Assembly: GCA_965202985.1 (NCBI GenBank)
Contig: CBDBCF010000001.1
Location: forward strand, 1,824,001 to 1,888,000
Direction of reading: 5' to 3'
DNA: 64,000 nt
From: Longimicrobiales bacterium
GTDB lineage: Bacteria; Gemmatimonadota; Gemmatimonadetes; Longimicrobiales; Gaopeijiaceae
Below are positions 1 through 64,000 of the stretch, in pieces. Made by a program: the position numbers and the translations under genes. Each line of letters starts with the position of its first letter. The stretch's first letter is position 1. The notes under the pieces were generated by a model that was given only the letters and a program-made list of their open reading frames with translations, searched no databases and had not been told where the DNA came from.

Positions 1-3000
1 GGCACCCATGCGGTGTCGAACAGCTCGGGCCACAAGGTGGCGGGCGGGACGTTCACGGCGACAGCGGTCAGCGGCGTGTCGATCACGAGCAGCCCGGCCG
101 CCGACAGCACGTACGGCCTGGGCGAGCAGATCGAAGTGGAGGTGACGTTCGTGCGGCCGGTGGTTGTGACGGGGACGCCACAGGTGGCGCTGGGCATCGG
201 GACCGACACGGTGCAGGCGGACTACGCCTCCGGGACGGGCACGACGACGCTAACGTTCCGGCATGCCGTGGCGGTGGGCGACGCGGACTCCGACGGGATC
301 GGCGTCGGCGCAAGCGCGCTGACCTTGAACGGCGGGACGATCGCCGACGCCCGGGACGGGGCCACGGCGGCTGGGCTGGGGCTGAGCGCGCACGCGATCG
401 CGAACGCTGCGGCGCACAAGGTGGACGCGAGCCGGGGCGCGGCGGGGGTGACGGGCGTGTCGATCGGCGCCCCGGTGGTGGGCGACACGTTCGAGCGCGC
501 CGACACGATTGCTGCGACGGTGACGTTCAACAAGGCGGTGGACGTGGGGGGCGCGCCGCAGTTGGCGCTGACGATCGGCGCGGTCGCGCGGCAGGCGTCG
601 TACGCATCGGGGACGGGCACGGCGTCGCTGGTGTTCCGGTACGTGGTGGTGCAGGCGGACGCGGACGCGGACGGTTTGAGCATCGGGTCGAGCGCTTTGG
701 GGTTGAACGGCGGCACGATCCGGGTTGCGGGCGAGACGACGGACGCTTTGCTGGGCTTGGGCAGTCACGCGGTGAGCAACAGCGCGGGCCACAAGGTTGC
801 GGGCGGGACGTTGACGGGGCCGTCGCCGAGCGGCGTGGCGATCGCGAGCACGCCGTCGAGCGACGGCACGTACGGTCGGACGGAGCGGATCGAGGTGGAG
901 GTGACGTTCGCGCGGCCGGTGGTGGTGACGGGGACGCCGCAGCTGGCGCTGGGGATCGGTTCGCAGACGCGGCAGGCGTCGTACGCGAGCGGGAGTGGCA
1001 CGAAGGCGCTGGCGTTCCGGTACACGGTGCAGGGGACGGACCGCGACTCGACTGGGCTGAGCGTCGGCGCGAGCGCTTTGTCGCTGAACGGCGGTACGAT
1101 TGCGGACGCGCGCGACGGCGCGACGGCGGCGGCGCTGGGGCTGGGCGCTCACGCGGTGTCGAACGCGGCGGCGCACAAGGTGGACGGCAGCCTGGGCACG
1201 CCGGGGGTGATCGGCGTGTCGTTCGCGGACGATCCGTACAACTCGGAGTACGAGCGGGGCGACGCGATCGATGTCCGTGTGTTGTTCAGCAGGGCGGTGG
1301 ACGTGACGGGCGCGCCCGAGCTGGCGTTGGGGATCGGTTCGCAGACGCGGCGGGCTGCGTATGCGTCGGGCACGGGCACGGACACGCTGTTGTTCCGCTA
1401 CGTGGTGGTGCAGTCGGACCGGGACGTGGACGGGATCAGCATCGGTGCGGGCGCGCTGACGCTGAACGGCGGTACGATCCGTGCGTCGGGCACGACGCTG
1501 GACGCTGTTCTGGGGCTGGGTTCGCACGCGATTGCGAACAGTTCGAATCACCAGGTGAACGGCTCGCTGTTCACGGGTCTGGCGGTGGAGGACGTTGTTG
1601 TTCGGAGCGCGCCGGCGAGCGACAGCACGTACAAGCTGGGCGAGCGGATCGAGTTGGATGTGTTGTTCCAGCGGACAGTGGTGGTGACGGGCACGCCCGA
1701 GCTGGCGCTGGGGATCGGGAGCGCGACGCGGCAGGCGTCCTACGCGAGCGGGAGCGGCACGAAGCAGTTGCGGTTCCGCTACGCGGTGCAGGCTGCGGAC
1801 GTGGACGCGGACGGGATCAGCTTGGGCGCGAGCGCTTTGGCGCTGAACGGCGGCACGATCGTCGACGCGCGCGCGGGCGGGTCGGCTGCGGGGCTGGGCA
1901 CGTCGGCGAGCGTGTTCAGCAACGCCGCGGCGCACAAGGTGAACGGCGGCGTGGGCGCGCCGAGCGTAAGCGCGCTGTCGATCGGCGCGCCGGTGGTGGG
2001 CGACGTGTTCGAGCGGGGCGACACGATAGTTGCGACGGTGGCGTTCAACGCGGCGGTGGACGTGACGGGCACGCCGCAGCTGGCGCTTGCGATCGGGAGC
2101 GCGACGCGGCAGGCGGGCTACGCGTCGGGGACGGGCACGGCGTCGCTGGTGTTCCGGTACGTGGTGGTGCAGACGGACGCGGACGCGGACGGGTTGAGCG
2201 TCGGGGCGAGCGCGCTGGCGTTGAACGGCGGTACGGTCCGTCGGACGGGCACGGCGACGGACGCGGTTCTGGGGCTGGGCGGGCACGCGGTGGCGAACAG
2301 CGCGGGCCACAAGGTTGCGGGCGGTACGTTCACGGCGTCGTCGGTCGGCGGCGTGGCGATAGCGAGCGTGCCTGGGAGCGACAGCACGTACGTCCGCACG
2401 GAGCGGATCGAGGTCGAGGTGACGTTCGCGCGGCCGGTGACGGTGACGGGCACGCCGCGGCTGGCGCTTGCGATCGGTTCGCAGACGCGGCAGGCGGCGT
2501 ACGCGAGCGGCAGCGGCACGAAGACGCTGACGTTCCGTTACGCGGTGCAGGCTGCGGACTCCGATTCGGACGGCATCGGCGTCGGCGCGAGCGCTTTGGC
2601 GCTGAACGGCGGCGCGATCGCCGACGCGCGCGACGGCGCGACGGCGGCGGCGCTGGGGTTGGGGAGCCATGCGATCGCGAACGCTGCGGCGCACAAGGTG
2701 AACGGCGCTCGCGGACCGCCGGGCGTGAGCGGGTTGTCGATCGGCTCGCCGGTGGTGGGCGACACATTCGAGCGCGGCGACACGATAGCGGCGACGGTGA
2801 CGTTCGACGTCTCGGTGGACGTGACGGGCACGCCGCGGCTGGCGCTGGCGATCGGGACGCAGACGCGGCAGGCGTCGTACGCTTCGGGCACGGGCACGGC
2901 GTCGCTCGTGTTCCGCTACGTGGTGGCGCAGGCGGACGCGGACGCGGACGGGCTCAGCATCGCGGCGAGCGCTTTGGGGTTGAACGGCGGGACGATCGAC

Positions 3001-6000
3001 GTGGCGGGCGGCACGACGGACGCGCTGCTGGGGCTGGGCAGTCACGCGGTGAGCAACAGCGCGGGCCACAAGGTGGCGGGCGGGACGTTCACGGCGGCGT
3101 CGGTGAGCGGCGTGACGATAGCGAGCGAGCCGGCGAGCGACAGCACGTACGCGGAGACGGAGGAGATCGCGGTCGAGGTCTCGTTCAGCCGTCGTGTGAC
3201 GGTGACGGGCACGCCGCAGCTGGCGTTGGCGATCGACACGCTGACGCGGCAGGCGGACTACGCCGGCGGCACGGGCACGGCGACGCTGACGTTCGCGTAC
3301 CAGGTGGCGGCTGCGGACGTCGACTCGACGGGGCTCAGCATCGCAGCGAGCGCGCTGGGGTTGAACGGCGGCACGATTGCGGACGCTCGCGACGGCACGA
3401 CGGCGGCCAGCCTGGGCTTGGGGTCGAACGCGGTGTCGGACGCGGCGGCGCACAAGGTGGACGGCAGCCTGCCGCCGCCGGTGACGCGCGCGACGGGCGC
3501 GCCGGAGGCGACGGGCCTGGCGATCGGAGCGCCGGCGGTGGGCGACGTGTTCGAGCGTGGCGAGACGATCGAGGTCGAGCTGGCGTTCCACCGAGCGGTC
3601 GAAGTGACGGGCACGCCGCGGCTGGCGCTGACGATCGGCGCTGCGACCAGGCAGGCGAGCTACGCGGCGGGGACGGGGACGGACACGCTCGTGTTCCGCT
3701 ACGTGGTGGCGGCGGGCGACGCGGACGCGGACGGCATCGGCATCGCGGCGAGCGCATTGGCGCTGAACGGCGGGACGATCAGGGCGTCGGGCGAGGCGCT
3801 GGACGCTTTGCTGGACCTGGGCGCGTTCGCGGTCGCGAACAGCGCGGGCCACAAGGTGGCGGGCGGCACGTTCACGACGCCGGCGGTGAGCGGTGTGACG
3901 ATATCGAGCGCGCCGGCGAGCGACAGCACGTACCAGCTGGGCGAGCGGATCGAGGTGAAGGTGGCGTTCGGGCGGCCGGTCGCGGTGACGGGCGCGCCCG
4001 AGCTGGCGCTCGCGATCGGCGCGCAGACGCGGCAGGCGAGCTGGGCGTCGGCGTCGAGCACGGCGGACACGCTGGTGTTCGGCTACGCGGTCCGTCCGGC
4101 GGACGCGGACGCGGACGGCATCGGCATCGCGGCGAGCGCGCTGGCGCTGAACGGCGGTACGATTGCCGACGTGCGTGCGGGCGCGACGGCGGCGAGCCTG
4201 GGACTGGGGTCGAACGCGATCGTCAACGCGGCGGCGCACAAGGTGGACGGCAGCCTGGGGCCGCCGGGCGCGACGCACTTGTCGGTCACGGCGCCGCTGT
4301 CGGCGCAGACCTTCGAGCGGGGCGACACGATCTTCGCGAGCGTGCGGTTCAACAAGGCGGTGGACGTGACGGGCACGCCCGAGCTGGCGCTTGCGATCGG
4401 GAGCGCGACGCGGCAGGCGTCGTACGCGAGCGGCACGGGCGCGACGGAGCTGGAGTTCCGCTACGTGGTGGTGCAGTCGGACGCGGACGCGGACGGGCTC
4501 AGCATCGCAGCGAACGCGCTGACGCTGAACGGCGGCACGATCGACGTGGCGGGCGGCACGACGGACGCGTTGCTGAGCCTCGAGCACGTAGCGATCAGCA
4601 ACGCTGCCGGCTTCCGCGTCGCGGGCGGCACGTTCACGGCGCCGGCGGTGACGTGGGCGGGGATCTCGAGCAGCCCGTCGGACGGGAGCACGTACGAGCT
4701 GGGCGAGCAGATCGGCGTGACGGTGACGTTCAACCGCAACGTGACGGTGACGGGCGCGCCCGAGCTGGCGCTCGCGATCGGCGCGCAGACGCGGCAGGCG
4801 GCGTACGTCGCGGCGGCGTCGGGCAACCGCGAGCTCGAGTTCCGCTACGCGGTGGCGGCGGGCGACGCCGACGCCGACGGCATCAGCGTCGGCGCGAGCG
4901 CGCTGACGCTGAACGGCGGCACGATCGTGGACCCCCGCGACGGCACGACGGCGGCGAACCTCGGGCTGGGCGCGAGCGCGATCGCGAACAGCGCGGGCCA
5001 TGCGGTGGACGGCAGTCGCGGACCGCCGGGCGCGAGCGGGGTGTCGATTGCGGCGCCGCCGACGGGCGACACCTTCGAGCGCGGCGACACGATTGCGGCG
5101 ACGGTCGTGTTCAACAAGGCGGTGGACGCGACGGGCACGCCCGAGCTGGCGCTGACAATCGGCGCGCAGACGCGGCAGGCGTCGTACGCGAGCGGCACGG
5201 GCACGATGTCGCTGGTGTTCCGCTACGTCGTGGCGACTGCGGACGCCGACGCCGACGGGCTGAGCATCGCGGCGGGCGCGCTGGCGCTGAACGGCGGCAC
5301 GATCGACGTGGCGGGCGGCACGACCGACGCGGTGCTGGGGCTGGGCCGCCACGCGATCGCGAACAGCGCGGGCCACAAGGTGTCGGGCTCGACGTTCACG
5401 GCGTCGGCCGTGAGCGGCGTGACGATATCGAGCAGTCCGTCGAGCGGCGACACCTACGGCCTGGGCGAGCGGATCGAGGTCGAGGTGGCGTTCGTTCGCG
5501 CGGTCGGCGCGACGGGCACGCCGCGGCTGGCGCTCGGCGTCGGGGCCGACACGGTGCACGCGGACTACGCCTCCGGCACGGGCACGAAGACGCTGACGTT
5601 CCGCTACGCCGTCGCAGCGTCCGACGCCGACAGCGACGGCATCAGCATCGGCGCGAGCGCGCTGGCGCTGAACGGCGGCACGATCGTCGACGCGCGCGAC
5701 GGCGCGACCGCGGCGAGCCTGGGCCTGGGCTCCAACGCGATCGCGAACGCTGCGGCGCACAAGGTGGACGGCGCGCAGGGACCGGCGGGGGTGATCGCGC
5801 TGACGATCGCTTCGCCCGTGGTGGGCGACACGTTCGAGCGCGGCGACACGGTGGTCGCGACGGTGACGTTCAACAAGGCGGTGGACGCGACGGGCGCGCC
5901 GCAGCTCGCGCTGACGATCGGGACGCAGACGCGGCAGGCGGCGTATGCGCGCGGCACGGGCACGGCGTCGCTGGTGTTCCAGTACGTCGTGGCGACTGCG

Positions 6001-9000
6001 GACGCGGACGCCGACGGCATCAGCATCGCGGCGGGCGCGCTGTCGCTGAACGGCGGCACGATCGACGTGGCGGGCGGCACGACCGACGCGCTGCTGGGGC
6101 TGGGCGCGCACGCCGTGACGAACAGCGCGGGCCACAAGGTCGCGGGCGGCACGTTCACGGCGGCGGCGGCGAGCGGGGTCGCGATTGCGAGCGCGCCGGC
6201 CAGCGACAGCACCTACGGGCGGACGGAGCGGATCGAGGTCGAAGTGACGTTCGACCGCAACGTCACGGTGACGGGCGCGCCGCAGCTGGCGCTGACGGTC
6301 GGGACGCAGACGCGGCAGGCGGCGTACGCGAGCGGCACGGGCACGAAGACGCTGGCGTTCCGCTACACGGTGCAGGCTGCGGACAGCGACTCGACGGGCA
6401 TCGGCATCGCGGCGAGCGCGCTGGCGCTGAACGGCGGCGCGATCGCCGACGCGCGCGACGGCGCCACCGCGGCGACGCTGGGGCTGGGTTCGAACGCGAT
6501 ATCGAACGCTGCGGCGCACAAGGTGGACGGCAGCCGCGGACCGCCGGGCGTGACGGCGCTGTCGATCGGCTCTCCGACGGTGGGCGACACCTTCGAGCGC
6601 GGCGAGACGATCGAGGTCGCGCTGGCGTTCAACCGCGCGGTGGACGTGACGGGCGCGCCGCGGCTGGCGCTGGGAATCGGGAGCGCGACCAGGCAGGCGA
6701 GCTACGCCGCGGGGACGGGCACGGACACGCTGACGTTCCGCTACGTGGTGGCGGCGGGCGACGCCGACGCCGACGGCATCAGCATCGGCGCCGGCGCATT
6801 GGCGCTGAGCGGCGGCACGATCAAGGTCGCGGGCGGCACGCTGGACGCGACTTTGGGGTTGGGCGCGGGCGTGGCGGTGAGCAACAGCGGCAGCCACAAG
6901 GTCGCGGGCGGCACGTTCACGACGCCGGCCGTGAGCGCGGTGACGATATCGAGCACGCCGGCGAGTGGTCAGACGTACCAGCTGGGCGAGCAGATCGAGG
7001 TGAAGGTCGCGTTCGGCCGTCCTGTGGCGGTGACGGGTTCGCCGCGCTTGGCGCTGACGATCGGCACGACGACTAGGCAGGCGGGCTACGTGGCCGCTTC
7101 GAGCAAGGCGGACACGCTGGCGTTCGGCTACGCGGTCCGTCCCGCGGACGCGGACGCGGACGGGCTCAGCATCGCAGCGAGCGCGCTCGCGCTGAACGGC
7201 GGCTCGATCGCCGACGCGCGGCCGGGCGCGGTTGCGGCTGCGCTGGGCCTGGGGTCGCACGCGGTGTCGAACGCGGCGTCGCACAAGGTGAACGGCAGCC
7301 TGGGACCGCCGGGCGTCGTGGGGTTGACCGTGGCTGCGCCCGTGGTGGGCACGACGTTCGAGCGCGGCGACACGATCGTGGCGACGGTGACGTTCAACAA
7401 GGCGGTGGACGCGACGGGCGCGCCGCAGCTGGCGCTCGCCATCGGGAACGCGACGCGGCAGGCGAACTACGCGAGCGGCACGGGCACGACGGCGCTGGTG
7501 TTCCGGTACGTGGTGGCGGCTGCGGACGCCGATGCCGACGGGTTGAGCATCGGCGCGAGCGCGCTGGCGCTGAACGGCGGGACGATCGACGTGGCGGGCG
7601 GCACGACGGACGCCTTGCTGAGCCTGGAACACCACGCGCTCGGCAACGACGGCGCGCGCCGTGTCGCGGGCGGGACGTTCACGGCGGCGTCGGCGAGCGG
7701 CGTGGCGATATCGAGCAGCCCGGCGAGCGACAGCACGTACGGCCGGACGGAGCGGATCGAGGTCGAGGTGACGTTCGACCGCAACGTGGCGGTGACGGGC
7801 GCGCCGCAGCTGGCGCTGGCGATCGGCTCGCAGACGCGCCAGGCGGCCTACGCGAGCGGCAGCGGCACGACGACGCTGACGTTCGGCTACGCGGTGGCGG
7901 CTGCGGACGCGGACGCGAACGGCATCGGCATCGGCGCGAGCGCATTGGCGCTGAACGGCGGCACGATTGTGGACGCTCGCGACGCGAGCGAGGCGGCGGG
8001 GCTGGGCTTGGGCTCGAACGCGATCGCGAACGCTGCGGCGCACAAGGTGGACGGCAACCGGGGCCCGCCGGGGGTGACGGGCTTGACGGTCGCGTCGCCG
8101 CCGACGGGCGACACGTTCGAGCGCGGCGACGCGATTGAAGCGACGGTGACGTTCAACCGCGCGGTGGACGTGGGGGGTACGCCGCAGCTGGGGCTGGGGA
8201 TCGGTTCGCAGACCCGTCAGGCGAGCTACGCGAGCGGGAGCGGCACGACGTCCTTGGTGTTCCGCTACACGGTGGTGCAGGCGGACGCGGACGCGGACGG
8301 CATCAGCATCGGGACGAGCGCGCTGGGGCTGAACAGCGGCACGATCCGGCTGTCGGGCGGCACGCTGGACGCGACATTGGGGCTGGGCACGCACGCGATA
8401 TCGAACAGCACGGGGCACAAGGTTGCGGGCGGCACGTTCACGGCGGCGGCGGTGAGCGGGGTGGCGATAACGAGCAGTCCGTCGAGCGGGGTCGCCTACG
8501 GCTTGGGCGAGGAGATCGAGGTCGAGGTGTCGTTCGTGCGTGCGGTGAACGCGACGGGCACGCCGCAGCTGGCGCTGACGGTGGGGACCCGGACGCGGCA
8601 GGCTGACTACGCGAGCGGGACGGGCACGAAGACGCTGACGTTCGGCTACATGGTGGTGGCTGCGGACGCGGACAGCGACGGCATCGGCATCGCGGCTAGC
8701 GCGCTGGCGCTGAACGGCGGCACGATCGCCGACGCTCGGGACGGTTCGACGGCGGCCAGCCTGGGCTTGGGATCGAGCGCGATCGCGAACGCGGCTGCGC
8801 ACAAGGTGGACGGCGCACAGGGTCCGCCGGGCGTGACGGGGTTGACGATCAGCTCGCCTCAGGTGGGCGACACGTTCGAGCGCGGCGAGACGATCGAGGT
8901 CAAGGTGGTGTTCAACAAGGCGGTGGCGGTGACGGGCACGCCGCAGCTGGCGCTGGGGATCGGGAGCGCGACGAAGCAGGCGAGCTACGCCGCGGGCACG

Positions 9001-12000
9001 GGCACGGACACGCTGGTGTTCCGCTACGTGGTGGTCGCTGCGGACGCGGACGCGGACGGCATCAGCATCGCAGCGGGCGCTTTGGCGCTGAACGGCGGCA
9101 CGATCGACGTGTCGGGCGGGACGACGGACGCCGTGCTGGGGCTGGGCGCGAGCGCGGTTGCGAACAGCACGGGCCACAAGGTGGCGGGCGGCACGTTCAC
9201 GGCGTCTGCGGCGAGCGGCGTGGCGATCACGAGCACTCCGCCGAGCGACAGCACGTACGGCCGAACGGAGCGGATCGAGGTCGAGGTGTCGTTCACGCGC
9301 CCGGTGACGGTGACGGGCGCGCCGCGGCTGGCGCTGACGATCGGCATGCAGACGCGGCAGGCGGCGTACGCGAGCGGGAGCGGCACGACGACGCTGGCGT
9401 TCGGCTACACGGTGCAGGCGGCGGACGCGGACAGCGACGGGTTGAGCGTCGGCGCGAGCGCGTTGGCGCTGAACGGCGGGACAATCGCCGACGCTCGGGA
9501 CGGCACGACGGCGGCAAGCCTGGGGCTGGGTTCGAACGCGATATCGAACGCTGCGGCGCACAAGGTGGACGGCAGCCGCGGACCGCCGGGCGTGACGGCG
9601 CTGTCGATCGGCTCTCCGACGGTGGGCGACACCTTCGAGCGCGGCGAGACGATCGAGGTCGCGCTGGTGTTCAACCGGTCGGTGGACGTGACGGGCACGC
9701 CGCGGCTGGCGCTCGTGATCGGGAGCGCGACGCGGCAGGCGAGCTGGGCGAGCGGGAGCGGCACGGACACGCTGGTGTTCCGTTACGTGGTGGCGTCGGG
9801 CGACGCGGACTCCGACGGCATCGGCATCGGCGCGAGCGCTTTGGCGCTGAACGGCGGCACGATCCGGGTCGCGGGCGGGACGCTGGACGCGACGCTGGGG
9901 CTGGGTACGAGCGCGGTGACGAACAGCGGGGGCCACAAGGTTGCGGGCGGCACGTTCACGACGCCGGCGCCGAGCGGCGTGACGGTGTCGAGCACGCCGG
10001 CGAGCGCGAGCACGTACCAGCTGGGCGAGTCGATCGAGGTGAAGGTGGCGTTTGGGCGACCGGTGACGGTGACGGGCTCGCCGCGTCTGGCGCTGACGAT
10101 CGGCACGCAGACGCGGCAGGCGAGCTACGACGCGTCGTCGAGCAAGGCGGACACGCTGGTGTTCGGCTACGCGGTCCGTCCCGCGGACGCGGACGCGGAC
10201 GGGCTCAGCATCGCAGCGAGCGCGCTGACGCTGAACGGCGGAACGATCGCCGACGTGCGGCCGGGCGCTGCGGCTGCTGCGCTGGACCTGGGGTCGAACG
10301 CGGTGACGAACGCGGCGTCCCACAAGGTGAACGGCAGCTTGGGGCCGCCGGGCGTCGTGGGGTTGACCGTGGCTGCACCGCCGGTGGGCGCCACGTTCGA
10401 GCGCGGCGACACGGTGGCGGCGACGGTGACGTTCAACAAGGCGGTGGACGTGACGGGCACGCCGCAGCTGGCGCTGGGGATCGGTTCGACGACGAGGCAG
10501 GCGGCGTACGCTTCGGGCACGGGCACGACGGCGCTGGTGTTCCGGTACGTGGTGGTGCAGGCGGACGCGGACGCCGACGGGTTGAGCATCGGCGCCAGCG
10601 CGCTGGCGCTGAACGGCGGCACGATCGACGTGGCGGGCGGCACGACGGACGCCTTGCTGAGCCTGGCGCACCATGCGATCGGCAACGCCGGCGGACGCCG
10701 CGTCGCCGGCGGAACGTTCACGGCGGCGGCGGCGAGCGGCGTGGCGATTACGAGCAGCCCGGCGAGCGACAGCACGTACGGTCGGACGGAGCAGATCGAG
10801 GTCGAGGTGACGTTCGACCGGCGCGTGGCGGTGACGGGCACGCCGCAGCTGGCGCTGGGGATCGGCTCGCAGACGCGACAGGCGGCCTACGCGAGCGGCA
10901 GCGGCACGACGACGCTGACGTTCGGCTACGCGGTGGCGGCTGCGGACGCGGACGCGAACGGCATCAGCATCGGCGCGAGCGCATTGGCGCTGAACGGCGG
11001 CACGATCTCCGACGCTCGCGACGCGAGCGAGGCGGCGGGGCTGGGCTTGGGCTCGAACGCGATCGCGAACGCGGCGGCGCACAAGGTGGACGGCAACCAG
11101 GGACCGCCGGGCGTGACGGGCTTGGTCGTGGCGTCCCCGCCCGTGGGCGACACGTTCGAGCGGGGCGACGTGATTGCGGCAACGGCGACGTTCAACCGCG
11201 CGGTGGACGTGACGGGCACGCCGCAGCTGGCTTTGGGGATCGGTACGCAGACGCGGCAGGCGAGCTACGCGAGCGGCAGCGGCACGACGGCGCTGGTGTT
11301 CCGGTACACGGTGGTGCAGGCGGACGCGGACGCGGACGGCATCAGCATCGGGACGAGCGCGCTGGGGTTGAACAGCGGCACGATCCGGCTGTCGGGCGGC
11401 ACGCTGGACGCGACTTTGGGGCTGGGCACGCACGCGATATCGAACAGCACGGGCCACAAGGTGGCGGGCGGCACGTTCACGGCGGCGTCGGTGAGCGGCG
11501 TGACGATCACGAGCAGTCCGTCGAGCGGGGACACGTACGGGCTGGGCGAGGAGATCGAGGTCGAGGCGACGTTCGTGCGGCCGGTGAACGTGACGGGCGC
11601 GCCGCAGCTGGCGCTGACGGTGGGGGCTGCGACGCGGCAGGCGGAGTACGCGAGCGGGGGCGGCACGAAGACGCTGACGTTCGGGTACGAGGTGGTGGCG
11701 GGGGACGCGGACGCGAACGGCATCGGCATTGGCGCGAGCGCGTTGGCGTTGAACAGCGGCACGATCGCCGACGCTCGTGACGGTTCGACGGCTGCGAGCC
11801 TGGGCTTGGGATCGAACACGGTGTCGAACGCGGCTGCGCACAAGGTGGACGGCAGTCTGGGACCGCCGGGCGTGACGGGGTTGTCGATCGGTGCGCCTCA
11901 GGTGGGCGACACGTTCGAGCGCGGCGAGACGATCGAGGTCGAGGTGGTGTTCAACAAGTCGGTGGCGGTGACGGGGACGCCGCAGCTGCAGCTGCGGTTC

Positions 12001-15000
12001 TCGAGCGGCTCGAAGCAGGCGGACTACGCGAGCGGGACGGGGACGGACACGCTGGTGTTCCGGTACGTGGTGGCGGCTGCGGACGCGGATGCGGACGGGT
12101 TGGGCATCGGCGCGTCCGATTTGCGGCTGAACGGTGGTACGATCCGTCGGTCGGGCGCGGCGACGGACGCGGTGCTGGGGCTGGGCAGCCACGCGGTGAT
12201 CCGCAGCACGGGCCACAAGGTGGCGGGCGGCACGTTCACGGCTGCTGCGGCGAGCGGCGTGGCGATCACGAGCGCGCCGTCGAGCGACAGCACGTACGGA
12301 CGTACGGAGGTGATCGAGGTCGAGGTTGGGTTCACGCGTCCGGTGACGGTGACGGGCGTGCCGCAGTTGGCGCTGACGATCGGGTCGCAGACGCGGCAGG
12401 CGTCGTACGCGAGCGGGAGCGGCACGACGGCGCTGACGTTCCAGTACACGGTGCAGGCGTCGGACGCGGACTCGACGGGGATCGGCATCGCGGCGAGCGC
12501 GTTGGCGCTGAACGGCGGAACGATCGCCGACGCTCGGGGCGGCACGACGGCGGCGGGCCTGGGTCTGGGGTCGAACGCGATATCGAACGCGGCTGCGCAC
12601 AAGGTGGACGGCAGCCGCGGACCGCCGGGCGTGACGTCGCTGACGATCGGCTCTCCGACGGTTGGCGACGTGTTCGAGCGTGGCGAGACGATCGAGGTCG
12701 AGCTGGTGTTCAACCGCGCGGTGGACGTGACGGGCGCGCCGCGGCTGGCGCTGACGATCGGGAGCGCGACCAGGCAGGCGATCTACGCGAGCGGGAGCGG
12801 CACGGACACGCTGGTGTTCCGTTACGTGGTGGCGGCGGGCGACGCGGACTCCGACGGCATCGGCATCGCGGCGAGCGCGTTGGCGCTGAGCGGCGGCACG
12901 ATCAAGGTCGCGGGCGGGACGCTGGACGCGACGCTGGGGCTGGGTACGAGCGCGGTGACGAACAGCGCGGGCCACAAGGTTGCGGGCGGCACGTTCACGA
13001 CGCCGGCTGTGAGCGCGGTGACGATATCGAGCGCTCCGGCGAGCGCGAGCACGTACCAGCTGGGCGAGTCGATCGAGGTGAAGGTGGCGTTCAACCGTCC
13101 GGTGGCGGTGACGGGCGCGCCGCGCTTGGCGCTGACGATCGGGACCACGACGCGACAGGCCGGCTACGATGCCGCTTCGAGCAAGGCGGACACGCTGGTG
13201 TTCGGGTACGCGATCCGTCCTGCGGACGCGGACGCGGACGGCATCGGCATCGGCGCGAGCGCGCTCGCGCTGAACAGCGGGACGATCGCCGACGTGCGTC
13301 CGGGCGCTGCTGCTGCTGCGCTGGACTTGAGCGCGAACGCGGTGACGAACGCGGCGTCGCACAAGGTGAACGGCAGCCTGGGTCCGCCGGGCGTGGTGGG
13401 GTTGACGGTGGCTGCGCCGCTGGTGGGCGACACGTTCGAGCGGGGCGACACGGTGGTTGCGACGGTGACGTTCAACAAGGCGGTGGACGTGACGGGCACG
13501 CCGCAGCTGGCGCTGGCGATCGGTTCAACGACGAGGCAGGCGGCGTACGCATCGGGCACGGGCACGACGGCGCTGGTGTTCCGGTACGTGGTGGTGCAGG
13601 CGGACGCGGACGCCGACGGGTTGAGCGTCGGCGCGAGCGCTTTGGCGTTGAACGGCGGGACGATCGATGTGGCGGGCGGAACGACCGACGCGCTGCTGAG
13701 CCTGGAGCACTATGCGATCAGCAACGACGGCGCGCGCCGAGTGGCGGGCGGGACGTTCACGGCGTCGTCGGTGAGCGCGGTGTCGATCACGAGCAGCCCG
13801 GCGGGCGGGAGCACGTACGGGTTGAGCGAGGAGATCGGTGTCGATGTGACGTTCAACCGGAACGTGGCGGTGACGGGCGCGCCCGAGCTGGCGCTGACGA
13901 TCGGTTCGCAGACGCGGCAGGCGTCGTACGTCTCGACGACGGGCGGCCGCGTGCTGTCGTTCTCCTACACGGTTGTGGCTGGCGACGCGGACGGGAACGG
14001 GTTGAGCATCGGCGCGAGCGCTTTGGGGCTGAACGGCGGAACGATCGTGGACGCGCGGGACGGCGCGACGGCTGCGAGCCTGGGACTGGGCGGCCACGCG
14101 ATATCGAACGCGGGCGGCCATCGGGTGGACGGCGCTCAGGGACCGCCGGGCGTGAGCGGCGTGTCGATCGCGTCGCCGCCGATCGGCGACACGTTCGAGC
14201 GAGGCGACACGGTGGTTGCGACGGTCGTGTTCAACAAGGCGGTGGACGTGACGGGCACGCCGCAGCTGGCGTTGACGATCGGCAGCACGACGAAGCAGGC
14301 GGGCTACGCTTCGGGCACGGGCACGGCGTCGCTGGTGTTCCGGTACGTGGTGGTGACTGCGGACGCGGACGCGGACGGCATCAGCATCGGCGCGACCGCG
14401 CTGGCGCTGAACGGCGGGACGATCGACGTGGCGGGCGGCACGGTGGACGCGGTTCTGGGGCTGGGCGCGCACACGGTGACGAACAGCGCGGGCCACAAGG
14501 TTGCGGGCGGGACGTTCACGGCGGCGTCGGTGTCTGGCGTGGCGCTGACGAGTTCGCCTGCGGTGGCGACGACGTACGGCCGCGACGAGCAGATCGAGGT
14601 TCAGGTGACGTTCAACCGTCGCGTGGCGGTGACGGGCACGCCTCGGGTGGCGCTGACGGTGGGCGCGCAGACGCGGCAGGCGGACTACGCGAGCGGGACG
14701 GGCACGCGGGCGCTGACGTTCCGCTACACGGTGGTGGCTGCGGACGCGGACACCGACGGCATCGAGGTCGGCGCGAGCGCGCTGGCGCTGAACAGCGGGG
14801 CGATCGCGGATGCTCGCGACGGCTCGACTGCGGCGGCGTTGGGGCTGGGCAGCCATGCGTTGAGCGTTGCTGCGGGCCACAAGGTGGACGGCACGTTGGC
14901 GGGCGCGTCGGTGACGGGCGTTGCGGTGTCGAGCGCGCCGGAGAGCGGCGACACGTACGGCCTGGGCGAGCGGATCGAGGTCGAGGTGACGTTCGACCGT

Positions 15001-18000
15001 GCGGTGACGGTGACGGGCGCGCCGCAACTGGCGCTGACGGTGGGCGCGGTGGCGCGTCAAGCGAGCTACGCGGGCGGCAGCGGCACGGCGACGCTGTCGT
15101 TCGCGTACCGGGTGCGTGGCGCGGGCAGTGGCGGCAGCGGCGCGGGCGGCGTGGACGCGGACGCGGACGGCGTGGGCGTTGCGGCGGCTGCGCTGACGCT
15201 GAACGGCGGTACGATCGTGAACACGGCGGACGGCGTTCGTCCGGCGACGCTGGGGCTGGGCGGCCATGCGGTTGCGGCTGCGGCGAACGACAAGGTGGAC
15301 GGTACGGTCGAGGTCGCGCCGGTGGTGGTGGGCGTGGCGGTGACGAGCGAGCCGGTGGCGACGGGACTGTACGGCGCGGGCGGCGTGATCCGTGTCGAGG
15401 TGACGTTCAGCCGGCCGGTCGATGTGGCGGGCGCGTCGTCGTCGCCGGCGCTGGCGGCGTCGATGTCGGCTGCGACGGCTGCGAACACGGCTGCGGCGCG
15501 GCTGGCGATCGACGTGGGCGGGACGACGCGCCATGCGGTCTACGTGTCGGGCTCGGGCACTGCGGTGCTCGTGTTCGAGTATGTGGTCCGTCCAGCGGAC
15601 CGGGACCCGGACGGCATCAGCATCCCGGCGGACGCGCTGGCCGAGGCTGCGGGCGCGCTGCGGATCGCGGGCGGCCAGGTTGCGGCGGTTCTGGACCTGG
15701 GCGCGCACGCGGTGACGGACTTGACGGACCACGCGGTGAACGGCGCGGGCAGCCTGGACCCGGTGTTCGGTCGGTTGGAGTACGAGTTCGAGTTGGCGGA
15801 GAACGTTGCGGGCCCGCTGCCGGTGGGCGAGGTGGTCGCGGCGAGTCCGTTGGACGCGGAGGTGCGGTACGGGTTGGAGAGCGGAGGCGAGGGGCTGTTC
15901 GAGGTGGACGTGTCGAGCGGCGTGGTGACTTACGTTGGCGAAGGCGAGGACGCGGAGCAGCGTTCGGAGTACGTGATGCTGGTGGTGGCGGTGACGGGCG
16001 GCGTGGGCGAGGGCGAGCAGTTGGAGACTTTGGCGAAGGTGACGGTGAAGGTCGTGAACGAGAACGACGAGGCGCCGTCGTTCGTCGAGGAGCGTTGGGC
16101 GTTCGAGCTGGCGGAGGACGTTGCGGGTCCGTTGGTGCTGGGCGTGATGGAGGCTGTGGACTTGGACGAGGGCGACACGCTGACGTATGCGCTGGTGGCG
16201 GGCGATCGCGACCGGTTCGAGCTCGACGCTGGCACGGGCGAGTTGAGGTACGTGGGCGGAGGCGAGGACTACGAGGGTGGCGCGGGGCCGTGGGTGTTGG
16301 AGGCGACGGCGACGGACCTGGTGGGCCGTACGGCGCGGACGACGGCGACGGTGGTGGTCGCGAACGTGAACGAGGCGCCGGTGTTCGCGGACTCTGCATA
16401 TGCGTTCGAGTTGGCCGAGAACGCCGCGGGACCGTTGGTGCTGGGCGCGGTGCGGGCAACGGACCCGGACCGCGACGACCCGCCGACGTACAGCCTGGCC
16501 GACGGCGACGCCGAGCGGTTCGAGGTGGACGCTGTTACGGGCGAGTTGCGGTACGTGGGCGAAGGCGAGGACGCGGAGACGGGCCCGGAGAGCTGGGCGC
16601 TTGAGGTCCGTGCGACGGACCGCGGCGGCATCGCGGCGTCTGCGCGGGTGGTGGTGGCGCTGCTGGACCGCAACGAGGCGCCGGTGTTCGCTGCGGAGCG
16701 CTACGAGTGGGAGTTCGAGGAGAACGTCGCGGGACCGTTGGTTCTGGGCGCGGTCAAGGCTGCGGACCCGGACCGAGCGGATACGCTCGTGTACAGCCTG
16801 TCGGGCGAAGGCGCGGCGCTCTTCGAGGTGGACGCTGCGACGGGCGAGGTGCGGTACGCGGGCGCGGGCGAGGACTACGAGACGGGCCCGGAGCGCTGGG
16901 CGTTCGAGGTGGTGGCGACCGACGGCGAGGGGCTGGCGGCGCGCGCGGTTGCGACGGTCGCGCTGGTGGACGTGAACGAAGCGCCGTCGTTCGCGGACAG
17001 CGCATACGCTTTCGAGCTGGCGGAGAACGCTGCCGGACCGCTGATGCTGGGCGTGGTCGAAGCGACGGACCCGGACCGTGGCGACGCGCCTGCGTACAGC
17101 CTGGCCGAAGGCGACCGGGCGCGGTTCGAGGTGGACGCTCGGACGGGCGCGTTGCAGTACGTGGGGAGCGGCGAGGACTACGAGCAAGGTCCGCCGTCGT
17201 TCGCGCTGACGGTGCGGGCGACGGACGCGGGCGGTCTGGCGGCCGAGGCGGTCGCGACGGTGACGCTTCTGGACGTGAACGAGGGCCCGGAGACGGTGGG
17301 CGCGATGTCGCCGAAGACGCTCGAGGCGTACGGCGCCGCTGTGGAAGAGGAGTTGGGTCAGTACTTCCGGGACCCGGACGGCGACGCGCTGGCGTACGCG
17401 GTCGAGTCGTCGGCGCCGGCCGTGGCGGATGCGACGGTGACGGGCGCGGGACGGTTGTCGATCGCGCCGCAAGCGATCGGCGAGGCAGTGGTGACGGTAC
17501 GCGCGAGCGATCCGGGCGGGCTGTCGGCTCAGCAGCAGGTGCGTGTGACGGTGGAGGCGTCGCGGTCGGAGCGTGCGCGTGCGTTGGAGCTGACGCTGGC
17601 GGCGTTCGGCAGGTCGCTGGGCACGGAGACGGTGGAGGCGATCGGCGGGCGGTTGGGGCTGGGGTCGTCGGGCTCGCTGGGCCGGTCGCACGTGCAGCTC
17701 GGCGGCCGCTCGCTGGCCTGCGGTGCGCCGGGCGGCAGGTTGGGTGGTGCCGGCGGCGTCGCCGATGGTGCGAGCGCGCCGGCTGGCCGGACCGACACCG
17801 TCGGCGACGGTGCGAACGAAGCGCACGGTCAAGCCAACGACGGCAAGGGCGATGCCGGCGCACGCGGCTCGGTCCCGTGCGGGCTCGAGTCGCTGGTGCG
17901 GGGCGCGACGAGCCTGCTGGGGCTGCAGATTGCCGTTCCCGGCTCGGCCGACGCGGCGGGCGGGACCGTCGACTTGGCCGCGCTGCTGTTCGGCGACGGC

Positions 18001-19509
18001 CGGGACGGTGCGCTCGGCGGTCCGGGCGCGGAAGGCGCAGGCCAGCACGGCTTCGGCATGGGCAGCTCCTACCGAGGCCAGCAGGAGGCCGATGCCGAGC
18101 GCGCCGACCGGGGCAGCCTGACGTTCAATCCCGTTGACGGTCGCAGCCTGCGCTCGCAGAGCTCGTTCCAGCTGTCGCTCGGCGACGCGGACGCAGCCAC
18201 CGTCTCTTCGCAGGCGGTTGCTCGGTCGGGCTGGACGGTGTGGGGCCAGGCGAACCTGGGCGAGTTCGAGGGCCGTCCCGACGACGGCTTCGCCATGGAC
18301 GGCCGCACGCGCTCGGCCTACTTGGGGTTGGACTACCGGTTCGGCTCCGGGTTCCTCATGGGGCTGGCCGGCTCGCGCAGCGACATGTCGGCCGGCTTCA
18401 ACAGCGACATCAACGGCGCGGGCTCGGTCGACGCGCGCCTGACCAGCCTCTACCCCTACCTGCACTGGTCGTCCAGCAGCGGTTTCGGCGTGTGGGGCTT
18501 GGCGGGCGCAGGCCGCGGCGACGCCACCCTCGCCGAGACCGCTGGTGGCCGGTTCGACACGGACTTGGAGATGCGCATGGGCGCGCTGGGCGTGCGTCAG
18601 GAGCTCACGGGCGGCTTGGCGCTGAAGGCCGACGCCTTCGCTGTCCGCATCCTGTCCGACGACGTGGCGGACATGGCGGGCGTGACGGCGAACGCGCAGC
18701 GAGTGCGGCTGGCGCCCGAGATCGGCGGCCAGTGGTCGCTGGGCGGCGGCATGGCGGTGCGGACACGCATCGAAGTCGGCGGCCGGTTCGACGGTGGCGA
18801 CGCCGAGACGGGCATGGGCGCCGAAGCGGGCGCCGAACTCGGACTCGCGCACCAGGGCAGCGGGTTCAGCATGACCGCTCGTGGCCGGGCGCTGCTCGTC
18901 CACGAGGACCAGAACTTCCGCGACTGGGGCGCTGGGCTGTCTCTGCGAATGCAGCCGGGCGGAGGCGAGAGCGAGTCCGGGATGTCGTTCTCGCTGGAGC
19001 CGTCGTGGGGCAACGCCTCCGGTGGAGCACAGACCCTCTGGCAGGGCGCCGACGTGTGGCAAAACGCCGGCCTGCAAGGCGTCGGAGGTGCGGCGTCTCC
19101 GATCGCCAGCGCCGGCGGACTTGCCGCCAGCCAAGGCGAAGCGACCGACGGCGACTTGGCGGCCCAGACCGCATCGGCTACCGACGGCCTCCCGGCCACC
19201 CAACCCACGGCCGGCTGGACCCCCGACCGCCTCGCCATGGAAGTCGGCTACGGCGTCGCGCTCCGTGGCGGCGGCCAGGTCAAGCCGTTCGGCCGCTGGA
19301 GTCGCGAAGGCCCGGCCGGCTACCGCATCAACGTCGGAACCCGCTGGTCGCTGCTGGGCGGCGAGACCACCGCGCAACGCGCCCAGTCGCCCGAAACCCG
19401 GTCGCCCGGCCTGCGCCTGCTGATGGACCTCTTCGGCGAACACGCCGCCAACGGCGCCCAGCCTCCCGAACGCCGCATCGGCCTCCTGGGCAGGATCGTG
19501 TTCGAGTAA
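1..19509 (+). CDS. Giant repetitive surface adhesin/autotransporter (5'-truncated): Ig-like repeats, cadherin repeats, C-terminal beta-barrel
   Basis: Frame is open from base 1 (GTHAVSN...) to TAA at 19507-19509. It has 41 repeats of about 125 aa (YxxGExIEVxVTF...VTGxPxLxL...YASGTGT..LxFxY...DADADG...LNGGTI), cadherin motifs (ELAEN, ATDPD, DVNEAPxF) and an autotransporter-like barrel from about 18229 (GWTVWGQ...GLDY...LYPY). Confidence 0.9.
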   Translation, partial: GTHAVSNSSGHKVAGGTFTATAVSGVSITSSPAADSTYGLGEQIEVEVTFVRPVVVTGTPQVALGIGTDTVQADYASGTGTTTLTFRHAVAVGDADSDGIGVGASALTLNGGTIADARDGATAAGLGLSAHAIANAAAHKVDASRGAAGVTGVSIGAPVVGDTFERADTIAATVTFNKAVDVGGAPQLALTIGAVARQASYASGTGTASLVFRYVVVQADADADGLSIGSSALGLNGGTIRVAGETTDALLGLGSHAVSNSAGHKVAGGTLTGPSPSGVAIASTPSSDGTYGRTERIEVEVTFARPVVVTGTPQLALGIGSQTRQASYASGSGTKALAFRYTVQGTDRDSTGLSVGASALSLNGGTIADARDGATAAALGLGAHAVSNAAAHKVDGSLGTPGVIGVSFADDPYNSEYERGDAIDVRVLFSRAVDVTGAPELALGIGSQTRRAAYASGTGTDTLLFRYVVVQSDRDVDGISIGAGALTLNGGTIRASGTTLDAVLGLGSHAIANSSNHQVNGSLFTGLAVEDVVVRSAPASDSTYKLGERIELDVLFQRTVVVTGTPELALGIGSATRQASYASGSGTKQLRFRYAVQAADVDADGISLGASALALNGGTIVDARAGGSAAGLGTSASVFSNAAAHKVNGGVGAPSVSALSIGAPVVGDVFERGDTIVATVAFNAAVDVTGTPQLALAIGSATRQAGYASGTGTASLVFRYVVVQTDADADGLSVGASALALNGGTVRRTGTATDAVLGLGGHAVANSAGHKVAGGTFTASSVGGVAIASVPGSDSTYVRTERIEVEVTFARPVTVTGTPRLALAIGSQTRQAAYASGSGTKTLTFRYAVQAADSDSDGIGVGASALALNGGAIADARDGATAAALGLGSHAIANAAAHKVNGARGPPGVSGLSIGSPVVGDTFERGDTIAATVTFDVSVDVTGTPRLALAIGTQTRQASYASGTGTASLVFRYVVAQADADADGLSIAASALGLNGGTIDVAGGTTDALLGLGSHAVSNSAGHKVAGGTFTAASVSGVTIASEPASDSTYAETEEIAVEVSFSRRVTVTGTPQLALAIDTLTRQADYAGGTGTATLTFAYQVAAADVDSTGLSIAASALGLNGGTIADARDGTTAASLGLGSNAVSDAAAHKVDGSLPPPVTRATGAPEATGLAIGAPAVGDVFERGETIEVELAFHRAVEVTGTPRLALTIGAATRQASYAAGTGTDTLVFRYVVAAGDADADGIGIAASALALNGGTIRASGEALDALLDLGAFAVANSAGHKVAGGTFTTPAVSGVTISSAPASDSTYQLGERIEVKVAFGRPVAVTGAPELALAIGAQTRQASWASASSTADTLVFGYAVRPADADADGIGIAASALALNGGTIADVRAGATAASLGLGSNAIVNAAAHKVDGSLGPPGATHLSVTAPLSAQTFERGDTIFASVRFNKAVDVTGTPELALAIGSATRQASYASGTGATELEFRYVVVQSDADADGLSIAANALTLNGGTIDVAGGTTDALLSLEHVAISNAAGFRVAGGTFTAPAVTWAGISSSPSDGSTYELGEQIGVTVTFNRNVTVTGAPELALAIGAQTRQAAYVAAASGNRELEFRYAVAAGDADADGISVGASALTLNGGTIVDPRDGTTAANLGLGASAIANSAGHAVDGSRGPPGASGVSIAAPPTGDTFERGDTIAATVVFNKAVDATGTPELALTIGAQTRQASYASGTGTMSLVFRYVVATADADADGLSIAAGALALNGGTIDVAGGTTDAVLGLGRHAIANSAGHKVSGSTFTASAVSGVTISSSPSSGDTYGLGERIEVEVAFVRAVGATGTPRLALGVGADTVHADYASGTGTKTLTFRYAVAASDADSDGISIGASALALNGGTIVDARDGATAASLGLGSNAIANAAAHKVDGAQGPAGVIALTIASPVVGDTFERGDTVVATVTFNKAVDATGAPQLALTIGTQTRQAAYARGTGTASLVFQYVVATADADADGISIAAGALSLNGGTIDVAGGTTDALLGLGAHAVTNSAGHKVAGGTFTAAAASGVAIASAPASDSTYGRTERIEVEVTFDRNVTVTGAPQLALTVGTQTRQAAYASGTGTKTLAFRYTVQAADSDSTGIGIAASALALNGGAIADARDGATAATLGLGSNAISNAAAHKVDGSRGPPGVTALSIGSPTVGDTFERGETIEVALAFNRAVDVTGAPRLALGIGSATRQASYAAGTGTDTLTFRYVVAAGDADADGISIGAGALALSGGTIKVAGGTLDATLGLGAGVAVSNSGSHKVAGGTFTTPAVSAVTISSTPASGQTYQLGEQIEVKVAFGRPVAVTGSPRLALTIGTTTRQAGYVAASSKADTLAFGYAVRPADADADGLSIAASALALNGGSIADARPGAVAAALGLGSHAVSNAASHKVNGSLGPPGVVGLTVAAPVVGTTFERGDTIVATVTFNKAVDATGAPQLALAIGNATRQANYASGTGTTALVFRYVVAAADADADGLSIGASALALNGGTIDVAGGTTDALLSLEHHALGNDGARRVAGGTFTAASASGVAISSSPASDSTYGRTERIEVEVTFDRNVAVTGAPQLALAIGSQTRQAAYASGSGTTTLTFGYAVAAADADANGIGIGASALALNGGTIVDARDASEAAGLGLGSNAIANAAAHKVDGNRGPPGVTGLTVASPPTGDTFERGDAIEATVTFNRAVDVGGTPQLGLGIGSQTRQASYASGSGTTSLVFRYTVVQADADADGISIGTSALGLNSGTIRLSGGTLDATLGLGTHAISNSTGHKVAGGTFTAAAVSGVAITSSPSSGVAYGLGEEIEVEVSFVRAVNATGTPQLALTVGTRTRQADYASGTGTKTLTFGYMVVAADADSDGIGIAASALALNGGTIADARDGSTAASLGLGSSAIANAAAHKVDGAQGPPGVTGLTISSPQVGDTFERGETIEVKVVFNKAVAVTGTPQLALGIGSATKQASYAAGTGTDTLVFRYVVVAADADADGISIAAGALALNGGTIDVSGGTTDAVLGLGASAVANSTGHKVAGGTFTASAASGVAITSTPPSDSTYGRTERIEVEVSFTRPVTVTGAPRLALTIGMQTRQAAYASGSGTTTLAFGYTVQAADADSDGLSVGASALALNGGTIADARDGTTAASLGLGSNAISNAAAHKVDGSRGPPGVTALSIGSPTVGDTFERGETIEVALVFNRSVDVTGTPRLALVIGSATRQASWASGSGTDTLVFRYVVASGDADSDGIGIGASALALNGGTIRVAGGTLDATLGLGTSAVTNSGGHKVAGGTFTTPAPSGVTVSSTPASASTYQLGESIEVKVAFGRPVTVTGSPRLALTIGTQTRQASYDASSSKADTLVFGYAVRPADADADGLSIAASALTLNGGTIADVRPGAAAAALDLGSNAVTNAASHKVNGSLGPPGVVGLTVAAPPVGATFERGDTVAATVTFNKAVDVTGTPQLALGIGSTTRQAAYASGTGTTALVFRYVVVQADADADGLSIGASALALNGGTIDVAGGTTDALLSLAHHAIGNAGGRRVAGGTFTAAAASGVAITSSPASDSTYGRTEQIEVEVTFDRRVAVTGTPQLALGIGSQTRQAAYASGSGTTTLTFGYAVAAADADANGISIGASALALNGGTISDARDASEAAGLGLGSNAIANAAAHKVDGNQGPPGVTGLVVASPPVGDTFERGDVIAATATFNRAVDVTGTPQLALGIGTQTRQASYASGSGTTALVFRYTVVQADADADGISIGTSALGLNSGTIRLSGGTLDATLGLGTHAISNSTGHKVAGGTFTAASVSGVTITSSPSSGDTYGLGEEIEVEATFVRPVNVTGAPQLALTVGAATRQAEYASGGGTKTLTFGYEVVAGDADANGIGIGASALALNSGTIADARDGSTAASLGLGSNTVSNAAAHKVDGSLGPPGVTGLSIGAPQVGDTFERGETIEVEVVFNKSVAVTGTPQLQLRFSSGSKQADYASGTGTDTLVFRYVVAAADADADGLGIGASDLRLNGGTIRRSGAATDAVLGLGSHAVIRSTGHKVAGGTFTAAAASGVAITSAPSSDSTYGRTEVIEVEVGFTRPVTVTGVPQLALTIGSQTRQASYASGSGTTALTFQYTVQASDADSTGIGIAASALALNGGTIADARGGTTAAGLGLGSNAISNAAAHKVDGSRGPPGVTSLTIGSPTVGDVFERGETIEVELVFNRAVDVTGAPRLALTIGSATRQAIYASGSGTDTLVFRYVVAAGDADSDGIGIAASALALSGGTIKVAGGTLDATLGLGTSAVTNSAGHKVAGGTFTTPAVSAVTISSAPASASTYQLGESIEVKVAFNRPVAVTGAPRLALTIGTTTRQAGYDAASSKADTLVFGYAIRPADADADGIGIGASALALNSGTIADVRPGAAAAALDLSANAVTNAASHKVNGSLGPPGVVGLTVAAPLVGDTFERGDTVVATVTFNKAVDVTGTPQLALAIGSTTRQAAYASGTGTTALVFRYVVVQADADADGLSVGASALALNGGTIDVAGGTTDALLSLEHYAISNDGARRVAGGTFTASSVSAVSITSSPAGGSTYGLSEEIGVDVTFNRNVAVTGAPELALTIGSQTRQASYVSTTGGRVLSFSYTVVAGDADGNGLSIGASALGLNGGTIVDARDGATAASLGLGGHAISNAGGHRVDGAQGPPGVSGVSIASPPIGDTFERGDTVVATVVFNKAVDVTGTPQLALTIGSTTKQAGYASGTGTASLVFRYVVVTADADADGISIGATALALNGGTIDVAGGTVDAVLGLGAHTVTNSAGHKVAGGTFTAASVSGVALTSSPAVATTYGRDEQIEVQVTFNRRVAVTGTPRVALTVGAQTRQADYASGTGTRALTFRYTVVAADADTDGIEVGASALALNSGAIADARDGSTAAALGLGSHALSVAAGHKVDGTLAGASVTGVAVSSAPESGDTYGLGERIEVEVTFDRAVTVTGAPQLALTVGAVARQASYAGGSGTATLSFAYRVRGAGSGGSGAGGVDADADGVGVAAAALTLNGGTIVNTADGVRPATLGLGGHAVAAAANDKVDGTVEVAPVVVGVAVTSEPVATGLYGAGGVIRVEVTFSRPVDVAGASSSPALAASMSAATAANTAAARLAIDVGGTTRHAVYVSGSGTAVLVFEYVVRPADRDPDGISIPADALAEAAGALRIAGGQVAAVLDLGAHAVTDLTDHAVNGAGSLDPVFGRLEYEFELAENVAGPLPVGEVVAASPLDAEVRYGLESGGEGLFEVDVSSGVVTYVGEGEDAEQRSEYVMLVVAVTGGVGEGEQLETLAKVTVKVVNENDEAPSFVEERWAFELAEDVAGPLVLGVMEAVDLDEGDTLTYALVAGDRDRFELDAGTGELRYVGGGEDYEGGAGPWVLEATATDLVGRTARTTATVVVANVNEAPVFADSAYAFELAENAAGPLVLGAVRATDPDRDDPPTYSLADGDAERFEVDAVTGELRYVGEGEDAETGPESWALEVRATDRGGIAASARVVVALLDRNEAPVFAAERYEWEFEENVAGPLVLGAVKAADPDRADTLVYSLSGEGAALFEVDAATGEVRYAGAGEDYETGPERWAFEVVATDGEGLAARAVATVALVDVNEAPSFADSAYAFELAENAAGPLMLGVVEATDPDRGDAPAYSLAEGDRARFEVDARTGALQYVGSGEDYEQGPPSFALTVRATDAGGLAAEAVATVTLLDVNEGPETVGAMSPKTLEAYGAAVEEELGQYFRDPDGDALAYAVESSAPAVADATVTGAGRLSIAPQAIGEAVVTVRASDPGGLSAQQQVRVTVEASRSERARALELTLAAFGRSLGTETVEAIGGRLGLGSSGSLGRSHVQLGGRSLACGAPGGRLGGAGGVADGASAPAGRTDTVGDGANEAHGQANDGKGDAGARGSVPCGLESLVRGATSLLGLQIAVPGSADAAGGTVDLAALLFGDGRDGALGGPGAEGAGQHGFGMGSSYRGQQEADAERADRGSLTFNPVDGRSLRSQSSFQLSLGDADAATVSSQAVARSGWTVWGQANLGEFEGRPDDGFAMDGRTRSAYLGLDYRFGSGFLMGLAGSRSDMSAGFNSDINGAGSVDARLTSLYPYLHWSSSSGFGVWGLAGAGRGDATLAETAGGRFDTDLEMRMGALGVRQELTGGLALKADAFAVRILSDDVADMAGVTANAQRVRLAPEIGGQWSLGGGMAVRTRIEVGGRFDGGDAETGMGAEAGAELGLAHQGSGFSMTARGRALLVHEDQNFRDWGAGLSLRMQPGGGESESGMSFSLEPSWGNASGGAQTLWQGADVWQNAGLQGVGGAASPIASAGGLAASQGEATDGDLAAQTASATDGLPATQPTAGWTPDRLAMEVGYGVALRGGGQVKPFGRWSREGPAGYRINVGTRWSLLGGETTAQRAQSPETRSPGLRLLMDLFGEHAANGAQPPERRIGLLGRIVFE
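55..15750 (+). repeat. Tandem Ig-like domain array: 22 A-type and 19 B-type units of about 380 bp, with an 8-unit super-period of about 3.04 kb
   Basis: A units (STY/DTY-xxxE-xIEV) alternate with B units (TFERGD/E). The marker acgttcacgacgccg recurs at 3868, 6913, 9952 and 12991. Confidence 0.9.
15760..17283 (+). repeat. Five cadherin-like repeats of about 300 bp within the adhesin
   Basis: The unit PxF....Y/WxFELAExxAGPLxxG.V.A.DxD...LxY.L..G....FEVD..TG...Y.G.GED.E...V.xxNEA occurs five times. Confidence 0.85.
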
Positions 19510-19513
19510 GCCG

Positions 19514-19906
19514 CTACGCCGTGCTCTGCAGCACCCCGCGCCCGATGGCCATGATCCCCGCCGCCATGAGCAGCAGGGCCACGAGCGCCCCAACCAGGTG
19601 CGGCCCGTACATCTTGGCCTCGGGCGGGCGCCGCTTGACCACGGTATGCGTGACCTGGGCCACGGCCCCGGCGCCCAGCATCAAGAAGATGTGGCCCACG
19701 AGCATCGTCTGGAACGGGCGCGTGAACAGCACGGCCACGCCCAGGAACACCTGCAAATGGATCAGCCCGGCGAAGACCGCGGCCAAGCGAGCCATCGCGG
19801 GGGCGTACTCCCGCTTCCCGAGAAGCCCCACGGCGGCGTACACGATCACGAAGAGCCCGCCGACCAGGATCAGGTAGCGGAGACCGGAGTGAGCGGCGAA
19901 GAGCAT
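19514..19906 (-). CDS. Small 4-TM membrane protein (cytochrome b-like His pattern)
   Basis: 130 aa, hydrophobic; motifs HSGLRYL, HLQVFLG, GHIFLML. Confidence 0.7.
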   Translation of the reverse strand: MLFAAHSGLRYLILVGGLFVIVYAAVGLLGKREYAPAMARLAAVFAGLIHLQVFLGVAVLFTRPFQTMLVGHIFLMLGAGAVAQVTHTVVKRRPPEAKMYGPHLVGALVALLLMAAGIMAIGRGVLQSTA

Positions 19907-20207
19907 GGCGGACCTCGGGAGGGAGCGGGGGGCCGATCAAGCGTGCGAAGCCCCTAACGATACCGAGATCGGGCGCACTCGTACCCGGGTGCCGTCCGCG
20001 CCCGAAACCCAGCACGCTGTCCGCGGACGCGAGCGGTGGAACACGAGGCGCACATTCCTTGCGCTCCTGCTGGGCGCGGCTGTATCGTGCTTCCCGTTCC
20101 GGCGCGAGCGCGCCCGGTCCCTCCCCCAATGGCGAGTCGATGAGGATGCCCTGGATCGCACGTTGCGCCGCGACGCTGGGAGCCGTTTCCGACTCCGGGT
20201 TCCAGAC

Positions 20208-20690
20208 ATGCGAGCGCACGGGCGACTGATCCTCTTCAGGCCGTGTCGGGCGGCTCGGATCGCCCTCGTGGCGGCGTGCGCCGGATGCGCCACGTACCGC
20301 CCCGTAACCGTGGACGACCTGTCGCCCCAGCAGCGCGTCCGGATCCAGGTCGAGCCCGACGTGCTGGCCGACTTGGTGGCCTTCGCCGAGGGCGCGGAGG
20401 GTCACCTGGGCGGCCGGTTCATGGAGGTACGCGGCGACTCGGTGGCGTTTCGGTTCGAGACGCCGTCCAGCTACCGGGAGGTCGTGCTGCCGCGGAGCGC
20501 CGTCCTGAGCGTCGCGGGACGAGAGTCCAGCCCGATTCGGAGCGTGGCGCTGTCGGCGGCGATCGTGGGCGGCGTGGGTGTCGCGGCTTGGCTTGGCTTC
20601 GAAGGTCGGGCTTCCGGCGACGACGGCGACGACGCCGATACGGACGCCCTGGTTCCCGTCTTCCTCTTCACGATCCCGGCAGGCCGCTGA
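20208..20690 (+). CDS. Hypothetical lipoprotein with C-terminal TM helix
   Basis: ATG at 20208; lipobox-like IALVAACAGC; hydrophobic C-terminal segment. Confidence 0.6.
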   Translation: MRAHGRLILFRPCRAARIALVAACAGCATYRPVTVDDLSPQQRVRIQVEPDVLADLVAFAEGAEGHLGGRFMEVRGDSVAFRFETPSSYREVVLPRSAVLSVAGRESSPIRSVALSAAIVGGVGVAAWLGFEGRASGDDGDDADTDALVPVFLFTIPAGR

Positions 20691-20791
20691 AGGAGAGCAG
20701 CCCGAGCCCCCGGCGCCGGTACGATTTGACGGGACTTCCCCTCTCCGCATACTTTACGCTCGCCGGCGAGCGACCAAGCCGGCCAGACGGA

Positions 20792-20811
20792 GCTAGGCTA
20801 GGCTAGGCTAG
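20792..20811. repeat. (GCTAG)4 simple sequence repeat upstream of susC
   Basis: agctaggctaggctaggctaggctgg read directly from the sequence. Confidence 0.85.
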
Positions 20812-20887
20812 GCTGGCCAGAGCGCTAGCCAGCCGAAAAAGGGGCCGGCCGGCCCCAAGTCAATCTCACCCTAGACAGGGAGACAAG

Positions 20888-23800
20888 ATGGACGAAAGAC
20901 ACGTTCGAACGAGACGCGCACTCGCCAGGTTCCCGATCCTTGCCGGGGTCGCGCTGACCACACTGGCTTGGGCTCCGCTTTCCGCCCAGACCGGGACGGT
21001 CACGGGGACCGTGCGAAACGCATCCAACGGCCAGGCCATTACCGGTGCCCAGGTGAGCATCGAGGCGCTCAACACGGGAATCCTGACAAACAACGTAGGC
21101 CGCTACGTCTTGGTGGGCGTGCCAGCAGGCGCCCACACGGTCGAAGTCCGATACATCGGCTACTCTCCCGAGACGATGGAGGTCACAGTGGCCTCCGGCG
21201 GGGCGGTGACGGCCGACTTCGAGCTCCGGTCCGACGCGATCAGCCTGGAGGGCGTGGTCGTCACGGGGACAGCGGGGGCCGCCCGGCGTCGCGAGATCGG
21301 AAACTCGGTGTCCTCGATCAACGAAGAGGTATTCGAGTCAGCCCCAATCTCCAGGGTCAGCGAGGTCCTCCAGGGCCGCACGCTCGGCGCCACAGTGCTG
21401 AACAACGGCGGCCAGATCGGCGCAGGCACGACGATCAAGCTGCGCGGCAACAACTCGGTCTCGTTCAGCAACTCGCCCCTGATCTACGTCGACGGCGTGC
21501 GCATGCGGGAGCGAGCGCTCCTCAACTCCAACAACGAAGCCAACCAGCGAACCAACCCCTTCGACGACCTGAATCCCGCCGACGTCGAACGGATCGAGGT
21601 CATCAAGGGAGCCGCCGCCACCACGCTGTACGGCACCGAAGCATCGGGCGGCGTCATTCAGATCTTCACGAAGCGCGGCGCGGCCGGAGCTCCGGCGTGG
21701 TCGTTTACAACCGAGCAGGGGGTGAACAACCTCGGGCACGTAGGACCCGATGCCGACATCAACCCCACCGGACTTGGCCTGAACAACTGCAACTTCACGG
21801 GCAACAGCAACTTTCCGTCAGGCGATTCCCAGTTTCCCGTCGATCCTTCTTGTCCCGCAAGCGGTTCCTGGCTGAAGAACGGATACTCGCACAGCTACAA
21901 CCTGTCGGTTCGCGGCGGCGCCGAACGCATGAACTACTTCATGTCGGCCAAGTGGGCCAAGCAGGGCGGGGTCTTCGATACCGGCATCGACGACTGGGGG
22001 AATGCACGGCCCGAACAGGGCCAAGAGAGCTGGAATTTGCGCGGCAACTTTTCGTTCGCTCCTGCCGAGGGAGTGGACATACGCGTGAACAACTACTACG
22101 CGCATCGCGAAGTGATCTGGATCCCGGACGGCAATAACGCGGAAGGGCTCCTGCTGAACGTATTCCGGGGCGGCAGCGACTACACGAACGACTCGGACGG
22201 TCAGCTTCTCGACATGGACTCCGACAACAACAACGATCACTTTACGACCGGCGTCAACATTCTCTGGAACGCGGACCACGGGATCACGCACCGCCTGAAT
22301 GCGGGCTTGGATTGGGTCCGGGTCCAGTATTACGAGGAACGGCCCTGGGGCTATTTCTACGTACCGCTCGGCAACCGCGAGAGCGACGAGAGCGTGTCGC
22401 GCAAGCTCACCATGGACTACGCAGGGTCGTGGACTCACGACGACCTGTGGGGGCTTTCTTCGACCTTCTCGTGGGGTGGACAGATATACAACGACTTCAT
22501 CACGGGTCGTCGTGGTTTCGGCGAGGACTTCCCGGGTCCCGGCGACAAGGTCGTCCAATCCGGTGCGATCACCGAGGCTACCGAGACCAATAGCAGAGTG
22601 ACGACCGGAGGCTTCTTCTTCCAAGAGGTCGTCGGCATCGCCGACCGCGTCTTCCTCACCGGCGGCCTTAGGATCGACGGCCACTCGGCATTCGGCGAAG
22701 ACTTCGGGCTGCAACCGTATCCGAAGGGCTCGATCTCGTACGTAATCTCCGACGAAGACTTCTTCCCCTCCTCTTTGGGGACGCTGAAGTTGCGAAGCGC
22801 AATCGGCGAATCAGGGAAGGCGCCGGGTCTCTTCGACGCGGCAAGGACGTGGGCGTCCGTCGCGGGAGACAACGGAAAGCCTGCCGTCACTCCCAACAAC
22901 CTCGGGAGCCGCAACCTGGGCCCCGAGCGGACCCGGGAATGGGAAGTCGGCTTTGAAGGCAGTTCGTTGAGCGACCGGCTGTCGTTCGAGTACACGTACT
23001 TCAACCAAAACACTTTTGACGCTCTGATTCCGGTAGCCCAAACGCCTTCGGGAGGATTCACCGGCACGCAGTTCGAGAACGTCGGCGAGCTCAGGACGAC
23101 GGGCCACGAGCTCCTGGTCAACGGTACGCTGCTGGCCACGGACGACTTGATCTGGGACGCCGGGGCCAGTATCTCCACGAATCAAACTCGCGTCTTGGAC
23201 TTGGGAGGGCTGACAAGCATCAACCTCGGGTGGCGCAACTACGTTCGCGCCCCTACCGAATGCACGACGGAGATGTCCAATGGCGCTTCCTTTGACGGGA
23301 ACGGATTTATTGGCCAAGGGTGCACGGTTGGCGAGATGGTGTACTTCCCGTTGCCGGCTTTCTGTCACGACAGAGTGCAGAATCCCGACGAGGTGGGCGC
23401 CAGCCCGGACTACGACGAACAGTGCCTCGGAGCCACGACGCCTACTCGCACGATCGGCTTCAACACGGCGATCACCCTCTTCGACCGCCTTACCATGGAC
23501 ATGGTCTGGGAGCACATGGGTGGTCACTGGCTTTCGTCGGGCACGGCCTACCAGAACGTGCGGCGTCGCGTGTGGCCGGCCTGTCGCGCCACGGTCGAGG
23601 CGATAGCGGCGGGGAACGTCGGGAGCCTGACGGCCGGAGAACGCGCCCTCTGCGATCGCTCCGTCACTCGCTACGGCATGTGGACCCAGCCGGCGGACTT
23701 CACGAAGTTGCGCTCGGCGTCGATAAGCTTCCGCGTCCCGGAAGACTGGTTGCCTGGTCAGTTCCGGGCGGCGACCGTTCGTCTGCAAGGGCGCAACTTG

Positions 23801-23935
23801 TTGACCTTCACGGACTACGAGGGCGTTGATCCCGAGGCCTTCGAAGACGGCTCTCGCGAGGTTCTCTTCCGCCAGGAATACTACAACCTGCCTCCGATCC
23901 GCAGCTTCCAGCTGTCGGTCAAGGTCGACTTCTAG
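20888..23935 (+). CDS. susC: SusC/RagA family TonB-linked outer membrane protein
   Basis: Signal peptide, CarboxypepD_reg N-terminus, PLIYVDG, IERIEVIKGAAATTLYG..ASGGVIQIFTK plug motif, NLGPERTREWEVG, terminal F; followed by susD. Confidence 0.92.
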   Translation: MDERHVRTRRALARFPILAGVALTTLAWAPLSAQTGTVTGTVRNASNGQAITGAQVSIEALNTGILTNNVGRYVLVGVPAGAHTVEVRYIGYSPETMEVTVASGGAVTADFELRSDAISLEGVVVTGTAGAARRREIGNSVSSINEEVFESAPISRVSEVLQGRTLGATVLNNGGQIGAGTTIKLRGNNSVSFSNSPLIYVDGVRMRERALLNSNNEANQRTNPFDDLNPADVERIEVIKGAAATTLYGTEASGGVIQIFTKRGAAGAPAWSFTTEQGVNNLGHVGPDADINPTGLGLNNCNFTGNSNFPSGDSQFPVDPSCPASGSWLKNGYSHSYNLSVRGGAERMNYFMSAKWAKQGGVFDTGIDDWGNARPEQGQESWNLRGNFSFAPAEGVDIRVNNYYAHREVIWIPDGNNAEGLLLNVFRGGSDYTNDSDGQLLDMDSDNNNDHFTTGVNILWNADHGITHRLNAGLDWVRVQYYEERPWGYFYVPLGNRESDESVSRKLTMDYAGSWTHDDLWGLSSTFSWGGQIYNDFITGRRGFGEDFPGPGDKVVQSGAITEATETNSRVTTGGFFFQEVVGIADRVFLTGGLRIDGHSAFGEDFGLQPYPKGSISYVISDEDFFPSSLGTLKLRSAIGESGKAPGLFDAARTWASVAGDNGKPAVTPNNLGSRNLGPERTREWEVGFEGSSLSDRLSFEYTYFNQNTFDALIPVAQTPSGGFTGTQFENVGELRTTGHELLVNGTLLATDDLIWDAGASISTNQTRVLDLGGLTSINLGWRNYVRAPTECTTEMSNGASFDGNGFIGQGCTVGEMVYFPLPAFCHDRVQNPDEVGASPDYDEQCLGATTPTRTIGFNTAITLFDRLTMDMVWEHMGGHWLSSGTAYQNVRRRVWPACRATVEAIAAGNVGSLTAGERALCDRSVTRYGMWTQPADFTKLRSASISFRVPEDWLPGQFRAATVRLQGRNLLTFTDYEGVDPEAFEDGSREVLFRQEYYNLPPIRSFQLSVKVDF

Positions 23936-23954
23936 CCAGGAGCGAGACTTCGAC

Positions 23955-25313
23955 ATGAGACACACGAAAAAGACGATCAAGTCGCTGTTGCTTGCGGGCA
24001 CGGCGACTCTGGTGTTCGCCGCGTGCGATGGCAGCTTCTTCGACGTCGCGAACCCGGGCGCCATCTTGGACGATGACCTCAACATTCCCGAGGTCGTCGG
24101 CTCGCTGGTCACGGGAATGTCCGCGGACTTTTCCGCCTCCTACGACAACTTGACGTTCGCCACGGCGATTCTGTCGGACGAGATCGTCGGCTCCGGCAGC
24201 TACTTCTCGACGGGCCGCTACCGCAGGGGCCTCTTCGACTCGGAGGATGCCAACGGTTTTTGGAACGGCGTTCAGAGAGCGCGGTGGGTGTCGGAGGCCG
24301 GACTTCTCCGCATGGCCCAAATCGAGGGCTACCAGTTCAGCGGAAACGGCGAGACAGCCAGAGCGTATCTCTTCGCAGGGCTTGCCAATCGATGGTTCGG
24401 CGAGAACTTCTGCGGAGTCATCTTCAGTCAGCCCTACACCAGCGAGGCACCTGGGCCGGGGGGCGAAGTAGACACGGGTGATTACGTCGATCGGGAGAAC
24501 GCCTTCCGACGTGCAGTGGCTGCGCTCGGACAGGCCATCCAACACGGCGGCCAAGCGAGCAGGCAGGACATCGTCAATGCCGCAGAGGGTACGCTCGCCC
24601 AAGTCAACGTAGGGCTGGGCGACTGGGCAGCGGTGGCGACCCACGCCGCTCGCGTGCCGACGGACTTCGTTTGGTACGCAAACTACTCCTCGAACTCGGG
24701 GCGCGAAGAAAGCCAAATGTGGGTGGAGACCCATCGCCGTCACGAGACGTCGGCTTTCATGACGCTCGCGGGCACCGTTGGCGAAGGCGATCCGCGGACC
24801 CCTTGGACGGACTGTTCCGATCCGGCCGCAGGTTGCTCCAGCGCGAATGGAGCCGATGGCACCACCATTCACTATCGACAGGAAAAGTACCCGACCCGAG
24901 ACGACGACATTCCCTTGGTCAAAGGCACGGAAATGCGTCTTCTGGAGGCGGAAAAGGCCCTTCGCGAAAACAACCTCGAAGCTGCGATGGCCAAGATCAA
25001 CGAGGTGAGAACGTTCCACGGCCTGGACCCCGTGGAGTCCGACGGCACCATTGGTCGGATCACAGGCGGCGACGGAGGAGGAGCCAACCCGACGTCGATG
25101 TCGGGCTGGGACATCCTGGATCGGGAACGTCACCTGACGATGTGGCTGGAGGGGCGGCGACTTTGGGACCTCCATCGCTGGGATCACCCGCACCTCGACG
25201 GCGGTGGGGTTCTCTACGAGGCGACGGTGGCGCGACGCACTTCGTGTCTGCCGGTCTCCGACCAGGAGTGCCAGACCAACGAGAAAGCCGCCGACCTGTG
25301 CTTCACGATGTGA
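23955..25313 (+). CDS. susD: SusD/RagB family nutrient-binding lipoprotein
   Basis: Lipobox VFAAC; motifs EMRLLEAE, INEVR and ILDRERHLTMWLEGRRLWDLHRW. Confidence 0.9.
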   Translation: MRHTKKTIKSLLLAGTATLVFAACDGSFFDVANPGAILDDDLNIPEVVGSLVTGMSADFSASYDNLTFATAILSDEIVGSGSYFSTGRYRRGLFDSEDANGFWNGVQRARWVSEAGLLRMAQIEGYQFSGNGETARAYLFAGLANRWFGENFCGVIFSQPYTSEAPGPGGEVDTGDYVDRENAFRRAVAALGQAIQHGGQASRQDIVNAAEGTLAQVNVGLGDWAAVATHAARVPTDFVWYANYSSNSGREESQMWVETHRRHETSAFMTLAGTVGEGDPRTPWTDCSDPAAGCSSANGADGTTIHYRQEKYPTRDDDIPLVKGTEMRLLEAEKALRENNLEAAMAKINEVRTFHGLDPVESDGTIGRITGGDGGGANPTSMSGWDILDRERHLTMWLEGRRLWDLHRWDHPHLDGGGVLYEATVARRTSCLPVSDQECQTNEKAADLCFTM

Positions 25314-25332
25314 CGCGGTTCGGCTGACGAAA

Positions 25333-25369
25333 CGCCCCCCGACCCGAACCCATTCCGGGTCGGGGGGCG
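25333..25369. terminator. Perfect 14-bp stem-loop after susD
   Basis: cgccccccgacccg - 9 nt loop - cgggtcggggggcg; weak U-tract on the + strand. Confidence 0.65.
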
Positions 25370-25393
25370 AATTCCCTACTTGAACGGGAACCT

Positions 25394-26242
25394 TTGATGA
25401 CGCGTTCGCGCCTTGGGGCAATGGCGATGACGGCTAGTGCTGCATGGTGGTCGGCTCTTTCGCCGGCCGGCTCCGCCGCCCAACTTGCGGTCGAAGGCGA
25501 GGTCCTGGACGACGTCACGGGTCTGCCCGTTGGCGGTGCGGTCGTAGCGTTTCCCGATCTGGGTCTTGGAACCCTGGCGGACGACTTCGGATACTTCGCC
25601 TTTGCTGCGGTCCCTGAAGGTGCCCATGCCATTGTTGCCTACCACGTGTCCTACGTCGCCCTGTCGACTGTGACGCCCGTAGCGGCTGGCGAGACCCTGG
25701 TGATCAAGCTGACGCCGAATCCCATGCCGATCCCGGGGCTCGACGTGACCGTGCGGCACAACGACGAAATCGACGGCGACCGTACCGGAAGGGCGTCCGA
25801 CTTCATTTCCAGCAGCGACGTTGCGACGATCGCACGGCGGACGAGCCATCTGCTGGACGTGCTGCGGTCCAAGGCGCCGCCGAGGTTGAACATCCAGCAA
25901 CGGGGCGGCCCAGGCGGCATCTCGTTCTGCATCCGGTCGACCCGGCGTTCCCCTTCCGTCCGAGAACTGATGGACTTGGGAACGGGATGCAGTCCGGCAT
26001 TGGTGGTGGTGGACGGCGTGGTAGTCTACGCTCCGCCGGCGGTCATGGAAATGGCAGTCATGGAAGCCCCCACCTTGCCCGAAGACGTGGCATACATGAT
26101 CCTGACCCAGGATCCGAACGAAATAGAGAGCATCCGCGTGCGTTCGCCTTCGGATGCGTTCTTCCGCTACGGCTACAGTGGTCGCCTAGGCGTAGTGGAG
26201 ATCAAAACGCGACACCCACGGAAAAAGGAGACTAGAGAATGA
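25394..26242 (+). CDS. Secreted CarboxypepD_reg + TonB plug-like protein lacking a barrel
   Basis: Signal peptide; VEGEVLDDVTGLPVGGAVV; ends with VVVDGV...EIESIRV...RYG..GRLGVVEIKTR and then stops. Confidence 0.75.
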   Translation: MMTRSRLGAMAMTASAAWWSALSPAGSAAQLAVEGEVLDDVTGLPVGGAVVAFPDLGLGTLADDFGYFAFAAVPEGAHAIVAYHVSYVALSTVTPVAAGETLVIKLTPNPMPIPGLDVTVRHNDEIDGDRTGRASDFISSSDVATIARRTSHLLDVLRSKAPPRLNIQQRGGPGGISFCIRSTRRSPSVRELMDLGTGCSPALVVVDGVVVYAPPAVMEMAVMEAPTLPEDVAYMILTQDPNEIESIRVRSPSDAFFRYGYSGRLGVVEIKTRHPRKKETRE

Positions 26243-26940
26243 AGAAGTCAGTGTTGTTGTTCGCTGCCCTGGCTGCGACGGCGTGCCTTGCTCCCGAGGG
26301 GCACACAGCGCCGGAGGACCGGTCGCCCACGATGACCGTCACAAGCACCGAGATCACCTTTGGCGCCGACGCGACAGCAGGCGCGCTGCGGGACGTGTCG
26401 ATGGAACTGTCGAATCCCGACGCGCTTGCACTGGCCGCAAGAGAGCGCGGACAGTCGGTGGAAGAACGAAGAGCGGTTCTTGCCGAAACACTTCGGGACC
26501 TGGAACTTCAACTCGAAGAACACCCGGACGATCATGCGAGCAGTGCCGCCTGTGTACGTCATCGGGACGCCGGATACCGGACTCGAAACACCCGTGTCGA
26601 GTTGAATATCATTCATCCGGGATCAGGTATCTTCTATGTCACTTCCTATACGGCTGCGACGCGAACGACGGACATTACGCAATCTACGTACATGGAAATA
26701 AATGCCGGAGGCGGATTCTATTTTCCATATATAGCTGTTGATCATCCGACGGGATGCGGCATTGCAATGCGCACGAACGTCGTCGGCACCTACGATTTGG
26801 ATCTTGCGCTGTCTCGGACATATGATGCATATGCAGAAACCTCCCATCTATTGCCACTGACCACACTCGGAATGTCTTGGACATTTGCAACAGACAGCTA
26901 CACCGGTACAGTTCAACCTGGACACGGAGAAGAACACTGA
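26239..26940 (+). CDS. Hypothetical lipoprotein with AT-richer C-terminal half
   Basis: AAGGAG RBS, ATGA overlap with the upstream gene, lipobox LAATAC. Confidence 0.7.
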   Translation: MKKSVLLFAALAATACLAPEGHTAPEDRSPTMTVTSTEITFGADATAGALRDVSMELSNPDALALAARERGQSVEERRAVLAETLRDLELQLEEHPDDHASSAACVRHRDAGYRTRNTRVELNIIHPGSGIFYVTSYTAATRTTDITQSTYMEINAGGGFYFPYIAVDHPTGCGIAMRTNVVGTYDLDLALSRTYDAYAETSHLLPLTTLGMSWTFATDSYTGTVQPGHGEEH

Positions 26941-26977
26941 TCTGACTGGCTGCAACGCCTAGCGTCTGGACACACAC

Positions 26978-28582
26978 ATGTCTCCCTTGCCGCTCGCTTT
27001 GCCGGCCGGCCTTTCCTTGGCCCTTGCGGCCTTTCTCCTGGCCCCGAACCTACGCGCCGTCCCAGGCCTCTTCTGGTCATTCATTCTGGCGCCGGCCGCA
27101 CTGCTCGCGTGGACCGCCTGGCTTTACGCCCGCCTACGCCGGCAGGCCGACCAGCCTGCAGACGCAACCAGTCGTCCGGGCGGCAGCGACGCCCCCGCGC
27201 CCGCAGGCCTCGCTCTCGACTTCGCCCTTCGACTGCCCCACTGGGTTCAGACGCTGGCCCAGGGGGGCATCATTCTTTGGTGGGGTTGGCATGTGCGCCC
27301 CGTGTACGAGTTCGCGCCGTTCATTCTGGCGCAGCTGCTCCTTGCGGTGGCGGTGGACAGCCTCTTCGCCTTTATGCGGAGGGGGCGCTACACGCTGGGG
27401 TTCGGACCGGTGCCGGTGGTGTTCAGCCTGAACTTGTTCCTGTGGTTCCATCTGCCGTGGTTCTTCTTCCAGATGGCCATGGTGGTGCTGACGTACGCCG
27501 GGAAGGAGTTCGTTCAATGGCGCCTGCACGGTCGGCGGCGGCACGTCTTCAATCCGTCGGCGTTCGCGCTCGCCATTGCCGCCGTGGCGCTGATCGTCAC
27601 GGGCCAAACGGAGCAGCTCACGCAGGGCATCGAGATCGCCCAAAGCCAGTACGTTCCGCCGCACATCTTCCTGGTCATCTTCTTGGCCGCTCTGCCGGCC
27701 CAGCTGCTCTTCGGTGTCGTCACCATGACGCTGCCCGCCGTGCTGGTCATGTACGGATTCAGCGCCGCGTACCACGCCGCCACCGGCATCTTCTACTTCT
27801 ACGACGCGTATATTCCCATTGCGGTGTTCCTGGGCCTGCACCTGCTCTTCACGGACCCGGCCACGTCGCCGCGTTCGGAGCTCGGGCGCGTCTGCTTCGG
27901 CGTCATCTACGGAACCGGGGTCGTTGTCGGCGCGGTTCTGCTGAACGCCGTCGGCGCGCCGACCTTCTACGACAAGATCCTGCCCGTGCCGATCCTGAAC
28001 GCCTTGGCTCCGCGACTGGACCGCTGGGCGGAACGGCTGGCGGCCCGGTTGCGCATGGCCTGGGCCGCGGCGCCCGGCCCCGTTCCCCGGCCGCGCCGGT
28101 TCGCCACGGTGGGGCTGTGGGCCGCCGTCTTTGCCGCTTTGAGCGTCACCGGCGGCATCGGCGACGAACACCCCGGCCAGTACTACCCGTTCTGGCAAAA
28201 GGCCTGCGACCGCGGAAGCGAACGCGCCTGCGACTACCTGGGCGTCATGCAGTGGAAGTTCTGCGACCGGGGCTCGGGCTGGGCCTGCAACGAGTTCGGC
28301 CTCTTCCTGCTGGCAATGGACAACGACCGCCGGGGCGCCCAAGGTGAATTCGGGCGCTCGTGCAACCAGGGATACGCCCCCGGATGTAGCAACCTCAACC
28401 GGCTAATGCAGGGCGAAACCGCCCTGGCGAGCTACGTCCGGGACGCTCCCCCCGTCCGCGAACTGCCCCTGGTGCTCCAGGGCAGCAAGGGACCCGTCGA
28501 AGAGCGTGACGTCGGTGCCCTGCTGGCCCTGGCGTGCGAGCGCGGCTGGTCCTGGGGATGCGAGAGCGGAGGCGAGGGCTAG
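26978..28582 (+). CDS. RnfD/NqrB-like polytopic membrane protein with C-terminal Sel1-like Cys repeats
   Basis: HVFNPSAF and FTDPATSP motifs; ACDRGSERAC, FCDRGSGWAC, SCNQGYAPGC, ACERGWSWGC. Confidence 0.7.
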   Translation: MSPLPLALPAGLSLALAAFLLAPNLRAVPGLFWSFILAPAALLAWTAWLYARLRRQADQPADATSRPGGSDAPAPAGLALDFALRLPHWVQTLAQGGIILWWGWHVRPVYEFAPFILAQLLLAVAVDSLFAFMRRGRYTLGFGPVPVVFSLNLFLWFHLPWFFFQMAMVVLTYAGKEFVQWRLHGRRRHVFNPSAFALAIAAVALIVTGQTEQLTQGIEIAQSQYVPPHIFLVIFLAALPAQLLFGVVTMTLPAVLVMYGFSAAYHAATGIFYFYDAYIPIAVFLGLHLLFTDPATSPRSELGRVCFGVIYGTGVVVGAVLLNAVGAPTFYDKILPVPILNALAPRLDRWAERLAARLRMAWAAAPGPVPRPRRFATVGLWAAVFAALSVTGGIGDEHPGQYYPFWQKACDRGSERACDYLGVMQWKFCDRGSGWACNEFGLFLLAMDNDRRGAQGEFGRSCNQGYAPGCSNLNRLMQGETALASYVRDAPPVRELPLVLQGSKGPVEERDVGALLALACERGWSWGCESGGEG

Positions 28583-28847
28583 GGCCATAGGGCTGGACGC
28601 GCCAAGCGCTAAGCCGTTCTGGAATCGTCAGTCCCTACGCGGATTAGTTGTTCGAGGTGCCGTCAAGTTCGAGGCGTCCGTCAGTTCCAGTATCTTGTTT
28701 CCAATTGCCTGCGCATAGACTCGATGTCCTCGGACCTCTAGATGGCCGCCGGCGTCATAGAAGAACGGCTCCGCGGAATCCATTGCCTCTCTTCTCGCGA
28801 CGCTCGTCATGTCCATGTAAGGAAGGCCCGAAGACGCAACGATTTCC

Positions 28848-30241
28848 GGCTCTTCGCTTAACCTAGTGGGTTCGCGGTTGGGCAGAGTGCTGAGCATCGC
28901 TTGTCGAGGAAGGCGGGACGAGGGGTCTACGGGGTCACCGGCGGGCGGTGCGGGGCGAGAGGTCGAGGCCGCCGAGGTGGAAGAGGATGGCGGTGACGAA
29001 GCGGTCGTAGTTGCGGAAGCCGCGGCTGCGGGCCTTGACCATCTGGATCCTGCTGTTGATGCTCTCGGCCGGGCCGTTGGTCGCTCGCAGCACGACGGCG
29101 TTGAGTATGCCCCACAGGTGGGCGCCGACCATCTCGGCGACCTTGTGAACGGGCGCGAGCCCGCAGCCCGACGCCCATTGCAGCCAGTGCAGCCAGGCGT
29201 TCTCGGCCGAGCCCCGGAGCTTGTAGTCCCACAGCTTCGATGCCGCCTCCTTCACCGCCCAGGCGCGGGCGGTCCGGTCCACGTTCTTGCGCAGCGCCGC
29301 GAACGCCAGCTTCTCGGCGTGACTCATCTTGCCGCGTCCAGTCAGCCACCGGTAGCGCGTCCTCGCGAGCACGGCGCTGCCCTGCGCCAGCAGCTCGCGG
29401 TGCTCGGCGCGCCGCACCTTGTCCACCGCGTCCGCCAGGTGCTTGGCCACGTGGAAGCGGTCGAACGCCGTCTTCAGCTCCGCGCCCGGCACCCACTCCC
29501 CCGTCGCCGCCACGTAGGGGCCCCACATGTCCATCGACACGCTCTCCAACCCGGCCAGCCAGCCGCCGTCCCTGCTCCGGTAGAACTGCGCCAGCGACTC
29601 TCGGGTCCGACCCTTCGCCACGTGCAGCACGCGCCCCGTGTCCGTGTCCGACACGATCGTCGCGTACCGGTGGCCGCGCTTGACCGACGTCTCGTCCACC
29701 GCCAGCCGCCGGACCGGCTCCGCCTTCCGGCGCTCGAGCCCCCGGCGCACCGCCCGCTCCATGATGCCGCTCACAGCGTTCCAGCTCATCCTCATGCGCT
29801 TCGACACCCCCAGGATGCTGGCCTCGCCGAGCCACGCCGTCACCTCCTCCTCGAACGCCGCCGTGTACCTCGACTTGTCCGCCGCCCAGGGCATCGATGC
29901 CGTCCGCACCCCGTGCTCCGGACACTCGACCCGAGGCAGGTCGCAGACCACGAACGTCTTGTAGCCCCAAGCGTCCAGGTGCCGCCACTCCCGCTCCCGA
30001 GCGTCGTATCCCGGACACGGCCGGCCGCACTCGGGACACGTCAGAGGCTCGCCCGTCCGCCTCGCCACGCGCACCCGCGCCTCCATCAGCACCGGGTCCT
30101 CCTCGACCCCCTTCACCTCCCAGCCCGGCCCCAACGCCATCAAGCTCTCCACCCACTTCCGCATCTCCATCCTCGCCTCCTCGGTTCATGGTCCATGTCG
30201 CCCCTTGATCCTACACAGCCCACACCATATGGGGAAGCGCC
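28848..30241 (-). mobile_element. ISL3 family insertion sequence (1394 bp)
   Basis: Imperfect 23-bp inverted ends (ggctcttcgcttaacctagtggg / ggcgcttccccatatggtgtggg); 8-bp direct repeat cgatttcc at 28840-28847 and 30242-30249. Confidence 0.93.
28935..30170 (-). CDS. ISL3 family transposase
   Basis: 411 aa; zinc finger CPECG...WRHLD...CPEHG; DDE motifs VDET, SMDMW, FDRFHV, AESINS, RSRGFRN. Confidence 0.95.
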   Translation of the reverse strand: MEMRKWVESLMALGPGWEVKGVEEDPVLMEARVRVARRTGEPLTCPECGRPCPGYDAREREWRHLDAWGYKTFVVCDLPRVECPEHGVRTASMPWAADKSRYTAAFEEEVTAWLGEASILGVSKRMRMSWNAVSGIMERAVRRGLERRKAEPVRRLAVDETSVKRGHRYATIVSDTDTGRVLHVAKGRTRESLAQFYRSRDGGWLAGLESVSMDMWGPYVAATGEWVPGAELKTAFDRFHVAKHLADAVDKVRRAEHRELLAQGSAVLARTRYRWLTGRGKMSHAEKLAFAALRKNVDRTARAWAVKEAASKLWDYKLRGSAENAWLHWLQWASGCGLAPVHKVAEMVGAHLWGILNAVVLRATNGPAESINSRIQMVKARSRGFRNYDRFVTAILFHLGGLDLSPRTARR

Positions 30242-31189
30242 CGATTTCCTCGAGCTCGCGAGCCAATGCGGATGCGGATGCGCTATCGAGGCACGGCAGG
30301 TGAGGGTTTATCGCGACGCTCTCCGCATCCACGTCCGCGACTTCACGGGGGTCGGGGGACCGCACGAGTAGCACGATGGCGCCCTCGTTCTGTTTCTGTG
30401 CGAGTTCCCGGAGCAGTCCTGCAAAGCTCGCTCGCGCCACCACAGGCCCGTAAGCCTCGTCGCACGAATTTTCGCGTTGGAGAAACACCAGCATACGTGA
30501 TGTCGTGTAGGCCGCAAGCTCCCACAACGCTGGAAACCAACCCGGAGGATTGCGCTGCAGCCAGGATCTACCGCCGATGTCCTGTTGAGCCCTGAAGAGG
30601 TTCCACCAACCGAAGACCGTGACGATCACGTTGGCGCTGTCTCCGGCGCGATCGTAGCGAAGCCGGCTCGTCATGTTGTCCAAGCCGTATGCGTTAACTC
30701 CAGCGTTGCCGCAAACTGTCTCCAAGCCAGTTGCATCTTCGATCCTCTCGCACGACAACTCTGCGAAGGTGTCGCGATCGTCGATGTAGGATCCGCCCCA
30801 GGTCACGCTGTCCCCAATCCACAGAACCTTGAGCGCGGCCGGCTCCATCCAGCTTTCGGCGCTTCGATATCCACTCTCGTTGATCGTCACCCACGCCCCG
30901 CGACGACGTTGCAGGCTTTGACTGGGTCGGGGCGCGTACCGGTAGGCGGTGTTCGTGCGGTAGATGACGGGATTGCCCAACCCGACGATGCGCAGCCCAA
31001 GCTCGGCGAGAACAAGGCCTCCCAAGACGCCGGCCAGCACGAGCATGCAAGAAACGAGCTTGCGCACGAGCGGGCGTCGAACGGTCTTCGGCTTGTTCGG
31101 TCTTCTGTTATTGGTCGCCACGCGCATCGGTCCTGTTTCGACCTCTTATTCCGGTTGTCGATCGCCCCTTGTGTATCGGTGGAACCGGG

Positions 31190-32869
31190 TCATCTCTCAT
31201 CCGACACGGCGGCCTCTTCCTTGGCCTTGCGCACCATCTCGCGCACGTCGGCCAGGAGACGCTGGGCGTCGTAGACGATCCCGTCCTTGATGGTGTACTT
31301 GATGCCGCCGACGCGCTCGACCTCGCCGGTGTCGTCGTTGAGCTTTACGGCGCCGTTGCCGTAGAGGACCTTCAGGTTCTGCAACGGGTTCTCGTCCACC
31401 ACCACCATGTCCGCCTTCAAGCCCGGCCGCAGGATGCCGAAGTCGATGGTCGTGCCCTTGGGGTCGTGCAGCTCTTCGGCGCCGTACAGGGTAGCCGAGC
31501 GGATCACCTCGACGGGGTGGAATCCGGCCTCGCGCAGCAGTTCCAGCTCCCGAATGTAGTCGAACCCGTACAGCTTGTAGATGAACCCGGAGTCGGAGCC
31601 GGTGGTGACGCGCCCGCCCGCGTTCTTGTAGTCGTTCAGGAAGTGCATCCACTTCTGGAAGAACTTCTTCCAGTGGTACTCGTCTTCGCTGGTCCAGTAG
31701 AACCAGTACGACCCGTGAGCGCGCCTGGACGGCTGGAAGAACTCCCACTGGCTGGGCAGCGTGTACTCGTCGTGAAAGTCGGCCTCCCGCGCGCGCATCA
31801 CGTCGCGGCTGGCCTCGTAGATCGACATGGTCGGATCGAGGCCGAAATCCAGCTCCAGGAAGCGGTCGATCAGGTGGTTCCACTGCTCCGACCCCGGCTC
31901 GGCAGCCTGGTACCACAGACGTCCCACGTTGCCGAAGCGGTGCTGCTCGTCCTGGTAGTTGTAGTCCAGCGGCCAGTCCTGAATGCTGTAGTCGGTCAGC
32001 ATCGACTCCATGAGGCCGTAGTAGTGCGTCATCATGTCCAGTCCCGCCTCGGCGGCGTCCAGGGCGGTCATGCGCGCCACGCCCGTCTGGGCCAGGTGGG
32101 CCACCGTTCCCAGACCGTGCTTGTGGGCCTCGTCGATCACGGCCTCCATGATCGCCGGGTCCATCGCGGTCAGCTTGAGCCCGTCGATCTTGGCGCCCTC
32201 CACGTCGACCTCCGCCGCCCAGCGAACCCACTCCCGCGCCTTCTCGGGCGAGTCAACGGGGCCTTCCTCCCACGCCTCGCCGGGACGCGCATAGGTGAAC
32301 ATGCGGGGCGCCACGATCTCGTTCCGCGCGGCCTTCGCCTTCTCTTCAAGCGCCCACATCATGGGGCCGTGGCCCACGCCCCGAGACGTGGTGATCCCGT
32401 GTCCCATCCACAGCTTGTAGGTGTACTCGGGCTGGGGCGCCTTGCTGGAACCGCCAGTGTGCGCGTGCATGTCCACGAACCCGGGCATGACGTACATGCC
32501 GGACATGTCGATCTCCTTGGTGGCGCCGTCCGGGCGGCGGTCCTCGTCGATCGGCACGCCCGGGTAGCCCACCGTCTGGATGCGGGCGATCCGGTCGCCC
32601 TCGATCACGATGTCCACCGGCCCCACCGGCGGCCCGCCGGTCCCGTCGATGACGATGGCGCCCCGCAGGATGAGCCGCTCGTGAGGGCCGTCGCCTTCGT
32701 CCGCGCCCCTGGGGGTCGTCTCCTCCATCTGGGCTGCGGCGGCGAAGGGAAGGGCGGCGGCCAGGGCCAGCCCCGTGGCAAGGGCCAGTCCCGAGGCCAG
32801 TGCGAGGCCAGCGGCACGCCGGAGACGTGCGCGGGGACGCGAGGCGCGGGCAAAGCGAAGAGCGTTCAT
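31190..32869 (-). CDS. Secreted amidohydrolase family protein
   Basis: Signal peptide; MPGFVDMHAH, VAH, TTGSDSG, ATLYGA, GILRPGLKADMVVVDENPL. Confidence 0.88.
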   Translation of the reverse strand: MNALRFARASRPRARLRRAAGLALASGLALATGLALAAALPFAAAAQMEETTPRGADEGDGPHERLILRGAIVIDGTGGPPVGPVDIVIEGDRIARIQTVGYPGVPIDEDRRPDGATKEIDMSGMYVMPGFVDMHAHTGGSSKAPQPEYTYKLWMGHGITTSRGVGHGPMMWALEEKAKAARNEIVAPRMFTYARPGEAWEEGPVDSPEKAREWVRWAAEVDVEGAKIDGLKLTAMDPAIMEAVIDEAHKHGLGTVAHLAQTGVARMTALDAAEAGLDMMTHYYGLMESMLTDYSIQDWPLDYNYQDEQHRFGNVGRLWYQAAEPGSEQWNHLIDRFLELDFGLDPTMSIYEASRDVMRAREADFHDEYTLPSQWEFFQPSRRAHGSYWFYWTSEDEYHWKKFFQKWMHFLNDYKNAGGRVTTGSDSGFIYKLYGFDYIRELELLREAGFHPVEVIRSATLYGAEELHDPKGTTIDFGILRPGLKADMVVVDENPLQNLKVLYGNGAVKLNDDTGEVERVGGIKYTIKDGIVYDAQRLLADVREMVRKAKEEAAVSDER

Positions 32870-32987
32870 GGGGACTCCTGGGGGCTGATGGGCGAAACTG
32901 GGGGCGTCCGTCGTTCCGGCCAATGTAAGCCTTTCGGCCGGGGAGGCCAGCCCTTCCCGGAGCGACAGGGCGGATTTACCATTCCTT

Positions 32988-35162
32988 ATGATCTCCAGCG
33001 ACGACGGGAGAACCGATCCCGCCCGGCTAGGCCCGGACGAAGCGGCCCAGGAGATCAAGCGGCTTGTCGCGGAGATCGACCGGCACGACGACCTGTACTA
33101 CAACAAGGCCGAGCCGGAGATCTCCGACTTCGAATACGACCAGCTTTTCCGCCGCCTGTCGGACCTGGAGAAGGCCCACCCGAAGCTTCAGACGTCCGAC
33201 TCGCCCACGCAGCGCGTCGGCGTCGAGCCGGTCGGCGAGCTGCCGAAGCTGAAGCACGAGGCGTCCATGCTCTCCCTGGATTCGTCCTACGAGATGGGCG
33301 ACGTGCGGCGCTTTGACGAGCGGGTTCGCCGCGAGCTGGACAAGGAGGAGGTGCGCTACCTCTTGGAGCCCAAGCTAGACGGCGCCTCGTTGGAGCTGGT
33401 CTACGAGCACGGCGTCCTGACCCGCGCCGTGACCCGCGGCAACGGACTCGTGGGCGAAGGCGTCGTCGAGAATGTGCGCACAATTCGCTCGGTCCCCCTT
33501 CGGCTCGCCCGAAAGCACAAGGGCAAGGAGCTTCCGCCGCCGCCGGCCTTGCTGTCGGTGCGGTGCGAGGTCGTCATGTACCTCTCCGACTTCGAGGCCC
33601 TAAACGCGCGCCGCAGAAGAGCCAAGCGCAGGGAGTACATGAACCCGCGAAACGTCGTCTCGGGCGCGCTGCGGCAGCTGGATTCCCGAGTGACCGCCCA
33701 GCGCGACTTGACGGTCGTGGCGTTCGACATCCTGGCGATGCGGGAAGACGACGCGGGCGAGACCGACGCCGACCGCGACAACACGGGCGGGAGCCGAGAA
33801 CGCACGAGCGAGAGCCTGCCCTTCAAGACGGGCTGGGAAGTCGTGACGGCGCTGAAGAAGTGGGGTTTCCTGGTTCCTGAGCGAGTGCAGCTCGCGGAGT
33901 CGGTGGAGGAAGTCGCCGCTTATCACAAGTGGTTCGGAGATCGGCGCGACGAGCTGGAATACGAAATTGACGGCGTGGTGGTCAAGGTGAACGAATTGGC
34001 GGACCGAGGGCGGCTCGAAGACACGGCCCATCACCCGCGCTGGGCGATAGCGCTGAAGTTCAAGCCTCCTCGGGCGGCGGCGGTTGTGCGCGAGATCGAC
34101 GTGCAGGTAGGCCGAACCGGGGTAGTCACGCCCGTGGCCAGGCTGTGGCCCGTCAAGATCGGCGGCGTCACGATACAAAATGCCTCCCTGCACAACCGCG
34201 AAGAGTTGGAGCGGCAGGCCATCCAAGCAGGCGACTCGGTCTGGGTGCAGCGAGCCGGCGACGTGATTCCGCAAGTCGTGGGCAAGGTCGAACGGAGCGC
34301 GTTCTCCATGCCCCTCGTATGCACAAGTTGTGGCGAACCACTCGTCGAGCAGGGGCCGAGGTCGGTGTGTCGCAACCACTTTCGATGTCCGGCGCAGCTG
34401 AAGGGCCAGATCGTTCACTTCGCCTCGCGCAAGGCATTGGAGATCGAAGGACTGGGCGACAGCGTGGCGGAGCTGCTCTTGAAGCGCGGTCCAGAGTCGG
34501 AGCCCCTGGTCAGGGAGCCCGCGGACCTCCTCGACCTGACGGCAGAGGAACTGCTTCCGCTGGAAGGATTTGCAGAGTCCAAGGCCAGAAACTTGGTCGA
34601 AGCGATTCAGCGGGTTCGCAAGACCGAGCTGTCGCGTTTCCTGGTCGGCTTGGGGATTCCGGAAGTTGGGCCGACCGTGGCCGAGGCCTTGGTCAAGCAC
34701 TTCCGGGACTTCGACAAGTTTCGCGACGCCGACGAAGAGGCGCTCCAAGAGGTGCCGGGCGTGGGACCGGAGATGGCGTCGGCGATTCGAGGCTACCTGG
34801 ACAAGGAAGAGATCAAGAGGCGGATCGACAATCTGCTGAAGAAGAAGTTCAAATTCGTCGTCCCCGCAGTTGACGAAGCCCTGGCGGGCCTGACGTTCGT
34901 GCTCACGGGCAAGTTGGAGGCAATGAGCCGGGGCGACTTGACGAAGAAGTTGAAGCAACACGGCGCCAAGGTCGGCACGGCGGTGACGGCGAATACCCAG
35001 TACTTGGTCGTGGGCGACATCAAGAACGGCAAGCCCAGTTCCAAGCTAACGAAGGCGCAGGAGCTTGGCGTGAAGCAGCTGAACCAAGCCGGCCTTGATA
35101 AGTTGTTGAAAGAACGCGGGGTCCCGCTGGCGACAGAGCCTGAATCGCGGTCCGACCCATGA
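32988..35162 (+). CDS. ligA: NAD-dependent DNA ligase
   Basis: YY...PEISDFEYD, EPKLDG, EIDGVVVK, PRWAIALKF, QVGRTG, RAGDVIP, C4 zinc finger, HhH, BRCT (FVLTG). Confidence 0.96.
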   Translation: MISSDDGRTDPARLGPDEAAQEIKRLVAEIDRHDDLYYNKAEPEISDFEYDQLFRRLSDLEKAHPKLQTSDSPTQRVGVEPVGELPKLKHEASMLSLDSSYEMGDVRRFDERVRRELDKEEVRYLLEPKLDGASLELVYEHGVLTRAVTRGNGLVGEGVVENVRTIRSVPLRLARKHKGKELPPPPALLSVRCEVVMYLSDFEALNARRRRAKRREYMNPRNVVSGALRQLDSRVTAQRDLTVVAFDILAMREDDAGETDADRDNTGGSRERTSESLPFKTGWEVVTALKKWGFLVPERVQLAESVEEVAAYHKWFGDRRDELEYEIDGVVVKVNELADRGRLEDTAHHPRWAIALKFKPPRAAAVVREIDVQVGRTGVVTPVARLWPVKIGGVTIQNASLHNREELERQAIQAGDSVWVQRAGDVIPQVVGKVERSAFSMPLVCTSCGEPLVEQGPRSVCRNHFRCPAQLKGQIVHFASRKALEIEGLGDSVAELLLKRGPESEPLVREPADLLDLTAEELLPLEGFAESKARNLVEAIQRVRKTELSRFLVGLGIPEVGPTVAEALVKHFRDFDKFRDADEEALQEVPGVGPEMASAIRGYLDKEEIKRRIDNLLKKKFKFVVPAVDEALAGLTFVLTGKLEAMSRGDLTKKLKQHGAKVGTAVTANTQYLVVGDIKNGKPSSKLTKAQELGVKQLNQAGLDKLLKERGVPLATEPESRSDP

Positions 35163-36118
35163 TGACCCTGAACTTGATCCTCCTCTTGGGGGGGTTCGGC
35201 GCGCTGTACTTCGGGGCCGAGTGGCTGGTTCGGGGCTCGGCGCGGTTGGCCACCAACATGGGAGTCAGCCCGGTAGTGGTGGGGCTCACGGTGGTCTCGC
35301 TGGGGACGTCGGCGCCGGAGCTGGTGGTGAGCATCGTGGCCACGTTGGAGAACCGGGGGAGTCTGCTGGCCAGCAACGTGCTGGGCTCCAACTTGGCCAA
35401 CATCGGCTTGATCCTGGGGACCACGGCGGTGATCAGCCCCTTGGCGGTCGCGAACCGGGTGATCAGCCGGGAAGTGCCGATCATGATCGTGGTCACGCTT
35501 GCGGTCTTCCCCCTGATGCTGGACTTCCGGCTGACGCGAGGCGAAGGGGTCGTGCTGCTGGGGCTGTTGGCCGTGTACGTGGCCTTCACCTTCATGTCGG
35601 CGGACGACGAGATCCAGGAGATCATGGACGAGGTCGGGGAACTGGCCGACGACGCCAAGGACAAACCGGGCAACCTGCGGAACCTGCTGCTGATTGCGGC
35701 GGGCGCCGGCGGGCTCGCGGCGGGGGGCAAGGCGATCGTGGAGGCGGCTTCGTACATCGGGTTGGAGTTCGGCCTGAGCGAAATGGTGGTGGGGGCGACG
35801 ATCGTGGCGATCGGCACCTCGCTCCCCGAGCTGGTCACGTCGGTGGTTGCCGCCGTGCGCAAGGAGGCCGACATCGCCGTCGGCAACGTCGTGGGGTCCA
35901 ACATCTTCAACCTTGCGGCGGTGCTTGGCGCGGCGGCTCTGGTCCGGGGCTACGAGATCGACCGGGGGATTCTGGAGCAGGAATGGCTCATGGTCCTGCT
36001 CCTCTCGGTGGTTATGTGGCCGGTAGTGACCACGGCCAAGGAAGTGCGGCGCGGCGAAGGCGTCCTCCTGCTGGTGGCCTACGTGACCTTCCTGGGCGTC
36101 ATCGCCTTTGGGCACTAA
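35159..36118 (+). CDS. Calcium/sodium antiporter (YrbG-like)
   Basis: Two alpha repeats: GTSAPEL/NVLGSN and GTSLPEL/GNVVGSNIFN. Confidence 0.92.
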   Translation: MMTLNLILLLGGFGALYFGAEWLVRGSARLATNMGVSPVVVGLTVVSLGTSAPELVVSIVATLENRGSLLASNVLGSNLANIGLILGTTAVISPLAVANRVISREVPIMIVVTLAVFPLMLDFRLTRGEGVVLLGLLAVYVAFTFMSADDEIQEIMDEVGELADDAKDKPGNLRNLLLIAAGAGGLAAGGKAIVEAASYIGLEFGLSEMVVGATIVAIGTSLPELVTSVVAAVRKEADIAVGNVVGSNIFNLAAVLGAAALVRGYEIDRGILEQEWLMVLLLSVVMWPVVTTAKEVRRGEGVLLLVAYVTFLGVIAFGH

Positions 36119-37478
36119 ACGGGACGCCCCGCCGGAACCCGATCCGGCCCGAGATGGCGTCGCCGCTGGGCGCGACCTGGCCGCCCGGTTGTCCCGAGTC
36201 GAGTCGCGCAACGTTACGCACCTGGAGGCGCAGCCGCCGTTCTGGGCCGAGGCGCGGGGCGCCTGCGTTCGAGACGCCGAGGGGAAGGAGTACCTGGACT
36301 TCACGGGCGCTTTCGGCGTCGCCTTCGCCGGGCACCGCCACCCGAAGATCATGGCGCGGGTCGGCCGCCAGTCCGAGCGCCTGGTCCACGGCATGGGCGA
36401 CATCCACCCGCCGCAGGCCAAGCTCGAGTTCCTGGAGGCGCTGGCGGACCGGATGCCCTGGCCCGAGACCCGGATCGTGCTGGGCCTAAGCGGCTCCGGC
36501 GCCGTGGAGGCGGCCCTCAAGACGGCGCACCTGGCCACGGGCCGCCCTGGCGTCGTCGCGTTCGAAGGCGGCTACCACGGCTTGACCCTGGGCGCCCTGG
36601 CCGCCACCCACCGGGAGCACTTCCGGCGCCCCTTCACGGCCCGGCTGGCGGACCATGTCCGGTTCGTCCCCTTTCCGGAGACCGACGAGGACGCACTACG
36701 CAGCCTGGGGGCGGTGGATCGCGCGTTGGCGGGCGGCGTTCCCGTCCCGGTCGGCGCCGTCTTGGTGGAGCCTGTTCAGGGACGTGCCGGAGTGCGCGTC
36801 CCCCCGGACGGGTTCCTGGATGCCCTGGGCCGTCGCGCCCGGTCCGCCGGAGCCCTCTTGGTGGCCGACGAAGTCTTCACGGGAATGGGTCGCACCGGCA
36901 GCGTCCTGGCCAGCGCCGGAGCCGCCGACCTTGTGTGCCTGGGGAAGGCCCTGGGAGGCGGCCTGCCGCTGTCGGCCTGCTGCGGCCCGCGAGAGGTGAT
37001 GGACGCGTGGCCGCCGTCCTCGGGCGAGGCCGTCCACACCGAGACCTTTCTGGGACACCCGCTGTGCTGCGCTGCCGGCTTGGGCTTCCTGGAGGTCGTG
37101 GAGGAGGAGGACTTGATCAGGCGCGCCCGGCGCTTGGGAGAGCAGGCGCTGGATCGCTTGCGGGCGTCGCTGTCGGGGTACGACCGGGTTGTCGGCGTGC
37201 GGGGCCGCGGCCTGATGCTGGGCGTGGAGTTGGCCGACGACGGGGCCGGGGCCTCCGTTGCGTGCGAGCCCGAGCAGGTCGCGGATCAAGCCGGGTCGGA
37301 CGAGCGCCCCGGCCCTGGGGTCTTGGTTGCGCGAAGGGTGCTGGAGCGGGGGCTGATCGTGTTGCCGGCGGGCGAAAGCGGGCAGGTGGTGGAGCTGACG
37401 CCGCCTGCCACGATCACGGAGGCGGAGCTGGCGCGGGGCCTGGACGTGCTGGCGGCGGAGGTCGTCAGCTCCCTCTGA
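36108..37478 (+). CDS. Class III PLP-dependent aminotransferase
   Basis: YLDF, SGSGAVEAALK, GYHG, VEPVQG, ADEVFTGMGRTG, GKALGGG, VRGRGLMLG. Confidence 0.9.
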   Translation: MGTKRDAPPEPDPARDGVAAGRDLAARLSRVESRNVTHLEAQPPFWAEARGACVRDAEGKEYLDFTGAFGVAFAGHRHPKIMARVGRQSERLVHGMGDIHPPQAKLEFLEALADRMPWPETRIVLGLSGSGAVEAALKTAHLATGRPGVVAFEGGYHGLTLGALAATHREHFRRPFTARLADHVRFVPFPETDEDALRSLGAVDRALAGGVPVPVGAVLVEPVQGRAGVRVPPDGFLDALGRRARSAGALLVADEVFTGMGRTGSVLASAGAADLVCLGKALGGGLPLSACCGPREVMDAWPPSSGEAVHTETFLGHPLCCAAGLGFLEVVEEEDLIRRARRLGEQALDRLRASLSGYDRVVGVRGRGLMLGVELADDGAGASVACEPEQVADQAGSDERPGPGVLVARRVLERGLIVLPAGESGQVVELTPPATITEAELARGLDVLAAEVVSSL

Positions 37479-37487
37479 CCTGCCTCC

Positions 37488-37778
37488 TCAGCGCGCCGAG
37501 GTCGCGAAGTCGATCCGCTCGGCCAAGTTCAGGTCCTTCCGCGTCACGCCGCCGGCGTCGTGCGTGGACAGGGTCACGAACACCTTGTCGTAGCGCACGT
37601 CGATGTCCGGATGGTGGTCCAGCTCGTCCGCCAGCGTGGCCAACCGGTTCACGAAGACGATGGAGTCCCGGAACGAGGGGAACACGAACCGCTTTCGGAT
37701 CGCGTCCTCCCGAAGCTTCCAGCCGTCCCGAGCATCCGCCCAGTCCCTAATCTCGTCCTTGGAAATCTTCTTGGCCAT
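37488..37778 (-). CDS. phhB: 4a-hydroxytetrahydrobiopterin dehydratase
   Basis: DHHPDI and STHDAGGVTRKDL motifs. Confidence 0.92.
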   Translation of the reverse strand: MAKKISKDEIRDWADARDGWKLREDAIRKRFVFPSFRDSIVFVNRLATLADELDHHPDIDVRYDKVFVTLSTHDAGGVTRKDLNLAERIDFATSAR

Positions 37779-38007
37779 CGATCCGCTCTCCGTTGCTTCG
37801 CGTCGCCCCGCCACATCGTCTCCGGCTTGGACAAAGATAACGGCGGGGCGCAGATGCCTGGCCGAGGGCGGACAGTTGGCGGGGCCGACGCGCCGATGTT
37901 TGCTGGACGCAGAGGCGGAGCGTCCAGTATTCTAAACACGGGCGTCCACCGATGTGGCACAGAAATTGCTGTTGGCGTGTGCAGGCCAAGAACGAAGGAG
38001 TTTCCGC

Positions 38008-38514
38008 ATGAACATGGCGCACACCACGAGGCGCATGCTCGGCTCGCTTCCGATCGTACTCCTGCTGGCCGTCGGCTGTCAGGACGGAACCCGCCCGATC
38101 ACCCAAGCGGCGACCGACGAGCCCGCCGCAACTCCCAGCCGCCATGGCGGGGGCCTCATGGTCTCCGCGTTCTACGTGGACGCCGAAGCAGCCACCTACA
38201 CGGTTCGGCACGTCGAGCGCTTACTTGCCGACGGTGCCTGGATACAACGGAAAGCTGGACTCCGCGGCATCACGGCCGATTCGGTCCATCGGGAGCTGCA
38301 AGGCCGGCTGGCCGAGGCCGAGCAGTACTTGGCGGACAAGGCCGCAACGGCTGGTGTGGATGCGTCCGAGTATCGCCAAGCGGTAGAGCAACGGATGAGG
38401 CGTGTTCGACTAGCGGAGGGGTACAGCGTCCTCCTTCCGGCACCTAGCTGCGTCCGCTTGCCGTCGCCGCATTCCGCGCCAAGCCGTCTGCCCCGGGCTG
38501 CTAGGCGGAAATGA
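38008..38514 (+). CDS. Hypothetical lipoprotein
   Basis: AAGGAG RBS; lipobox LLAVGC. Confidence 0.6.
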   Translation: MNMAHTTRRMLGSLPIVLLLAVGCQDGTRPITQAATDEPAATPSRHGGGLMVSAFYVDAEAATYTVRHVERLLADGAWIQRKAGLRGITADSVHRELQGRLAEAEQYLADKAATAGVDASEYRQAVEQRMRRVRLAEGYSVLLPAPSCVRLPSPHSAPSRLPRAARRK

Positions 38515-39566
38515 CCGCCTGGGTCGCATGGACGCTGGCTCCGCTGCTTGGAGCGGGCGAGCCGACTTCGGGTCAGGATGTGGCGACGGGACGGCTCGTC
38601 GACGAAGTCACCGGCGGTCCCGTGGCTGGCGCGATGGTCGCCATTCTGGACGGAGACGGAGTCGAGCGGCTTCGTCGGCTCAGCGGCCCTGCGGGGGAGT
38701 TCGAGCTGCCGTTGGTCGGCCCGCCGCCGCACGCACTCGTCGTCGAGCGGATCGGCTTTCGACGCCGGGAGTTCGCCTTGGACGGACCCGACGGACACCT
38801 GACGCTGCGGCTGACCGCCGACCCGATCGAGCTGCCCGGCGTGACGGTCGCGACCGAACCTGTCTGCTCCATCTCCTCGCGGACGACGAGCGAAGCCCTC
38901 GGGGTTGCGTGGGACCTGGTGCGCGCCACGCTTGCCAGGACCACGCTTGCCGGTGCGCTTCGAGCGGGTCGCGGCGAGACGACGGCGTTCGACGTGGTCA
39001 CCTACGAGGGCGAAATGGACCTCGACCCGAACTTCTTGCGCGTGGACGCGGACACGATGGTGCTGGATGGAGCGTCTCCCTTCGCGTTCGTGGACGCGAC
39101 GGCGCTGGACGAGACTGGCTGGGCCGAGGCGCTGGAGGGCCGCCAGGTCCGCTACTTCGCCCCGTCGCCGGGCCTCCTGCTCACCGCTTGGTTCCAGGCG
39201 AACCACTGCTTCGCGCTGGAGGAAGCGACGGCCGACACGCTTGCCCTCCGGTTCCGGTCCGCGCCGGAGCTGGCGGACGCCGGGATCGAAGGAGCCTTCT
39301 TTCTGGCCCGGGAGGCGTCGCGGGTCGCGAGGGTGGAGTTCCGCCACCTGACCGGGAGACCCCCGGCGCCGCATCAGGGAGGCGAGATCGTCTTGGCCGA
39401 GGGCGAGCATGGCTCCTGGTACGTGGGGGAGTGGTGGATGCGCACGCCGACCTTCAAGTCCACCCCAACCAACTTCCGCGGGCCTCTCGCCGGGCGGTTG
39501 CCGCGTTGGCGGCAGGAGCTTGCCGGGTACAGGGTGCGAGGCGGCGTGGCCGGGCCAAGGCGGTGA
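38511..39566 (+). CDS. Carboxypeptidase regulatory-like domain protein
   Basis: GRLVDEVTGGPVAGAMV...ERIGFR; YFAPSPGLL...WFQANHCF; GGEIVL...WYVGEWWMRTP. Confidence 0.75.
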   Translation: MTAWVAWTLAPLLGAGEPTSGQDVATGRLVDEVTGGPVAGAMVAILDGDGVERLRRLSGPAGEFELPLVGPPPHALVVERIGFRRREFALDGPDGHLTLRLTADPIELPGVTVATEPVCSISSRTTSEALGVAWDLVRATLARTTLAGALRAGRGETTAFDVVTYEGEMDLDPNFLRVDADTMVLDGASPFAFVDATALDETGWAEALEGRQVRYFAPSPGLLLTAWFQANHCFALEEATADTLALRFRSAPELADAGIEGAFFLAREASRVARVEFRHLTGRPPAPHQGGEIVLAEGEHGSWYVGEWWMRTPTFKSTPTNFRGPLAGRLPRWRQELAGYRVRGGVAGPRR

Positions 39567-39660
39567 CGCGGTCGGTCTTGCGGTCGGTCGGTCAGTGACG
39601 CCTGCGCGGGCCTCTCGCCGGGCGGGTCCTCTGGACGGCCGGCGGGTCTCTGGACGGGGG

Positions 39661-39689
39661 TTGACGCCCGCGGGCGTTTTTCCTACCGT
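39661..39689 (+). promoter_or_regulatory. Sigma70-type promoter of the tRNA array
   Basis: TTGACG-N17-TACCGT, 11 nt before tRNA-fMet. Confidence 0.7.
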
Positions 39690-39700
39690 TAGTGTCGCGT

Positions 39701-39774
<74 letters not shown>

Positions 39775-39795
39775 TTTTCAGTACCCTTCCAGGAT

Positions 39796-39862
39796 GCCGG
39801 CCAGGCCGTCGGCGCGGAGGAGCCGGGCGCGCTCCCCTCGTGCCGCACCGGGTCGGTTTTTT
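39796..39862 (+). terminator. Long GC hairpin plus T6 between tRNA-fMet and tRNA-Phe
   Basis: gccggcc..cggcgcggaggagc pairs with gctcccctcgtgccg..ggtcggt, followed by a T run. Confidence 0.55.
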
Positions 39863-39884
39863 GTCGGCGGGTGCTGGGGGTTCC

Positions 39885-39957
39885 GGCCAGGTAGCTCAGT
39901 TGGTAGAGCACGCGACTGAAAATCGCGGTGTCGGCGGTTCAATTCCGCCCCTGGCCA
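39885..39957 (+). tRNA. tRNA-Phe (GAA)
   Basis: cgcga ct GAA aa tcgcg; full cloverleaf. Confidence 0.95.
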
Positions 39958-39973
39958 TGGCGGGACAGTCCAC

Positions 39974-40047
39974 AGGTCCGTAGCTCAACTTGGTAGAGCA
40001 CCGGTCTCCAAAACCGGCGGTTGGGGGTTCGAGTCCCTCCGGGCCTG
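39974..40047 (+). tRNA. tRNA-Trp (CCA)
   Basis: ccggt ct CCA aa accgg. Confidence 0.95.
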
Positions 40048-40064
40048 CTCGGCGGCAAGTCGTC

Positions 40065-40136
40065 GCCCTCATCGTCTAACGGTTAGGACACCACTCTTTC
40101 AAGGTGGAGATCGGGGTTCGATTCCCCGTGAGGGTA
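40065..40136 (+). tRNA. tRNA-Glu (TTC)
   Basis: ccact ct TTC aa ggtgg. Confidence 0.93.
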
Positions 40137-40139
40137 TCG

Positions 40140-40214
40140 GGGGCTGTAGCTCAGTTCGGTTAGAGTGCCGGTCTGTCACACCGGAGGCCGCGGGTTCGAG
40201 TCCCGTCAGCCCCG
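40140..40214 (+). tRNA. tRNA-Asp (GTC)
   Basis: ccggt ct GTC ac accgg. Confidence 0.95.
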
Positions 40215-40219
40215 TGGAA

Positions 40220-40232
40220 GGTCTTTGACAAC
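40220..40232 (+). promoter_or_regulatory. boxA-like antitermination motif
   Basis: ggtctttgacaac resembles rRNA-operon boxA (xxTCTTTxAxAA). Confidence 0.5.
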
Positions 40233-40274
40233 AAGGGTCGCGAGAGCAGTGTCCGGCGGCAGCGCCGGAACGCT

Positions 40275-40347
40275 GGGGCCGTAGCTCAGTTGGGAGAGCG
40301 CCTGAATGGCATTCAGGAGGTCAGGGGTTCGACTCCCCTCGGCTCCA
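40275..40347 (+). tRNA. tRNA-Ala (GGC)
   Basis: cctga at GGC at tcagg; G3:U70. Confidence 0.95.
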
Positions 40348-40360
40348 CTCGCAGCGCCAA

Positions 40361-40445
40361 GCTCGGGTGGCGGAATTGGTAGACGCGCAGGATTCAGGAT
40401 CCTGTGGGGGTTAACCCCGTGAGGGTTCGAGTCCCTCCCCGAGCA
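40361..40445 (+). tRNA. tRNA-Leu (CAG)
   Basis: cagga tt CAG ga tcctg; long variable arm. Confidence 0.95.
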
Positions 40446-40467
40446 CTTGGTCGGTTGTCGGAACGTC

Positions 40468-40551
40468 GCCCACGTGCTGGAATTGGTAGACAGGCTGGTT
40501 TGAGGGACCAGTGTTCGAAAGGACGTACAGGTTCGAGTCCTGTCGTGGGCA
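40468..40551 (+). tRNA. tRNA-Leu (GAG)
   Basis: ctggt tt GAG gg accag; long variable arm. Confidence 0.93.
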
Positions 40552-40581
40552 TGGCCGCCATGGGCACGGCCGGCGGCGAAA

Positions 40582-40655
40582 GCGCCCGTAGCTCAATTGG
40601 ATAGAGTACCTGACTACGGATCAGGGGGTTGGGGGTTCGAGTCCTCCCGGGCGCA
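40582..40655 (+). tRNA. tRNA-Arg (ACG)
   Basis: cctga ct ACG ga tcagg. Confidence 0.95.
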
Positions 40656-40673
40656 CTTGGGGGAAGGGGGAGC

Positions 40674-40747
40674 GGGCGCGTAGCTCAGCTGGTTAGAGTG
40701 CCACGTTGACATCGTGGAGGTCACAGGTTCGAGTCCTGTCGCGCCCA
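40674..40747 (+). tRNA. tRNA-Val (GAC)
   Basis: ccacg tt GAC at cgtgg. Confidence 0.95.
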
Positions 40748-40761
40748 TCCGGGATTCTGAC

Positions 40762-40834
40762 GGGGCCGTAGCTCAGTTGGGAGAGCGCAGCGTTCGCATC
40801 GCTGAGGTCAGGGGTTCGACTCCCCTCGGCTCCA
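40762..40834 (+). tRNA. tRNA-Ala (CGC)
   Basis: cagcg tt CGC at cgctg; G3:U70. Confidence 0.95.
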
Positions 40835-40841
40835 CTTCCTT

Positions 40842-40914
40842 GCCACCGTAGCTCAGCTGGTAGAGCACGTCACTCGTAATGACGGGGTCGTCGGTTCAAG
40901 TCCGACCGGTGGCT
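40842..40914 (+). tRNA. tRNA-Thr (CGT)
   Basis: cgtca ct CGT aa tgacg. Confidence 0.95.
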
Positions 40915-40932
40915 CTCTCGAAGCGGTTCCAT

Positions 40933-41005
40933 AGCCCCGTGGTGTAATTGGCAACACGTCTGACTCTGGATCAGAAGAGTCCTGGTTCGAGCCCAGGCGG
41001 GGCTA
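40933..41005 (+). tRNA. tRNA-Gln (CTG)
   Basis: tctga ct CTG ga tcaga. Confidence 0.93.
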
Positions 41006-41018
41006 CTTCAAGCAAGTT

Positions 41019-41103
41019 GGAGGGATGGCTGAGCGGCTAAAAGCGGCGCCCTGCTAAGGCGTTGGTCCCCTGGACCACGTGGGTTCGAATCCCACTCCCT
41101 CCG
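41019..41103 (+). tRNA. tRNA-Ser (GCT)
   Basis: gcgcc ct GCT aa ggcgt; variable arm; G73. Confidence 0.93.
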
Positions 41104-41228
41104 TGCGCGAAGCGAATGGAGGGAATGGGGTCCGAACGTGTTCGAGCCGAAGGGGGTCTCGGGCCGGCAGGCACGAGTCCCCGAAGACGGCCAACGGCCC
41201 ATCCCACTCCCTCCGTGCGCGAAGCGAA
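41089..41228 (+). repeat. 28-bp direct repeat (tRNA-Ser 3' end plus trailer) flanking a structured spacer, period 112 bp
   Basis: atcccactccctccgtgcgcgaagcgaa at 41089-41116 and 41201-41228. Confidence 0.9.
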
Positions 41229-41265
41229 ACGAGCGGATGGGCCTCCATCCCCTACTTCCCCACCA

Positions 41266-41350
41266 GGACGGGTGGCCGAGCGGCTTAAGGCGCACGACTG
41301 GAAATCGTGTGGGCATTTTGCCCACGTGGGTTCGAATCCCACCCCGTCCG
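41266..41350 (+). tRNA. tRNA-Ser (GGA)
   Basis: cacga ct GGA aa tcgtg; variable arm. Confidence 0.95.
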
Positions 41351-41385
41351 TTCTCCCAGTCCCTTCTCGTTGTCCCACCAAGCCA

Positions 41386-41459
41386 CGGGGCGTGGCTCAG
41401 TCCGGTAGAGCGCTGCGTTCGGGTCGCAGAGGTCCCCGGTTCGAATCCGGGCGCCCCGA
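41386..41459 (+). tRNA. tRNA-Pro (CGG)
   Basis: ctgcg tt CGG gt cgcag. Confidence 0.95.
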
Positions 41460-41472
41460 TTCTCCGACGGAA

Positions 41473-41556
41473 GGAGGCGTAGTCCTAACTGGTAAGGCAC
41501 CGCACTCGAAATGCGGCGTGCGCAAGCACTTGGGGGTTCGAGTCCCTCCGCCTCCG
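41473..41556 (+). tRNA. tRNA-Ser (CGA)
   Basis: ccgca ct CGA aa tgcgg; variable arm. Confidence 0.93.
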
Positions 41557-41683
41557 TCGCCCTGTCCGCCATGCTTTCGCGGGCAGGGCTTTCTTGCGTA
41601 ACCTTGCGTCTCGCTCGGCCTGTCGCCCGACGCATTCCCGTCGCCGCCTCTCCCCCAGCCGGCTTTCTTTGGAAGCGGACCCC

Positions 41684-43951
41684 GTGAAGCAGCTTCTTCA
41701 GTCGTACAGAACCGGCGAACTGTGGCTCGCGGAGGTGCCCGCGCCCCGGTGCGCATCCGGCGGCGTCGTGGTTCGGACCCGGTTCAGCGTGATCTCGGCG
41801 GGCACCGAAAAGATGCTCATGGAGCTGGCCAAGAAGAGCCTGCTGGCCAAGGCCCGCGCCCGGCCCGACCTGGTGAAGCGCGTCGTGGCGAAGGCGCGCG
41901 TCGAAGGGATCGGGCCCGCATTGCGGAAGGCGCTGGCCAAGCTGGACGAGCCCGTGTGCCTGGGATACTCCGCTTCCGGCGACGTGGTGGAGGCCGGCGT
42001 GGAGGCAGGCGGCCTCAGGCCGGGCGACCGCGTGGCCGTGGGCGGCGGGGGCTACGCCACGCACGCCGAGTTCAACTTCGTTCCCCGGAACCTCTGCGTT
42101 CGCGTCCCCGAAGGCGTTTCCCACGCCGACGCCGCCTTTGCGACGGTGGGCGCCGTCGCAGTGCAGGGCGTGCGGCAAGCCTCCCCGCTGCTGGGCGAGC
42201 ATGTCGTGGTGATCGGGCTGGGGCTGCTCGGTTTGCTGACCGTGCAAATCCTCAAGGCCAACGGCTGCGCCGTCCTGGGCGTCGACCCGGACTCGAACCG
42301 GGCTGATTTGGCCAAGAAGCTGGGTGCCGACGCGGTTGCGGTCTCGGACGTCGAGGGCGCTTCGGAGGCGTTCACGTCGGGCCGAGGCGCCGACGCCGTG
42401 ATCATCGCTGCCGCCTCGTCCGACAACGGTCCCATCGAGACCGCAGCCCGCGTGTCGAGGCAGAAGGGGCGCGTGGTGGCGGTGGGCTTGGTGGGGTTGG
42501 ACGTGCCCCGCGACGCTTTCTTCCGGAAGGAGCTGGACTTGCGCCTGTCCATGTCCTACGGGCCGGGCCGCTACGACCCCGCCTACGAGGAAGGGGGCAC
42601 CGACTATCCGCTGCCGTACGTCCGCTTCACCGAGCAGCGCAACATGGAGAGCTTCCTGTACTTGGTGGAGCAGGGAAAGGCGACGCCGCAGGCCCTGGTG
42701 ACCCACGTCGAGCCGTTCGAGAACGCGCTGGACGCCTACGCCGCCCTGATCGGCGCCGGCGCCGGGGCCGGCGGCGACCGGGAAGCGGGTACCAAGCCGC
42801 TGGGTGTTCTGCTCGAGTATCCGACGGACGCGCCGCTGGTCCGCTCCGTGCCGCTGGCGCCGTACGAGGGCCGGGGCACTCGGGAGACCCGCCGCGGCAT
42901 TGGCTCCCGTGACGGCACCGGACCCCACCAAGAGACCGGCTCCCGCGACGGCGCTCGCCCTCGCCACATGCGCGTGGGTTTCGTGGGCGCGGGGGCGTTT
43001 GCCCGCAGCGTCCTGCTGCCGGAGATCGGCCGGCGTCGCGACGTTCGCCTTGCGGGCGTGTGCACCGCCACCGGGCGTAGCGCCCAGCAGGCCGCCCAGC
43101 AGTTCGGCTTTGCCTTCGCAACCACCGACGCCGTCCGCGTTCTGGACGACGCAGACACCGACGCCGTGTTCGTGGCCACCCGCCACGACAGCCACGCCGC
43201 CCTGGCCGCCGCCGCTCTGCGGGCGGGCAAGCACGTCTTCGTGGAGAAGCCGCTGTGCATTCGCGAAGAGGAGATGGGCGAGGTCGAGGCGGCGTTGGCG
43301 GAAGCGCGCCGAGCAGGGCGCGACCCGTGCCTGATGGTGGGCTTCAACCGGCGCTTCTCGCCGCACGGCCGGGCTCTGCGGGCCGGTTTCGGCGAGCGGG
43401 GGCGGGCGCCGCTGGTGGTGAGCTACCGCGTCAACGCCGGCCCCGTGCCGGACCAGAGCTGGGTGCAGGACTCGGCCGTGGGAGGCGGTCGCATCGTGGG
43501 CGAAGCGTGCCACTTCGTGGACTTCTGCGGCGCGGTGGTGGGCAGCGAACCCGTCGCCGTCTGGGCGACCGCCGTCTCGGGAGACCGCGCCGGCGCCGTT
43601 TCCCCGGACTCGGTCGTCATGAACGTGGAGTACGCCTGCGGTTCCCTGGCTTCGATCCAGTACTTGGCCGGCGGACATCGGGACCTGCCCAAGGAACGCT
43701 GCGAAGTCTTGGGAGGCGGGTGCGCCGCGCTGGTGGACGACTTTCGCGCAACCCGGTTCTTCGGAGGCGGGCCGGGTGCGCGGGGCAGGCAGGACAAGGG
43801 CTTTGCCGCCGAGCTGGAGGCGTTCTTCGAGACGTGCGCCAAAGGAGGGCCGTGGCCGATCTCTTGGGAGAGCTTGATCGCCACGCACCGGGTGTGCTTC
43901 GCGGCGGTCCGCAGCGCCAAGACCGGCGAGCGGGTGGTGGTTGCCCGATGA
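41684..43951 (+). CDS. Bi-domain oxidoreductase (MDR/Zn-ADH-like + Gfo/Idh/MocA) of polysaccharide biosynthesis clusters
   Basis: GTG start; ISAGTE, LGYSASG, GLGLLG, SYGPGRYD, GFVGAGAFA, TRHDSHA, VFVEKP, GFNRRFSP, GEACHFVD. Confidence 0.88.
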   Translation: MKQLLQSYRTGELWLAEVPAPRCASGGVVVRTRFSVISAGTEKMLMELAKKSLLAKARARPDLVKRVVAKARVEGIGPALRKALAKLDEPVCLGYSASGDVVEAGVEAGGLRPGDRVAVGGGGYATHAEFNFVPRNLCVRVPEGVSHADAAFATVGAVAVQGVRQASPLLGEHVVVIGLGLLGLLTVQILKANGCAVLGVDPDSNRADLAKKLGADAVAVSDVEGASEAFTSGRGADAVIIAAASSDNGPIETAARVSRQKGRVVAVGLVGLDVPRDAFFRKELDLRLSMSYGPGRYDPAYEEGGTDYPLPYVRFTEQRNMESFLYLVEQGKATPQALVTHVEPFENALDAYAALIGAGAGAGGDREAGTKPLGVLLEYPTDAPLVRSVPLAPYEGRGTRETRRGIGSRDGTGPHQETGSRDGARPRHMRVGFVGAGAFARSVLLPEIGRRRDVRLAGVCTATGRSAQQAAQQFGFAFATTDAVRVLDDADTDAVFVATRHDSHAALAAAALRAGKHVFVEKPLCIREEEMGEVEAALAEARRAGRDPCLMVGFNRRFSPHGRALRAGFGERGRAPLVVSYRVNAGPVPDQSWVQDSAVGGGRIVGEACHFVDFCGAVVGSEPVAVWATAVSGDRAGAVSPDSVVMNVEYACGSLASIQYLAGGHRDLPKERCEVLGGGCAALVDDFRATRFFGGGPGARGRQDKGFAAELEAFFETCAKGGPWPISWESLIATHRVCFAAVRSAKTGERVVVAR

Positions 43952-45225
43952 CGAGCGGGGCGGCCGGGGGCGTGTCGAGTCGCTCCCCGGGCGAGCCAGG
44001 CGACCCCGACCGTCTTCGCATCCTGACCATCGTCGGCACCCGTCCGAACTTCGTCAAGGTCGCGTCGCTGATGGAAGCGTACCGTTCGAAGGGCGCCGGC
44101 GTGATCGATCCCGTGCTGGTGCACACGGGCCAACACTACGACGACGCCATGAGCGACAACTTCTTCCGCGACCTGGACTTGTCCCGGCCGGACGTGAACC
44201 TGAACGTCGGTTCGGGAAGCCACGCGGCGCAGACGGCCCAGATCATGACCCGCTTCGAGCAGGTGGTGGTGGATCAGCAGCCCAGCGCGGTGGTCGTGGT
44301 GGGCGACGTGAACAGCACGGTCGCGTGCGCGTTGGTGTGCGCCAAGATGCGCGTTCCCGTGGTGCATGTGGAGGCCGGCCTGCGGAGCGGCGACCGCTTG
44401 ATGCCGGAAGAGATCAACCGCCTCGTGACCGATGCGGTCGCCGACCTGATGTTCTGCACCGAACCGGCGGCGGTCCGCAACTTGGCGCGAGAAGGAGCCG
44501 ATCCCGACAACGTGTTCCTGGTGGGCAACGTCATGGTGGACACGCTCCTTCGGTTCCGGGAGCGTGCCCGATCTTCCCGGGTCCTGGAGGAGCTCGGCGT
44601 GACGCCGGGCAACTACGCCGTCGTGACGCTGCACCGGCCGTCCAACGTGGACGACGGGGCGGTCCTGGCGGGACTTGCGGAGGCGATCACCCAGGTCCTG
44701 TCGACAGTCCCCGTGGTGTTGCCTGCCCATCCCCGTCTTCGCAACGCTCTGGCGCAGGCCGGGTTGGAAGCGTGGTCCGACCGCTCGCGCGACCTGAAGA
44801 TGACCGGCCCTCTTCCCTACCTGGACTTTGTCGAGCTGTTGGCAAACGCCCGCGTAGCGCTCACCGATTCGGGCGGCGTGCAGGAAGAGACCACGGTGCT
44901 GGGCGTTCCTTGCGTCACTTTGCGCAACAACACGGAGCGCCCGATCACGATCGAGGCCGGGACGAACCGGCTGGCCGGGGTCGAGCCCCAAAGCGTCGTC
45001 GCGGCGTTCAGGGCAGCGTTGCGCGACGGTGACGCCGACGGCGATCAGGACCGCGCGCGCCGCCTAGGCCAGGAGCGGCCGCCGGCGTCGGACGGCGACC
45101 GCGAAGGCCTGAAGCGCGACCGACCCCTCCCGCCGCTGTGGGACGGCAAGGCGGCGGAGCGAATCGTGCCGATCCTGGTCGAGCGGTTGCGGGCTCAGCG
45201 CAGCATGACGCGCGCGCCCATCTGA
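43948..45225 (+). CDS. wecB: UDP-N-acetylglucosamine 2-epimerase (non-hydrolysing)
   Basis: GTRPNFVK, HTGQHYD, GDVNST, HVEAGLRS, PEEINR, HRPSNVD, TDSGGVQEE, TERP, WDGKAAERI. Confidence 0.93.
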   Translation: MTSGAAGGVSSRSPGEPGDPDRLRILTIVGTRPNFVKVASLMEAYRSKGAGVIDPVLVHTGQHYDDAMSDNFFRDLDLSRPDVNLNVGSGSHAAQTAQIMTRFEQVVVDQQPSAVVVVGDVNSTVACALVCAKMRVPVVHVEAGLRSGDRLMPEEINRLVTDAVADLMFCTEPAAVRNLAREGADPDNVFLVGNVMVDTLLRFRERARSSRVLEELGVTPGNYAVVTLHRPSNVDDGAVLAGLAEAITQVLSTVPVVLPAHPRLRNALAQAGLEAWSDRSRDLKMTGPLPYLDFVELLANARVALTDSGGVQEETTVLGVPCVTLRNNTERPITIEAGTNRLAGVEPQSVVAAFRAALRDGDADGDQDRARRLGQERPPASDGDREGLKRDRPLPPLWDGKAAERIVPILVERLRAQRSMTRAPI

Positions 45226-48200
45226 ATTCGCCACCTGGAGAACACGCCCGGGTCGGACATGAACGTCCGGTCGGGTCCGGTGAACTCGAAGACGGGTTCG
45301 CCGGTGCCGTCGAACTCCACCAGCCGCAGCGGAGACGTGGCGGCCGGGCTGGCGATCTTGCGCACGCCCCAGGCGCTGTTCAGCAGATTGCCCACGTTGA
45401 GGACGTCCAAGCTGATCTGAACCGTCTGTCCGCGCACGCGCACGTCCTGCAATATCCGCACGTCCAAGCTGCTGAACCAAGGCGCCAAGGCACCCATCCG
45501 CTCCGAAGTGCGGCCCCGGTTGCGGCTCAAATACGGGTCCTGTTCGATGAACGCGTCCAAGAGCGCCCACTCCGACGGGTTCGCCAAGTTGATGTCGCCC
45601 GCGTCCCGCGGAATATAGATCAAGTCGTTGCCGGCCTGCCCGTCGCCGTTCACGTCGCCGGCGTAGACGAACGAGAACCGGTTGCCCCCGGCGGCGGTGA
45701 AGCGCCCGCCCTGCGCCACTTCCGCGAAGAGGCCGAAGTGGGTCGCGAACCGCTCCGACCAGGTGCGCGTGTACGTGCCCGAGGCGGTGAACCGGTGCCG
45801 CGGACCGAACTCGGACCACGACAGGCGCGGGTTGTTGGGGTCGCCCTGCATCGGCAAGTTCTGCCACATCACCGATGCGATCTCGGTGGTCTTCATGTTG
45901 TTCTTCGCCTGGGTGAAGGCGTAGGCGGCGGACGCCGAACCGCTTGCAAAGCTCCGGCCGAGCTGGGCGGTCAGGTTGAAGTTGTAGCCCTGGCTGGAGT
46001 TGTCCAACACGTAGATGCCGGCACCGCCGTCGGGGTTGAGTTCGTGGGCGCCCGGGCCGCCGTAGTAGGGGCGGCCGTCGCGCAGCGTCCGCTGGGGGTG
46101 CGCCAAGTCGGCGTTGCGCACCACGACCGCGTTGACATCGTTGCCGTACAGCACCTCCAGCGTGCCGGTCCAGCCGCCGGGCAGCTGCTGGTCCACGGCA
46201 AGGTCCGTCACCCACACCTGCGGCCATCGAAAGTCGGCGTCCAAGGCATTCAGGTCGAAGGTCTGCTGCAGGACCGTGTTCTCGGCCGTCTGCACTTGCG
46301 GCACGCCCTCGTTGGCGCCCGGAGCCCAGATGTTCGGGTTGGCCCCCGGGTTGGAGATCACGTTGCCGACCCAAACGAACGGGATTCGGCCCGTGAAGAC
46401 CCCCGTCCCGCCCCGCAGTCGCGTCGAACCATCCCCGCGCACATCCCAGTTGAACCCCAGCCGGGGCGAAAGCAGCGGGGTAGCGCCGGGCAGCGCGCTT
46501 TGGTCAACTGTTTCGGGGTTGCCGTCGCGGTCCAAGGCCGCAAGCCCGCGCGAGAAAGGGTTGTCCACCGGTTCCGTGAAGTACAAGGGGATGTCCACGC
46601 GGAGCCCGGCGGTCACGTCAAGGTTGTCGCCGACGGAGAATTCGTCTTGTGCATACAGCGACAGTTGCCCAATGTCGGTGGTTTCGCCCTTGTAGGGTCC
46701 GACGCCGATCATGGCGTCGAAGTCCTTGGCGCCGTCCTCGGTCGCGGCGAAGAACTCGTCCAGCGAAGCGAATGTGGAGCCGATCGAGAGCGTCCAGGGC
46801 AAGAAGAACAGGCCGTGGCGAAAGAGGTTGAAGGAGTTGAAGAAGCCGAACGTCTCGAAGTTGGCGCCGGCCGTCAGCGCGTGCCTGCCCCGGTAGAAGG
46901 TCGCGTTGTTGGTGAACTGCAGCACGTCCTGGTGCACCACGTTGCGGATCGAAAAGGGCTCGTGGCCCAGCGTGGTGTAGCCGATTCCGCCTTCGCCGAT
47001 CTCGATCGTGGGGTAGTCGGCGCTGAACGGATCGCGAGTGTCGCGAAACCGGTTGTAGCTGGCGAAGAAGCGATTGGCGTAGCGGTCGCCACGACTGTTC
47101 AGCTCCAGCGCAAACGAGTGCAGCCGGTTGTTGATCGCGTAGCCGGCGTTGCGAAAGGGAAGCGACGAGCCGTTGGGGCCGCGGCCGGCGTTGTTGAAGC
47201 TGATCGCAGCCGGATGCGGCCCTTGCTCCCGACGGGCGTCCAAGTAGCTGTAACGGAAGGTGAAGTGCTGGCGGTCGCTGACGTTCCAGTCCAGCTTGGC
47301 CAGCAGCTTGTCGTTGTCGGTCTCGTGGACGTAGCCCTGGTAGGGGCCGGGGTCGTAGCCGTAGACCGACATCATGCGCGCCCGGATCGAGTCCATGACC
47401 GAGGCGCGCACCCGCGACTCCCCGAAGCCCGGCGCGCCGTCGTCTCCGCTGGCGACGAAGTCGGTGCCCGGATCGTCCCGACGCTCGATCTCGGCGTTCA
47501 CGAAGAAGAGAAGCTTGTCGCGAACGACCGGTCCCGAGGCCGTGACGCCCGACTGGTTGAACGACAGGTCGGGGCTCGCGGACACCTCGTTGCCTTCGAC
47601 CCGGTTGCCGATCAGAGATTCGTTGCGCGCGAACGTGTACGCGGATGCTTGGTAGCGGTTGGTGCCGCTCTTGGTCACGGTGTTCACGTTGGCGCCGGTG
47701 AAGCCGCCCTCGCGCACGTCGAACGGCGCCACCGACACGTGAACCTGCTCCACGGCGTCGAAGGGGACCGGTTCCGCGTTGGCCTGGCCGCCCGGCGCCG
47801 GGTCGTCCAAGCCGAACGGGTTGCTGAAGTAGGAGCCGTCCAGCGAGACGTTGTTGTAGAGCCAGTTGCGCCCGGCGAAGGCCAGGTTGCCGTCGTTGCG
47901 CGGGTCGACGCGAACGAGGTCCCGCGTGGTGCGCTTGATCGACGGCAGCGCCGCGACCTGTTCGGAACCGATCGACGTGGCCGCGCCCGTGCGCCCGGCC
48001 GCGCGCCCCTGGCCTGCGGGCACCTCCACCTCGATGCCTTCGATCTCCAAGGCCCGCGCTTCCAGATGAAGGTCGACGCGAACCGTCTGGCCCAGCAGCA
48101 CGAAGACACCCTCTTCCGTGCGCGCGGCGTGCCCGATCATCTCGGCGGTGACCGCGTACGGTCCGCCCACGCGCATGTTGGGAAGCGAGAACGCCCCGTC

Positions 48201-49595
48201 CGCCCGACTGACCGCCGAGTAGCGCGTGCCCGACTCCACATGCACCGCAACCACCGACGCGCCCGTCAAGGGCTGGTCTTCGGCCCCGTACACGAAGCCG
48301 CCCACGCCGCCGGTCGTCACGCCCTGGCCGGCCAGGGCGGGCGCAGGGAAGGCGGCCGCCGCCGCCAGCAGCAGCACCGACGCGACCCCCGCCGAACGTC
48401 TTGGGCCAGCGCCTGCTATACCAGCGCTGTCGCCGGAGCGCGACTCGGCGGACGACGCCTCCGCGGAAGCGGCCTCGGCGGGCTGTCCACGCCGATTGCC
48501 CGCCGAAAGCCCCTGCGCCTCCAGCGCCTCGACGACGGACTTGATGATCCCGTCTCGTTCGTCGTGCACCTGCACGTATACCTGGAAGGCCTGCCACGTG
48601 CCCCTGGGGCCGTCGTCGAACAGCGTGCCGTCGATGACGAAGGGCTCCTTGGAAGCCTTGATCGACGCGCAGCAGTCGGCCCTGGATTCGCCGTGTCCGA
48701 AGCGCCGAAGCGCGATCTTGGCGACGCCCCGCACCGACGCGATGGCGCGGACGATGTCGCGGGCTCGCGCAGAGGGGATGTCCCCGAGTTCGCGAACCGC
48801 CTTGCCCCAAACGGTGGAATGCGATTTGCCGGACGACACGTCCACGCGGACCGCCCCCTCGGGCCGGGGTTCCTTGACGAAGGCGGCCCGGGGGTTCCGC
48901 TTGCGCGCAAGAGAGCGCTTCCACTCCCTGGTCAGCCCTGCGAACGCCAAGTCGCGCTTCCGCTCCCACCTTCGGAAGACGGTGCGAATGGCGTTGTCGA
49001 TGTCCGTGGTGGTCACGGCGCCGTCGATCCATCGGTCGCTCTTCTCCAGCTCGGCGATCACCTCCGGCAGCACGATTCGGGGCACCACGATGTCGTCGTT
49101 CTTGGTCCTGCGGCAGGCCCCCGCCACCGACGCAATGATCTTGCGGCGCGCAAAGGCTTCCTGACGTCCGCCCGACTTGCGCACCTTCCAGCTCGCCTCG
49201 GCGCCGAGCATGTCGCGCAACGCCTTGGCCGCCTTGAGCGCGCTGTCGACGACGGCGTCGGCGTGGAACTGCAACATGCGGTGACGGAGATGGTTCGGGT
49301 CCGCAACGACGACCGGGCGTCCGATCCGGCTGGCGTGCACAACGCCCAAGGTCGTGCCGATCGACTCTCGCCACATGTTGGCAAGGATGCCGTTCGACCG
49401 CTTGATCTCCCCGAGGTCCGCTTCCACGAACTCTTGCGGACTCGACCTCCTGGAGATCATGTCTTCGGTCGGGTCGATGAAGTCGAAGTCCTTGGCGTAC
49501 TTCTTCTTGACGTCGTCTCGCCACTTGTGCTTCTGGATGTCCGAACATCCGCTGATCGGACCGGCGAGATAGACCAGAAACTTGCTTGAGGACAT
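45195..49595 (-). CDS. Fusion: nucleoside deoxyribosyltransferase-like + ATP-cone-like + DUF2103-like + Oar-type TonB-dependent receptor (1466 aa)
   Basis: Single frame from ATG at 49595. VYLAGPI...DLGEI...SIGT; KVRKSGGRQEAFARRKI...VTTTDI; SHST...; internal signal-like VLLLAAAAAFPAPALA; then GVTTG...VGGPYAV, NNVSLDG, GFTGANVNTVTKSGTN, PRLGFNWD. Confidence 0.8.
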   Translation of the reverse strand: MSSSKFLVYLAGPISGCSDIQKHKWRDDVKKKYAKDFDFIDPTEDMISRRSSPQEFVEADLGEIKRSNGILANMWRESIGTTLGVVHASRIGRPVVVADPNHLRHRMLQFHADAVVDSALKAAKALRDMLGAEASWKVRKSGGRQEAFARRKIIASVAGACRRTKNDDIVVPRIVLPEVIAELEKSDRWIDGAVTTTDIDNAIRTVFRRWERKRDLAFAGLTREWKRSLARKRNPRAAFVKEPRPEGAVRVDVSSGKSHSTVWGKAVRELGDIPSARARDIVRAIASVRGVAKIALRRFGHGESRADCCASIKASKEPFVIDGTLFDDGPRGTWQAFQVYVQVHDERDGIIKSVVEALEAQGLSAGNRRGQPAEAASAEASSAESRSGDSAGIAGAGPRRSAGVASVLLLAAAAAFPAPALAGQGVTTGGVGGFVYGAEDQPLTGASVVAVHVESGTRYSAVSRADGAFSLPNMRVGGPYAVTAEMIGHAARTEEGVFVLLGQTVRVDLHLEARALEIEGIEVEVPAGQGRAAGRTGAATSIGSEQVAALPSIKRTTRDLVRVDPRNDGNLAFAGRNWLYNNVSLDGSYFSNPFGLDDPAPGGQANAEPVPFDAVEQVHVSVAPFDVREGGFTGANVNTVTKSGTNRYQASAYTFARNESLIGNRVEGNEVSASPDLSFNQSGVTASGPVVRDKLLFFVNAEIERRDDPGTDFVASGDDGAPGFGESRVRASVMDSIRARMMSVYGYDPGPYQGYVHETDNDKLLAKLDWNVSDRQHFTFRYSYLDARREQGPHPAAISFNNAGRGPNGSSLPFRNAGYAINNRLHSFALELNSRGDRYANRFFASYNRFRDTRDPFSADYPTIEIGEGGIGYTTLGHEPFSIRNVVHQDVLQFTNNATFYRGRHALTAGANFETFGFFNSFNLFRHGLFFLPWTLSIGSTFASLDEFFAATEDGAKDFDAMIGVGPYKGETTDIGQLSLYAQDEFSVGDNLDVTAGLRVDIPLYFTEPVDNPFSRGLAALDRDGNPETVDQSALPGATPLLSPRLGFNWDVRGDGSTRLRGGTGVFTGRIPFVWVGNVISNPGANPNIWAPGANEGVPQVQTAENTVLQQTFDLNALDADFRWPQVWVTDLAVDQQLPGGWTGTLEVLYGNDVNAVVVRNADLAHPQRTLRDGRPYYGGPGAHELNPDGGAGIYVLDNSSQGYNFNLTAQLGRSFASGSASAAYAFTQAKNNMKTTEIASVMWQNLPMQGDPNNPRLSWSEFGPRHRFTASGTYTRTWSERFATHFGLFAEVAQGGRFTAAGGNRFSFVYAGDVNGDGQAGNDLIYIPRDAGDINLANPSEWALLDAFIEQDPYLSRNRGRTSERMGALAPWFSSLDVRILQDVRVRGQTVQISLDVLNVGNLLNSAWGVRKIASPAATSPLRLVEFDGTGEPVFEFTGPDRTFMSDPGVFSRWRIQMGARVMLR

Positions 49596-49703
49596 GGATT
49601 CGCGCGCGCCGCGCTGGCGGTTGGGAAGGGGAGGAGCGATTTGCGAACCTCGAACGATAAGGTTACGCTCGCCTCCATACCAGCCTTCTTCCGGAGCCCC
49701 GTC

Positions 49704-52700
49704 ATGCGCTGCATCCACGTCCTTCTCGCGACCGCTGTTCTCGCGGCTGCCCCATCGCCGCCGGCCTCCGCCACGGGCCGCGCCCCGCAATCCTCGACCG
49801 CCCTGCAAGCGACCGACGCCCGGACCCCCCTCGAGCAAGCCCTGGACGCCCTGTCGTTCCGGGAGATCGGACCCGCGATCATGGGCGGGCGCGTGGCGGG
49901 CCTGGCGCCATTGGAGTCGAACCCGGCGAAGTTCTACGTGGGCCTGGCGTCGGGCGGCGTCTGGCTGACGGAGAACAACGGCATGTCGTGGACGCCCCTC
50001 TTCGACGACCAGCCCTGCGCGTCGATCGGCGCCGTCGCGTTGTTCCAGCCGAACCCGAACGTGGTGTGGGCGGGCACCGGCGAGCCCCAGAACCGGCAGA
50101 GCTCGCCTTACGGCTGCGGCGTCTTCAAGTCCACCGACGGTGGGCGCACCTGGACCGACGCGGGACTCCGCGACACGCGCCACGTCTCCCGCATTGCGGT
50201 CCATCCGACGGATCCGGAGGTGGCGTACGTGGCTGCCGTCGGGCACCTGTTCGGCCCCAACGAGGAGCGCGGCGTCTTTCGCACGACGGACGGCGGGGCG
50301 AGCTGGGAGAAGGTGCTGTACGTGGACGAGAACACGGGCGCCGTGGACCTGGTCATGGACCCGTCCGACCCCCGGACGCTCTTCGCCGCCATGTACCAGC
50401 GGCGACGCACGGCGTTCGGCTTCAGCGCCAGCGGGGCCGGGAGCGGCCTCTACCGCACCACCGACGGCGGCAACCACTGGGCGCGGCTGGAGGAGGGCTT
50501 GCCCGAGGGCGACCTGGGGCGCATCGGAATCGACGTGTACCGGCGGGACGGCAACGTGGTCTACGCGCTGGTGGAGTCGCGCGGCGCGGGCCGGGGGTTG
50601 TACAAGTCCACCGACCGAGGCGAAAGCTGGCGGAAGGTGTCGTCGAGGAACCCCCGCCCGATGTACTTCAGCATGGTGCGCATCGACCCCAACAACCCGG
50701 AGCGCATCTATCTGGGCGGCGTGCGCTTGTCGGCGTCCGACGACGGCGGCAGGACTTGGTGGGAAGGCGACGCGGCCGACGGCATCCACGTGGACCATCA
50801 CGCGCTGTGGGTCGATCCGCGCAACTCCGACTACGTGCTGCTGGGCAACGACGGGGGCGTCGCCACCAGCGTGGACGGCGCGCGCACGTGGCGTCATCAC
50901 AACAACTTCGCCGCCGGACAGTTCTACGAGATCGGCGTGGACATGAGCGATCCGTATCGCGTATGCGGCGGCTTGCAGGACAACAGCTCGTGGTGCGCCC
51001 CCAACGAGACGGTGACCGGCTACGGCTTGCGCAACCGCGACTGGCGCGACGTGTGGGGCGGCGACGGCTTCTACAATCAGTTCGATCCCAACGACCCGAA
51101 TATCTTGTACACGGAGTCGCAGGGCGGCAATTCGGGGCGCGTCAATCTGGCCACGGGCGAAGTGCTTTCGATGCGGCCCGTGGCGCCCCCTTCGCCCGAT
51201 TCCGGCGACGAGAACGGCGAGGAACGCAGCTACCGCTACAACTGGAACGCGCCGATCGTGGTGTCGATGCACAACTCCAGCACGGTCTACGTGGGGAACA
51301 ATCACCTAATGCGCTCTCGGGACCGAGGCATGTCGTGGGAAGAGGCCAGCCCGGACTTGACCAAGGCGCTGGACCGCGACTCGCTGCCCATCATGGGAGC
51401 GCTGGTGACTGATTCGACGCTGTCGCGCCACGACGGCATCGCCACGTACGGCAACATCACCACGATCGACGAGTCGCCGCTGTCGCCGCAGGTCCTGTAC
51501 GTGGGCACCGACGACGGCAACGTGCAGGTCACGCAAGACGGCGGCGCGACGTGGACCAACGTCGCCGCGAACGTGCCGGGGTTGCCCGAGCGCTCCTACG
51601 TGAGCCGGCTGGAGGCTTCGGCCCACGCGGAGGGTCGCGTGTACGCCGCCTTCGACCGCCACTGGGACGACGACTACGGCGCCTACGTGTACGCCAGCGA
51701 GGACTTCGGGGCGTCGTGGCGCAGGCTGTCGGAGGGGCTGCCGGAGTGGTCGGTGAACGTTGTGCGCGAGCATCCGCGCAGCGAGGACTTGTTGTTCCTC
51801 GGGAACGAGGCGGGCGTCTTCGCGTCGCTGGATCGGGGCGCGTCGTGGCACCGAATGGGCGGCCTGCCGACAGTGCCCGTTGACGACCTGGTCGTGCACC
51901 CACGGGACAACGACTTGGTGGTGGGCACGCACGGGCGCAGCATCTGGATACTGGACGACCTGGTGCCGTTGGAGCACATGGCGGGCGGCGCCGTCTTCGA
52001 CAAGCAGGCGTACTTGTTCCCCGTGCCGCGGGCCACGCAGTGGTTCCGGATGGGCGGCTGGCCTTTCCGAGGCGACGTGTACGAAGCCGAGAACCCGCCC
52101 GACGGCACCGTCGCGCGCTACTGGCTTGCGGAGGGCGTGGACTCGGCGACGCTGTCGGTGACGACGCCGGGCGGCCAAGCGGTGCGGTCGCTGGACGCGC
52201 CGGCGGATGCGGGCATGAACCAGGTCGTCTGGGACCTTAGGGAGGACGCGCCCGTGGAGGTGCCGCCCGAAGACGGTTCGGGCGGCGGCGGTGCGGGCGG
52301 CGGACGGTTCGGGGGAAGCACGGCGGGGCCGCTGGTCTTGCCGGGCGCGTACGTCGTGCGGTTGGAAGCCGGAGACCAGGTGGCGGAACAGGAGGTCGTG
52401 GTGCGCATGGACCCCAGGACCGATCCCAACGTCTCCGCGCTTCGCGCCCGCCAGACCGCTGCGCGGGAAGTCGCCACGCTAAACGCGACCGTCGTGCTGG
52501 CCGTGCGCGCGCTGAACCGGGCATCGCGACATCTGGACGAGGCCGAGGCGCTGTTGGACGACGGAGCGGCGTTGCCTGGCGGCGACGAAGTCCGCGATTC
52601 CTTGAAGGCCGAGTTGGCAGAGTTGACTGCCGTCGCCGACTCGTTGCGGGCAGACCTGCAAGAGGCCCGACCGGGGCGCGCGGCCGCCGGGATCGAGCGC

Positions 52701-53402
52701 AACGCCGGACCGCCGTCGGCCAGCCAGCTGGCGGCGATCGATCGGGCATGGGAGCGCGTGCCCCCGCTTGTGGAAGAAGCGAACGCCTACGTTGCGGAGC
52801 GCGTGTCCGCCTTCTGGGACCGCATGGCCCGAGCCGGAGTGCGCCCGAGTCTGGGCGATCCGGTGAAGGTGCCCAAGCGGGCTCTTCCGGCGGAGACGAC
52901 GCCGGACCGGCCGTCGCTCCGCGTGCCGGTCGGTTCGGTCGGTTGGGACTCCAGGGGCGCCGCCGGGTTCGGGGGGCCAGCTCCCCGCTCGGAGTGGTCG
53001 GTGTGGTCCAGGTCCTTAGAGCATCCCCTGCGGCCAGTGTTCGCCGACAGCGCGTCGTTGAAGGGCCGGATGTTGGCCTCCCTGTCGGGAATCGCGCTCC
53101 TGGCCCAACTGCCGATGTGGGGGGTCGTCCTCTACAGGGGACTCGACAGCGATCGGCGAGAGAGCTATCGAGTCCCCATCACGCTGGCCGCGGCGGGGTC
53201 GGCGGCAGCCGTGGCTTGGGCAGCCCAAAGGATGGGCGCAAAGTTCTCCACTGCGCTTGTCGGATCGACCCTTGGGGCAGGCGCGGCCCTGGGGCTGGCC
53301 TCGACCATCGACCACAGCAGCGAGCTAGGCGCCGTGCTGTTCACCCCTCTCGCCAGCTCGGTGGTGCACGGACTCCTTATCGCACTGCTGGCCGCGCGCT
53401 GA
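49704..53402 (+). CDS. VPS10/BNR-repeat (sortilin-like) glycosyl hydrolase-like secreted protein with extra hydrophobic C-terminal tail
   Basis: Signal peptide, FREIGPAIMGGR, many S/TxDGGxTW Asp-boxes, HVDHHALW, GGLQDN, GGDGF, RYNWNAP, GTHGRSIW. Confidence 0.88.
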   Translation: MRCIHVLLATAVLAAAPSPPASATGRAPQSSTALQATDARTPLEQALDALSFREIGPAIMGGRVAGLAPLESNPAKFYVGLASGGVWLTENNGMSWTPLFDDQPCASIGAVALFQPNPNVVWAGTGEPQNRQSSPYGCGVFKSTDGGRTWTDAGLRDTRHVSRIAVHPTDPEVAYVAAVGHLFGPNEERGVFRTTDGGASWEKVLYVDENTGAVDLVMDPSDPRTLFAAMYQRRRTAFGFSASGAGSGLYRTTDGGNHWARLEEGLPEGDLGRIGIDVYRRDGNVVYALVESRGAGRGLYKSTDRGESWRKVSSRNPRPMYFSMVRIDPNNPERIYLGGVRLSASDDGGRTWWEGDAADGIHVDHHALWVDPRNSDYVLLGNDGGVATSVDGARTWRHHNNFAAGQFYEIGVDMSDPYRVCGGLQDNSSWCAPNETVTGYGLRNRDWRDVWGGDGFYNQFDPNDPNILYTESQGGNSGRVNLATGEVLSMRPVAPPSPDSGDENGEERSYRYNWNAPIVVSMHNSSTVYVGNNHLMRSRDRGMSWEEASPDLTKALDRDSLPIMGALVTDSTLSRHDGIATYGNITTIDESPLSPQVLYVGTDDGNVQVTQDGGATWTNVAANVPGLPERSYVSRLEASAHAEGRVYAAFDRHWDDDYGAYVYASEDFGASWRRLSEGLPEWSVNVVREHPRSEDLLFLGNEAGVFASLDRGASWHRMGGLPTVPVDDLVVHPRDNDLVVGTHGRSIWILDDLVPLEHMAGGAVFDKQAYLFPVPRATQWFRMGGWPFRGDVYEAENPPDGTVARYWLAEGVDSATLSVTTPGGQAVRSLDAPADAGMNQVVWDLREDAPVEVPPEDGSGGGGAGGGRFGGSTAGPLVLPGAYVVRLEAGDQVAEQEVVVRMDPRTDPNVSALRARQTAAREVATLNATVVLAVRALNRASRHLDEAEALLDDGAALPGGDEVRDSLKAELAELTAVADSLRADLQEARPGRAAAGIERNAGPPSASQLAAIDRAWERVPPLVEEANAYVAERVSAFWDRMARAGVRPSLGDPVKVPKRALPAETTPDRPSLRVPVGSVGWDSRGAAGFGGPAPRSEWSVWSRSLEHPLRPVFADSASLKGRMLASLSGIALLAQLPMWGVVLYRGLDSDRRESYRVPITLAAAGSAAAVAWAAQRMGAKFSTALVGSTLGAGAALGLASTIDHSSELGAVLFTPLASSVVHGLLIALLAAR

Positions 53403-53426
53403 CGCGGCGGCACGGCCGAACCCGCT

Positions 53427-55262
53427 CTACCCCGATGGGACCTCCAGTCGCAGCAGCACCGCGTCCACCTCCAGCTCGGTGACTGTAGGACCGTCCACCA
53501 GCTCCTCCACGCGCAACCACGCCAGCACCAGCCGCACCGCGACTCCTTCCACGGCAGCGTCCAGCACGAGTTCGCTCGCCGGCGCCTCCACGCTTGCGGT
53601 GCCGTCCACCGGCGGCCGAGCCGCCCCGTCGGTCGGCGTCTCCCGCAGCGCTCGCGCCCGCTCGATCAGCGGCTCCAGGGACGCCCGCGCTTCTCGTTCG
53701 CCCAGCGTCAGGACCGCCGCCCGCCCGTCCTCGGACAGCGCAACGCGAAGCGTGTCTCCCGCGACGACGGCCTCGCCCGCATCGCCGGTCGCCGCCATCC
53801 AGTCGTACCCTTCAGTGGAGACGGGCTCTCCGGGGCTGGCCGCGTAGAGCTCCACGGGCCTGCCGTCGGCCCCGGGGCGAACCCCCAGCCGCGCCAGGAC
53901 GCCGTCGATCTGCTCGTGCAGAGCATCCCGCCCGATCGCCGGCGCCGTCGCCCACTCCTGGTCAGCGTTCTCGACGCCGCCGGACCACCCCTCGAAGGCG
54001 CTGGTGCCGTGGTTGTCCACCAAGTAGAGCACCACGTCCTCGACCTGCTGCCAGTCCTCGAAGGGGATGTCGCGCGGCTGCGAAGACAGGACGTCGCCGG
54101 AAAGGGCGCCGTGGGCGGTCAGGATGTCGGCGATCCGTCCCACCTGGCTTCGCTTGGCGACGGAGTAGGCCGACCACGGCCCCGCCAGCGACAGCAGTCC
54201 GACCGCCGCCAACGTCAACGGAATCGTCTTGATGTCGCGGGTGCGGGTGATCGCCTTGTGGAGCGCCGTCCCCACCAGCCACAGCGCCATCGCGCCCAGC
54301 AGGTACCGCGCCTCCGTGATCCCGTACTGCTCGACCCGCTGCCAGAGGGCCATGAGCACCATCGCCGCCGACGGCAGGACCGCGATCCAGAAGCCCAGGG
54401 CGTACCGGTCGATCCAGCTGTTCTCCGTCCGCATCCGCTCCGGGTGGACCATGAGCAGGGAGAACGTGCCCGCGACGGCCAGCGCCGTCACCAGGTAGCT
54501 GATCCACCCGCTGGGCCACGTTCCCGTGACCAGAATCTTCCCCATGTAGACCAGCAGGATCGCCACGTAGAGGGCGACCAGCGGCAGCATGACGTTCTGC
54601 GAGAAGACCTTGAGCCAGCGGGGGTAGTCCCGGCTCTCGTTCAGGCTGGCGAAGCTCGTGGGGACGCCGGCCAGGAAGACGAGCGGGTGAAGGCCGAACG
54701 CGGCGGCGAACCAGAGCCGCCCGTAGGTCTCTTCGGGGATGTCCACGCCGAAGAGGTTGTCCACCGCGCCCACCGCCAGCGCCAGCCCGACGAACACCGC
54801 CGCGGCGTACACCACCGCGACGACGAAGCGGAAAAAGAGCGCCCGGTTGTACTGCCAGAACCCCCAGGGCTCCGTCGTGCGCAGGTACGGCAGCACCGCC
54901 GCCGCCAAGTGCAGCGTCAGCGCCGTGTGAAAGAAGCGCACGGGCATAATGTTCATCTGCCAGCCTCCGCTGGCCGCCCACCAGCCGACCAGAAGCGCCG
55001 CTCCCGCGCCCCGGAGAGCCCACCGCGTCCTTTCGCTCCAGCCGTGTCGCTCCGCCGTCAGGACCATGCCCGTGAAGAAGGGCAGCCCCAGGGCGGCGGC
55101 GAAGCAAATTCGGAACCAGAAGCGCTCATCGGCCGCGTCGATGCCGGCCGCACCGGCGGTCCCGGCGACGAGACCGCAGACCACGACCTCGGGAAAGCGC
55201 CGCGCCGCAGCGCCTCCGGCGGCGAGAAGTCGGCGAACGGACTGGTGCTTGGCGTTCGGCAT
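53427..55262 (-). CDS. DUF4153-type polytopic membrane protein
   Basis: RRFPE, FWQYN, LPLVALYVAILLVY..KI...WPSG, RVEQYGITEARY, GPWSA. Confidence 0.8.
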   Translation of the reverse strand: MPNAKHQSVRRLLAAGGAAARRFPEVVVCGLVAGTAGAAGIDAADERFWFRICFAAALGLPFFTGMVLTAERHGWSERTRWALRGAGAALLVGWWAASGGWQMNIMPVRFFHTALTLHLAAAVLPYLRTTEPWGFWQYNRALFFRFVVAVVYAAAVFVGLALAVGAVDNLFGVDIPEETYGRLWFAAAFGLHPLVFLAGVPTSFASLNESRDYPRWLKVFSQNVMLPLVALYVAILLVYMGKILVTGTWPSGWISYLVTALAVAGTFSLLMVHPERMRTENSWIDRYALGFWIAVLPSAAMVLMALWQRVEQYGITEARYLLGAMALWLVGTALHKAITRTRDIKTIPLTLAAVGLLSLAGPWSAYSVAKRSQVGRIADILTAHGALSGDVLSSQPRDIPFEDWQQVEDVVLYLVDNHGTSAFEGWSGGVENADQEWATAPAIGRDALHEQIDGVLARLGVRPGADGRPVELYAASPGEPVSTEGYDWMAATGDAGEAVVAGDTLRVALSEDGRAAVLTLGEREARASLEPLIERARALRETPTDGAARPPVDGTASVEAPASELVLDAAVEGVAVRLVLAWLRVEELVDGPTVTELEVDAVLLRLEVPSG

Positions 55263-55367
55263 TCTAGATGCTCCTTGGGGTTCGTGCGGGAGGCGGCAGA
55301 TGAAACTTTGTGACGCAAAGTAAACTCGTCGGGGTTGTCGCGCAACTGCGGCTTGTCGTCTCCAATC

Positions 55368-55393
55368 CAAACCTTTAGCCCTCGGCGGTCGTC
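55368..55393 (+). promoter_or_regulatory. Putative ECF sigma promoter upstream of the DUF4097 gene
   Basis: cAAACc...: AAC-N17-CGTC. Confidence 0.4.
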
Positions 55394-55480
55394 TTATTCG
55401 TGAACCGGAGCGCGGCGTCCGATGCGCGGGCGCAGCGTTTCCCGGACGGCTTCGGACAACGACAATCGGGAGGAGAAGGC

Positions 55481-56317
55481 ATGGACGGAAGGGCGAGACG
55501 CTTGGCGACGTGGACGGTGCGGGCCGCCGTCGGGGCGGGGATCGTGGGCTTGGGCGCGGGGGCGCTTGCGGGGCCGGGGCTGCTCCTGGCGCCGGCGGAG
55601 TTGGCGGGCCAGTCCGGGTGCGAGCATCGCGAGGTCAAGGAGCTCGCGGGGCCGGCGGAGGGCGACCTGGACGTGGAGGCGGGGGCCGGGCGGCTGGTCG
55701 TGACCGGGCGCGACGGAGCCAGCGACGTTCGGGTCACGGCCGTGCTGTGCGCTTCCAGCCAAGAGGCGCTGGAGGGCTTGGAGGTGACCTTGGACGGGGA
55801 CCAGCTGCGGACCGACTACCCGGACCTGCGCAGGCGCTGGGGCGGGCGGAACTACGCGCGGATCGACCTGGAGGTCGCGGTGCCCCGAGGCATGGACGTT
55901 CGCGTGGAAGACGGCTCGGGCAGCATCGCGCTTTCCGGCGTGGGGCAGGTGCACGTGAAGGACGGTTCGGGCGAGATCAGGGTTCGCGACGCGACGGCGG
56001 TGGTCGTCGAGGACGGGTCCGGCAGCTTGCAGATCGAAGACGTGACGGGCAACGTGGAGATCGAAGACGGCTCGGGGAGCCTGCGAGTGCGGGAGGTGAC
56101 GGGCGACGTGGAGGTGTCGGACGGCTCTGGCAGCATCGAGATCGAAGCCGTTGGCGGCACCGTCCGCGTGGACGGAATGGGCTCCGGCGGCTTGTCGGTG
56201 CGCGATGTGGAGGGCGACTTGGTGGTCAGAGACGGACGCAGGGAACGGATTCGGTACTCGGACATCCGGGGCTCGCTGGACCTGCCTCCGGCGCGGCGAC
56301 AGGGGCGGGGCGCCTGA
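55481..56317 (+). CDS. DUF4097 family beta-strand repeat protein
   Basis: GGAGG RBS, signal peptide, repeated DGSGS/E(I/L) motifs. Confidence 0.85.
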   Translation: MDGRARRLATWTVRAAVGAGIVGLGAGALAGPGLLLAPAELAGQSGCEHREVKELAGPAEGDLDVEAGAGRLVVTGRDGASDVRVTAVLCASSQEALEGLEVTLDGDQLRTDYPDLRRRWGGRNYARIDLEVAVPRGMDVRVEDGSGSIALSGVGQVHVKDGSGEIRVRDATAVVVEDGSGSLQIEDVTGNVEIEDGSGSLRVREVTGDVEVSDGSGSIEIEAVGGTVRVDGMGSGGLSVRDVEGDLVVRDGRRERIRYSDIRGSLDLPPARRQGRGA

Positions 56318-56336
56318 AGCCGGAGCCGGCGTAGGG

Positions 56337-56897
56337 GTGCGCGGGCGGCTCGACGTCGCCGGCGGGCTGGGGCTCGGCCTGTCGGTCCTAGCCGGGCTGG
56401 CGGTTCCGACGTCGGCCGCCCAGGGGCAGTTGGGCCAAGTCCTCCAGGCCGTCGCCAACGGGGGAAGCTGGGTTCGGTTCCAGGTCGAGGCGGGCCGGGG
56501 GTCCTACCGCAGCCCGCGCCTGCCCGTGGCGGGGATGACCTTGGACGGCTGCTTCCAGGTGTGGCAAGGCCATTCCGGGACTTGGACGATCCGCGCCAAG
56601 GACCTTCGCGGAACCACGGACATCCACGTGACGGCCGCGCCCGGCGAGCCGGTGGAGTTCAGCTACGAGGGCGGCTTGACGGCGGAGATCGACCTGGCGA
56701 TCGAGTGGAGCGAGGCCCGGGACACGGTCATGATCGCGTGGGTCGGCTTGGCGGCGCTGGCGGGCGAAGAAGGTGAGCGGGACATCTGCCAGCCGCCCGC
56801 CGAGAACGAAGGCGAAAGCGGGCCGGTGCGCGGTGCGGCCAGGCCGGCCGCCAGCCCGCGCGCCCCGCCCGCCGGGACCACGAACACGATCCGATAG
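56337..56897 (+). CDS. Hypothetical secreted protein
   Basis: GTG start, signal-like LGLGLSVLAGLAVPTSAAQ; host-like codon usage. Confidence 0.6.
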   Translation: MRGRLDVAGGLGLGLSVLAGLAVPTSAAQGQLGQVLQAVANGGSWVRFQVEAGRGSYRSPRLPVAGMTLDGCFQVWQGHSGTWTIRAKDLRGTTDIHVTAAPGEPVEFSYEGGLTAEIDLAIEWSEARDTVMIAWVGLAALAGEEGERDICQPPAENEGESGPVRGAARPAASPRAPPAGTTNTIR

Positions 56898-57069
56898 GTC
56901 GTTTTCCGCCACGGGGCTGCCGCGCCGGCAGGTCACGGGGGTTGCTCCGCGAAACCCAAATGGAACCTTTTTCGCGGTCGAGGAGTACCACGGGGTAAAT
57001 GTCCCACCGAACGGCCGCCGAGAGGCGCGCCGGATCGGATGCCTTCCCCCGACGAGACCGGAGGACCAG

Positions 57070-58470
57070 ATGACTCGCAGCAACCCGCCGAGTCGACCGA
57101 CCAGGGGCGCGTGGCGGCTCCTGGCTCTGGCCGCCCTTGGAGCAGCGGCCTGCGGCGACTCCATCGCAAGCATCGAGCAGACGGCAGGACGCGCCGGCCC
57201 CGCAGAGGAGCCGGCCGGTGCGGCTGCTAGCTCCAGCTCCGCCAATTCGGCTGCCCAGCTGGACACCGCCGCCGCCCAGGTCGTGGAGGGCGGGTTGGGC
57301 GAACCTCGCCTCGACCCGGCCGCCTACGTGCAAGGCGACAGCATCGTTCGAGATTCAGTCGTGGTCGGCCACCTGAGCCAGGACACGACGAGCGGCTCGG
57401 TCGCGCCGATCTCGGGCCTGCCGCCGGGCCACTGCCTGGTCCTGATCTACTACTACTTGGACACAGGCGAGATCATCGGGTACACGATCCTCCACTGCGA
57501 GCCGTCCGAGGAGGATCCCGGAGGCAGCGGCAGAGGGAGTTCGACCGGCAACGAGCCCACCGACACCACCAGCGTGACGATCGGCCTCGACTGTCCAGCC
57601 AACGTGAACCGAGGCGCCAGGGCGGCGTGTACGATCACGAAGTACCCGTCCGACGCGGCCGTCATCAACGTCCAGTGGACGTTCACGAACACGGCCGTCA
57701 CGAACACCAAGCAGAACGGCGAAAGCTGGGTTGGAACAGCGGTGTCCACGGGCACCGTCAAGGTCACTGGCAGCGCCGGCGGTCATAGCTTTACCTTGAC
57801 CCGATCGATAACCGTGCAAGACAGGGGGTGGAGATGGACCGTATCGACCGGCTGGGCAGTAGGTTCGGAAGTAGATGCCTGTCGAGGGGGGTGGGGCAGA
57901 GAGGCTGGCAGGGTCGCACCCACCGGGTGCGGTTCAAGCTGGTTCGACAAGCGCGGCTTCACGATCGGCCAGGGATCCGGGCCGTGGGCTCGCTTGCACT
58001 TCGTCTCTGGTACCGATGCACCCCTTGAACTGCTGGCAGCGTTGCACCCTCAGTTTCGCGCCAACGGCCCCGAGCATTGGCTAAGGGGCGATTCGGTGCT
58101 TGTCAGGCGATGCAAAGAGCGCTTCGGCGCGTCCACGGAACGAGTCAGCACGCATCAGGCCAACACCCAGTGCGATTCGATCGCGGACTACCCGCGGGCA
58201 ATCTCGTTTGTGCGTGCCCACGAAAACCGACACTTGAGCGCGGCGGCTTCTGCCGCTCACACCACCGATCTGTACGCCATGTGGGATACGGTGGTGACGA
58301 CATCCAGAGAAAAGGCCAGCAGTGACGCTAGTAAGATTGCCGAAGAGGTGCACCGACAGGTCGAGAGCGCCATGCGGGCAACGCATACGGGAGGGACCGC
58401 TACCTATACCTTCTGGAGGTTCTCTACGTCCCACGCATGGCACAAGAATCCCCTCGTATTCCGCAACTAG
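57070..58470 (+). CDS. Lipoprotein with C-terminal HExxH putative zinc metallopeptidase domain (candidate toxin)
   Basis: GGAGG RBS; lipobox LGAAAC; CLVLIYYYLDTGEIIGYTILHC followed by a Gly/Ser linker; Ig/PKD-like middle; FVRAHENRH. Confidence 0.75.
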   Translation: MTRSNPPSRPTRGAWRLLALAALGAAACGDSIASIEQTAGRAGPAEEPAGAAASSSSANSAAQLDTAAAQVVEGGLGEPRLDPAAYVQGDSIVRDSVVVGHLSQDTTSGSVAPISGLPPGHCLVLIYYYLDTGEIIGYTILHCEPSEEDPGGSGRGSSTGNEPTDTTSVTIGLDCPANVNRGARAACTITKYPSDAAVINVQWTFTNTAVTNTKQNGESWVGTAVSTGTVKVTGSAGGHSFTLTRSITVQDRGWRWTVSTGWAVGSEVDACRGGWGREAGRVAPTGCGSSWFDKRGFTIGQGSGPWARLHFVSGTDAPLELLAALHPQFRANGPEHWLRGDSVLVRRCKERFGASTERVSTHQANTQCDSIADYPRAISFVRAHENRHLSAAASAAHTTDLYAMWDTVVTTSREKASSDASKIAEEVHRQVESAMRATHTGGTATYTFWRFSTSHAWHKNPLVFRN

Positions 58471-58486
58471 ATCAAGGAGACCAGAG

Positions 58487-59536
58487 ATGAAGAACGCACT
58501 CATGCGGATCACACTGGCGGTCGCAGTTATCGCACCCATCAACTCGACCGCTCAGGAGGCTACACTCCCGCCGACGCCGCAGGAGGTTTTGGAAGGGCTG
58601 CGCGAAGGCCGCATCGGGGCCACAACGGACGCGGTCGCGATCCTGACGCAGCTGCACAAGCGGAGAGCTCGTTCGGAGTTGGACGCGTTTGCCGACGGCA
58701 TCGCGGCGGTGGCCATCGCAGGCGAAGAAGACAACCGGCCAGGCGCAAGGCAAGCTCTGTCTGCACTAACCTTGTCGTCCCGACCTGAGGAGCCCGGCGC
58801 GATACCCTACGCCGGAGTCTACGATGCCCTGCACAAAGTTTTTCGAGAAACGAAATCCGAAATCGTTCTCGGTTACATGCTCAATGTCGATCCGTCCCGG
58901 GGAAAGGATGTCCTTCGCGCACTCTTTGCGCGACATGGCGGCGACGCCTGCACGGCCGACATGGCCCTTCGGTACGCTTGGGACGGGGACGCGATCGCCA
59001 GAGAGCTTGGCATTGAGCTCGGTACCATCTACTCCGACCATTGCCTGTACAAGTACCACGACTACCGATACCGCGACGTGTTGGCGCAGCTTCGAGATGG
59101 GAAGGCGGAAGGCGTGGAGCGGGCCGTGGCCATTCTGACCGGGAGAGCGTCGGGATACTCCGTGTTCATCACAGTCTTGGCCGACAGCTTGACCGGGATG
59201 GCTGTTCACGGCGGAGGCACGTCGGACGTCGCGCACCGGGCTCTTGCCGTTCTGGAGCGATCGGCTCGCCCCGTACATGCTGACGCGCAGCCCTTTGCCT
59301 ACGCCTATGAATTCGTTGCCACGGCCTTCCGGGTCACCGAATCCCAGGCTGCTCTCGAGTCTCTTGTCGAGATCGACCCGGCTCGGGCGCAGGCGCTCCT
59401 GACGGAGCTGGCGCAGCGGGACCAGGCGGTGGCCTGCAAGGCTCGGGCGGTCCTGGCGGGAACGGTGGACGGCCCGCGCGTGTTGCGCGACTTGCAGGGA
59501 CAAGGGGTGCTGACGTATCGGTGCGGCGGCCCATGA
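58487..59536 (+). CDS. Secreted alpha-helical protein, paralogue 1 (candidate immunity protein)
   Basis: AAGGAG RBS; MKNALMR... signal peptide; internal two-fold repeat; 349 aa. Confidence 0.8.
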   Translation: MKNALMRITLAVAVIAPINSTAQEATLPPTPQEVLEGLREGRIGATTDAVAILTQLHKRRARSELDAFADGIAAVAIAGEEDNRPGARQALSALTLSSRPEEPGAIPYAGVYDALHKVFRETKSEIVLGYMLNVDPSRGKDVLRALFARHGGDACTADMALRYAWDGDAIARELGIELGTIYSDHCLYKYHDYRYRDVLAQLRDGKAEGVERAVAILTGRASGYSVFITVLADSLTGMAVHGGGTSDVAHRALAVLERSARPVHADAQPFAYAYEFVATAFRVTESQAALESLVEIDPARAQALLTELAQRDQAVACKARAVLAGTVDGPRVLRDLQGQGVLTYRCGGP

Positions 59537-60415
59537 AGAGCGCACTCATGTGGCTTGTTCTCACAGCGACGGTCCTGGTGCCCGACACCTCGGCCGCTCA
59601 GGAGGCCGCGTCCCCGCCGACTCCGCAGGAGGTCTTGGAAGGACTGCGGGAGGGTCGCCGCAAGGCCGCGTCCGCTGCGACCGAGATCCTGACGCAGCTG
59701 GACAAGCGGAGACCTCGTTCGGAACTGGACGCATTTGCCGACAGCCTCGTGGCGCTGGCCATCGGACGACGCCTGCACGGCCGACTATGCACTTCGGGAC
59801 GCTCGGGACGGGGCCGCAATCGCACAGGAGCTTGGCATCGAGCTGGGCGACATCTCCGCTCACTACTGTCTCGTCAAGTACCACGACTACCGGCAGACGT
59901 TCACTGCGCCTCTTCCGCAGGGGACCGAAATCCTGTTAATGCCGCCGCACCACGACGTGTTGGCACAGCTTCGGGAAGGGGACGCGGAAGGGACCGAGCT
60001 TGCAATAGCGATCTTGACCGGGATGGCAAGGTTGAACAACCCTGCGTTGTACGACTTGTTCGCGGACAGCTTGCTAGAAATGGCTGTTGCCGACGAAGGC
60101 GCGTCGGCCGCCGCGGGCCGGGCGCTTGCTGTCCTGGTGCGGTCGGCTCATCCCGTCCATGCTGACGCCGAGCCCTACGCCAACGCCTACCTGTACGTGG
60201 ACTTGGTCTTCCAAGCCACCCAATCGCAGGCTGCTCTCGAGTCTCTCGTTGAGATCGACCCGGCTCGGGCACAGGCGCTCCTGACCGAGCTGGCGCAACG
60301 GGACCAAGCGGTTGCCTGCAAGGCTCGGGCGGTCTTGGCGAGAACGGTGGACGGCCCGCGCGTGTTGCGCGACTTGGAGGGACGAGGTATGCTGACGCAT
60401 CGGTGCGGCCCATGA
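59533..60415 (+). pseudogene. Paralogue 2, frameshifted by an internal deletion
   Basis: At about 59763 the sequence jumps from gccatc to ggacgacgcctgc, missing about 221 bp relative to paralogue 3 (60643-60863); homology continues in another frame to TGA at 60415. Confidence 0.85.
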
Positions 60416-61458
60416 AGAACGCACTCATGCGGCTTGCTCTCGCGGCGGTGGTCCTAGCGCCCAGCAATTCGACTGCCCAGGAGGCTGTGCCGCCGCCTAC
60501 GCCGCAGGAGGTCTTGGAACGACTGCGCGAAGACCGCATCACGGCCACGACGGACGCAGCCGCCATCCTCACGCAGCTGCACGAGCGACGGTCTCGTTCG
60601 GACCTGGACGCATTTGCCGACAGCCTCGTAGCACTGGCCGTCGCAGGCGAAGAGGACAGCCGACCAAGCGCAAGGCGAGCCTTGTCTGCACTAGCCTGGT
60701 CGTCCAGACCCGACGAACCGGGTGCGGCACCCTATGCGGGAGCCTACGATGCCCTGCACAAAATCTTTCGAGAAACAGCATCCGAAATCGTTCTTGCCGA
60801 CATGCTCGATGTCGATTCGCGTCGCGGGAAGGAGATCGTTCGCGCACTTCTTGCGCGGCACGGGGACGACGCCTGCATGGCCGACATGGCCCTTCGAAAC
60901 GCTCGGGACGGGGACACGATCGCCGAGGAACTCGGCGTTGAGCTGGGCGTCATCGATTCTCACTACTGCTTTGCCAAGTACCACGACTATCGGTACCGAG
61001 ACGTGTTGGCGCAGCTTAGAGAGGGGGAAGCGGAGGGCGCGGAGCGGGCCGTGGACATTCTGACCGCGAGAGCGTGGGGGAACCCCGAGTTCATCTTGGT
61101 CTTGTCCGACAGCCTGTTGGAGATGGCTGTCTCCGACGACGGCGCGTCGGCCGCCGCGGCTCGGGCGCTTGCTGTCCTGGAACGGTCGGCTCATCCCGTC
61201 CATGCCGACGCCGAGCCCTACGCCAACGCCTACCTGTACGTCGACATGGTCTTCCAAGTCACCGAGTCCCAGGCTGCTCTTGAGTCTCTTGTCGAGATTG
61301 ACCCGACACGGGCGCAGGCGCTCCTGACCGAGCTGGCGCAGCGGGACCAAGCGGTTGCCTGCAAGGCCCGTGCGGTCCTGGCGGGAACGACGGACGGTCC
61401 GCGTTTGCTGCGTGACTTGGAGGAACGAGGGGCGTTGACGTATCGGTGCGGCCCATGA
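60412..61458 (+). CDS. Secreted alpha-helical protein, paralogue 3 (candidate immunity protein)
   Basis: ATGA overlap with paralogue 2; 348 aa, colinear with paralogue 1. Confidence 0.8.
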   Translation: MKNALMRLALAAVVLAPSNSTAQEAVPPPTPQEVLERLREDRITATTDAAAILTQLHERRSRSDLDAFADSLVALAVAGEEDSRPSARRALSALAWSSRPDEPGAAPYAGAYDALHKIFRETASEIVLADMLDVDSRRGKEIVRALLARHGDDACMADMALRNARDGDTIAEELGVELGVIDSHYCFAKYHDYRYRDVLAQLREGEAEGAERAVDILTARAWGNPEFILVLSDSLLEMAVSDDGASAAAARALAVLERSAHPVHADAEPYANAYLYVDMVFQVTESQAALESLVEIDPTRAQALLTELAQRDQAVACKARAVLAGTTDGPRLLRDLEERGALTYRCGP

Positions 61459-61588
61459 AGAACGCACTCATGCGGCTTGCTCTCCCGGCGGTGATCCTGG
61501 TGGCCGACACCTCGGCCGCCGAGGAGACTGCGCCCCCGCCGACGCCGTAGGAGGTCTTGGAAAGAGACTGCGCGAAGGCCACATCGGA
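61455..61588 (+). pseudogene. Paralogue 4, 5' remnant
   Basis: MKNALMRLALP...PPTP* (CAG to TAG at 61548); homology ends near 61588. Confidence 0.8.
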
Positions 61589-61714
61589 CCAGCTCTTCCT
61601 GGTCGGAGTTGGGGGCGACAGCCTCATGGCCGCACGATGCCGCCAGGAACGCCAACACCATCGCGCCCCACAACATTCCAACGCCACTCTCGCACCGAGT
61701 GATTGGCGCTCTCG

Positions 61715-62431
61715 TCAGGCGGTGGAGTCGGGTTCGTCCCCTGGCGTGGTCAGCATCCTCTCAATTGCCCGGCCCACACAAGCGGCTCCGCCCCTCCGGC
61801 GAACCACAGTCGGCGGAGCTCCCATCGCCCGCCGCACCGTCCGTCGGTAGTTGGCCGAATCCGAGAAGCCCAGGGCCGTCGCCGCGACCCCCGAAGGCTG
61901 GTCGCTCCATTCGGCCAGTCGCTCGACCGTGTAGATGCGCCCCAAGTCGATCAGCTTCTTGGGAGTGGGGATGCCCAAGGCGGCGCAGCGGCGGATCAGC
62001 GCCCAGTGGGACAGTCCCAAGTCCGTCGCCAGGTCCGGCACCCTGCACGGAGCGAAAGATTGATCCAGGACTCGATTCATGATCCGACAGGCTTCGGCCT
62101 CGGCGTGCTTGCGCATCCGAGCCCGCAAGAGGCGAGGCCGTTCGGGATCGATGCCCTCCAGCACGACGCGCTCGACGGCTTGCAGCGAGTCTTGCGCCCC
62201 GAGCCGCAGCACGACCGCGAACGCAGGAGGCGAGCCGAGGCCCGCCGGGAACGAACCATCGACGATCACCGGCGACGCGGGATGGCGTTGGGCAAGGTCC
62301 TTCAACTCGCGCCAGCTGCCAGCGAAGACGACGGGTCCGACGATCGGCGAGATGGAACTCGCGTTAGCGACCATCTGGACCCTCCGGCGAAAGTGCCGAG
62401 TGCCGGAGAGGGCGAGCAAGGGTGGCGGCAC
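61715..62431 (-). CDS. AraC-type HTH transcriptional regulator
   Basis: VPDLATDLGLSHWALIRRC...PTP and VAATALGFSDSANYRRTVRRAMG double HTH. Confidence 0.8.
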   Translation of the reverse strand: MPPPLLALSGTRHFRRRVQMVANASSISPIVGPVVFAGSWRELKDLAQRHPASPVIVDGSFPAGLGSPPAFAVVLRLGAQDSLQAVERVVLEGIDPERPRLLRARMRKHAEAEACRIMNRVLDQSFAPCRVPDLATDLGLSHWALIRRCAALGIPTPKKLIDLGRIYTVERLAEWSDQPSGVAATALGFSDSANYRRTVRRAMGAPPTVVRRRGGAACVGRAIERMLTTPGDEPDSTA

Positions 62432-62437
62432 GTCCGC

Positions 62438-63082
62438 TTACAGATCGTCGTGGAACTTCTCGAGCAGCGACTCGCCCTGAAGCTTCAAGACGGCTCGGCG
62501 CACCAAGTTCGCCACCGTTGCCGGTCTGACCCCCATGAATTGTGCGGCCTCCACGTTGCTCCAGCCTTCCATTGCGGTCAGCCTCAAGGCCTCGCCCTCT
62601 CGGCCGGGCAGCCGGTTCAGCGCGTCGGCGACGGCCCGCTCCAACGCCCGGCGCTGGGCCTCGTCGTCCAACGCCGAACCGTCGTCGACCAGCTCCCGCC
62701 CCTCTGCGAAGTCCGTCGTCCGAGCTGCTGCCTTGGCGTCCTTGCGCGCCCGGGAGTTGCGATAGTTCTTCGCTGCGGCGACCAGCCAAGGCCCAAACGG
62801 AGTCCCGGCGGTGCAGTGGTGCAGCCGCGGCAAGATGTGGATCCAGAAGTCCTGAACGATGTCTACCAAGTGGTGACGGTCCACGGCGAACCGCCCAAAT
62901 ATCGTCTCGAGCACAGGGCCGTACGCCTTCGCGACACGGGTTACCTCGCTCGGGTCCCGGGCTCCCAGGAGTTCCAAGTCAACGTCTAGGGCGGGCAGCT
63001 CGCGCATGGCCCAATCTTGCAGGTGGCCCTCGTCGCTTGGCAAGCCCATGCGGCTCCAAAGTCGGTGAAGATGGTCCTGCAA
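62438..63082 (-). CDS. ECF-type sigma-70 factor
   Basis: Region 2 DIVQDFW...FGPWL; region 4 ALNRLPGREGEALRL...GWSNVEAAQFMGVRPATV; exact start uncertain. Confidence 0.88.
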   Translation of the reverse strand: MQDHLHRLWSRMGLPSDEGHLQDWAMRELPALDVDLELLGARDPSEVTRVAKAYGPVLETIFGRFAVDRHHLVDIVQDFWIHILPRLHHCTAGTPFGPWLVAAAKNYRNSRARKDAKAAARTTDFAEGRELVDDGSALDDEAQRRALERAVADALNRLPGREGEALRLTAMEGWSNVEAAQFMGVRPATVANLVRRAVLKLQGESLLEKFHDDL

Positions 63083-63205
63083 AAAATCGACCTACATTTT
63101 CGAACGGCTGAGAGCGTCTACCTGGATGTAGGGCGCAAGAACCGGGGAGACCGGCCGGCTACCGGCTCTTCGGGAATCGACAACTCCATCCTATGGAGGT
63201 ACGCC

Positions 63206-63409
63206 ATGCTCCACCTGCTGAAGCGCGTGTGGGTAGTGTCCAGCTGGGCACTTGCCCTCGTCGCGCTGGTCCTGTCGCCGCTGGCCTCCGCCAGCGACGA
63301 CTGCGAGATCACGTGCGAGAAGTGCGTGATCGACCTCCGTGAGGGCACGGCCGAGTGCTCCGACTGCACCGTCTCCGGTTGCGAGTTCGCAATCGGAGGA
63401 CCGGCGTAG
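63206..63409 (+). CDS. Small secreted 6-Cys peptide (67 aa)
   Basis: GGAGGT RBS; signal peptide ending ASA; mature part SDDCEITCEKCVIDLREGTAECSDCTVSGCEFAIGGPA. Confidence 0.75.
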   Translation: MLHLLKRVWVVSSWALALVALVLSPLASASDDCEITCEKCVIDLREGTAECSDCTVSGCEFAIGGPA

Positions 63410-63514
63410 TCGGGGCACGCACGGCAAGCCCCACGGACCCGATGGGTCGGAGAGTCGGAGTTCTCCGGCCCCTCGGGGCGACCCTAAACGACAACGAAAG
63501 CTGGGGGCAACAGA

Positions 63515-64000
63515 ATGAAGCGAGCATCCGGTTGGACAACCATGGCAGCGACTGTCTTCGTGGTTGCGATGGCGTGGCAGCTCTTCTCCGTCAAGCGGAA
63601 CAACGGCGTCCTACGGTCGGCAGTTCGGAGCGGCTTGGTCGACTTCGTACTCGGGCGAGCGGTGCCGCCGATGCCCGTAGCCGGGGCGTCCGGCTCCGGC
63701 GAATTGTCGCGGGAATGCGACGGCAAGCAGGGCCTCCTCGTCTACTTCGTTCGAACAGACTGCCCGTTCTGCCAAGCCCTGATGCCGCGTTGGCATCGCT
63801 CGACGGCAGATGCCGGAGGGAAGGCGCTCGTGGCTCACGTGGGCGCGGTGCCTTCCTCGGGCCAGGTGCTGCCCCATGATTTGACGGTGTCGGGAACCGA
63901 TGTGGCGACATACCTGCAGTTGCGACGCGTGCCCGCGATCGTCCGCGCCGACGAGGAATGCCGGATCGTCGCGGCCGGAGCAGGCTTCGCGGCGGCGGAA
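63515..64000 (+). CDS. Membrane-anchored thioredoxin/TlpA-like CxxC protein (3'-truncated; absent from the ORF track)
   Basis: MKRASGWTTMAATVFVVAMAWQLF...LLVYFVRTDCPFCQALMPRW...LRRVPAIV; frame open to the window end. Confidence 0.75.
   Translation, partial: MKRASGWTTMAATVFVVAMAWQLFSVKRNNGVLRSAVRSGLVDFVLGRAVPPMPVAGASGSGELSRECDGKQGLLVYFVRTDCPFCQALMPRWHRSTADAGGKALVAHVGAVPSSGQVLPHDLTVSGTDVATYLQLRRVPAIVRADEECRIVAAGAGFAAAE

Follow-up and report, generated by a model that had tools for sequence, protein, structure and literature searches.

The cytochrome b/c1 precursor FbcH of Bradyrhizobium japonicum is encoded by one ORF and retains an internal signal peptide at which it is cut. Internal cleavage has also been described for RsiV of Bacillus subtilis; in the portion of that report drawn on here, signal peptidase cleaves the protein internally, past its cytoplasmic domain, and a site-2 protease step comes afterwards (PMC4183432). 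Among sensor-effector designs, Menshen NsnC has an inactive-enzyme N-terminal domain with an interchangeable C-terminal effector (PMC12065111), and CARF7_DUF2103 is a sensor-effector defence protein (10.1101/2024.04.23.590562), both as outlined in the parts of these sources used here. In the window (the whole 64,000-nucleotide stretch of Longimicrobiales DNA that was analysed), a cytoplasmic module and an outer-membrane receptor are read in a single frame. We consider, with a probability of roughly 0.6, that the fused gene is a lineage-restricted polyprotein born from a translationally coupled gene pair, and the cell probably makes one chain that is cut at a buried export signal. If so, this would be a bacterial polyprotein caught at birth.

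Layout of the fused gene

From the N- to the C-terminus, the protein was found to contain an NDT-fold domain, an ATP-cone, a third domain, a linker, a signal-like segment, CarboxypepD_reg and an OMP_b-brl_4 barrel. The features are as follows (window coordinates).

45195..49595, minus strand: whole fused ORF, 1466 aa plus stop, one open frame
49191..49586, minus strand: NDT-fold domain, aa 4-135, with Gly84 at the catalytic-Glu position
48900..49190, minus strand: ATP-cone, aa 136-232
48846..48899, minus strand: variable low-confidence hinge, about aa 233-250 (pLDDT < 50 at 237-246)
48510..48845, minus strand: third domain, aa 251-362, helix, four strands and helix (model pLDDT 90.5)
48405..48509, minus strand: Ala/Ser/Glu linker, aa 363-397, standing where the ancestral stop/start overlap was
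48375..48390, minus strand: SD-like GGGGGT, 7-nt spacer and in-frame GTG (Val407), a candidate internal start
48330..48404, minus strand: predicted internal Sec/SPI signal peptide, aa 398-422, predicted cut between Ala420-Leu-Ala422 and Gly-Gln
45198..48329, minus strand: mature TonB-dependent-type receptor, aa 423-1466, 78% identical to congeners
48060-48305, minus strand: CarboxypepD_reg, 58.3 bits against a cut-off of 32.3
45378-47678, minus strand: OMP_b-brl_4 barrel, 176.8 bits against a cut-off of 30

An earlier sequence-only reading had claimed one unbroken 1466-aa frame and had named an assembly chimera, to be checked through read support, as what would overturn it. The suspicion of an assembly or sequencing artefact had some ground, as the source genome is a metagenome assembly and one indel could merge ATGA-coupled genes. 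However, the junction contains no ATG at all, and the home cluster (n = 9) comprised eight distinct full-length variants of 1466 aa, drawn from several sources and with at most 51 differences from the reference fused protein, besides a fragment of 300 aa on a short contig. The fusion was present in a second lineage too: in the sister cluster (n = 3, receptor 93% identical), one member carried it in full (P0393, 1469 aa). A separately started receptor was found in none of the 12 sequences of the two fused clusters. Positions 47800-49700 were crossed by one gapless contig in three of four sequencing runs, two of which may be the source of the DNA itself; the third, from another study, differed by 76 letters and gave a 96% identical, gapless contig. 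The frame was thus confirmed and the chimera ruled out, an artefact having practically no chance. The start is backed by homologues, Met1 being almost invariant across 104 aligned sequences. Named relatives belong to Longimicrobiales, Gemmatimonadota, and the DNA carrying it comes mostly from sponge metagenomes.

The N-terminal domain adopts the flavodoxin-like NDT fold, as had been proposed, although its scores fell below Pfam gathering thresholds (15.7 against 28.8 for PF05014, 17.1 against 30 for PF15891 and 20.0 against 22 for PF14359). In NDT-type enzymes the Glu after SxGT is catalytic. The column of Gly84 aligns with the Glu of MilB-type enzymes; it holds Gly in 103 of 104 module-family members, and 43 of 45 single-domain relatives have Glu there. 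Judged from this substitution, the domain is a probable nucleotide-binding pseudo-enzyme, and the missing catalytic Glu fits a 'sensor' reading. The proposed ATP-cone was likewise recovered as the beta-cap and helical bundle fold of PF03477, with a score of 24.2 bits against a gathering threshold of 25.8 in the fused protein and E 4.5e-12 in the best family member; it would sense nucleotides by binding ATP or dATP. The hinge that follows (about aa 233-250) does not align across the module family.

The third domain is a putative effector. It has conserved His259, Trp263, Gly323, Asp327, Gln335 and Phe337, and no Pfam match was found for it. Its motif order is similar to that of DUF2103 by eye; a search for DUF2103 (PF09876) in four genomes gave 0/4 at E<=10, and hhalign against just four DUF2103 sequences scored 15.1, no better than what 60 shuffles also gave (up to 21.0). 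The order of its secondary structure fits BECR/RelE RNases, yet no member was found among its fold matches. Five short sequences of 132-147 aa (P0222, P0235, P0250, P0256 and P0262) consist of this domain alone and may be stand-alone genes or fragments.

In the receptor half, earlier read as a complete Oar-type receptor, both domains scored above cut-off, and it is Oar-like by domain order and length. Its signal is not N-terminal but begins at about aa 398, while 118 of its 120 best matches are 1049-1107 aa long. No solved relative was found at E<=0.01.

Several further elements lie near the gene or elsewhere in the genome. A convergent oxidoreductase and UDP-GlcNAc 2-epimerase pair occupies window 41636-45225, with 31 nt of overlap between the 3' ends; on the other side, a divergent Sortilin/BNR-repeat protein (49641-53402) forms a flank common to six Longimicrobiales loci. 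Seventeen tRNA genes, all on the plus strand, are packed into 1.9 kb (window 39700-41556). A near-identical 55-nt stretch in G000 C1 and C2, present at eight genomic places, probably belongs to a repeated element or a family of genes. No promoter was found upstream of the fused gene by consensus scan; a TAACCT hexamer lies at ~49660-49665 (minus strand), about 65 nt upstream of the start, with TACATT/TACGTT in congeners (by eye).

The junction and its buried signal

The signal-peptide-like segment was indeed intact. Its h-region is followed by small residues at -3 and -1, its hydropathy resembles that of unfused orthologues, (A/G)-L-A ahead of GQ is kept in 11/11 fused-clade sequences, and its homologue in the unfused sister clade is an N-terminal signal. 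The evidence as a whole favours the polyprotein that the sequence-only reading had offered as one of two choices, here together with the accidental origin that was the other.

The route from gene to products can be proposed as follows. In the clade ancestor the stop/start overlap would have been lost in frame, so that ribosomes from the module ATG would continue through the linker into the old signal peptide. The NDT/ATP-cone/third-domain module would fold in the cytoplasm, SecYEG would take the buried signal as a signal anchor, cleavage by signal peptidase I would fall between ALA and GQ, and the receptor would then reach the outer membrane in the usual way, with RseP releasing the module bearing a short tail. 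The products would be those of the ancestral operon, at 1:1; the fusion could therefore be nearly neutral, and locked in once the receptor start was lost. Signal peptidase I and RseP are both encoded in the genome. Because RseP normally removes signal-peptide remnants, lasting tethering is doubtful for the membrane-tethered sensor of the earlier idea. Against the polyprotein, the open-access literature yielded no tested precedent for an outer-membrane barrel that follows a leader of 397 residues.

It had also been claimed that no start codon was placed to begin the signal. This holds for the linker (aa 363-397), which contains no in-frame ATG, GTG or TTG, but the in-frame GTG at Val407 had been missed. 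Receptor could be made mainly from this GTG with a 16-residue uncharged signal, the long chain being a by-product for the module. The GGGGGT 7 nt upstream forms an anti-SD duplex of -9.3 kcal/mol, in the top 3% of random GTG (<=2.7% of 4000 reach -8), Val407 is present in 11/11 fused-clade sequences, and an uncharged n-region also seems to occur in one other exported gene of the genome. On the other hand, the site folds at -20.6 kcal/mol, more strongly than 95% of 460 SD-led starts (4.8% being as strong), and the resulting signal would be without a basic n-region. Most unfused members of the sister clade also have this Val, so it need not be compensatory, a Gly of the SD-like run is Arg in P0273 and P0392 (at protein level), and upstream deletions and indels preserve the frame. 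The other candidate start, ATA393, reads ATT in one strain, and the sister lineage has Thr at that position. We regard a main start at GTG407, the foremost rival of the polyprotein, as unlikely. No slippery site was found at the junction; with neither a stop nor such a site, the module would be made solely within the long chain even if GTG407 were used.

Origin and maintenance of the fusion

ATGA is the commonest coupling motif among prokaryotes, according to the part of the source used here (PMC12548453). In all three congeners (G001, G002 and G003), the module (56-59% identical) was found directly ahead of the orthologous receptor (78%) as two genes with an ATGA stop/start overlap, and in L020 the overlap was TGATG. 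The fused gene is a single ORF uniting genes that are separate in these relatives. The unfused receptor starts paired with the anti-SD core at +1.9 to -3.9 kcal/mol, that is, with little or no SD site, and hence likely rely on translational coupling. A search with the fused-gene module as query did not detect it in 57 other relatives. The next clade out (receptor 87%, 17 members) had an ordinary N-terminal signal in 15/15 members read, and no close module homologue was found for it (nearest full-length matches 58%). On the receptor tree (FastTree, n = 22), the fused lineages formed one clade (support 0.998), sister to the unfused clade. By this topology, the fusion arose once and is confined to a clade of two sister lineages of an uncultured bacterium associated with sponges. 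The question of fused or separate genes in relatives thus had a divided answer: all close outgroups have separate starts, and the second lineage shares the fused architecture.

The module/receptor junction is an insertion hotspot. In L021 and L023 other genes are inserted between module and receptor: exactly there sit a PD-T4-4-like ATPase/partner pair (L021:7268-9236; A/B, E 1e-105 and 6e-5) and a Schlafen/AlbA gene (L023:7146-8564). The module of L020 ends in a 37-residue imperfect-repeat tail before TGATG (L020:7122-7235), a possible model of linker formation.

Between the fused lineages, identity was 115/135 for the NDT domain, 92/97 for the cone, 102/112 for domain 3 and 969/1044 for the receptor (85-95%), with 17/25 (68%) for the signal and 71% for the linker (25/35 residues). 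Three indels, of 1, 1 and 2 residues, were found in linker and signal, all in frame. These comparisons suggest that the frame across the fusion has been maintained, as read at the protein level, where frameshifted strains could be under-called; microhomology deletions in coding DNA would also tend to favour a kept phase. The frame would be kept because the receptor now needs an upstream start, not because both parts cooperate. A recent accidental fusion therefore survives as regards its single, clade-limited origin, but not as something left unmaintained.

Two of the three sister-cluster members (P0273 and P0392) have lost nearly the whole module through two in-frame cuts, taken as one event. 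They keep the first 12 residues of the module, the linker and the signal in frame, so that the module ATG still leads the receptor and an 83-residue leader remains ahead of its mature part. In 3 of 10 members of the L023-like cluster (P0281, P0413 and P0415), the receptor starts with about 33 first residues of the Schlafen/AlbA gene, with no Met ahead of the signal; here a leader was captured in frame for a second time, independently and at the same site. The 1:1 coupling once suggested finds no support as something needed by sensor and receptor: the module has been deleted in these two members, and outside Longimicrobiales no such receptor adjoins it.

The fusion might instead block export and leave the receptor half dead or decaying, as a folded 360-residue domain before the signal could impede SecA-type export. 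However, the fused-branch receptor is not accelerated (root-to-tip about 0.13 against 0.18-0.21), and strains lose the module, not the receptor half. In one strain, with 39 of 117 differences classed, synonymous against non-synonymous codons numbered 10 and 5 in the receptor, 4 and 3 in the junction, and 6 and 8 in domain 3. The receptor counts also speak against decay, which we hold to be very improbable; those of domain 3 speak against strong constraint on that domain.

If adaptive, the fusion would make the amount or the release of a nucleotide-sensing defence effector depend on how a possible phage receptor is exported, maybe by RsiV-like regulated cleavage. The module adjoins the receptor in 7/7 module-bearing Longimicrobiales loci, defence-type genes insert exactly between the two, and both halves are conserved over two lineages. 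Yet the origin is single, the module is deleted in two of three sister-cluster members, no close homologue of it was found in the unfused sister clade, and the other 60 of 65 module loci have no receptor neighbour, save one weak, distant opposite-strand match. We consider adaptation improbable. Of the 65 loci, 60 stop <=68 codons past the module match and five run off the contig.

The module family and comparison with known systems

The module may be a one-gene nucleotide-sensing defence or stress effector whose swappable C-terminal domain is gated by a dead NDT pocket together with an ATP-cone; we put the chances as about even. Forty-five representatives (P0164-P0260) join the dead-NDT and ATP-cone core to swapped C-terminal domains, often behind a coiled coil, and the largest tail group matches Menshen NsnC and HEC-07 tails. 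Against a defence role, none of the 104 module sequences matched PADLOC v2.0 at E<=0.01; enrichment of defence neighbours was not significant (28/143 vs 14/117, Fisher p 0.13), and no conserved neighbours were found across 66 loci. It is quite unlikely that the module founds an undescribed one-gene antiphage family, sensing the nucleotide pool to activate a swappable toxic domain and serving here as the leader of a receptor open to phage use, freed by signal peptidase and RseP, with a dose or arming that follows export. No report of the module family, or of an NDT/ATP-cone fusion to a receptor, was found in the open-access literature. The core with swapped tails is a concrete candidate for an undescribed, nucleotide-pool-sensing defence family, and may be a greater novelty than the fusion.

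Among relatives, this one locus shows module and receptor coupled by ATGA or by TGATG, parted by inserted defence genes, or fully fused; some sequences have deleted the module, and others have captured a different leader. If the predicted cleavage is true, a folded cytoplasmic protein of 360 residues does not prevent the export of an outer-membrane barrel that follows it, and such chains can easily arise when a stop/start overlap is lost; still, not every gene fusion implies function.

In comparison with the NDT/MilB/Rcl (DNPH1) N-glycosidases and YtoQ, the module's NDT domain has Gly for the catalytic Glu and is joined to an ATP-cone and a third domain. Like Menshen NsnC and CARF7_DUF2103, as far as the parts of those sources used here describe them, it pairs an inactive-enzyme-type N-terminus with a swappable C-terminal effector, and tails of its relatives match NsnC models (best E 1.2e-15); no PADLOC v2.0 model matched this module's own tail. 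Unlike in those systems, the sensor is an NDT-fold and ATP-cone rather than inPIN or CARF, and the module is a single gene without conserved partners in 66 loci, whereas the inPIN-led NsnC stands beside NsnA and NsnB. The mature receptor resembles Oar-like TonB-dependent transporters in domain order and length and differs from them by 397 extra residues before the signal. As in RsiV, a signal-peptidase site is predicted behind a cytoplasmic domain; RsiV, in the account drawn on, is lysozyme-gated and frees a sigma factor, whereas here the whole receptor would be exported and nothing indicates gating. As with FbcH, genes that stand apart elsewhere are united in one ORF by way of an internal signal peptide that has been kept. 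FbcH yields two subunits of one inner-membrane complex, in contrast to a soluble cytoplasmic module and an outer-membrane barrel with predicted cleavage. By analogy, the fused gene would work like an FbcH-type polyprotein, with a soluble N-terminal partner that has no relation to the receptor.
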